In this document: one piece after another, positions 1 to 64,000 of the stretch
Position numbering within the stretch: the stretch's first letter is position 1
Layout of the letters: each line of letters begins with the position of its first letter
Assembly (NCBI GenBank): GCA_973895155.1
Contig: OZ316894.1
Location: forward strand, 18,134,563-18,198,562
From: Marsupella aquatica
Taxonomy: Eukaryota; Plantae; Marchantiophyta
DNA length: 64,000 nucleotides
Direction of reading: 5' to 3'
The notes under the pieces: model-generated
Database searches by the model: none
What the model was told of the DNA's origin: nothing
What the model saw: the letters and a program-made list of their open reading frames with translations, nothing else
Position numbers and translations under genes: made by a program

Positions 1-3000
1 ACCCACACTTACTCTATTAACATTGGCTGTCCCGTGGAGTTCCCCGTCATTGAATCCAAGTCCTTTAAGTGCTGCCATGAGCTGTGGATCAAGGAGACCT
101 TCCACCATGCCCATGTCTGAAGGGTCTTGTGCTACAGCTTTGCCAGACTGTGCATCTAGATCCTCCATTTGTTTCTCTAGAGTCTTCGCCAGCTCAAACT
201 CTGCATCTGCCTCATCAATCTTCCCCTCTCGCCTCAAGCCCAAGGCCTTCCGTTTGTGTGCCAGGGACTCTTGTTGTAGCTTCTTTCTATCTTTCCCTTG
301 GCGTAATTCCTGGCGTACTTGTTCTTTGTGGGTTTGAGCATGACTGGAAGCAGCTTGAGACTTATCAGGGGACACAGTTTCACTCAGTTTCTCTGGACTG
401 GTCGACGAGGGTGTACCTCCAGTTTTGGATTGACCGTCAGGTGACTGGTGCTCCTCAGTTGACGACTGCGTACCCGTTTCCAGTTGCTTCTCCAGGAGTT
501 TTGCTCGCCTTAACTCCTCTCGTGCTTCGCTATTCTTTCCCTCCCTCTTCAGAGCCAAAGCACTCCTCTTCAGCATCTTTATCTCTTCTTGAAGTGAAGG
601 TGTAGCTCCCCCAGCAGTACCTGCTGCAGGTGCATGGTTGTTTGAGCTTGGACCTGCTGCTTCATTGAGTACGAAATTTGCATCGTGATCAGTTGAGACG
701 GAATTCATATGCTTAGAAGGGACAGAAGATCTTCCCACTGAACCTTCTATATCTTGTTTACCAGATGCAGATGACGCAACAGGCCCAGCACTCGTGCTCT
801 GTTTAAGTACAGGGTTATTTTGTTGCCTTCCTCCCGATATGGTAGATCCAGTATTCTGCAGCTGCTGCTTGTTGTCCAGTTTTTTTACATTCGCTGCTGC
901 ATCTCCTCGCAATTGCACAGATGAGCTGTCCTTAGAAGGAGGTTCCCTAGAAGGATGTCCCAGCCCAATGCTCTGAAGAGCAGCCAACAAGCTCGAGTCA
1001 AACACATCATCTTCCTCTTCGCTGTCATCTTCCTCAAGAACATTTTCTGTAGGTGCATCCCATGTTTCACCACTAAGCAAGTCAATAGACGGTACTTGTC
1101 CTGAACCTGCCACTGGAGCATCTGGAACGGAGGGTGGATGGTCAAAGAGTGGAGGGAAGAAATCCGTTGTGCTTCCTATCTCGCCATATTCTCCTTCAAA
1201 GGAGGGGTCACGAAACTGAAAATCCTCTCTCATGGTCTCTTCGCTTTCCTTATCCGGACCATGGCTGTGGTTTATGCTTGCAGACTTCATAATTGCATGC
1301 CATATCGGATCTACAGCTGGTTCTGTAGCCATCTTTGTATAGGGTGGATTGGCTATATCAAGCTTGTGCCCACTGCTCTGGTCTTTCTTTTCTAGCCCAG
1401 CTTTTACCGCTTTTGAAGGCGCAGGGAGAGTATTCTTATCTGTTCTATCAGCAGGCTTTTCTGGCTCCCGTTTCCACCCAAAGGCCTGCAAAGCATTGAG
1501 CAACTCCGGGTCCTGCATATCTTCGTCAGTCACATCCTCATCATCAGATTCATCGCCGAAAGCACTCGGTCCAGCTGGGACAGACTGCTTCGAATGGGAA
1601 ACTGACTCCTTGTGAAGGTTCTTGCCTGCATCCGATGCTGCATTGTCAATCTCTTGCATCTCTTTTTCCAGTACCTTCCCTTGCTTTAGCTCTAATTCTG
1701 CCTCATCCACCTTTCCTTCACGCTTCAAAGCCAAAGCTCTACGCTTGTGGGCAAGAAGTTCCTTCTGAAGCTGGAACTTTCTGGCATGATCCTTCGGGGG
1801 GAGTTTCACAGCCTTATATGGCTGTACTGGTATGGGTGAACTGTGTGTTGCAATGTCTTCCTCTTTCTCGGGTTCCTTGTCTTTCACAAATGTATCCTCT
1901 TCTTGCCAACCAACTGACTTCAATGCTGCAACCAACTCCGGGTCCATGAAATCATCTGCACCAACCTCCACTTCCTCTTCCTCGTCTTCCGAAACGAATC
2001 CTGCAAGTGGAAGAGTCGGAACAGGCGTCTGTCCTTTTCTTTGCGGAAATTTGGGAACGCTAGCGGCTGGTTGAAGGCCATTTGCTTCCAGATTCTGCTG
2101 CATCTTTTCTAGCTTTTGTTCAAGAACTTTGGCCTGTTTAAGCTCCTCCCTTGCCTCCTGAGCCCTTCCCTGCCTCTTCAGTGCAAGTGCAGACCTCTTG
2201 ATAGAAAGTATCTCGTCCTGTAGATTCTTCTTTTCTAATGGGCTGGGCTTCACAATACTCTGCAATGGGGGTGAAGGCTCTTCCTCCTCAAATCCCATTG
2301 CTTTCAAAGCAGCCATCATCTCAGGATCTCTCATATCATCGTCATCTACATCTACACCATCATCGACGTCGTCCAAAAGGTCCTCCAATCTCACTGTCCC
2401 CGAACCCTTGGGGCCTCCCGTCGGTTTGCTGGATGCTGCTGCGGTTGATCTAATCGGGTGAGAACTAATGGGTTGAGACTTCAGAGCTTCAAGCTTCTGC
2501 TCTAATACTTTAGCTTCCTGCAGCTCAAACTTCGCTTCAGCCACTTTTCCTTCACGTTTAAGGGCTAATGCTCGACGCTTATGAGCCAATATCTCACTCT
2601 GCAAACTTGATTCTTTTGCCACAGACTCAGCAATATGGAAAGCCTCCGGGCCACCTGTCTGGGGATCTCGAGATCGTTCCATGTTTGCTGCTTCTTCCTC
2701 CCATCCCATGGACCGGAGAGCTGCTATCATACTCGGATCATGGATATCATCATCTGTCACATCTACATTGGGGTCATCATCGTCCTCTGCGAGGCTGAAT
2801 GAAAAAGGGATGTCAGCTTCGATTGGAGTTAAACTCGAGCCCTTTCCTCGACCCATACTCGCTTCCTTGTTCAAACTCCGCATCAAAGCAGCCAACTCAT
2901 CATCGTCATCCTCATCTTCATCCTCCTCTTCTAACAGCGCCATTTCCTCCAACTTCCTTTCCAACAATTTGGCCTTCTTCAACTCTTCCTTAGCCTCGGC

Positions 3001-4984
3001 TGCCTTTCCCTCGCGCTTCAAAGCAAGGGCTCGTCTTTTATGAGCTAGAATCTCAAGCTGAGTAGGGCTTTGCTTGGCAGGTTTTTTCTTGCTTTCGTCG
3101 TTTGGCAAAGAATCGCTTATCTCTGCTAACAGGTCCATATCAGATGTTGGGCCCTTCTTAACCTTTTTCTCAGAAAGATCTGCTTCTTTCCACCCGAGGT
3201 CCTTAAGAGCATTGAGTAGGTCGTCGTCACCTCCATCTTCGCTCGACTTTTTTGCAGTCAGCACGTGACGAGAAAATGCTCTCTCCGGTCCTGAGCTTTG
3301 GCTCCCCGCGTCCTGTACATCAATTAAGGTGAGATTCGATTGTCAAAAGAAAGGAAATCAAATATGTCTTAAGTCAGAACTAGGTCCAATTAATCAATCT
3401 AAGGATAAAGCAAGAGTCCTCTAAGGATTTACCGTGAACAGTTTTGTCAAACTCATTGCCTTTCTAACCTTCGACGACCAGAACGCATTGGAAATCGTTA
3501 CCTTCGCACTCTCAGGTGACTCCCTGTTGGATGCCTGCACAGGACCATCTGTTGATACGGTTGCTTCTGCTTGGGCTTTGCGCTGACTGATCGCCAACTT
3601 CTTGAGCGATAATTCAAGAGCGTCCGCGTCACGGCCTAATTCTTTGTGTCGCTTAAACGCTTGTAAGGCTTCTGCATTCTTACCTTCTCGCTTCAAAGTG
3701 GAGTATATCTTCTTCTGTTCAGAGGCTTGCTCTCTTAATTTTTCAGGAGAAGTATTTTCTTCTTTTGATTCAATTATTTTGTCCTTCGAAGGTGACACTT
3801 CCGCACTTCCATGATGACCGTCGTCTTCACCGCCCACCAATTCACTCCCACTGGAGATCAGGGAGTGCATGTCATCACCCAATATTTCCTTCACCAATGC
3901 GTCATCCTCTGCTACGCTGCTCGCCTTTGACGCACCTGTAAAATTGGGAAGTACCAAAGACGTTGGCATCGCTATTTTGCATCTCTCGTGACCTAATTTG
4001 AAATTTGACAAGCCTGGGAGGAGAGCAAGTGTCCCGAACCTTTCCTGCCTCTGTAGCGAGCTTGGAAGCGAGCAGCCTCTTCGAGCTTCTTGCAGGGCTC
4101 ACAAACGCGCACTGCGGTATCACCCTGGCCACGCAAGAACACTTTCGAACTCGAACAAGTTCCACAGAATATGCCTCCACATCTGCGACAGTGATGCTAA
4201 ACGGATATTGCAAGTCAGACACTGGACTTAACTAGCCAGGAAACACTGAAGATAAAGAGCCTCGCCAAATTTCGCCATCCAAGCAATTCAAACGAGTTAC
4301 AACAGTCTCAAGAAGAAAGTAAGGAGCCCGGATTACGAAATTGTCGGATTCCAGACACGTAGCGCTCAGAGTGAATGAACAGGGGAGAGCCTTGACAAAT
4401 ATTCTTTTCACAAATTTCAATAATATGCCATCCACGGTAACGAATTTGTCCTAATTATCAATGAAAGACATCCTGTAGGATAGCCCAATCTCGGATTTCG
4501 TTAACATGGTGCAAATGAGGAGGAACATAAAGCCTCAAGTTTCTAGTCTCACTGGAGTGACAAACAGAAACTTAAAAAGCCAACACAAACAGGGGATGCC
4601 ACATCAATCTACTCGGCAATTCCAAATTTCGGCAACGAGGCCATGAGCTCTGGATGAGGAGAACTCTATCGGCTTCAGCGATGGTAAACCTCACCGGAGT
4701 ACCCCATCGCAGAGCAGAAACGTAACAAGCCAATTCCTGAACCGACGGAACCGAAATATGGTTCAAACGCGTATCACGTCAATCAACCAGTTCAAATTAA
4801 GTACCACACCAGACGCAGCGAACTCAAATCCACGGCTAAAGAACAGAGAGTAAGGCACGGTGTCTACCTTACGATTGAAGAGAGAGAACGGAGTTTGACA
4901 GGTTTGACAGGACGATGCGTCCAACACCCAGGACGAACCCTTTGCTGCCGGTTTTGCCGGCAACCCGATCTTCTCAATCCCCAT
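1..4984 (-). CDS. FYVE4: FYVE-domain endosomal protein, FYVE4/AT1G61690-like; 3' end runs out of the window. Exons 4984-4868, 4196-4040, 3935-3502, 3312-~13 (possible donor GTAAGT starting at 12)
   Basis: The spliced translation [39 protein letters not shown]|[44 protein letters not shown] has the FYVE WxxD, RKHHCRxCG and RVC motifs. GT-AG junctions keep frame. The 3.3-kb fourth exon is in one frame at every point checked and carries repeated [13 protein letters not shown] modules. The N-terminus matches my recollection of Arabidopsis AT1G61690. Confidence 0.88.
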
Positions 4985-5536
4985 CGATCCTCTCGGCGGT
5001 TCACCAAAACTCGATGTCACAGTCGATCTCCAGGACTGCTCTGCTCTGTTCTGTTCTCGAATCAATCTAGCAAGCAAGTAGTGAGTGACTAAAACACGGA
5101 GAGAGAGCAGGAACGCCAGGCACTCGAGCCTACGTCTGCACTCACACGACAATCATGGACCCGAAGATCTTCCGATCACTTCATCCCGTCACTGCGAATT
5201 GCACCGACGAAATTGAAAGGCGCCGACCACAATCTAAACTTGTGGGAGGAGAATCCTTGTCCCCAGAAGACGGTCATGGGCAAATGGATCGATCTTCAGG
5301 CGCAATTGAATGGAATTTGCAGGTGGTGACTCCGATGACCACCAAAGGCGCGTGAAAGCTTTTCTGTGAGGGAAAGCCCCGCGCACTAGAGCACTGTCCT
5401 ACTGAAGACGGAAGATGGGCTACTGTACTGCGGTATTGCCTTGTACCTACTGCAGTACCGAGGGCTCTACTGTGGTAGTCTGGGAACCTCGTACGGGTCG
5501 TGGTAATCTTACTAACGTATAGGGTAATGACAGTTT

Positions 5537-5960
5537 GGACAGTTTGGTCTGGGGTTATTAGCCTTACTAGATTGTAACCCTCTGACCAAAAAGTGAGTAA
5601 ATCTTGACCGGTGACAGCAAGGAAGTATTTCTAAGCTTTGTGTGAACAGATTTTAGAGTAGAACCCCAGCCCAAACAAGCATTATCATAGGTAATGCCTG
5701 TCCCGAAAAAAGACTATGGGGTGATTTTTTTGGGCAAAGGATTATGGAAATGGTAGCGCCTAGTAGAAAAGGTTACTCACATGTAACCCTTTCTTCCTGA
5801 CAAGAATAATTACAAAGTATAAATGCAAGTCCGCTATGGGGTTACTAGCCTGTAACCTGGGACCAGAAAATGAAGAAAACCTGAACCAATGGTAGTTGGG
5901 AAGGTTTTTCTGAGTTGTCTTGAGCATAGTTTGGGTTAGAACCCCAGCCCAAACATGCCT
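5537..5960. mobile_element. Two diverged Tourist/Harbinger-like MITE copies (~5537-5680 and ~5825-5960) within a ~290-bp tandem duplication
   Basis: Left end gtttggtctggggtt is the imperfect inverted complement of right end aaccccagcccaaac. The right ends (ccaaacaagc, ccaaacatgcc followed by tta) resemble Tourist TIRs with a TTA target. Flanking sequence (ttttgggca..gattatgg) is also duplicated. Confidence 0.5.
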
Positions 5961-6413
5961 TATAATACATAATTTCTAACCAGAAAAAGTTTACTTTTGG
6001 GGCAATAGATTATGGGAATAGCAAGTGAGTCCAGAAATTAATGTTTATATGCCAATAACCTGCCTTCCTGGCAGAATTTACCCTTCTCTATTTTCGAGGG
6101 CTACAATCTAGAGACTTCTGATAATTAACACCTACAATACAGGGTAGTTGACTTACAAATTTGTAGTGCCAAAGTTGATTGAAACCAAAGCAAGGAGGAG
6201 ACCCAAAACACACAATAAAGGGATCTAGGAGAAAAATGTAGGGGGGAATATCAAGGAGTATTTGTTGTCATCTATCCTCCCACCTCTTAGGCTATGTTGC
6301 ACCAATTACACAAAGCCCCAAAAGTGTTCCATCCATGTCAATCCTGTTTGTGACATTCGCCACAAAGTAAAACTGAACTCATTTGTGAGAGTGAAATGGG
6401 CCAATCTTGTACA

Positions 6414-6756
6414 TGTTAGGTATTTACTCAAGGTCTAGGGTTATGGCATGTAACCGTAGTTAGACTAACCGTAGTCGGAGACGTGGTTAGGTTAACTAGG
6501 ATGCACACTATATGCCAAGCGGTGGTTGCTTGGATAAGTGGAACTTAGGCTCATTGTTACGGAGCCACTTGAGAGATGAGGAGAGCTTACACTGTGGAGA
6601 CTTGGTTTAGCCGACGGGCTTAGAGTTTAGTAAAGCTCTCTTGTGTGTTCCCGTGGACGTAGCCTCGAGGAGGTGAACCACGTATCTCTTGTGTCGACTA
6701 CTTGCGCGTTGGATGTGTCATGTGCTTATCGTTATGAGTGTCATCTATGCTCAACA
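6414..6756 (+). repeat. 5' LTR (343 bp)
   Basis: Starts with TG directly after the TSD and ends with CA 2 nt before the PBS. Confidence 0.85.
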
Positions 6757-8225
6757 ATTGGTATCAGAGCATGCCTGGCAGGTGACATTGTTCGTGACGG
6801 GATTTCATGACGGTTTTTTTTTTCAGCGTTGAGTGTCGGTGGATTTCCCGGAGTTTCGTCGCATGGAACTTGGATTTTATGGGCTCAACGGATAGATCGG
6901 GGCAAGGGCTTTCTAATGGTGCGAAGAAATCACTGAACGGAGATTGTGGTGCGGAGAGATCTAAGTTTTCATCGTTCTGGATGTTGTGAAGAAAGTTGGC
7001 AACATTCATGCTCGACGGTTTTTTCAGAGGAGGGACCAGAGTTTGTTTACTCGATGGTGTGAGCTCTATGGCAAAGGAGACGTCACATACTATAGCTCCG
7101 CTTGTAGATCGGGACGAGCTGGTCGTTTTGGTAGTTGATTTGATACCAAGTGAGTACCGTGTGCGACGGGACGAGAAAAAGAAGCGTTCTGATTTTCTGA
7201 CCGGCTATGGAGTCTTCTTTTGCCTGAGCGGGATTTCTCGTCATTGCGCTCGACTCGGAGGGAGAGATGTGAAGTACTTGGGCTTAACGGAGAGATCATG
7301 AAGAGGTGATCGTTTTGAGTCCAAGATTGACGGTTTTGCCCATGGGAGGAAGGAGTTCTGAGTTTTTGCCACTGATTGACCAGAAAACGGTGCGGGTGTG
7401 CAAATCTTTCCAACCCTCCGACATCGGTTTCTGATTCCTCACCTTAATCCGAATGTTACAAGGTGCAAGCTCTTTTCGTTTGATTTCCACAAGCATTTTT
7501 GGATTTCTTATGGGCCGATTTTTTGTTCAAAAAATACTCTCTCTCTCTCTCTCTCAAAAGAATAAGCTGACGAGGAGAGGATCAGCCTTGGATCAGCATT
7601 AGCATGAATATGCCTTTCCTCAACAACGAGGACATACAAGAGACAAAGCTGCAGGACACTTGTAAAAGACAAGATACCTAAAATATATGATATATGTATA
7701 CAGCACAGGATACCATGCACATATAATATCCACAACCAATGCCCAAACAAAAAGCTTCCCGCTATACTATGACTACCATCTCAACCGTTGATCTATCCAC
7801 AGAATATCTGGGCCATCTATGCACAAGGCAATCTCAAAAGATTACCCTAAAATATGACCCCGCATAGCTGCGCTGCCTTCCGCAAGAATAGCCAGAAATA
7901 TTCTATATCCATATGCCACTTCCTGCAGTCTACAGAGACACAAGGAATCACCAGAGAAATAGCAAGGCATGGCAGCATGAGTATCGTGCGACATTGGTAG
8001 ACAGCACAAATGGCAAGCAGCTCGTGAGGGGTAGAGGATTGGAGCGCTGGAAGGAGAACGTGCAATGAGCAACTAAATCAACAGCATCCAGCTGACAGTC
8101 ACTCGTGCTCACAATGAGCTCCCAACCGGTTCAGGTGCTACATCACAGACACGTAGCTGCATATCTAAAATGTTTGAATGTGCAAAATTACTTGAATGTC
8201 TGAATGCCGCCTCTGTATGAACAAA

Positions 8226-8512
8226 TGACGATTTAGAATAAATAGAATGTTGTGGTGGCTCGCCTATTTCCGGCCCATGTCTCCCCATAGCCGTCTAGAC
8301 ATTGTTGCAGAAACATGGGACGCGGAATCGTATGAATGAAATACGATCTCACTCCAGTGGCGGGGGCTGAACGTACGAAGTCACTGGAGGGGTGAATAGA
8401 TATCGTCCGTCTATTCCTGGAGAGAGATTATGGACTATGCTCAATGTTGTGGACACAGCATTAGAGTAATATTGTCACCTAGTACAGGCCCAGTGACTAA
8501 TTTCACCTGGGT
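8226..8512 (+). ncRNA. Candidate structured RNA (or ssDNA) element, copy A; family unknown
   Basis: Helices: 8226-32/8471-77, 8264-73/8417-26, 8274-83/8310-19, 8327-33/8341-47, 8352-61/8380-89, 8394-8401/8409-16, 8438-50/8455-68, 8488-93/8507-12. Compensatory changes relative to copy B. Confidence 0.6.
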
Positions 8513-9796
8513 AATAGCGTAATGAGTCTAACCTGTAAGCAAGGGTGATCTTTCACTGTCACAGAGGAAATTTATGCTTTGATATCGATAACAGGTGAAA
8601 TCCTATGTCAATGTCTTTATTAAAGGCTTGATAACTAAAAGTGGTGGCCCTCCCACCACGTGCCCGTCCAAACTCGTTTCTCAGCCTTGAAACAAGTCGA
8701 ACCTTGCACTAACACGGAATGTTGGGGCAAGTTCTCCCCGACTATACTCCTTGTCGTCAGCGACCCCTCCCATACGAAGCCGCACTTGCCCTCGTCAGCA
8801 CAACCGTCGCTCAACGGTCTTTGCTATCTGCACAAGCAACCAACCAACCGGTAAGAACTTGTCTTGATCTCGGAACTCCCAAGACCCTTGTCTTGCCTCA
8901 AGCTCAACAGTTGTTAGTAAGTAGGTCAGCGGATAGAGCCTCCCAGGCCCGCATGGCCTTGCCATAAGCTGAAACTAAGGTCGACATCACTGTTCGTCCA
9001 GAACAGTCTATCTACCGGATGTCGCCCAAGCTTCCCCACTTTCTACCCGTCAATGGCTGACCGCCCTGCCTCCAGGACATGCCCATGGCCCAAACTCAGT
9101 TTGTCACAAACTAGTAGTAACACGCCGGGACCATTCAGTTTCTAGATCTTAGCCACCTCTCTGCGAAACCGGGTTTCGCTCAACCTCTCACCATGCATCG
9201 GGACCAGATCTCAATGGCAGCCCCCAGAGTCTACTTGGTTCTACCTCTCCAACATCAGGTCCCCATGGGAACCAAATGCGGTTTGGTCACTGTTCGACTT
9301 CGGATCGGCAAGAGGGACTCCCCCCATTGCAAGCCTCAAAACCAAAATCATCCAATGCACAATCAGAGAGCACCATGAGGTAGATTTCTTCATTAGCTTT
9401 CCAACGAGCCCAAGAACTCCCCCAACGGAGATCCGGTCGTCGAGTTATGTTTGTTTCCGCTTCAAAACTCGAAACGACGTATCTTCGTTGATCGCGATCA
9501 GCTCGAGCTCAAACTTGAGAGGACCACTCCCCTCATATATGCTTCTGGGGACCTGCCACCCCCGGACCAGCTTTGGTCCCCTATCTTTGGCCCCCTACCC
9601 AAGGGTCCGTGGGCCCCGCCACTTAGCTCGAAACGAAGATAATTGAAAACCTTCTGTAACTTGGCCTCGAGCGCAAATTATGGCATAAGGGGCTAAAAGT
9701 TACGGCCCTAACCCCGCTCTGGTCCAGGCAACCCCCCCTGGTCCAGGCAACCCCTTCTTGGTCCATCGATGCGCGGCGACTCTAATCGAGTCTAAA

Positions 9797-10258
9797 TCGG
9801 CCATAACTTTTGGCCCCTAGGTCCGTTGGCCAAAAAATATGCGGCCCCATGATCGGGCTCATGTGGGGCTTCTCAGGCCCCTATGGTGATCCGTTGGAAA
9901 AATAGTTCATTTTTCCGTGATCGGCAACGGGCCCAAACTACAAGCATGCGGCTTGAGTCGGCCATAACTTTTGGCCCCTGGGTCCGTTGGCCGAGAAATA
10001 TGCGGCCCCATGATCGGGCTCATGTGGGGCTTCTTGGGCCCCTATGGTGATCCGTTGGAAAAATATTTCATTTTTTCATGATCGGCAACGGGCCCAAACT
10101 ACAAGCATGCGGCTTGAGTCGGCCATAACTTTTGGCCCCTGGGTCCGTTGGCCGAGAAATATGCGGCCCCATGATCGGGCTCATGTGGGGCTTCTCGGGC
10201 CCCTATGGTGATCCGTTGGAAAAATAGTTCATTTTTCCGTGATCGGCAATGGGCCCAA
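9797..10258. repeat. Tandem array, 161-bp unit, ~2.9 near-identical copies, inside CpG-rich TE-like sequence
   Basis: tcggccataacttttggcccc recurs at 9797, 9958 and 10119 with only a few substitutions per unit. Confidence 0.95.
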
Positions 10259-10545
10259 TAAAGTTAAGTGGAGCGCGCTTTTCTCAAGTCTTGTCCTTGC
10301 TCTTACTAGCCTCCTCTTTGTTAGTTGCATCCCTAATGGCCATGATGGTAGCAAATCTAAGAGGGGCTCAACGCTGGAGTTAGGCAACGCCGGAGCAATT
10401 ACGAGTAGGTGAAAGTTGTAGTCGCGACTCTAAACTATCTATATGGTGTAAACTTATGTTCATATGTATCTGTATACTCATGTTGTTGCACTGGGAATCA
10501 ATGGAATAGCGAACATGTGAACAATAAGACCTATTGCAGGTATTA

Positions 10546-10811
10546 CCCTATACTCCAAAAACCTTTTCCTAAAAGGGGCAACACATGATGACCCATATGA
10601 CCTGGCTTCTTATTACACAAAAGACCAACACATGCCATAATACGTCACTACTGCGCCCTATACTCCAAAAGAATATTTATAAAAAGGGCAACACATGATG
10701 ACTCATGGCCTGACATCTTATTACACAAAAGACAAATACAGGCCACAGTACTCTGGTACAGAAATATAATATGCCCTATGCTCCAAAAACTTATTTAAAA
10801 AAAGGGCAACG
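10546..10811. repeat. Diverged ~110-118-bp tandem repeat, ~2.3 copies
   Basis: ccctat(a/g)ctccaaaa...aaaaggggcaac recurs at ~10546, ~10656 and ~10774. Confidence 0.75.
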
Positions 10812-11231
10812 TGACTGCAACTTCCCGCTATACATGTCTGGCTACCTGAGCCATGGATTTACCCAAAACGGATCTGGAACGTCCAATGCCAAATGGATCC
10901 TAGAAGGATACCCTAAACTAAGAACCAAGACAACGGCGCTACTAACAAGCAGCCCAGCCAGCCACAGCAACTTCTGAACACAATCCACACCACTAGCACA
11001 TCCAACACTGGAACGCTGCTAAAACCAAGAAGAGACAACAACTGACACAACACTGGAGGGACCAAGCAGATCGTGGGACACTGGAGCACAGCAAGGCGTG
11101 GACTGAGGAACAGTGACTCTGCATCAGCCAGCACATCGTGACTCCATGGGGACGCACCAAAATCAGGTTCACAGCATATGTCCATTTGTGATTAATAACT
11201 CACATATGAATGATGTCTCTCATTGAATGGA

Positions 11232-11534
11232 TGACAATAGAACACTGCCGATGTAGAAAAAAAATATGCCTGGATGACTCGTCTTTTACCGGCCCATGTC
11301 TCCCCGCAGCCGTCTAGACATCGCTGTAGAAACATGGGACCAGAAATTGTGTCTACTGTAACATAATTTCAATCCAGTGGCGGGGGCTGAACGAAGACAT
11401 TGGATATGTGAATGGAAACAGTCCACCCATTCCCGGTAGAAGAACACGGCCTATGCTCAGTACTGTGGACACAACACTCGAGTAATGTTGTCACCAAGCA
11501 GCACCTGGTCTTGAACCAAATTAAACAGGGTGCT
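11232..11534 (+). ncRNA. Candidate structured RNA (or ssDNA) element, copy B; family unknown
   Basis: Helices: 11232-38/11487-93, 11282-92/11433-43, 11293-302/11329-38, 11343-52/11361-70, 11372-81/11396-405, 11410-15/11427-32, 11454-66/11471-84, 11500-07/11526-34. Confidence 0.6.
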
Positions 11535-23739: not shown

Positions 23740-23754
23740 AAACCCTAAACCCTA
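23740..23754 (+). promoter_or_regulatory. Tandem telo-boxes (AAACCCTA x2) upstream of CBF5
   Basis: aaaccctaaacccta lies ~240 bp before the ATG. Telo-boxes are an established promoter element of plant ribosome-biogenesis genes. Confidence 0.7.
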
Positions 23755-23986
23755 GGAACGAGAAAACAGAAAGCCAGACTTCTTCTCGTTGTGTTTCGTC
23801 TCTGCTCTTCGAATGGTTTCGATGCGTGAAGTGGTGTGAGAGTAGAGCTGAGCTGAGCTGAATCGATCTGTGAGCTCAAGCTCATCGAAGGGGGATTCAT
23901 TCATCGAAGAAAGGTGCGGTGCTACTGAGGCTGGGCGAGAAGAAAGAGCTCGTCGAGGGCGGAGGAGGCGATAGGGTGGTTGTGAA

Positions 23987-25690
23987 ATGTCGAGCGCTGA
24001 AAGGAGCGCAGAGAAGAAGAAGAAGAGGAAGAAGGTGAAGGAGGCGGAGGTGGAGACAGAGGACGGTGGCGGAATAGCGGGTGAGATCGTGCCTGCTTCT
24101 CTGAAATTGGAGAGCCAGGAGAACACGGATTATTTGATCAAGCCGTTGCAGAGCACTCCGAGTCTCGACACTTCCAACTGGCCCCTTCTACTGAAGAACT
24201 ATGATAAGCTCAACATTCGGACAGGGCATTATACTCCGATTCCCACAGGGTACTCTCCGCTGAAGCGACCGCTGTTTGATTATGTTAGGTATGGAGTCAT
24301 CAACCTCGATAAACCGGCGAACCCTTCGTCCCATGAGGTGGTGGCCTGGATCAGGAGAATTCTGAGAGTGGACAAGACAGGGCACAGCGGGACGCTTGAC
24401 CCTAAGGTGACAGGGAGCTTAATTGTGTGCGTGGACAGGGCCACGAGGCTCGTCAAGGCACAACAGGGAGCCGGCAAGGAGTATGTCTGCGTCGCCAGGC
24501 TTCACTCGGCGGTCGATGGTGTCGCCAAAGTAGCCAGAGCGATTGAGACCTTGACTGGTGCGCTCTTTCAACGGCCCCCTCTCATTTCGGCGGTGAAGCG
24601 TCAGCTCCGCATTAGAACCATTTACGAGAGCAAGCTCCTGGAGTACGATGCCGAGCGGCATTTGGTGGTGTTCTGGGTTTCCTGCGAGGCCGGGACGTAC
24701 ATTCGAACGCTATGCGTTCACTTGGGATTGCTGTTGGGAGTTGGGGGCCATATGCAGGAGCTGCGGCGCGTCCGTTCGGGTATTTTGGGAGAGAAAGACA
24801 ACCTGGTGACAATGCACGACGTCTTGGACGCGCAGTGGCAATATGATCATAACCAGGACGAGTCTTATCTCCGTAGGGTTGTCATGCCGCTGGAGGTGCT
24901 CTTGACGAGCTACAAGAGGTTAGTGGTGAAGGACAGCGCTGTGAATGCCATCTGTTACGGAGCCAAGCTGATGATTCCCGGACTTCTTCGTTTCGAAAAT
25001 GGGTGTGAGGTCGGAGAGGAGGTCGTTCTCATGACAACGAAGGGCGAGGCCATTGCTCTTGGAATTTCCCAAATGACTACTGCTGTGATGGCTACCTGTG
25101 ACCATGGAGTAGTCGCGAAAGTGAAGAGAGTTGTCATGGAGAGAGATACGTATCCTAGAAAGTGGGGGCTCGGCCCCAGGGCCTCCACCAAGAAGAAGCT
25201 GGTCGCTGAAGGCCTCCTCGATAAGCATGGGAAGCCGAATGAGAAGACTCCAAAAGAATGGCTTCGAAATGTGCCCGTTGAAGAGTTGTCTGTTCCAGCT
25301 GGTGAGGATACAGACATCGCAAGGGCAGCTGCGGTCCAGGAGCCTGCAGAGCCACCGTCCGAGAAGAAGAAGAAGAAGAAAAAGGAAGAGCCACAAGAGG
25401 TGGCGGAAATAGGCGAAAAGAGGAAGGAAGCTGTTGATGCGCAGACTCCCGAGGCCGCCCCGAAGAAGAAGAAGAGTAAAAGGTCTGCAAGTGAGGCGGA
25501 GCCGATGGAGGAGGGGACATTTGTAAAAGCGACAGTTGTGGAAGAGGTAGTGGCAACGGTGGCCGTCTTGGAAACGCCTGAAGCGGCCAAGAGTGAGAAG
25601 AAGAAGAAGAAAAAGAAAGATAAAGAAGCCAATGGAGATTCAGGAGAAAAACTTACTGAAAGTGAGAAGACGAAGGCGTCTTTAGAGTAG
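23987..25690 (+). CDS. CBF5: H/ACA snoRNP pseudouridine synthase CBF5/dyskerin (NAP57); intronless
   Basis: [27 protein letters not shown] (catalytic Asp), [11 protein letters not shown], a PUA domain ending [16 protein letters not shown], and Lys-rich N- and C-terminal tails. Confidence 0.98.
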
Positions 25691-26698
25691 AAGAACAGTG
25701 TGTAAAGCTCGAAATCGAAGCAGGAGATGATCCTGAATTGTAAATTGTTTTGTATCATCTCCTACATCTTATGACATTGTTCTTAGAGTGAATCCTAGAA
25801 GCTGGAGTGACCAGCTCCGCTAGAGCACGTTTCTTTGGTTACAATTTTGTCCATTTTAAAATGTTGAGAGAAACTATTTACTTCTGTGGCCAAAGCGAAG
25901 TGAAGCGGTAGGATTCTCGTAGCTGCTCAGTTTCAGTTCTCTTGAGGAAACTTTGAATTGCTCGGAAGAGGTCGTCTTGCTAGGGTCTCCTCTTCTCTCG
26001 GCGTGGAAGTGCTCTGTCCCGAATGTTTTATCCGGGACGGGAACTTCTGTAGCTTTGTCACCCAGTAGGACTCTGCGCGAAGGGGGTTAACTACTCAGGG
26101 AGAGATTGATTTCAAGCTTGCTCTTAACTTGCATCAGGACTTGATACACGGATTATCGTATAAATTACTAGCATTTAAAGTTTGAAATCTTTCCATCTGT
26201 GGGGCGTATGTGCAACGACAAACATTTCGTTGTAGTGTTGTTGAGACATTGTTAATCTCATGATTGTGGTTCGCATGTCAGAAAGTTGAGTTACTTGCTC
26301 ATCTCACCGAGTTTGTAGATGCAAAACGTACAACTATGAAATAAGAATTTCTCACCAGTTCTCTCGTTGTCCATGTTGTAATTCGAAGGCTATCAACGTT
26401 TTGGAAGTTTCAGATTTGACTTTTGTGTTCTAGTCGGACCCAATTGTATCGTCGAAAAGCCCATGGTTCTATCTTTCTATGGAATTCTTGTTGTGGTTTC
26501 TCTACAACACTCACCAGCCCGGTGAAACTATGAAACAAATCTTGTCATATGTTATATCCACCACATCTACTGTAGACTGCCTGTAAGGCTGGGCCTACCA
26601 GTTGGCTTTCAGGTACGGGAAGTGATGACTTCATTACGGAATTTCACTTCAGGCAGGGGAAACTGATGACTTCAATTACGAAATTGCATTGCAGCCGG

Positions 26699-27368
26699 GT
26701 CACAGTAACTACACATCAAAATATGACGTCCCATTAACTGCAAATCAAAATATATCAAAATATGACATGTCCCATTAACTGCAAATCAAAATATGACATG
26801 TCCCATTAACTGCAAATCAAAATACATGACATATAGGGTGTAGGACAAATATATGACATATAGGGTGTAGGACATCACATCAAAATAGGACATGTCTAGT
26901 GTAGGGCATCACATCAAAATATGACATGTCTGGTGTAGGACATCAAAATATGACATATACAGACATATAGGGTGTAAAACATCACATCAAAACATGACAT
27001 GTCTTCACATCACATAAAAATATGACATGTCTTCACGCACATCAAAATATGACATATGCAATGTATGACATCTTTCCATACCATGATAAATGAAATTATT
27101 TACTTTAAATTTAATTCACTGAGTGCACACTTTAAATTTAATTCAGTGAGTGCACAGTGTGTATTATCACATTTTGATGTGTGATTATGACATCACTCCA
27201 TACAATGATAACCCTGAATAGTTATTTTCTTTAAATCAGTGAATGCACACTGTATATTATCACATTTTGATGTGTGATTATGACATCTTTCCACACCATG
27301 ATAAACGTGATTTATTTTCTTTCAATTAGTGAGTGCACACCATATATTATCACATTTTGATGTGTGAC
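26699..27368. repeat. Composite repeat: many cacatcaaaatatgacat units on the left, then three ~90-120-bp units ending in the inverted motif attttgatgtgtga
   Basis: Seen directly. The motif orientation flips near 27100. Confidence 0.8.
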
Positions 27369-27762
27369 GACACGGATTGGAGCCAAAGGAGGGTGATTCC
27401 AAGTACCATTTTAGTGTCCACTTCATTATTTCAGCTATAAGTGATCTGACACTGAACTGCAGGTATCAGGGATTCTGACGTGTTTCAATCGCATTGGTAC
27501 GTGATCTCAGGGATTACTGAAGTTCAGGGACTCTTTAAGTGATCCCTTCGGGGATTCTCAACTGATCTGAGCACCCTACTACGTCACTTCAGGTTAAATT
27601 AAATGATCACTCAAGTCTCCAATGTGAGGTACAGGGACAAATCACTAAAAAAGGTCATATGAAAGAAAGAAGGGATCAGTTACACACCTACCCAGGAAAC
27701 AGTCTTGGTAATGCTGTACACATCATCCCATAGTCCCTGAAGCAGGCAATCCCCATGGATAG

Positions 27763-28000
27763 TGACACCTTTTACACCTTCACTCATTGAGGAAAATGAT
27801 GCTTGCTATGTAACCTCGTGGATGGATAGTGAAACTTTCACTCACTGAGGAAAATGACTAAAATGATGCTCGCCATGCAACCCCCACCAATTTTGACACC
27901 TTTTACACCTTCACTCTTGAGTAAAATGATGCTCCCCATGCAACCCCATGTGACACCTTTTAGAGCTTCATTCATTATGAAATGAGCCTCCCCATGCAAC
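27763..28000. repeat. Diverged short tandem repeat (gacaccttttacaccttcactc..gag.aaaatgatgct), 3-4 copies
   Basis: Recurring motif seen directly. Confidence 0.7.
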
Positions 28001-28244
28001 TGAGGGTCAAGACCTAGAGTAGTTTTGCATATTCAAGATGACGCATTTTCAAGATGACGAAGTACAGGTTCAATATTCCTCCCATGAATAATGACAGGAG
28101 CTCCGATCATTAAGAACGAAAGGCAAGATCGAGGCTAATCAATGCGATTAGCCTTTATTAACCCTGTACGTGACTGCCTGCTGCCCAGTATTTTTAACGT
28201 TAATATATAGTTAAATACCAAGAGCAAATCAATGTGGACTCTAA

Positions 28245-28315
28245 CTGCCCCAAGGCTAGTTGGTAGAGGAGCTCCTTTGGGATGCAGTAGGTCCCAGGTT
28301 TGAATCTGGTCAGTG
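28245..28315 (+). pseudogene. tRNA-derived sequence (pseudo-tRNA or SINE head)
   Basis: A-box-like gctagttggtagag and B-box-like ggtttgaatc at tRNA spacing, with a TGG triplet in the anticodon position. The acceptor and anticodon stems do not pair well. Confidence 0.45.
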
Positions 28316-29436
28316 ACAATAAAAGCTTTTGTCATTCACCCCACCCAAAAGTGGGGATCATTCACACTCTAGTCACACTTAGAAAAAGTGTGACACGGAA
28401 AAACAGTCGGGCAGCGGGCGGCTAAAACGGTACGAGAGGCTCCTTATGAGCCTCGATCTTGTCTTTCGTCCTGAATCTCCGATCTACCCTGAGTGAGCAA
28501 CCCACATGGCTGGTGACACGTTTTACGTCTTTACCATGAACACCCTTCTTGCCTCCAAAAAGTTTACAAAACGTTTTGTAAATTTCAATCTCCCTTGATA
28601 TCCAACTGACTTGGCCATTCTTGGGCTCATTAGAGGCGGTTTAGAGGATGATTCTAAATATCTATCCATGAGCCTTTAATCAAATTTCATGGAGAGACTT
28701 CCAAATTGATTGTCTCATTTCGTGTTTCATTCCACTCATAGGTGTAATATTTACAAGATGAGCAGAAAAGAGGGGTTTCACGAAAAGACTGCTGAAAATT
28801 TTTTGAGTGAACATCACACTTTAGTGAGAGTAAATAGAGAAGTGGTATGAAAACGTTTGCCGGAAAACGACTTGATCCCGATTCAAGGAAACAAAAACTG
28901 GTCATAGCTACTCCTATCCGTCACAAAAAATATTTGATCCAAGTTTGCTTTCTGACTGAACTTGGATGAGGTAAATTACAGTTAAAATCCTTTCCCTGTT
29001 TTTGCTTAAAAGTCCTCCTTTGCAATCCTTCAGGAATACTGCAGAATGATTACAAAATCTTCTCAATCCTCCCATAGTCCGGAAGAGGAATGATCAGAGA
29101 AAGGTCGTTTCTAGGCAGGACTAATTTTTAAAGAATTTTGGTGAATCTACTTGCTTCCACATTCCTTTGTGATTGGTATCGGAAGAAGAGGATAAATATT
29201 CTTTATTGGGAATGGTCGTAGGCTCAAGTCCTAATGTTGAGAACTTGGACTACAAAAACAATGACGGAATCCTCCACAGATCTGGATAGCAATCAAAAAT
29301 TGCTTCAATACTTGTCAACCCAAAACATGTCACTTCATCGATCTTTTACTGATCTGTGTAGAAGTATGTTGCACTTAGGATTATTGCCTTGTCGCCTGCA
29401 AACGTGCCCGTCGCCCAGCTGCAAATGGTGCAAGCC

Positions 29437-32400
29437 TCAAAACATTGGACGAAGGATTCGCATGCCAACAAGGCATCCAACAGCCGTCCCGATGGTATAG
29501 CCCACAGTGCCTACCAACAAAGCAGGTCGAACCTGCAAACGACAATTATGACAACATGATAGCGTGATGTTACCTCCAGCATTAAAGTGCAGATCAATAT
29601 TTTGAACTTTTCATTGAGTAGATATTCATGAGCCAAAAAGATGCCTTTGAGACGTATGAAAAGTTTCGAAGAAAAGCAGTAGGCACATGTACCAATTGGG
29701 GCCAACAGCGAGCGTTTGCCATGGCAGCAGCTGTGGCAGGACCACCAATGTTCGCATTTGACCCAATCAAAATCTGCAAATCACGAATCAAAATTATGCA
29801 CAATTGGTTAAGTCATTGAAACTCAGAGAAACGAGGCTCCTGCAGTGTAGAAGGAATGATTGGATAGAGTGAGTGGAACATTACTGAACGAGTTGGCAGC
29901 TTGGACCACCGCCCTAAACATAATATTGTGGTCAGGTGTACCTGATAAAGCAACATTAACGCAGTCAAGGACACTGTACATTTGTTGGAATTTTGGAACG
30001 TCCACAACATTTCATAACCAAAATTGCTTTGAAACAATGGAAGTGTGGTTAATGTTCCGGAGGTGGTGAATGTTCCAACATTGTGAACGTTAACGCAGTC
30101 AGGGACACTGTTCCGGAAGTAAAGATCACCACAGAATTGTAGTTATAACGGGAAACGAATCATTGCTCTTAAGACAATACGAAGTGGATTCAAAACTTCG
30201 GTTATTCCTTTGGTGCTGCGTTTCCACAGGACCACACAAATAAATGGAAGCAGATCATCAATCATGTGATTTCTGCGACATGAATCACTGCCCATCCGCC
30301 ACATCGAAAAATCTTTAAAACTATAAGATTGTACTGAGTACTTACAATGATCAGGACGATGATAAAAATTGGCAGCGGCCAACCCCCAGCCACTGCTTCT
30401 TTCAACCCAGTTGAAGCTCCTATCTACACAACCCAAATCTGAACGTTATAAAATCCGAGGAGCTCCTCTTGTACAAATCTCCTAACTACGACCTTTCAGG
30501 TATTCCTTTAGGAGAAGAACGTTGTCTCAAATAGCTCAACTATGGTAGGACACCTTTGGGGCAGATTTGAAGTTCCTACCACAGCGAAAAACAGAAGCAT
30601 AAGAGCTCCCCCAAGGTTCTGAGAGCCTGCGAAAATGGGAATGTTGGTTTGGCCACTGCCAGGAAAGAGTTGACAAGCCAGAGCGTTGAACAACGATGCT
30701 ACCACTGCCATGAGGGCCAAGCCAGAACCTGTAATCATAGACACAAGTTGCTTGTGAAGCTGCTTGGGTAACTTGCACCATAGCAAATAATCCTTGGAAA
30801 ATCTAATAAGAATCAGAAGTCTTCACATAGACTTTACAGCAAACCTCAAAACTTAAGCAGGCATGGCACATTCTGTAGAAAGGGGTCAATCTCTAAAACT
30901 GCTCATCTTTCGAATTTTCTAAAACACTGAGAAGAGAATTAAACCTGCAAAAGATGAAGGAAGCATCGACGCAAGTGCATCTCCTGTAGAGCATGCTGCT
31001 GCTGCAGCAGCAAGGGAAACTGCCAATGATTCAACAGTTGGCTGTGTTCGTTTCTCAGGCAAGATATCTGCGCAAACCAACACATGGTCAACACAGAGAC
31101 CAGGCATTTCGGTAGTTGAATAGTGCAGCTGACAAGAAGCACTATTTCGATTTGGTAATATCTTCACAGAAATGTGGAAACGTAGGCATTATAACTGTAG
31201 AAAAACAACGAAAGTCGAGAAGGAGTCCACACTTCTAACCAGCACATTGTAATAACAGCTAAAGTGTTGAACTTGATAAAGAAACAGATGGTTTCATCAT
31301 GCTTTTCGAGGAATTAAGATTCATTGTTTTAACCATCCAGATAAGTGAAACGGTGACCTGGCTGATCTCTCACCAAGTTTCTCTGCGGAGTCTAGAATAT
31401 TCCTTCCAGAGTCGTCAGGAATTGCCATTATAATGCCAAAATACAAAGCCATGGCTAAATTATCCGCTGCCATTCCTGCTGCCAGTAAGGGTGCTGAGTT
31501 AAGTCCCAAGACCTAGCCAGCAAACGACAGCCCATATAGATCCCCAAACCCTTTAGCTTCACTGTCATGGTTTAGCCAAGCCTCTTTTCCCAAGAAATTC
31601 ATAGTTGAGTTCAACCGGAAAAAAGGTATCAACCTCATTACAAAGCAGATGTTCACTGTTCTACAACTACACTGTATAGGTCTTCAAACTTCTTCTCATC
31701 TAAGCGAGAAAGAAACTGACGGTTTTACTGGTTCAAATAAAGATAACGGGTTGAGAGATATCGACTTTCATGTCACCTACCGGTTATTGTAGAACGTGGT
31801 TGCAAAAATGAGTTCCATTAATGAGCAAGTGTATAGGGTGGAGAATATGATGAACCTGGGCAGTAGCAGCATAATTGATTGAACCGCCAACATAGCTTGC
31901 GCATAAGGACGATGCAATCTGAAATGAATGCCAATCCCAAGGTAACATTGAGGTCTGTACAGTAGGATTAACAGGGAGCCAATGCCATCAACCAGGATTT
32001 TTGAATCCCATTAAAAATAGGAATCTATGTCATTAAGCACTTGTCCTTTCAATGCTGTCTTCATGGTGTACTTCTTGAGGGCAAAATTCACCAAGTGCAG
32101 TCATTTCGGGGCCTATATTTGGTATATATTTTGGAGGCACTCGGCGTTGTCGAGTTCTATTGCAGAGAAAGATCCGTACCTTCCAGCCATCGGGTCCAAG
32201 TGAAGGTCCAATGATTTTGAAAGACACAACTGTACCAAGGATGGTTCCAAGAGCCCCAAACCAGAAGGCCTTCATAGTTGAACCTGTTGGTCATCGAAGG
32301 AAACAGAGACCAGTTTCGTTAAGAAGCTGGAATATACATCTTGAAGTTTTGCTAAATCAAAGGATGACTTGAAAACTCTCCAACCAAATCTGCAGAACTT

Positions 32401-34341
32401 AGTCGACGTTTTCCGCCCATGTATATACAATTATTCGCTCCTTGATGTTCAAATCTGCTTTATAGGACGTGCATATACTCCACCGTTTCCTCTGTCCAAA
32501 CAGGAGCACAAATATTCTCTCACCTGCATCACTGAAGGCTGACCAAACATTGGTCTCAAGTAAAGTCAAAGCAGCTCCCAATGGCATTATTGTTGAAAAA
32601 ACCTGCAGAAGCCAGCATGGCAAAGCTTGGGACCTGACATGGAAGCCTAAATGAAAACGAATTTCCGAACCTAGCATCCTCACTTTAAGATGAACTTTTA
32701 TAAAAAAGAACACCCTGTGCTCCCATTGCACCAGGCCAGGCACTTATGTTTCAACAGTTATCCTCCCAAATTAAAATTACGAAGTCGAAGGCCATACAGG
32801 AGGAAGAAACAGTTTCTGGAAAAAACCATAACCCCGAGAAAAGTCTGCCACCCAACCCAGGACACTCGTTAAGCTTGTTTCGGTTCTTCGGATCCGACCG
32901 TGCCCGACACTTTCAAAAGATACCTGCCTTATCTGATGGCGCCCCTCGGAAAGACTGTCCATTAATCGGTTTCAGTCAAATTCTTCACCATTCACTTACC
33001 ATGTCATACACTGGGGAAGCGGCTGGAATGATACCAGCTCCAGAGAGGAAGACCGCCGTTACCATTGCCAGAAGAGGTCCAGAAATTCGACCACCCCACT
33101 TCGTCCTAGTCTCCAACACCTAGAGACCACATGGATGGAAGCGTTCGTCAACTAAAAGAGATTACTCAAGTGAATGCGCCCTGTCCCGATTTGGAAATAA
33201 GTAGAGTTCAGGACAACAAGGAAAGAGAAGAAACGAAAGTAACCGAATTGAATACAACTTAGTGATTTGACGCAACAACGATTAAAAACTCGGCTAGGAC
33301 GACTTCCTCGGGAGAGATTCTCTGAGAACAAGGAATTGCCGTTATTGGAGATCACCATAGCCTTGGAAATTGGGCCGGTACATAAACGGGGGTTCTGAAG
33401 GAAACCCAACTGATCCCGAAGGCAAAATGGATTAGCAGGAAGAAAGAAGACAGTAGAAGCGATCCTGTATTTGAAAGGTGCAAAAACTTGGCATGAATCT
33501 GGAACCGCGTTGCCGTCGTGACCCAATTTGAATATCAAATGACCATAGTGGTAGGAACAATTCTTCCGTAATCATCTCTAAGATTCACGTAGAGGGCATT
33601 TAATGAATACGTCTTAACGAGCCAAATGGAATAGGAATTACAAACTCGTCAACATCAGTAAAGCAAGCACCAACCCATCAGCGAGATTGAGCTTGAATGA
33701 AACCTGGCCAAAGGCTGCACAACCAGTCAAGGTCATAAACAAAGTACTCATACTTTCAGGCCCGACGACTGACATAGTAACCACATTGCTCTTCTTCGAT
33801 TTCTTTGAGATTGGCTTGCTGAACCAGTGCTTCCCCAGCGCTCTGATTCGACATTCTCCGCTCTTGAAAGGCACACTGATGATGGCTCTTCTTCCTGTCT
33901 TCACTGACCACTGCTTTCACCACAAGCCCAACAATGCACTCATTTAAAACCTTTGAATGTTGTCTATACAGTACGGTCACAAAGACTAAGGCAGAATTGC
34001 AACTCCTGTTCAAGGAAAAGTCTGTTCACCACATAAGTAAGCTTCAGCCAGAAACGGATTGCAGCATTGATGGCCAGGCCGAGAAATCTGTCAGCGAATA
34101 GTAAAGCTAGCGATTGAGCTTTGCGGGGTGTGTAGTGATATACCTGCCATGATCTTATTGTAGTCTGTCCATGGCCTTGACCTGGAGCACTCTCTGCAAA
34201 ACTGTGACTGCGTTTCTGCCATTGTCCAGCTAGTGCAAAGCTCCTGCTGCTGAAGGGATACAGAGAGCGAGGAAGCGATGATGATGATGCTGAGCTGCAA
34301 GAGTGGAGATTGAGCTTCGACGCACTCCAACAAGCCATCAT
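29437..34341 (-). CDS. DUF819-family multi-pass membrane protein, probably plastid-targeted. Exons 34341-34144, 33910-33704, 33119-33000, 32602-32524, 32283-32180, 31918-31856, 31512-31374, 31067-30945, 30728-30580, 30423-30346, 29941-29885, 29773-29693, 29532-29437
   Basis: Family motifs LETRTKWGGRISGPLL, AFWFGALGTILGTVV, IASSLCASYVGGSINY, AAGMAADN, FFAVIGAS, IGSNANIGGPATAAAMA and PALLVGTVGYTIGT. GT-AG junctions are in frame and the N-terminus is Ser-rich. Confidence 0.88.
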
Positions 34342-35020
34342 TTCTTCTTCTTCTTCTTCTGCCTGTCTAAATTAGACTCCTGGGCTTCCTCTAGCTTCCA
34401 TTCCGAGCTTATCTTCCTCGATGCAATGAATCCTCCATCACTCTGACACAACTAGACTTCAGATTCCTAGCTAGCCAGCTACTCTATCTCCCCTACTCTC
34501 TCTGTCTATCTATCTTTACCTTCAACAAATAAATTAATAATCTGTCTCTGGTCTGTTGAAAATAGTCTCCTGAGGAGAATTCTGAAGCCAGAAACTGATG
34601 CTTTGTTGACTGAATGTTCGTAAAGTCCGTCAATAATATTAAATCATTGATTCTGTGCCGTATCACTGATGGGTGGGCACTATCATCACGCATCCCGAAT
34701 CAGTTCACGGCATTGTTTTTTAAGGTTTCACGAATTGGTAGACGTCGCCCCTATCGACGTAGCCACAACGCATCAATTCGATGACAAAATATTTCTTGAA
34801 TTTACAGTTTCCAAGAAATACTCGAGGTATAAAAACAGCATAAGACGAAGATTTCAATAGAAGGATTTCCGTACATTTTGGATATTTGAAAGGAATATTA
34901 AACAGTTGAAGTGGTTCCAATCAAATCAGATCACGAAGGAGATTTCAGTAGGATTCAGTAGGCTGGCCCCCAATATCAGGTGGAATTAGTGGTGGCTCCA
35001 ATCAAGGCAAAGCAGGAAAG

Positions 35021-35131
35021 AGATTTCAGTGGATTACTCCAATGCCTATGGAGAGGAAGATTTCAGTGGATTACTCCAATGCCTATGCAGGGGAAGATTT
35101 CAGTGGATTACTCCAATGTCTATGCAGAGGA
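35021..35131. repeat. 37-bp tandem repeat x3
   Basis: agatttcagtggattactccaatg(c/t)ctatg at 35021, 35058 and 35095. Confidence 0.92.
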
Positions 35132-38100
35132 ATGGCAGGCTTCCCTAGTCCCTACCCTGTTGTTGCTGTTCACAAGCATAGTCTAAATGTCATTTTCAGA
35201 GTTTCACCCCATCCCCAACCCTTATTTCCATTTGCATCTCTAACTTTGGTCTAGAGGCTTCACTCTACACCATGGGCCTGAAGAGTAACTTTCTATTGTG
35301 GTTATATTGTTAGAAGACAATTGATGGAGTTGATCCTCACCGGTAGGCTTGGATAGTGAATTAAAGTCTAGATTTTGGCTAATTGATGTTAAATGAAGCA
35401 AAGATAGTGGCTAGATTGGTACAAAATATTTTTTTAGGAGAGGGTATTTGACTAAAGTTTGCCACTTCAGAAAAGTATGGTTCCGGGCCTTGGGTCATCT
35501 TAGATACTGCTGTTAATTGATTTTTCTCTTTGTAATTTTCATGGCATTTATGGAGAAGAATGTCACTCAAGACTTGGATTCTGATCAGCTCCTCATGGAA
35601 TTTCTCCTCCACTTTACTAAAATTGAAAACATAAAAATCTCTTAGGCCTTTCAGTGTATCAGCGTCCTGTCAGGATAACACTATGTACAAAGTAAAGTCC
35701 TGTTTACAGGACATACTGTGATATAGTGCCCCCAAAATGAGAGCTTATGCTTGAGTTTTTAGGGGCTATTATTGCCTGTAATGCTCTGGTAACACGAACT
35801 TAATATTCTTAAATGCCTAAAAGATTTTGAACTAAGTTTAGACAAAGCAGAGGAGAACTTTTGTAAGAAGCTCATCCAAATCTTGATTGTGTATTTTTCT
35901 CCCATAATGCCCTGAAAATCACAAAAGAGAAAAATCAAGAAAGACATTAAGGACCATAATAGACCCTCAAACTCAAGCTAAAGCACTCATTTTCAAGGCA
36001 TTATGGCCCACCATGCACAAGGAGTTACTATGGCAAGCAGGCAGGCAAGATCAGCGGGACCCACTCATGCATATGCTCTCAAGGAATGCCCACCTAGAAT
36101 ACAGAATATCGACCAAATTTCAGCAGCAATACATCCTTGCTGCTATTGTAATTGAGCATAAGAAGATCGTTGCTTTTCAACTATTACTGGTGTAGTGATG
36201 AATATGGAGTACTGGTGTCCAGAGGCCCACTTTTCTACAAGAACCTCTCAATTCTCAAGACTGATGAGGAGGGGTACGGTACAAGCTTTATTCATCTAAG
36301 TTCTGTCAAGGTTGGGAGCAATCAGACCATATTGCCTTTTATGTTCTTCCATTGAACGATCAATTTAAAGAGCCACTGTTCCATGACAAAACCTGGATTC
36401 ACCAGGTTCAACCATTTTTATAGACCTTTTTTTTCCTGAAATTGTGGAACAAATCTCACCCTAGAGGAGAGAAATGTGAAAAGGTGAGAAGTATGGACAG
36501 TGGTGGTTTAAGCATAGATTAGGTCCATCCATAAAGTATATAAGGGCAACCAAAAGCTATTCCTTGGGCCTACTGTATAAAGTTGAGCCTCTACACAGTG
36601 ACTCTTGAACCATAACTGCAAATAGAAAATAAGAATGGGGCCAAGGAAGTATAGGATGAAGATCACCTGAGTACCTTTATGAGATATAGGGTGACCCAAC
36701 TAAGCAGGGATTCATAGGGCAGACCATCCTCATAAAGCTATATTGGTGACCATTTTTGTACTTTCAGGGCGGGAGAAAAGCTGTTAGAGATACAATGTGT
36801 CCCGGCTGCTTGATGCCACCCAGGAGTGGTAGGGTAGGTATCAAAGATACACAAGGAGACACTTAGCTCTCTTAATGAGACATACAATTTCACTGGTGTA
36901 AACGAACAAAGCTACACATTGATACAAATATGGACTACAGAAAAAGTTATGGACTACCAAGTTCATAATCTATAACTTTTTGTCATAAAGATTTGTCACA
37001 TGCCATGACCATAATGTGAGTGAAAAGAAACAAAAAACCCAAAAGCCTGTGAAAAAGTTATGGCCAACAGCCATCATCGACAACTTTGAAGTTTTGAGGC
37101 CCCCTATTTGACCCACTTAAACACCTGCCCATATAAAAGGGCCCAAGTTCCTGCTCATTCCTGTCCATGGTGTGCACTCACCAGAAAAAGTGGAGCTCAA
37201 GTACTTGTTATGCACAAGTCCATTCCTAGTGAAACTGAATGTGTGCACTCTGGAAAAAGCAACCCTCAGCATTTGCAAACCTAGGCAAAAAGCAGATCTG
37301 GATTGACAACAGGATCTGCTGCCCTCTCACACCTAGTTTTGTTTTACTATGAAACCAAAGGCTAGGACCTCCGGGCCAGAGTTGTGCCTCGCTCTTGCCA
37401 GTCTGTAGCTCTTATTATACAGGGAGTTGTGGCTAAACGAGACCAAACCTTTCAGGAGTGGACAAGCATAACTGGATGAGGATCATAATAGATGAACGCA
37501 GTAAGTAAACAATAATACTTGTTTTTGCAAAGACGGTGTTTACACACTCCCATAGGGTTCCTTTGCAAAATTCCCTGCACCAGAGCATGCCATGTCAGCA
37601 AACACAATGACAAACACTACCTGATAAGTCTCTGTGAAAAGAAATAACGGCCCAAATCCTGCTTGTGACTATTTTTGTGTGAATTCTGGGTCGTCATGTG
37701 GTAAACCCTAAGCCTAAAAATGACTCAAACAAAAAGGAAGATATGAAACTGTTTTTGTCTTCAAGGAACTGGTAGTCCAGCTAGTGTTCTCTCAAAGCAA
37801 TGAATGAGGGCCAGGCGGGGGTTTCAGAGTTTCATCAGTCCTTATAATCTTGCCACAGTGCCCCGTGACTGCATTCCATCGTCGGCTATTTGGTTGTCTT
37901 CTCATCTTGCTCTTGCTTGATGGGCATTCATTGGCTTCGACGAGAAATCCAGGGCCGAATTCAATGTTCGACTAATTGGAGGTTGCTGGAGCATTGCCAT
38001 GGCAGGACGGTCAATTGGTATGACAGCCTAGGATTCTTTCCAGGTAGAGGGTGCATGGTTTACTATTGAACAGAGAGAGTTGAGGCATAGATGGTCGGCG

Positions 38101-38219
38101 GATGACCTCTTTTGCAGAAATGCAGAGGGGTTAGGGTTTAGGCACTATAATCAGATCCTGCAAATGTGGCCACGCTGCTTGGAGGAAGATTGAGTAGCCC
38201 TGAAAGAACTTAGTGGCTC

Positions 38220-41200
38220 ATGGCTGCTGGAAAGAATACAGAGCCGGAGATTAGTGTGTCTGGAGAGGTGGACAAAATTGGGGACCAAGAACAACAGGGG
38301 GTGCTTCTTTACTACAAATTTGTGCAGATTGATGAGCCTGAGAAGACGAAGACCTGGCTTTTGGACTTGTCCGCCTCTCTTCGTCTCCTGGGTCGAATCC
38401 GTGTGGCTCTTGATGGGATAAATGTCACGGTGGGTGGATTCACGATGTCTTTGGCCTTCATCGCTTCATCTACCAATGTCCAACATGTTCATTTTTATTT
38501 TTGTTTATTTAGCCGAAGTAGAGAATTGGTGTCATTTGATGGTTGTAATTTGTTAACACACACTGTCACATGCTCGGCGACCTAAATGTGGCAGCTTCGT
38601 TTGTGAAGGTTGGCGGGACAATGCAGGCATTGCATGAACATATCCAGTTGGTTGGCGCAAACCCTCTCTTTGAAGGCACCGACTTCAAGCTGGCCTATGG
38701 TGTTGGTAATGTCAACCACAGAGTTGCTGCTGAGACTGGGTTCACTTCCCTATCAGCTAGAATCGTGAAGGTAATTACTAATTGCGGGTCCTAGCTCTTT
38801 TCAATTTCGTACTCAGAGTATGTATTTTCAATAACACTGGAGGACTCCTCTTGACTGCCTTTCCCACTGTAGCGCTTGATAATCGCAGCTTGCTTGCAGG
38901 TTTTCCACTGGCTATGGCTATTTTAATATTTGTCTCTCGTGCTTTGTTTATGGGGTCAGGAGCTGGTTACTCTGGGCCTTCCTTCTTCTGTGAAGCCACC
39001 CTCGTTGGCGATGGCTGGCCAGCATGTCACTGCTCAGGAATTTCATAAAATTTTGGAAGATTGCGCCATGCTTTCAGACGCGAATGAAAGGAGCAATTCT
39101 CCGATGAATGGCGCGGATTCTCCTGTCCCCTCGAGCAATGTGACTGTAAGCTCTGGTGGACCTGGAACTACGGGCCATGCTTCTGCTGCAAGTCAATCAA
39201 AGGAGCTAGAGGGGACAGCCTGTTCTAAGAAAACTGTGGTTTTAGACGCAAGGAATATATATGAGACAAGGATTGGCAAGTTTCGTCCCCCCAAAGGTGT
39301 AGAAGTCATGGATCCCCTGGTCCGCAAGTATTGTGATCTGCCCAGGTGGATTGATGACCATGAAGATCACCTCCGCAACAGTCAGATACTGATGTAATCA
39401 TCCTCGTACCTTATACATTCATGCCAGTTTCTGGAAAGGATCGTATGCTCCGGGTGCCTGCCTCACGAAAAATGTTCTGCTCTCTTATTGCCAAACTTTG
39501 TTGAATGGCCTGTCAGGTATTGCACCGGTGGTGTACGCTGCGAAATGGCATCAGCATATATTCGTAGCAAAGGGACAGGATTTGAAGATGTATCCCAGGT
39601 ACCTCAGCTCATAGTGGCAGAAGGCAACTTTTGTTTTTAGAAATATCAGTACCGTAGATACTGGTAGCAAAGGAACAGAACTTCTAAGATGTACCCCAGA
39701 TATCGCAGCTCCAGTAGCGCAGGGCAGTTTTTGGTTTCAGTAGATTTCAGTTTGAAAGTATGGGACCTAGAATACTTTTGTGCTTTTGTAAAGAAGCAGC
39801 AACGCCCGGTTGACTGACTGTTGTTTGTTCTGATTTTGCCCATTTAATAGCTCTCAGGGGGTGTCCAGAGATATTTGGAAGCTTTCTCTGATGGGGGCTA
39901 TTTTTCTGGAAAGAATTTTGTTTTCGATCACAGGTATGGCTTAGGTCTTGTTGTGACTTACTGTCGGAACGGCTATATGAACGATGATATGGTGTTTGGG
40001 CTTCGCAAGTAAGTAGTTGCAGAGTTTTGGAATCTGACATAGATCACCTGCACGTGCCCCCCCGTAGATTGGCCGTTCCGAGTTCAAACCAGGAGGTGGT
40101 GGGGTCTTGCTTATTGTGCAATTCTCCTTTTGATGACTACTCTTCTCGCTGCCGGTGCTCGCTATGCCGAATGCTTGTTTTAGTTTGCAATGCCTGCCAG
40201 GTTTGTTTGCTTTTACTTCATATGGCTCTCCAGTAATTCTTTTAATGTCGCGCTCTAATTGGCCTAATTTTAATATGTGCCTTGCGCTCTAATTGGCAGG
40301 ATTCTGGGCACTAATTCATGCACGTTAAGAAAGAAACACTTGATTTCCAGAACCATGTTTTTGGACCCGTGCCGAAATCATACTAATATGCTTCCGTGTA
40401 TCCAGGTCACTGCTGGTCAAAGGCATGGTGGCCCAAAGTACATGTGCGAACTCTGCAATGAGGAGAAGAAGACTTCCACAACTAGAAGACTTGTTGATTC
40501 TCTGCCTTCCGAAGCACGTATTGTCGGCCATGAACCAGGAGTGCCGCTTTCTGAAAGCAGAGGTTCAAAAATCTGAAAATTGGTTAGCTAGATAACCTGG
40601 CAATGTTTTCGAAGAGGACTCCACACCTGTGAAAGGAGTCTAGGGGTAATTACCTTGTCACGGCAATCTTGCTAGCAAAAGTACAGTACTTGGAGATTGT
40701 TAATGTTTTTTCACTTACATTCTATCCTACCCGGTTCCTTTGTGGTGGTGCAGATGAGGTGCGGCAGAGGAAGTTGACGATCTTGTGTTTGCATGGCTTT
40801 CGCCAAAGTGCTAGCAGTCTGAAGGGAAGATGGAATTCTTTAAGAAAGAAACTCCGTCAGCATGCTGAGTTCGTTTATGTTGATGCACCTCATGAAGTAC
40901 GGTGCCAGCAGCAGAAGTTGGAAACCTCTGTCAAGCAAGAAACCACGAGTGACGGTCAAAGCAATGAAGACCTTTCTTCTACGGGTTCCTTTGTTGATGA
41001 TGAGACAAGAGACAGGGTTGCAAGGAAATTTTCCAAGAAGTTTGCATGGCTCGTCAGTCCAGCAACAGTGGCAGGGGATGCGGCAACTGAGCCTCCTCCA
41101 AGTTTAGCTGAAAACAAACTCCTTGTCGCAACATGCCATCATCTGGGAGAGCAACCTGGTAACGCTGCTGCTACGCACGTGAATGAAAGCATGACCCAAA

Positions 41201-41814
41201 TACGAAATTCTTTGACCCAATGTGAAAATTGTGATGGAAAGCTTAGAAATGCTACAACACGAGCGTCATTAGAATCCGTAGAGGAGAATTCGATGGCATC
41301 TCGAGGTGATCCCGTAGGTACAGCGGCAGGATTGGATCTCATGGCTACAATCCCGCAGTCTATACAATACAGAACACAAACTGACGGATGGTCAAGATCA
41401 TGGCTTCATCTGAAGCGTGTTTTTATTGAACAGGGTCCATTTGATGGAGTCCTTGGGTTCTCTCAAGGGGCTGCAATTGCTGCAGTCCTCTGCACCAGGA
41501 GGAGCACCATCATCAGTCAGCACGATGAACTACTCAGTTTTCGTTTTGCAATCTTATGTTCTGGTTTTGTTTCACCAGCTGTGGAGCATCAGCAGCTGAT
41601 GTCAACGGCTACCATTGATTGTCCATCACTGCATATTTTTGGGGGCAGTTCCGGACATGATCGGCAGATTGGAGTACATGAAAGTGAGGAATTGGCATCC
41701 TTGTTCCGGTCAGAGAAGCGTTTGATAGTCCGACACAGCATGGGGCACATAGTTCCTACCCAGCCAGAGTACGTGCAGCAGTATCTAGAATTTCTTAGAC
41801 AATTCACGTCATAG
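38220..41814 (+). CDS. STR6: Rhodanese-like domain protein 6 (TrhO/YceA/TSTD2-type module fused to an FSH1 serine hydrolase). Exons 38220-38429, 38609-38770, 38960-39393, 39517-39598, 39851-39933, 40068-40200, 40406-40562, 40754-41814
   Basis: Rhodanese/TrhO motifs VLLYYKF, LLGRIRVALDGINVTVGG, LDARNIYETRIGKF, MYCTGGVRCE, LSGGVQRYLE..GKNFVFDHR and CxxC motifs. FSH1 motifs LCLHGFRQ, GPFDGVLGFSQGA, PSLHIFG..DRQI and HSMGHIVP. Junctions keep frame. Confidence 0.9.
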
Positions 41815-42427
41815 CCACTAACCGCTTTGGAGCCGTAATTGGGAGTAGGTAGGTGAAATCGACACTTGATTTTCATTCAGGTTTTTAGATTTTAGGTGCA
41901 AGCTGCCCAAGATTCTACTGAAGAAATTGGTTGTCTATAAACTAAAGGGTGGATGAAAGGTTTTTGAGTGTACATGCGAACTGTGTATCCAATCAATTTT
42001 GCTCTCAAAGTTTTAGTAACCACACATTTTATTTTTTTTCGTTCAGGGAAAGACACTACAGTAGGTTGTTGGACTAAGGAGTTACCCAAAGTGTTGACCT
42101 TCGGCTGATAGAGTACAATTGCCTTACGCAGTGATACTCCATGTGAGATTGTCATGACTCCTAGGAATTCCACCAATAAAGGTTTGGTATTAACATTGAA
42201 TTTCCAACTGGTATCAAAGTCGTGCACATGTAATCCATGACTGGCTTCTACTGCATTGTTCTGTCAAGCATCCCCAATGTTGGAGCCCATCTTGTTAGTC
42301 CTTGTTTGGATCATCGCTTGTCTCAAGAAGCCTACGCAGAGCGTTGCACAACAGTTCTTGTTAGGGGAACTTGCCAACACATGTGGAAAGGTACGGAGTA
42401 ATGCGATCAGCAGCAGCGGTAACAAGT

Positions 42428-42532
42428 TCAGTGCATGAAGTGCTGATGAAGGCATACAGCTGTATGATGGCACTTTCTCTTTCAGTGCGTGAAGTGCTGA
42501 TAAAGGCATACAGCGATATTATACCACTCTCT
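42428..42532. repeat. 54-bp tandem duplication
   Basis: ttcagtgc.tgaagtgctgat.aaggcatacagc occurs twice. Confidence 0.85.
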
Positions 42533-45500
42533 TCTACTTTCGATTGACTGACAATGCGTTGTACCTTGGTAGCACTTCCTGACGTAATTTACGTCGCTCC
42601 TGGTCACAAAACCACACATGTTTTTCATGTCACAAACACTCTTTCTAAAGAATACTCAAAGTAGAGCAAACAGTTAAAAATTATATACAATTTTCCGTTC
42701 CTTTTGTGCAGCAAGTAGCCAATTAGATCTGGGACCGCTCTTGCAAGTGTGGTGACAGTGAAATACCTCACCCTTCTCCGAACTTGCAATGTTCGTGTAC
42801 TTCTCTTTTGAAGGTATTCTGAATTTGCCAGCTTGGTGACTATGATTGACTACTTCACTGACTAACTTCTGGAGGAAAGCTACCGAAGCAACCTGTTGCG
42901 TCATCTTCAGTCAATAACTTGCAACTTATTAATATCTCCTCGCCTAAAACAGGAGTGAGTATTTACAAAATCTTTCTAGAAATTCCTGGTTCTGTTTAAA
43001 ACTCAAGGTCGATTCTCCTCTTTGAAATGTTTGTGAATTGATAAGTTCTCCACAAATATCCACTGATAAGCAGCTACAGTAATTAAGGCAGCTAGTCTTC
43101 GAAGGGTCTGCATTGTCCAAAGGAAAGCATTTCGATCCTGTCCAGTGAGGTGTCAGAGAAACTCCCATATCATCCAACATCTTTTCCGAACCAAATTCCT
43201 GTCCAGATGGGTGTCAGAAATCGCCCAATCATCCAAGATCCTTAACCCAAGATACCTCAATAATCCATGCCGCAAAGAGCTTCGTCGAGCTAATATTGTA
43301 TATCTTGTCCCCAGAAATTTAATTATCCAAGCAATACGATATGGACCGAATCGAAAGAATCAAAAAGACTCATACACTACACCTCTCATCCTCGGACATA
43401 AGCGCTCTACCTAAAAAACATGAAGAGGCAGAAAAACAAGCAGATAAAAAGGATGAGCCAGTCTATTCCGCGTGTAAATCGAAAATATGTCACCAACAAT
43501 ACCATTTAAAGGGTGACATGAACTAGTACAAGAAATTGACGAAGGTCATTATTCCTTTATACTGTGTAGCCCTTGAAATTATTTCCTTGACTGGTTATTT
43601 TTTTCAATATGACAACCTTGAAATGGATGTGTTGTCTGGGACAATTATTGGTTGACAGACAAAAGAATAATCTTTGAATGAGATCTTTCCAAATCCAAAG
43701 TGAAATATGGAGTGTGCCACTAAACTACAAAACATTTCCAGTTACCTTTCAGGTGCTACAGGATACACCTTCATTGACCAATGCCAATGGGTCACTTGCC
43801 ATTCTTCTTCTCAGGTGACTCAGGCAAATCCTTTCAACGCGTTTCAATTTATATTGTCGACGTCACTATCAATCTTCTGTCAATCAAGATTTTTGAGTAG
43901 CGACATCTTGCCTATTGCTGGGAAAGCTGTAGAGCAGAGCTAGGTCCCAAAGCCAAAGCAGAGAGCATTCCGTCTCTCACGAGTGGGTACAGATTCATCA
44001 CAAGGGCTTCCCAAGTGGATACCGTCGCATACATAAAGATGCAAATAGTCTGCATCCAAACAGTGAAAGACAGGGAGGCACTAGAATTGGTTAGTTTGTG
44101 CTTCAATGTTATTTAACAACACTGGGCCATTCTGTTATTCCTAAGCTAGCTATAGCCACGCAAATCAATCATGCAAATCTGTGTCGAATAATACTTCCAA
44201 TGAGGAGGAAATGCCAATACCAGTTGGAAAGAACGAATCCTCATAAGATTAAAAGCAAATGATTATAACAGACCAAACCAGACTCCATCATCATGTCCCG
44301 AAGTGAGCTTTAAATCAAGGCCCCTACCTACCGCTTGGCTCAAGGTCACACCATGCTCTCCCAGTGCAAGGAAGTTCAAATTAGACATTCTACAACGCCG
44401 ATGAAAGGTGTATCAGGTTTTTACAGGATATATGCACCTGACCCTACATAACTATGAAGCTCATGAGGAGGGCGTTCGGGGAAAGAGACGTGCATAGCAG
44501 TCGACCAGAGGGATAGCGCTTAGGATTAAAAGGGGGCAGCTCTACTCGTCAAGAGACAAAACAGTTGAAGAGATTTCTGAAGACTTCCTTCAAGCTCCAC
44601 GCCATCCGATTTCCAACGAAATGCATAACACAGATAATTCAACTTCGCAACATGTCAAATGATCCAGATAGTTGGCGTAGTTCATTTTGCTGGATCCGTG
44701 GAGATTCTTTGAGACATTATATCGTTCCGCTATTAAATAGCAGAAGAGTTGAGAAGGTGAAATACTCTAATGGATACCATAAGAGTATCCGATCGAACTT
44801 TTGTAGCAAGACAGAGATACTAGTCAAACCATTGCCAGATACTGTCTAAACCTAACTTCTCCATCCTGGTCCAAATCGTTCCCAACCCCGAAACAATTCT
44901 TTCGACGACAGCAAGTCAGTATGACCAAACAAATTGTCCTCATTAAATCCAGATTGATTAATCGTTCCTTACTCAAGTACCCTTTTTCACAAGAATAAAA
45001 TCCAGAATGCAAGATCGTATTCCCCCGATTTTCCAACCAACAGCGATTCAGATAGACAGCTACCTGTTGCAAAGAAGAGATGCCCACAAGGTGCTCGAAG
45101 CAGAACCTTCCAGCAACACGGAACCCCTATTATATGTGCCAGAAGCATGCCCTCCAATCATCCCATTGAAGAAGATCTTGCTTTATTTGCACAAGAACGT
45201 GTCCATTCGCCAGTGCAAGGAGTAAACCCAGGCAGCTTTATATAGTGCCTGATGTATTGAAGCTGTAAAAAATTAATCTGATACCGCTGACCTGCCCACA
45301 CAGAATAGCATCTGAAACTTAAGCAGGTCTTTTATGACCATGTGCTTTACCAGGTGCCGCTGGAGGTAGTGATCTAGCAGAGCGTCTATCTGCGTGAGTC
45401 AATCATAGAGAACACAGAATAAGGAGGTTTGCAATGGTGCATTAAAAACTTTACCCTTAAAAGCATAGAAACCCCTCAAACGATAAAAGGAGCCGTAAGA

Positions 45501-45609
45501 GCTACCAAATTAAGGCTAAACACAAAACATTTACATTGCTGATTATTTTCGCCACTAAAATAATCTGCATTCATCGTACTGCTCTCTACAGTCTCGTTGA
45601 ATTTCAGCC

Positions 45610-48600
45610 TCATTCGAACTTACTCATAGAAGAGGGCCCATATGACAAATTTTGTGCGCAAGGTTGGGAGTAGCCAGCTTGACCCCAATTGGAGATGTTG
45701 GGGTCGGTACCAAATTGGACCCAAGTACTTGTAGGAGAGCCCATGTTGGGCCCAGCCCCACCTGGAGGACACAAGCCTGACATAGGGAGACCAGGTCCTG
45801 AATGCCTACCCCACTGTGCCTGACTTAAATGCCCATTGGGAACATGGTTTCCACTTTCACCAATTGTCTGACCAAGGCCGGCTTCTGTACTGGAAGAAGC
45901 TTCGGGGGAGGGTTGCAGCACCCCGTAGTGTGAGTGGGATTGTGGTCCAAGGCGGCTTGAAGAAGAATGGCTTGCATGCTTAGGAGAATGCTGAATATGA
46001 GGTGGGTATTGCTGTCCAAGGGGAGAGCTTTTCGGAGAAACTCCGCTCCCTTTGCCGTTTCCCATCATACCAGGATTCCCTTGAGTGGTACCATTTGATC
46101 TGAAATATGACAGACACGCAGTCAAGATTCCCAAGATTCCTTGTGTTCTTCATCTCTTCACACTGAGACCTATAGTAGGACAAGAATTTAGGGAAAGCAA
46201 AAACGTTGTTGGAGCAAAAACAGAGCCCTCAGTTTCAAGTTCCAACCAGCTTTCAAGCCATTCCGTTCATCAGTAGCCAGCACAGAAAGACAGGTTTCAT
46301 GACCCAAGCGGAAAGGGAGTCTTAAGAGTACCTGGACTGACCACTGAATGAGGTGCTCGGTCCATGCCACTGTCCTGTCCAAAATGGGCCAACTCCTTGA
46401 CCAGGACCAGAGTAGGGCTCTGTCCCTAAACGAGCAATTCCATTGGAAATTTCATTGGCATCCATAGCAGAAACACCTGAAGACGATGCTTCACTTGGAT
46501 CTCCTAATAATTGTTCATCACTTCAGATAGAAGGCAAAACCAATCAAGAACAGAGAAATGTCAATTTTGAAAGAGAATCTAACTCGATTCGTGACCAACG
46601 CCAGAGATAGAAGTACAAATAAGCACTCCACTGTATAGGGCTTTGGCGGTAGTATGGAGCTCAGAGACTGAATCGAGACACTGCCTGAACAAGATGGATC
46701 ACACACCTCATCGTACATCTTTAGACAAATGTTACAATTTGAAGATCAAGAAAGAAAACCACCACCAACACTGTTGCAATTCTTATTCCCGAAGGACCAA
46801 AACCAGGTGCTAAAACAGCCGAAAGTGACAAAATATACCTGTAACTAGGGTCCCAATCTTTTGGGTCTGGGGGGGCCGGATGTTCTTCACCTGCTTCAGA
46901 AACATTATCCGGTGCATTTAGAAACGCACCAAGAGTGCCATCCCCAAATCCAGTAGATGTTCCCTGGTTAAAATGAGTAGCTCCCGGGCCATTTCGCTGC
47001 TTTTGCATAAAGTTGGGACCGAGAAGACCTCCACCTCTCATAAACGAGTCATTTCCATTGACATTTGGGTACTGATGGCGTGACCAGTTGTTTTGATAAG
47101 CCATCTTTGATAAAGAACTTGCACCAGCTCGAGCAGGAGATGTAGGAGCAGACCTACCTGGAGAGAGGTGGGATGGAGAACCGGGAGATAATAATAACTG
47201 AGAATTTGGGGACATGTGATAAATTGAGCTGGGGGATGCAGTATATGGAATTGGCGATGGATGAAAACCAGAGCCAGGCGACCCATAGAAATTAGGGACA
47301 AGAGCTTGTTGGTGATGGTGTGAGGGGCTTGCTCCCAGCGGGACAGGTCGATAATTTGAGGGGCTCATTCCAATGTGTGTTTGAACGTTTGAGACGAGCA
47401 TTCTTTGTTGGTAGGTGTCAGGACTTCCAACAAACCCTCCACCTGCAGCAGCTCCATGGTGATGACCATTCATCCCCATGGCTGCTGTATTTGGATAGCT
47501 GTTGTGCATTAATGTACACTCATAGCTCCCCAAACTGCTTCCAAGTCCAGACGGATCACCATAGCTCCCAAAGCTCCCTGCACTGCTATAGCTACTATTA
47601 TAGTGGATAGGAGGAGGAAGATACCCTTGAGTGGAGTAACGAACTGTACCCGGACCATTGACCTGCAGTCGCCGACCCGCAACAGACAGGGTCAGTAGAA
47701 GCATTAACCAATTGAACCTAAATATAAGTTAGTGGAAGGTTTCGTTGGTTAAGGTGGTTCAAAGTACCCATACGATGTTGGTGCTAAAGCTGTAAGCGGT
47801 CTCAAATGAGAATTAGTCATCGGCTTTCACGCTAAAACTCAAAAACCTTAGCAATCTACACAAGCCTACCTGTGGCGAGAGACCTCCTGAAACCCAGTGT
47901 CCTGACTGAGCGCTATGGTCCATAGGCATCCATTGACCCACGTACTGCACATTACGTCAATAGAGACCAATTTTAAAATGAATTTTGTCCCCTGTGTTTG
48001 ATAGTGGGCCATGATGGCAATGATGCAAACGAAAACAGAACAGGTGGTCATACAGCAGAAACGTGTTCAAAATCAGTGGCGCGTCAAGCTACATACAGAG
48101 CGGATCTGCTCAGGAGGCGGCCTGAATGGCACCACCGATTGCTCCCCTGTGACGAAAGGATGGTGCAGAGCCTTCAATTACCACAACCGAGAATCAGCAA
48201 ACAATACACTGAGGGGCAGCTGTCTAACCTCACAGCAGACCGATGAACATGGGTCCATAGGATTAGTTTGCAGATGACAAATCAGCGTGGGTTTTGAAAA
48301 AGATGGGCATAGTATTTACAGTAGAACTTACTTGTCCTGGTGTCCACCGCCTTGCGGGATCAAACTGTAGGACCCCGTTCAGAAAGTCCACGAATGCCAC
48401 ACGATCAAGTATGTCTGCAAAAATAAAACTCCCTCAGACACACATTGCATCCAGTCGCCTCACATCTGCAAACTATCCACCTCAAACGCAATACATGTCC
48501 TCCAAAACGAGGCTACTCTGTAGAGAAGACGATAAGAAAGTAAAGAATGCCACCCTATTTACTATGAATTTCTCGACCTGGGAGCCGTCTCTAAAAGCGA

Positions 48601-51600
48601 ATCATGTATCAATTTTATGACATTGAGATAACCAATACCTTCATCCATTTCTTCTTGAGACATCCTTTTCCTCAACGGATAGTCCACAATGATTTCCTCC
48701 AGTTTATTGTTGCCGAAGTACCTTCGCCCCACTTTTGGCTTTTGTCCTCTCTGTGTAAGTAACCATGTACAAGAATACACCTAGCCATCAGGCATTGCTT
48801 CAAGAGGATGCTCAGGGATAACCGATGAACAACATATGTGATTGGCACCTCAATACGCCCTTCCCGAGAAGTACAATACTTACAGCTTCAAGTTCAGTTT
48901 CGCTCAACAATTGATAGGCTGGACTTTGCCCTTCCGTTGCCATTTGCCCAGAAAGTGGAGCAGAACTCGTGAGCTTGAAAAATTTATTACTGACCTCAGA
49001 CTGATGTATGAGATGATCAGGAGGCTGACATCTACAATGAAAGCACATTCAATAATGAGCCACGTGCATGATGCAGGTGCTGAGTTAGCGTACGCTAGTC
49101 TAATGAATAGAAATGGTAGCCATCAGAGAAAATCAAGCTACACCAAAAGGAACCTCTTCAATAAATTGTGACTGAAATCCAGAAAAACTAGAGGCAGTGT
49201 ATCTCTTCGCCAAACTCATGCACCACAATCATGATACATTAAAGACAACTCCAAACTCCTTAAGTAGGAAAAGTAGTCAGTACCCCAAAACTTCAATCAT
49301 GAATCGAAAGAGGTCATATTCACAGGCACCCGGAAATAATGGCAATCCCAGAAACAGCTCTGCTGCAACACAAGCTAAAGACCACATATCAATGGCAGTG
49401 GTATATTTGAGCTGAAGCAGCACTTCGGGAGACCGGTAGAATCGACTCTGCATACAAAGACAGAAAAAACTTAAGGTGAGCTAAAGATGATTCCCCGTGA
49501 GACCTGGATACGCGTAAATCCAGTTCTGCGTGCACAACACCGAAGTGAGTGACACAAGAATCAACCAAGAAATTGCCTGAAATGTCACATCTTTCCTTTG
49601 CTAGCTTAGAAACTTGCCATTGCAAAAGCAGACAATTACTTGTTTTCCAGATTCTGAAACAATTACATATATCTCAACAAAAAAAGAAGAAGCCTGTTTC
49701 CAAAAACACCATAGCAACTAAGGTGTGAAATTCCATTCTCAAACGAGCCAATTGTCTCTCAACATCTTAAACAAGTTTACAGAAAGCGAATTCATGTCTA
49801 ATAGCCGTCGGCAGTGTTCAGTACCTGTATGTATGTGTATACTGTGCGGAAGTCCATACACGCAGCGCCGAAGTCAATCAGCTTGATCTCCGCCGCCTCC
49901 AAGCTACCACACAATAGCTCAATCAACATCATCCCAAGAGCTTGAAGGAGATAAATTATCACACAATAGTTCCATTTGACAGAATTCAACAGCTTGAAGG
50001 AAATAAAAATTCTCATCAGATTAACGATCTCTGAAACATAATGAGAATCGAGAAATAGAGTTACGTCAGGTCATTCGAAGACCGCGCGCATTTTAGAAAA
50101 GACCGGCAGGAGCTTAGATTGCTTAATAAAAGCGATGAGTGAACCATGTTACCTTGGTTGTAGTAAAATATTTTCGGGTTTAAGATCACAATGGAGAACT
50201 CCAGCTTCTCGCAGCGCTGTAAGAGCCTCTAGCATCTGCGTAGTCAGGAAACTGTGTCACTCGGTTCATTCCAAACAGTTTCATTTGCGGGTTCAATTGG
50301 TTGAGCAAAACTTGTCAGGTATGAAAAGCAAGACAATCAAGCATGAAGGACATTCTCAAAAACAGACAAGCAGAAAATCCAAAGCTTGGCAGTGCAGTTT
50401 TCATGGCCTCAATTTGGCTTTATGATAGACAGAGTGTTTTTGTTCTCATGCATTTCGCTTAGAAAAGACGACGCATGTCGAAAAACATTGAAGGAAATAT
50501 GAATAGAACTCAAGAAGAAAAGAGACACGCCTGTATTGTGAACCGCCTGACAAGCTTCATTGAAAGACCTTTGTGCTGATTGAGCTTCAACAACTCATAT
50601 CTGCAAGAAAAAATATCATTACATGCTGCTGCGTAGGCGTCCACTGGGCTATGCAAATTGCTCACTTCAAGTCTTGACAAAAAACCTCAATTAAATCACC
50701 ACCAATTATCTCTACTCCTATATATCTGACTTTGAGAAAGAATCTGTTGCTTCAGAAAGACACAAGACAACCTCATCGACTGCGCAGCGTAAAATTGACA
50801 TTAGCCGAAGGAAAATAGACAATTGACTCACATGAAAGGAAAGACAACCGGACAAAGAGAGCATCCCGCTAACCTAGTATAGTACATTGAAGCCTAACAT
50901 CACTATTAACTCGGCATAAGCAGGAATGGTCTTGCTTAGGGAAATTACTTACAGATTGGCGTTCAGAAGCTCAAAAACCAAACATAAGTGACCCGCAAAC
51001 TCAAAGTGATCCAGAATTCGCACAATCTTGTACCTTTCTGTGTACTTGTGGAGCTGAATTTTCACAAAGCCTTCGTCAGTCGTCACAAACGGAGACTATA
51101 ATCATCTATACAATGGTTAAGCTCCACATTGTACCCAACTATATTAAACACATAGAGCGCAAACAAGCATGATCAACTGAGCTCATTAGGCAAATATTGA
51201 AAGAACAACACAGGTGTAGAGAGAAAAGAGAGTAACAGCAACATACCCGATAGCAAATACCGATCTCAACTTTTGCCTGATTATAGTAAGCAGGTTGGTT
51301 TTTTATTACTTTCACGGCTACGTCCCCTTGAACGTTTGGGTCAGTCGACGAACACCTGCAAACTTGCCCAAACGATCCCTTGCCCAGCGTGTCCTTCACA
51401 ACATACCTATGGAACCCATACTTTTCATCAAAAATATATCCAACTTCACGTAATTTGCTTTACACTCCATACCGAGAAAAGGCGACACGTAGTTTCGTTT
51501 GAAGAACAATATATTAACCAACATTACTAGTCCGACCTATACGGGATCTACTAGAAAGGGAAAAGACCCATGCTATCCCTAAACAATCTTCCTCTCCACC

Positions 51601-54276
51601 TGCATTGCGTCCAAAGAGGACTCATCCTACCCCAATGAGGGCAGAGGGGCATATTATAAACCGAGCAAATGACTCTAGGAAACTGAAACAAAGGGTAAGA
51701 TTTAGCACCCGTCATGAGAATTACACTGTGTGAACTATTGCAAATCATAGGATGGATGTGGTCAGGAGAGTTGACCTGAAGTTAGATTCCGAATTCACCA
51801 AGACAAAATCGACATAGAGAATTAGGTCTGTCTCCTGATTGTCTTGTCCATCATTGTAGACTCCCTGCCACGGCTCAGTGAGGTAGCGCTTAGGTAGGAC
51901 CGAGAATGTGATGTTCGGGTTGCAAACTCTATATGTCTCGGCAATATGTTTAGTTAATTTAGCCACCAACTGCATCAGCCAACAACAAACCGACAATTAG
52001 TCTCTCAAATCTATTAACAAGCTTATTCTTTCCACATAGAGAAGGAACTAGGATCCACAATAGCCTACGCCAACTGAGTACAGAGCCACGGATCTGATCG
52101 AGTAGAGAAAAGCAAGCCCCTCTCCGCTCCTACGACCTTCCAACAAAACATGCTTGGATATGTAAACGATCAATGCGGCTTCATCTTCACACGCTCCCGT
52201 GAAAGACTCTCAGGACTATTGGCTTCTTTACTAATCAAAGCCCCAAGAATAAAGTCATGCGGATTGCTTTCAAGCCAACGAAGTCTTCTACTTGACTTTT
52301 CTTCTTATAGCGAAATGACACTGATATTAGAGAACCATCCTAAGGAAAAAAGTTGGGGAAATAAATTAAGAGACTTCAGGAGGTACTTCTTAGAAGCTGA
52401 ACAAAGTTTTCCTCACAGCAAAGAAATATCAAATCCAAGGGAACTCCTGGAAGGGGAAATGAACACAAGCACAGCTAAGCGCACAGACACCTTCATACCA
52501 AGTAGCTAATCAAGGACCCATATTGATAAATGACGTAGGATAACTATAGAGACACTTCCCTTGGCCGGACAGCCACCCATAACCGGCATAAGGTGGCATC
52601 CAAGAAAGCAGCCGCTGATTGTACCTCTGGTTAAGAATCTAAATGATCAGAGGGAAACCTCAACTAAGCCCAGAAGCCCATCTCTGCTAACTCCTCTCGT
52701 AACAGTAAAGAGAAGGAGAGGGTGAGCGGCGGCCACACCTTCGGCATAAATTTGAGATATACTGTCAGGCGGTCATTTCACTGAGCTAGACGGTCATTTC
52801 ACTGAGCTCTCCCCGTCCCTCTCACCGCTTCTTCAACATCCTGGTCTGATGATTCTAACGAAATTCATCCACGCGACGATGAAAGGGAGGATGTGACTGG
52901 TTGGTTAAGTTCATTTTAGACATCCTGGTTTGATGATTCTAACGAAATGCATCCAAGCGACTATGAAAGGGAAGATGTGACTGGTTGGATTGATTTCCTT
53001 TTAGACCCCGTATTCTCTACGGGCGCACGGAAACGATGGTACATCACAGTGACCTTACGGCCAGAAGTGAAAAGAAAAGAAACAAATAAAGCTACTAAAG
53101 CTAACCAGCTACTGCAAGGACAGCTTAATTGATGAGCCATATTCGCTTCTCCGTTCAATACATCGTCTAAGTCAACTTCCGCACAAATCAAGCCCATGTA
53201 AGAGACGACTTTGTGGAATAGGAAGATGTGGAAAGAAAAAGTTCAGTGGTTCACCGGAGAGAAGGAGGGAGAGACACACACAAACAGGCAAAAAGATTCC
53301 CAAATTGACCTAAGCTAGCTTTCGAATTTATTTTGGCTTACCCTGTACCATTTTGTACCGTTCTAGCACGTGCGCATTTGGAACATCACTCACAAGCACT
53401 TCAATTCTTTAATTTCTCTGTGCTTTGCTTCTCCCAGGAATCGCAAAGGTTTAAATATTAGCTACATTTGTAATTTAATGTACTGAAAGATCATGTAGAA
53501 CAGCGTTAACTCAGTCCTGCACTTTTCGAGACGAAAACCCGACATGCATTTGCTGGACAAAAAAGCAATCCTCCCACTTAATTCAATTCCTCAGCAAAAG
53601 AGGAGAATGGAGAACGAAACCAGCGACTTTCTTCATTTCTCCTATTTGTCCTGAATGCATGTGGCGACGATCATATGGCCAGTTTTCATATCTGCCGCTG
53701 TAACATTGGAAGGGGCACCCATTCTCCGGCAGCGCATGGACCGAATCTAAGCTGGAATCGAAGAAATGTATCACAATACCCAACTAAGCATCTTTGCGAG
53801 GTGCCCCCTTCGTGCACTCAATTCCAAAAACCCCGGCCACACCAATCCTTGCTAGATCGGCTACTCTGAGGCCAACTAACTTGATAAAGAGATGCAATTT
53901 ACAACAAAGAGCAATTGGAGTGAACCAACCAAAGACGACTCTCGGGTCTTAAGCTTGAACTGGACGTACTGACACAATTTGAGGAGAAGAATATTGAGAA
54001 CGATAAGCTGCCCTTCAAAAACCGAAAGAGTAATATACAATGAAGCTGCGATGAGGGGGAACGACGGAGGCGGATACGTACAGGACGCCTCGCGACCTGA
54101 TGCACTTCGGGTGTGCGCTGCACGTAGGGACGAAAGGCGCGAGCTACGGGGATCCATTCGGAAGGGAGGAAAAAGACTGATTGCTGGTCTTGCTCTTCGC
54201 CGGTCAGTTCCGGATTCTCATCCTCGTCGCTGCAAGAATCACCATCCGGGGGCCTCCCTCCCTCAATGCTCCCCAT
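45610..54276 (-). CDS. YAK1: YAK1-type dual-specificity (DYRK family) kinase. Exons 54276-54082, 51969-51776, 51406-51247, 51053-50953, 50600-50531, 50235-50153, 49903-49825, 49447-49284, 49031-48884, 48750-48639, 48414-48332, 48171-48097, 47944-47870, 47662-46839, 46520-46332, 46099-45610
   Basis: LVAKLTKHIAETY..KRYLTEP..NDGQDN..DLILYV, LGKGSFGQV, VAVKVIKNQPAY, HCDLKPENILL, IDFG, VYTYIQSRFYRSPEV (DYRK YxY activation loop), IDMWSL, and plant YAK1 tail motifs GHWVSGGLSP, GSFGSYGD and PDPKDWDPSYSDE. Confidence 0.93.
52836..53006. repeat. 84-bp tandem duplication in YAK1 intron 1
   Basis: acatcctggt.tgatgattctaacgaaat.catcc..gatgtgactggttgg..ttttagac at 52836 and 52920. Confidence 0.9.
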
Positions 54277-55566
54277 CTCTCAGCTCTGCCAGGCCAGGAA
54301 ATCCCACCCCTACCTGACCCCTCCTTGCCCCTCCTTATCGACCTTTCTCCTCACATGCGCAAGAGTGAGCAAGCTACGTAGCCAAGAGCCACGCAGCAAG
54401 TACAATTAAGACCTAATCACTCTCAAGGCAAATCCCTCGTATCTTGTGCCTTCTTCTCGCCCTCTGCTCCTCCGCCTCATCTCTTCCTCAGTTCCACACT
54501 ACTTTGCGATCTCAGTCGTTCTCCTTCGTCTTCCTCCCCCTCTTTCCCCCACCTACAACAACACCCAGTAGCCTGCTCACACAGTAATCGCAGCTCCAGC
54601 CAGCTAGAGCCACCTCGCATGTACAATTAACATAGCCAAGATCCTGTGTAGTACCGCACAAGAGAACCAGAGGCGAAAGAAGCACTGTCGATAGAGCAAA
54701 GGGAGGAAAAAAGATCAATTGAGACCGAGACACACTGACGGACGGAGGTACAGGAGGCGAACCACAGAACTCGAAAGGGCGTGCGATTGCGTGATCATGA
54801 CTGAATGTCTGAGAGAGAATCACTGCTAGAATAGAAGAGGAACAAGGCAAGGATAATCAGTGCTTGAATAGAAGCCGAACGACGCAAGGATTTCCAGTTG
54901 TTGGAGGTTCGCTGGCGTGGGGACTGACGATTCCCTTGCTTGTAAGGAAGAGGAAACGGAGTAGAGTACACTGCCTGCAAGGGCAACTGGATGAGCATGT
55001 AAGTGCTGATCGATGGTGTAAGTTCCATGCGGAGTGACTTCTTCTGTCCGTCTGCTCTCTGCTCAGATTGATTGATTGTAAGCACTACCGTAATGACCAA
55101 ATGCACCGCAGTACAGTGGCAGCACCAGAACCAACCAGCGAGCAGCAAGCCGAGAGCGTACAGGAGGCAGCACCAGAGAATGATGCTTTGTTCTAGACAC
55201 ACACCAAAAAGCGAAGCTGCAAAGAGATGCAAAAACAACTGATGAATCTCCCCCTCTCGCGTTGGGCGGACCTTTCCGTCTTTCCCTCGCAAGGCTTCTT
55301 CGGCAACCGCGAGGTTGAGGGAGGACCCCCTCCGCTGTCCACCAGTGCCCCGACAAACTCCGGTTCCATTCCCTGCCCCGTAGCCACACTCGTCCTCAAC
55401 CCCCCCCCCCCCCCCCCTTCCACCGCGACTCCGCGAGGCCTCGATACAAACGCCAAAGGCCACGCCATGTAAGGGCCCATGCACGGGACTGGGAGGAGGC
55501 AGCAGAGTAAGTTGGCCGGAAGGAAACGCCAAGCCCGGCCCTGATGAGGACGCAACGTCAGCCACA

Positions 55567-55743
55567 GGCCAGGCCAGGACTCCTGGAGAACTTGAAGCAG
55601 CAACGAAGGCATACCAGGGAGGGCCAGGCCAGGACTCCTGGAGAACTTGAAGCATCAACGAAGGCATACCAGGGAAGGCCAGGACAGGACTCCTGGAGAA
55701 CTTGAAGCAGCAACGAAGGCATACCAGGGAGGGCCAGGCCAGG
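55567..55743. repeat. 55-bp GC-rich tandem repeat, ~3.2 copies, upstream of YAK1
   Basis: ggccaggccaggactcctggagaacttgaagcagcaacgaaggcataccagggag at 55567, 55622 and 55677, with a partial copy at 55732. Confidence 0.95.
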
Positions 55744-57255
55744 GCCAGTCAGAGTCGAGGTTGCGGGCGCAAGGGCCAATCTCCGGAGGACACTGGTCTA
55801 CCCGGACTGCACTTTTTACTTCATTATTATTATTCATGCAGTACAGGGAGGACGCCATGTTTCTAGACAACGCCGGCAATGGCGGTCAGGCGCATTTCGC
55901 ATGGGGGCCCTACCCCGCAAAGCCGTCACACATTTCCTACAGCTCCCGGCGGGGGGCCTTGCCGATGTCGGAAAACAGCTAAATCCCCTCCTCACTACAC
56001 GCAGTGCCAGTTCCTATATTTTCCATGGAACCCTGCCCAAAAACAGGTCACGGCACTCCGGCACGGTTGGTCAGGGCCGCGAGGTACAGGACGACGCAAG
56101 GCAAGGTACAGGTATAGGTACAGTACATGGGGTTGCGGCTGCAGAATAGCAAAGCAAGGGAAGGGAAGGGAAGGGAAGGGAAGGCCAGAAGAGCGCATGC
56201 AGAAGGGCATGCAGAAGAACAAGGAAGCGATGCAAGGGCGAGAGAGGAAAATACAAATTGGATGGATTATAGATGAACGGGGGGCTCTGTGACCACAAGC
56301 AAGCGAGGCGGAAGGCGGAAGGCGGAAGCAAGAGGAGCACGTCTACCAAAAATACAAAAGGGTCATTCCGTCATTGGATTCGGGGGCGAGTCACTGAGTG
56401 GTAAGGAACCGATTTGCCGACATAATAAATGTCGTGATTAACATGATCAGGTTTGACAGCCCAGGAAGATTCCAGCTCCCTTGTCGTTCCAAGCGCTCCC
56501 TCTCGTGATTAACGGCCGTGACGACATTCGCAGGAGGCTGTGGATTTAATAATCACTCCAGATTTGTCCTACATCATGACTGACGATGCATATCAATAAT
56601 TCGAATCTTGCTTCTTGCTTCGGAGCTACATTACGCACGGCACTACTCCGTATTTGTTGAATTGTGACAAACAAACCACTGATTCTCCTTTGGGAATGGA
56701 ACAAATTAAGATAGTTGAATTGACAGTACGGGATTAGTGTACAATGAGAGACAAAACTGTAGACGAGTTTCTTGAGTGCGTTCTTCATCGAGATGTGCAT
56801 GAGAAGCAACGTATGAAGTTCTGAAGGTCTGATGTAATCGTTCGTGTTGTAGTTATGACCTCTTCCATATTGTAATACTGGGTTTTACTTTGTTAACGTA
56901 TAGAAAACACAGCTGCACATACATTAGAGGTAGACGTAACCTTTAGTTATGAATGAAAGGAGCTCCACTCCTAAGAGCTACAAGTAACTCTTACCTCTTA
57001 TTTTCACTATGAATGGAGGGATAGGCAGGACTGTCGGGATGAGGTCCACCTTATAAAAATAAGCTCCACTTCTGCAGTCGGGTACATTATTCACCACTGG
57101 CAGGTATGAACACTAGCCAGGCAGGAAGGGGGCTTTTGTATGGGCAGGTGTGGTTTAAGTGCAGCTGGTGCTATTTTATGGGATATTTTGCCAACCATAT
57201 ATGGTCTACTCTCTTCTGCAGGGAAACCAAATATGGATGACACAATTTACTCGTA

Positions 57256-57407
57256 AAGCAACCAAGTGGTGCCCTTAGCCTAATGTCAAGGTTAAGTTTA
57301 TGAATGAAGCACTCACTTATTGAATGAGAACAAGCAACTAAGAGGTGCCCTTAGCTTAATGTCTAGGTTAAGTTTATGAATGAAGCACATACTTATTGAA
57401 TCAGAAC
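57256..57407. repeat. ~76-bp tandem duplication
   Basis: aagcaac.aag.ggtgcccttagc.taatgtc.aggttaagtttatgaatgaagcac occurs twice. Confidence 0.9.
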
Positions 57408-58058
57408 ATACGACGTCTGTGGCAAGTTCTTGAAGTTGGAAGATGCTCCCATTGCGCAAAACAATGCAGACCATATGTAAGTAGTAAAAAACACAGGAGT
57501 TGGGCAGGTGGAAAGAGGAGTCAAAAGTTAGTGAATGAAGAAATCTTTGAAAGAAGCTAGCAAAGAGTTGGGAAGTGTCATCCCATTTATTGCATATTTT
57601 ACTATTGAAATTAACCTCGAGTATGGGAAACCTACACTATTTATTTCATTCTCTTGAGTATGTGTAATATTTGCAACACATAACACCCCACATTGGTATT
57701 GACTCCAGGGCATAGGATAGGTCTAGAAGGGTTTGTGGTGAGGAGTTCTTGTGTTGGAGGGTCATCATGGTATGATTTGGGGATCCTGGAAGCAACCTTT
57801 TTAAAGCTAAGTCACGCCCTAGATTCTTCACTCTAGACAATAGTCTCTAAGAGTAACATGCAATCCTCATTATATAGTTGGATACTCAGATATATGCCAT
57901 GACGTTTGATGAAAGTGCAGTCACAATGCTTGTTTGCACTAGTTCCTCAAGAGTTTAGGATTTGTTTTCCTTGACACCTCCTCTTGGTTAGTGACTCATG
58001 GACATTGGTTTTGTCTACTGTGTACCAAGCTGCAAGGTTGGACAGATGTTTTTGGATA

Positions 58059-58134
58059 AGACCAGGAGGCCAGGTGCAATGCATCTAACCCATACTCATT
58101 GTAGGTAGATGCATTGCACCTGGCCTCTTGGTCT
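58059..58134. repeat. Near-perfect 29-bp inverted repeat with an 18-nt loop
   Basis: 58059-58087 agaccaggaggccaggtgcaatgcatcta pairs with 58106-58134 tagatgcattgcacctggcctcttggtct; the single non-Watson-Crick pair is G-U on the + strand. Confidence 0.9.
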
Positions 58135-58685
58135 GCCCCTCCCCCCCCCACCCAAAAAAAATTTGAGCTTCAGGGAACTGAAGTGGTTGCTAATTTTAAC
58201 AGGTGATTGGCTAATTTAATAGCACCCGATTGGCTAGATAGCCCCCAAGTTTGATAATTTTAGCACATGATGGACTAGTTTTAATAGCGCTTATGAGCCT
58301 GCTTATCTACAGTAGGTTTCCCCCAATTGAATTTCATACATATCGTCCATTGCTCAAGCTCACCAATTTCATGCAGCTACTATTGCTGAAGTTGATTCAG
58401 CCAGTGAACTCTTGTTCTTCAACGCCTTCCTGTCCAGGGCAACCAACTCTATTGCTTTTTTGTTACCAAATTGGACTATCAGTAACCATCTCAGGTGCAG
58501 CGATCTTGTTTGCAGGGCTATCCTACCCAGTCGATAGTGAGACGGTTCGAAATTGAAACACACGTTTCAAACACATGATCTTTGCCATGCTCAATTCCAA
58601 TGTTGTAGAGTGGAATCTGGACTCAAAACAGGAAAGTTTTGAGTTTACATTTGCCTCCTTCCCACATGGAACGAGGCCTCTTCAG

Positions 58686-58808
58686 GACCGCCCGATCTTG
58701 ATCTGGATAAAGCCAGGTTGATGCCTTTCCAGGACTGCCCGATCTCGATCTAGATAAAGCCAGGTTGATGTCTCCCCAGGACCGTCCGATCTGGATAAAC
58801 CCAGGCTG
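58686..58808. repeat. ~45-48-bp diverged tandem repeat x3 upstream of RPL4
   Basis: gac.g.ccgatc..gatct.gataaa.ccagg.tga recurs three times. Confidence 0.8.
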
Positions 58809-59275
58809 ACGCACGATCAGGATCCCTCCAACCTATGTTTTGTTTTGGTGTGCATTTATTTACCAGAAAAGGCACGGGTTTACCCTCTACTTACCCCTCC
58901 ACCAGCAGCGCGGACTTAGTACCCCTTCCTCGATCATTTCCAAAAGTTGTGAGGTCTAGTATGATCGGGCAGCAGAGCAGAACCGAGGTGGGCGACCCAT
59001 CCGCAGCTGGTCGACTCAAACTACTGTGGGCCGCAGTTCATGGTTCCTCTGAATGCAATCAGCGGGCATAGCTCGCTGCTCTTCGGACGCCGAATTGTGC
59101 ACGGCCGCTCCACCAGAATCGAAAGTCAGCCAAGAATCCCGAGGATCGTTAATGATCGCCTTCAGTCTACAAGACAGCGAGCACAGCTTGCCCCATTGAT
59201 TTTCAAGACCCCTGGTGCAGATACTACAGTGGCTCTTGATCGTCCGAGAGCCATAGTGGAGTTTGGAGAGGAAGT

Positions 59276-60187
59276 ATGGCGTTGTGCGTGGTAACAGCAA
59301 CGATGGCATCCGGACTTGCCGCATTGCAGAACGTGCAGACGAGTGGAAGGAGCTTTAGCGGATTGCGGTTGGTGCGTCCATCCTTTCGTAGAAGCGCCTT
59401 AGAAAATGTGTCTTGCGTCAAACACAAAAACAGCAGCGAAAGGAATGGGGGCGGTGTAGCGAGGGCACGAGTGACTGCTGTGCCGGTGGTCACATTCGAC
59501 GGAACCAGTGCTGGCAGCGCGGAGATTAGCCTCAAAACAGCGCGCCCTGAGACTGCCGGAGCGGTGGTGCATCGAGGAGTGATCGCGGAGCTGCAGAACA
59601 GGAGGAGAGGGACTGCGTCGACTTTGACGCGATCCGAAGTGCGCGGAGGAGGGAGGAAGCCGTTTAAGCAGAAAGGGACGGGGCAGGCCAGACGGGGCTC
59701 GCAGAGAACGCCTCTGCGGCCAGGAGGAGGAGTGGTGTTCGGGCCGAAGCCGGTGGATTGGAGAATTAAGATTAACAAGAAGGAGAAGCAGCTTTCGATC
59801 AGTACTGCCATGCAGAGCGCCGCTGTCGACGCTTTGGTGGTGGAAGATCTGCAAGAGAAAATCACTACTCCCAAGACGAGTACCTTCATAGCTGCTCTCA
59901 AGCGGTGGGGTGTTGATCCCGCCAAGCACTCTCTTCTTTTTGCGACGGAGGTCTCCAAGGAGCTTGAGCTATCTGCCAGGAACATTAAAACCCTGAAGAT
60001 TTTGACTCCTAGGTCTCTCAATCTGTACGACATTTTGAGAGCTGACAGGGTTTTGTTTACGAGGAGCGGTTTGCAGTATCTGAACGACACATACGGAGCT
60101 GCGAGTGGGGAGTTTTTGGCAGCAGAGGGTGACGGTGAGACTATTGACGTCGAGTCCAGTCAGTCTGCTACGGAGGAAGCTCAGTAG
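59276..60187 (+). CDS. RPL4: Plastid 50S ribosomal protein L4 (uL4c) precursor; intronless; alternative in-frame ATG at 59303
   Basis: Transit peptide, then AVVHRG..QNRRRGTASTLTRSEVRGGGRKPFKQKGTGQARRGSQRTPLRPGGGVVFGPKP, LSARNI..LTPRSLNLYDIL and an acidic C-terminal extension. Confidence 0.96.
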   Translation: MALCVVTATMASGLAALQNVQTSGRSFSGLRLVRPSFRRSALENVSCVKHKNSSERNGGGVARARVTAVPVVTFDGTSAGSAEISLKTARPETAGAVVHRGVIAELQNRRRGTASTLTRSEVRGGGRKPFKQKGTGQARRGSQRTPLRPGGGVVFGPKPVDWRIKINKKEKQLSISTAMQSAAVDALVVEDLQEKITTPKTSTFIAALKRWGVDPAKHSLLFATEVSKELELSARNIKTLKILTPRSLNLYDILRADRVLFTRSGLQYLNDTYGAASGEFLAAEGDGETIDVESSQSATEEAQ

Positions 60188-61939
60188 ATATAATTTAGAA
60201 ATTTGAGGTCTGCTAGCCCTGCCGCTTCGTTGATTAATTCAGCTGCGTCTTCAATTGCTTTGTACTTTTCTCCGAAGGTGAATGAGTACAGAATTTAGAA
60301 CCCGTGCTCCGCTCCTCTGTCCATGGGATTTTTAAATAAGAAATTCAGTGCTTGCTTCCTAGAAGCGGTGCGGCACAGAATTTTTTAAGCCCGACGGTTT
60401 TGTGGGGATTGTTCTTTGTCACGAGAGGGTAAGGTCTCAAACTAAACGCCAACTGATGTCCGTCATTTCCATGAGCTGTAAGGGAATTATGCTGCATTAC
60501 GAAGAATGGGAGTGCTACTTTGAGTTTGTGAGAGACCGAGTTGTTTCAGCTCATGCTTCTCTCTGAAGGTTGCAGCAACGAAACGGGCGCTAACTTCATG
60601 AAACAGGATATTCAGGGCTGATTTGTGATATTTTACTGCTTTACAAAACCCTTGGAATTTCTCTTCGCTCGGTCTGTCTGAATGCTTTGTATGACAGAAT
60701 CATTAAGGCCAGTGTTCACTAGACAGAAGCCAGGCTGCCCAGTGTGTTAGGAAGTCTGCCAGTAAAATGAATGGGTGAAAATGTCAGTGTCTTTGATGTC
60801 AAAAGCAATGCTTTCGATGTCAAAATATATGATATTCAGGTAGTGTTTTTGAAGGGCTCCTCAGGGATTGGTTGAATTATGCTCAGCCCTACCATCATGT
60901 TTGCATTCTCTGGCTTAGAATCTATTTTACCGGCTCCTCAGTGGTTGGTTTCAGTCTGTTCAGCCCGAACATCATGCTTACATTCCCTGGCTTATAATCA
61001 CCCTAAGGCGAATATAAGTGTGCGTGGCATGAGGCAAAATGTAATGCTTTAACGAGCTCTTACTTTGATGAGTTGAGTACATAAGCAAATTTGTGCATGG
61101 AAGCTAGTATCATGTGGTGGGAAGAGGTCCTTGGGAGCAAGTGGCCCTAGTTATTACTTCAAAATGCACGACACATATTTTGTAAATTGCGAGAATCCTT
61201 GACACTAGTTGATGTATAAAAGTTCTGAGTCCAGGAAGATCCCAAACCAAATTCTTCACCAGGGTTTTGAAGGATGGTAATTGTTATTTGGAAACATGGA
61301 AATCTGTGGCACCTAAGAATCTCCTCGGTTGCCTTTTGGCGTGCTGGTTCCCCCCATCCATGGGGTTCACATGCAATAAACTTCAAATTTATTATAAATT
61401 TTATTTTTTTAATCTCCTGGGTTGACAGTGAATGTTTTTGCAGGTGGCTTGATAAATAATTAAGCAGGCTATGGCGATGGTTGCAAAATTGCTTCAGATT
61501 GCCTGCACTATGCATGATTAGCCTCTTTAGTGACTTTTGTTCTCAGGTATCACACTGTGAATAGTTCACTTTCTCATGTTGTATGGGGGCCGTAAAAGGA
61601 ATTCAAAGATGCTTTTAGCCCCAGGACACTATGTTTAGTGCATGAAATGGACCTCCAATTTGGTTTGGTGAAACAACCTCACAAGTGCCCCCAATGTCTT
61701 GTAAAGTCATCCTTAGAGTCATGTGATATGACACGAAAGTTTTGAAGTGGATAGGCCTATGTAACCCACACGTAACTACTCTTCAGAGGTGAATCAAGCT
61801 AAGTCTTCAGAGGTGAATCAAGCTAAGTAGTAAACCGGATGCATAATCCAAGCTTGGGTTTGTTGCTCCCCTACACTCCACCATCCACAAGGGGAATTAT
61901 CAAGAGGATCCTGCTGATGGATCTCCTACCTTGGAAGGA

Positions 61940-62190
61940 GAGAAGACTAAACCAGGGTAACAAAGTGGCAAACCAGGGACTGAAGGTAATCAGTGCATCC
62001 CCACTACACCACCCACATATATACCCTAAAACTCTCAACCCAAGACTATTGTCTTTGCAGTGTGCAATATTGTAGGGTAGTCCCAGTGGGGAATTACCAA
62101 GTTGGGATCTGACCAATGGACCTCGTACCTTGAAGGGGGAGAACTCTAGACCAGTGGCCAACCAGGGGCTGGAGATAATCACTTGACCTC

Positions 62191-62221
<31 letters not shown>

Positions 62222-62590
62222 ACCTACCTAACCCTAAATTACTATCTTAGGATTGTGCAATTCTGTAGAGTGGACCACAAGGGGAATTACACAGGGTCTC
62301 AAAGCAACCAGCCAGGGATGGTGGACATAATCAATACTGCGCCCAAAAAGCCCTCAACCACATATGGGAGATAATAGTACTCCCTCACCACACCACCCAC
62401 ACCACTAAACCATAAACCAGGGTAGCAAAGTGACCAACCAGGTACATGACATAACAGTACTCCGCCCACTGACTAATGTCTTTAGAGTGTTCAATACTGT
62501 AGGATAGTCTATAAGGGGAGAGAATATTAAACCAGGGTCACAAAGGAACCAACCCAGGGATGGTTTGGATAATCAATACTTTCCCCATTG
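61940..62590. repeat. Diverged tandem repeat, ~5 copies of (aaaccagggt..caaagt/g..caaccaggg..ataatca.tac)
   Basis: Motif recurs near 61949, 62150, 62290, 62414 and 62529. Confidence 0.6.
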
Positions 62591-63594
62591 CAACCCCAGC
62601 GCCCCAAACATCTATATAACTACCCGCCAATGAGAAGCTAGAGTTGGAGTTCAGGCTTCCAGAGTGAAACCTCTAGACCATGATTCTAGGGCCCCACCAA
62701 AATTTACCTAAATGTAAAGAAGGATGAGATGTTACATATGTCAAAATAATAATTCATGATGATTTTTGTCATCATTTTTTTAAATATTCAAAGAACTGGT
62801 ATTGCTCCTACTCTTGTTTGTTAATATTCAAAGAATGAGCATTCAGGCTAGTATTCTCTTTTATTTATATTCAAAGAGAATGGGTATTAAGAATGAGCAT
62901 TCAGGCTTGTATTCCCTTTTATTTATACAGCTTACATTGTCACTAAAGGTGTTTGAATTTCCAATATTGTCATCATTTTTTGTATTTACAAAAATATCAC
63001 GAGTTCCATATATAGTTCCCCTGGTTACGTTGGTAAACTTGTCATCCATATACGAAACCATGACATTTTTATAAATACAAAAAACCAGTGGCAGTATTTG
63101 AATTAAAATATCTTTAGTGGCAAAGTATTTAAAAGCTGTTTATTTATATTCAAAGAGAATGGGTATTCAGGCTCATTTTCTCTGTTGCTAGTATTTGGGC
63201 ATCAGGCTCGTACTCTCTTTGATTAATATTCAAAGAATAGTCACTTGACCTAGTACTATTTGTAGAAACAAAAGCTTGGATGGACCCAACAATTTACTAC
63301 ATAAAGCAATTGTTGCCTTACACCAAAAAGAAAAAGGAACCGGGCATGGATTGCAGTTAACTATTTGACTACTTTGGGGATAAAGTAATCAAGACATCAT
63401 CATGATGATACTGAGTAATGACTTGACATTTTTTGTCAAGTCGTTAAATTACTGAGAAAACCCATTCAATAATGTAATTGAAAACCACCAGCAAACGGTA
63501 AGGAGACTGTTGACAGGTCGCATTTCAATCAAAAGTGTAAACAATGTTATCTGACTCAATTTAAATATTTTCAACAAATTCATCCAAGTTTTGC

Positions 63595-64000
63595 CAGTCC
63601 ATCTACTGTAGGCTTCATACACAAAGTGGAGGTCAAAGCGAGTCCATCTAGGCTTCATAGAGGTCCATCCTGGCTTTAGTTTCACTATCCATGGGAGAGT
63701 AGAAATAATGAGAGCTCCATCTAGGCTTCATGACAAAGTGGAGGTCCAAGCCAGTCCATCTAGGCTTCATAGAGGTCCATCCTGGCTTTAGTTTTACTAT
63801 CCATGGGAGAGTAGAAATAATAGGAACTCCATCTAGGCTTCATAGTCAAAGTGGAGGTCCAAGAGAGTCCATCTAGGCTTCATAGAGGTCCATCCTGGCT
63901 TTAGTTTCACTATCCATGGGAGAGTATAAATAATAGGAACTCCATCTAGGCTTCATGGACAAAGTGGAGTTCCAAACAAATCCATCTAGGCTCAATAGAG
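63595..64000. repeat. ~113-bp tandem satellite, at least 3.5 copies, running off the window end
   Basis: gtccatctaggcttcatagagg at 63642, 63754 and 63867, partial at ~63980. The internal sub-repeat tccatctaggcttcat occurs twice per unit. Confidence 0.93.

Follow-up and report, generated by a model that had tools for sequence, protein, structure and literature searches.

Hammerhead ribozymes with the non-circular block order S-G-C were described in 2023 (Eckert et al., HRIMA-1 and variants). In the extracts of that report used here (PMC10085705), type SGC is known only from metatranscriptomes, and non-circularly permuted hammerheads come from environmental RNA and DNA only, plus one doubtful bacterial case. 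Variation among natural hammerheads, according to the sections of Perreault et al. 2011 cited here (PMC3088659), includes stem II reduced to one pair, a mismatch at 10.1-11.1, and an extra A following A6; where this A6a variant was assayed, its activity was low. Retrozymes and Penelope elements carry ribozymes at corresponding positions of tandem units (extracts of PMC7761336 and PMC11167929). The hammerheads of plant LTR retrozymes are of type III and reside in the LTRs, and the primer site is part of the circle (extracts of PMC7761336 and PMC11722881). Among Penelope-like elements, Naiad and Chlamys prefer microsatellites, lack canonical hammerheads, and in some cases carry split core halves, and the extracts of this literature cited here (PMC8557442; 10.64898/2026.07.22.740005; PMC11167929) describe no Chlamys elements from liverworts.

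Two copies of an element share a conserved RNA fold

The window, meaning the whole 64-kb stretch of liverwort DNA that was analyzed, holds two direct copies of a structured element and none further (Table 1). A preliminary description had proposed that these diverged copies share a common fold. Positions 8226-8482 (copy A) and 11246-11498 (copy B) align with 74.9% identity over 259 columns (E 3e-39), and 65 modeled pairs in hand-placed helices comprise 44 that are unchanged, 6 that are compensatory, 10 that change on one side with pairing kept, and only 5 that are broken, in agreement with that proposal. The six compensatory pairs named there, as "at least six," were all recovered (U-A/A-U in P1; C-G/U-A and A-U/G-C in H2; C-G/A-U in H3; A-U/G-C in both H4 and H5). 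When 30 substitutions were scattered randomly over the 130 stem columns in 100,000 trials, six or more compensatory pairs arose in 0.1 to 0.16% of trials and five or fewer broken pairs in 0. Since these two sequences also served to define the helices, this null is on the optimistic side. The suggested preference for the + strand was likewise upheld: G-U outnumbered A-C among the pairs of A and B (14 versus 4), and folding z scores were -2.45 and -2.28 on the + strand versus -1.59 and -1.94 on the - strand. Identity between A and B was highest on the core (89% and 91%); over the element it was 77%, and in the upstream flank it fell to 64% (56 ± 2% after shuffling of the flank). A search for coding remnants in six frames of 5200-13500 gave no Pfam match of note. 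With 5 pairs broken, 6 changed in a compensatory and 10 in a consistent manner, and no Pfam match, selection appears to act on the RNA fold rather than on a protein, as had been suggested, and we are nearly certain that a conserved + strand RNA fold is under selection.

Some details of the proposed fold required revision. A sixth hairpin is present in A and B, but its pairs are not conserved one by one (69% identity). The outer helix is present; its inner two pairs are doubtful because the T>C variant at 11488 predominates in the X1 contigs (392/556 depth) and the partner change is absent among the variant rows listed. The unpaired segments had been described as invariant, and the hammerhead core letters are indeed intact in B, but in A GGGGGCTGAACG is followed by a 4-base insertion. 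Copy A is decayed: position 8381 is T, where the entire X1 depth reads A (304.8/304.8). Three pair states in P1 are suggested by unphased variants and loose contig ends.

TABLE 1 Coordinates of the element, its predicted parts, and its surroundings in the window
Feature	Position (copy B or window)	Copy A	Strand	Remarks
Copy B	11232..11493		+	Outer helix 11232-38/11487-93; core letters intact
Copy A		8226..8477	+	4-base insertion in CUGA turn; 8381 T
P1	11283-92/11433-42	8264-73/8417-26	+	Closes five-way junction
Hammerhead stem III	11293-99/11332-38	8274-80/8313-19	+	Sequence identical in A and B
G12-A13-A14	11329-31		+	Within stem III block 11293..11338
Predicted cleavage site	11300..11301	C8281	+	3' of C17 in GUC; by analogy to hammerhead numbering
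Stem I (pseudoknot)	UCCCC 11301-05/GGGGG 11382-86	8282-86/8362-66	+	From complementarity
Helix X	11306-10/11323-27		+	Palindromic loop GUCUAGAC; putative clamp for G12
Candidate stem II	AGAC 11395-98/GUCU 11312-15		+	Within 11312..11398; AGAC directly after A9
H2, variable hairpin	11343..11370		+	Site of type-SGC optional hairpin (extracts of PMC10085705)
H3	11372..11405		+	Closes CUGA block; matches stem I/II joining helix of type SGC (extracts of PMC10085705)
CUGA turn	11387..11394		+	CUGA-A-C-GA, one base longer than CUGANGA
H4	11410-15/11427-32		+	Hand-placed model
H5	11454-66/11471-84		+	Hand-placed model
Predicted second pseudoknot	GUCCAC 11421-26/GUGGAC 11465-70		+	H4/H5 contact
Sixth hairpin	11500..11534	8488-8512	+	Loosely kept
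Tandem unit 1	7557..10580		+	~1229 bases minus nested insertion; right edge approximate; flank homology
Tandem unit 2	10581..11795		+	~1215 bases; left edge approximate; flank homology
Younger nested high-copy insertion	8640..10429			AGT...ACT ends; foreign to element
(CT)n tract left of unit 1	7537..7555			
(CT)n tract right of unit 2	11796..11810			
Non-coding LTR-element relic around units	6414..12063		+	Duplication GTACA on both sides
5' LTR of relic	6414-6756		+	TG...CA
Primer-binding site of relic	6759-70		+	
3' LTR remnant of relic	12015-63		+	49 bases

The invariant segments carry a probable hammerhead-type core in S-G-C order

In copy B, GUC (11298-11300), GAAA (from 11329), and GGGGG-CUGAACGA (11382-11394) stand in exact hammerhead register, within blocks S (11293-11305), G (11329-11338), and C (11382-11394). 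Stem III has 7 bp, with A15.1-U16.1 and then C15.2-G16.2 at its top; in both copies G12-A13-A14 directly precede A15.1, and the pair A11332-U11299 (B numbering) is followed by C11300 as base H17. UCCCC and GGGGG join the bases after N17 to those before C3 by complementarity, and in B this 5-bp stem I ends immediately before CUGA. Its duplex is computed at -7.3 kcal/mol, its strands in B are mostly free in the nested ensemble (P unpaired, 0.62-0.82), and it is without covariation because its letters are invariant between A and B. The helix that closes the CUGA block in type SGC and the optional hairpin correspond to H3 and H2, both with compensatory changes. The core sits within the five-way junction together with a predicted second pseudoknot, in which copy A has the strand GUCCGU and thus two G-U pairs.

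The match to a standard hammerhead is incomplete. In place of the seven-base CUGANGA, B has CUGAACGA, one base longer, and A a further 4-base insertion. No pairing joins the bases after A9 to those before G12, the place of a standard stem II. The candidate stem II is weak (-2.1 kcal/mol), lacks covariation, and rivals the top pair of H3, and 13 bases separate U11315 from G12. The motifs of the published SGC descriptor (CGAAA, CUGAUGA(U)G, linkers of 0-8 and 0-15 bases) are absent from A and B. G8 (11393) reads A at 482/1683 depth in X1 (13 contigs) and at 9.6/24.5 in X6; X7 has 0 contigs on copy B. Position 11393 is a CpG site, and variant rows of this kind are seen at 6 or more of the 9 CpG positions between 11283 and 11493. 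This survey covers the 40 of 105 variant rows listed, and further core changes are possible.

Judged by the extracts of PMC10085705, the element shares with type SGC the block order, the 5-bp pseudoknot stem I as in HRIMA-1, the GUC site, GAAA, the helix closing the CUGA block, and the optional hairpin after stem III. It differs in the extra base of the CUGA turn, in AGAAA for CGAAA, in a stem II discontinuous with GAAA, in a 23-base hairpin between stem I and G12, in the caging of the core within a 260-base fold with a second pseudoknot, and in its location in plant nuclear DNA. With the core-variant hammerheads in the cited sections of PMC3088659 it has in common the A6a insertion and a very short or mismatched stem II, but there the permutation is circular and stem II runs into GAAA on an unbroken strand.

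Using a search pattern composed after the sequence had been inspected, we found a single S-G-C arrangement on the two strands of the 64-kb window, located in B. It occurred in 1/20,000 shuffles of B at 5+5 bp and in 0/20,000 at 7+5. With any block order allowed, the counts were 18/20,000 (helices kept, loops shuffled) and 28/20,000 (fully shuffled), and among 487 tiles of the real sequence there were two matches on B and one unrelated. Under a fair control, the core would be expected by chance about once in 1000, and a hammerhead-type core is probable. Because the invariant segments hold this core in the published S-G-C order, the ribozyme now leads the functional options of the preliminary description, and guide RNA and single-stranded DNA structure are lowered.

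The element lies in old tandem units within an LTR relic

Copies A and B occupy matching places in two old 1.2-kb tandem units, with one candidate ribozyme per unit and predicted cut sites 1224 bases apart. The nested insertion in unit 1 is flanked by the 5-base duplication CTAAA (8635-39, 10430-34), and a contig joint (8634-10430) lacks it. An empty-site joint (6408-12066) likewise marks the surrounding LTR relic, which is dead. Its primer-binding site, which we take to be of the tRNA-iMet type, is upstream of both structured elements; these lie outside the LTRs, in the sense orientation of the relic. The X1 contig depth of the units (~170-280, versus thousands for the surrounding LTR family) indicates that members of that family do not normally carry them. 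No empty-site joint at (CT)n occurs among the 15 of 299 joints listed, no terminal-inverted-repeat partner was found for 12002-12015, and no reverse-transcriptase gene or remnant is linked to the units. Contigs of public sequencing runs contain tens of diverged element copies; no RNA run is among the 8 listed as carrying it. The earlier suggestion of a mobile repeat is supported.

In the extracts of PMC7761336 and PMC11722881, plant LTR retrozymes are also non-coding and multi-copy, with an LTR-type host, a tRNA-Met primer site, and two direct ribozymes ~1 kb apart (predicted here). Their layout, hammerheads in the LTRs with the primer site between, is not that of A and B, which lie in internal tandem units with the primer site outside the predicted circle and a hammerhead not of type III. 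With non-LTR retrozymes and Penelope-like elements (extracts of PMC8557442, 10.64898/2026.07.22.740005, and PMC11167929) the locus shares head-to-tail units with one ribozyme each; the units here differ in being 1.2 kb, old, and without a linked reverse transcriptase, and (CT)n is outside the targets named there. Outside the element the two units are only ~62-64% alike, in contrast to young retrozyme dimers.

Searches for relatives

No homologues were found outside the public runs, with 0 matches among viral contigs, among plasmids and phages, and in a first metagenome scan. Relaxing the patterns yielded 54 loci (49 metagenome, 4 genome, 1 viral), none with a credible match (best E 0.006, in a bacterial-looking context), and in the 50 matches listed a G-run plus CUGA is absent downstream. 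The statement that the element is not recognized as any known family holds for Rfam 15, whose covariance models left it unmatched down to E 10 (tRNA-Pro alone reached the gathering level, and two chance matches at E 7.4 both lie outside the element), but must be qualified by the published core order. Several identities were discarded on sequence inspection: a group I intron R/S element (S-like AGAUAUAGUCC, with the upstream P7 partner missing), a hairpin ribozyme (AGAAACA is paired here), twister, group II domain V, and a solo LTR (TG...CA outer helix without target duplication).

A proposed caged, permuted hammerhead and its alternatives

We lean modestly toward a model in which the element is a hammerhead, caged and permuted, that belongs to a non-autonomous, retrozyme-like repeat and is predicted to self-cleave. 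The cut would fall after C11300 (C8281 in A). Stem I would arise through a pseudoknot contact of the H3 loop with the H1 internal loop, AGAC/GUCU (4 pairs) would likely serve as stem II, and helix X would bring in G12 in place of a continuous strand. A cage around the core is likely formed by P1, the outer helix, and the H4/H5 pseudoknot, and it would keep the cut ends together for re-joining. Intact copies would on balance cleave. A two-unit transcript cut twice would release a 1224-base RNA that could circularize and, on the scheme proposed for retrozymes, be copied back by a reverse transcriptase supplied from another element; this circle and its retro-copying are somewhat less likely than not. 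The cage (P1, H4, H5, and outer helix) far exceeds the needs of a hammerhead, and cleavage alone leaves it unexplained.

The strongest alternative, which we consider unlikely but credible, is a non-catalytic cis element of retroelement RNA acting in dimerization, packaging, or reverse-transcriptase binding, the hammerhead letters being coincidental or inherited from an ancestor and now silent. Loop-to-loop pairing of two RNAs would then run through the palindrome GUCUAGAC, whose self-complementary duplex (-10.6 kcal/mol) is stronger than candidate stem II, and the GGAC/GUCC contact would lock the fold. The sense orientation in an LTR relic after a primer-binding site, the frequent A at G8, and the fact that most of the 260 bases lie outside the core fit this alternative, which leaves unexplained the exact register of GUC, GAAA, and GGGGG-CUGA and is at odds with the low depth of the units.

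The frequent 11393 G>A would instead be harmless in a distinct class of self-cleaving ribozyme, with a hammerhead-like active site in which G8-A9 are G11396-A11397, five bases are looped out after CUGA, H3 replaces stem II, and the H4/H5 domain is needed for catalysis. Positions 11396-97 are unchanged among the 40 of 105 variant rows listed, and the cage covaries as though required. We nevertheless regard this wiring as improbable: the invariant GUCU is left unexplained, and a five-base insert in the CUGA turn is without precedent in the extracts of the hammerhead literature consulted.

A host non-coding RNA gene family (RNase MRP-like, telomerase-like, or another Pol III RNA) with copies scattered as pseudogenes would suit the length of ~260-300 bases, and the P4 helix of RNase MRP resembles the C-rich/G-rich pseudoknot. 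This origin is very improbable, given the Rfam result, the absence near both copies of the plant upstream-element motif (up to 2 mismatches), the absence of a telomere template inside the element, and a duplicated unit of 1.2 kb with tens of diverged copies. Folded DNA also tolerates G-T pairs, and with no linked enzyme gene any element class is possible, but a single-stranded DNA structure active in a DNA-based mobile element has a very slim claim: DNA parameters give -5 and -14 kcal/mol versus -54 and -62 for RNA, the element is mid-unit rather than at an end, and it carries an RNA-catalysis signature. The modest folding z scores (-2.3 to -2.5) would suit an ordinary duplicated repeat or coding remnant without selected structure, which we regard as extremely improbable on the pair changes, the identity gradient peaking on the core, and the lack of a protein match.

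Significance

The proposed caged, permuted hammerhead gives an exact prediction, with one cut site and standard core mutants. Even without cleavage, the literature and databases searched contain no description of such a 260-base conserved fold, with two predicted pseudoknots, from a liverwort repeat. A break between stem II and GAAA, if true, would overturn the working assumption of three uninterruptible blocks (extracts of PMC10085705) and would explain concretely why retroelement groups come out of descriptor searches as lacking hammerheads (extracts of PMC8557442). A genomic multi-copy plant family, if true, would mean that the non-circular wiring is used by eukaryotic mobile elements. In its fullest and more doubtful form, the proposal is of a new land-plant ribozyme architecture, a knotted S-G-C active site with a broken stem II strand clamped by an extra helix within a 260-base cage, which would cleave, re-ligate to a 1.2-kb circle, and mark a liverwort retrozyme family invisible to hammerhead searches.

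A covarying fold shared by two copies and by public sequencing runs

The preliminary description had proposed two diverged direct copies (A and B) of one structured element, built from an outer helix, helix P1, hairpins H1 to H5, and a sixth hairpin, with at least six compensatory pairs. Both copies are real, the window holds no further one, and six compensatory pairs, the ones named there, reappear in the helix table. Across its 65 modeled pairs, 44 are unchanged between A and B, another 10 are altered in a single strand yet still pair, and 5 no longer pair. When the same 30 substitutions were placed at random, six compensatory pairs arose in about 0.1% of 100,000 trials, a lenient null because the helices were derived from A and B themselves. 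Identity between A and B is highest in the core blocks (89 to 91%), lower over the element as a whole (77%), and lowest in the flank that precedes it (64%, compared with 56% after shuffling).

Contigs from public sequencing runs provide independent, unphased support for the fold. Run X1 supplied 101 contigs matching copy B, of which 70 were <95% identical; X6 supplied 25, X5 2, and X7 none. Summed contig depth, which is no copy number, peaks at 2,808 at H1 versus about 37 for exact single contigs and suggests tens of element copies. From the 40 of 105 variant rows listed for B, the 34 inside the outer helix were placed on the model, unphased, and the 6 in the sixth hairpin were omitted. Eighteen of the 34 fall at unpaired positions and 16 at pairs; 11 of the latter keep pairing unaided, and for 11460 the listing includes a change of its partner that restores the pair. 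The listed P1 variants 11435 and 11437 match partner letters found in loose ends, while those at 11368 and 11488 break their pairs. Rearranged copies also exist in X1: among contigs on 11200-11560, one jumps over 11340-11448 and one goes back from 11403 to 11312.

A putative permuted hammerhead core

In B, C-G and A-U pairs terminate the lower H1 helix (CCCAUGU/ACAUGGG), the 5′ strand of which runs on into C, and GAA directly precedes the 3′ strand. Judged from the sequence, these parts are hammerhead stem III, the GUC site, and G12-A13-A14 (11329-31). The five bases after C11300 (C17, 5′ of the predicted cut), UCCCC, are complementary to GGGGG of the H3 loop, and CUGA-A-C-GA follows. The core blocks run S, G, C and require pseudoknots; P1, which closes the five-way junction, lies outside the core. 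Excerpts of Eckert et al. 2023 (PMC10085705) describe this order as the type-SGC permutation, and, as presented there, type SGC and B are alike in a 5-pair stem I, a helix closing the CUGA block (H3 here), and an optional hairpin after stem III (H2 here).

An S-G-C scan without stem II on both strands of the window returned a single match, at B; in 20,000 shuffles the pattern occurred 14 times with 4+4 pairs, once with 5+5, and never with 7+5. Because the pattern was defined after the sequence was seen, the control was widened to any block order and distance, giving 18/20,000 with helices retained and 28/20,000 fully shuffled. A fair chance figure for the hammerhead blocks is about 1 in 1,000. 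The any-order scan of 487 tiles found one unrelated match at about 50494-50605 (order G, C, S; G-U-rich stem I), which we took as chance.

Departures from known hammerheads

The CUGA turn of B is one base longer than in the canonical hammerhead; the accessible text of PMC3088659 reports an A6a variant of this turn that occurs naturally, with low activity. Bases 5′ of G12 do not pair with those 3′ of A9. AGAC directly 3′ of A9 is complementary to GUCU in the H1 loop, a candidate stem II that is weak, invariant, and in competition with the top H3 pair. Between GUCU and G12 lie 13 bases that fold onto the linker to form helix X (11306-10/11323-27), which in the model would clamp G12 in position. 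Six pairs can form between the H4 loop and the H5 tip; in B every one is Watson-Crick, and in A two are G-U.

The core may alternatively be read in another register, with G8-A9 at 11396-97 rather than G8 at 11393. The letter at G8 is A in 29% of X1 depth. G8 is a CpG site, and such variant rows occur at at least 6 of 9 CpG sites among the 40 of 105 rows listed; these changes fit, but do not prove, decay of dead copies. Copy A is likely dead, judging by its sequence: its CUGA turn holds a 4-base insertion, and position 8381 has a private change.

The SGC descriptor, as given in the available part of PMC10085705, matches neither A nor B. Since the element lacks two defining hammerhead features, we treat it as a variant and do not count it as a member of type SGC. 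The element is real, conserved, and multicopy and, by analogy, is predicted to work like a type-SGC hammerhead.

A literature search with subscription papers mostly outside its scope yielded no SGC-type or split-stem hammerhead from a plant genome and no report of this structured RNA. Within the literature searched, the SGC term appeared in PMC10085705 only, and the accessible portions of PMC13725137 and PMC10162972 describe neither an SGC-type nor a split-stem form.

Tandem units within an LTR relic

Each copy lies in one of two tandem units of about 1,229 and 1,215 bases, which together extend from one (CT)n tract to the next; the junction between the units is approximate. The predicted cut sites of A and B are 1,224 bases apart, excluding the younger insertion. 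Homology between the flanks upstream of A and B extends for about 520 bases (score, 92 versus 31 ± 4). On the downstream side, one block can be aligned with that period (score, 46, without shuffle control); the nearest downstream comparison is at chance level.

Unit depth in X1 contigs outside the element is about 170 to 280, far under that of the LTR family, and six-frame Pfam scans of 5200-13500 gave no credible match; the units therefore resemble separate cargo. They may have inserted into the (CT)n microsatellite or may have been captured by the LTR element. Depth of about 310 at 11882, right of the second (CT)n tract, is closer to that of the units than to that of the LTR leader, which makes a clean target duplication less likely.

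The window comes from the nuclear genome of a land plant and is rich in genes, among them Psb27, CBF5, an FSH1 hydrolase, and ribosomal L4 (Pfam, 30 of 120 long frames scanned). Its CBF5 is 92% identical to the Calypogeia fissa protein over the whole length; the next closest among named plants are those of Marchantia and Riccia. This similarity points to a leafy liverwort as the probable host.

Features of the window
Feature	Position	Description
Copies A and B	8226-8477; 11232-11493	Structured element
Units 1 and 2	7557-10580; 10581-11795	One element copy each
LTR-element relic	6414-12063	Noncoding; 5-base duplication, primer site, shortened 3′ LTR; empty-site joint in run contigs
Younger high-copy insertion in unit 1	8640-10429	1,790 bases, AGT...ACT ends, 5-base duplication; Pfam scan negative; perhaps a long solo LTR
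161-base repeat	9797-10258	2.9 copies, within the 1,790-base insertion
110- to 118-base repeat	10546-10824	Three copies, spanning the inferred unit junction
Single word ACCCTAAA	7844-7852; 10910-10919	Plant-telomere-like; same relative location in units 1 and 2, about 430 bases upstream of the element; sharing may be chance
Direct copies	5564-5710; 5842-5988	72% identical, within the repeat hosting the LTR relic
tRNA-Pro(CGG) gene	13506-13577	
Decayed partial tRNA copies	about 13650-13710; about 13780-13810	3′ half plus trailer of the tRNA-Pro gene
Open frame, - strand	1-3342	>1,100 codons; repeated helical ALALKREGK units and acidic spacers; TPR/UBA matches only, subthreshold
Long near-perfect hairpins	58059-58134; 62933-63127	Arm of 29 pairs and fold-back of about 195 bases, respectively; could be MITEs or precursors of small RNAs

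Proposed mechanism

On this model, the element is most likely a caged, permuted hammerhead, and its intact copies are predicted to cut after C17. Cutting at both sites would release a 1.22-kb monomer whose ends, kept paired through stem III and P1, would be poised for rejoining. The rejoined monomer might then be retro-copied, by analogy with retrozymes, for which rejoining and retro-copying are proposed in the available text of PMC7761336 and PMC11722881. For the Penelope hammerhead, the accessible part of PMC11167929 reports that cutting required protein and that insertion in vitro did not require cleavage, which by analogy would advise caution over a retrozyme-like mechanism here. Naiad/Chlamys elements, in the portion of PMC8557442 available, show a microsatellite preference, are reported to be without canonical hammerheads, and in some cases carry split core halves; on these grounds they are candidate mobilizers of the units.
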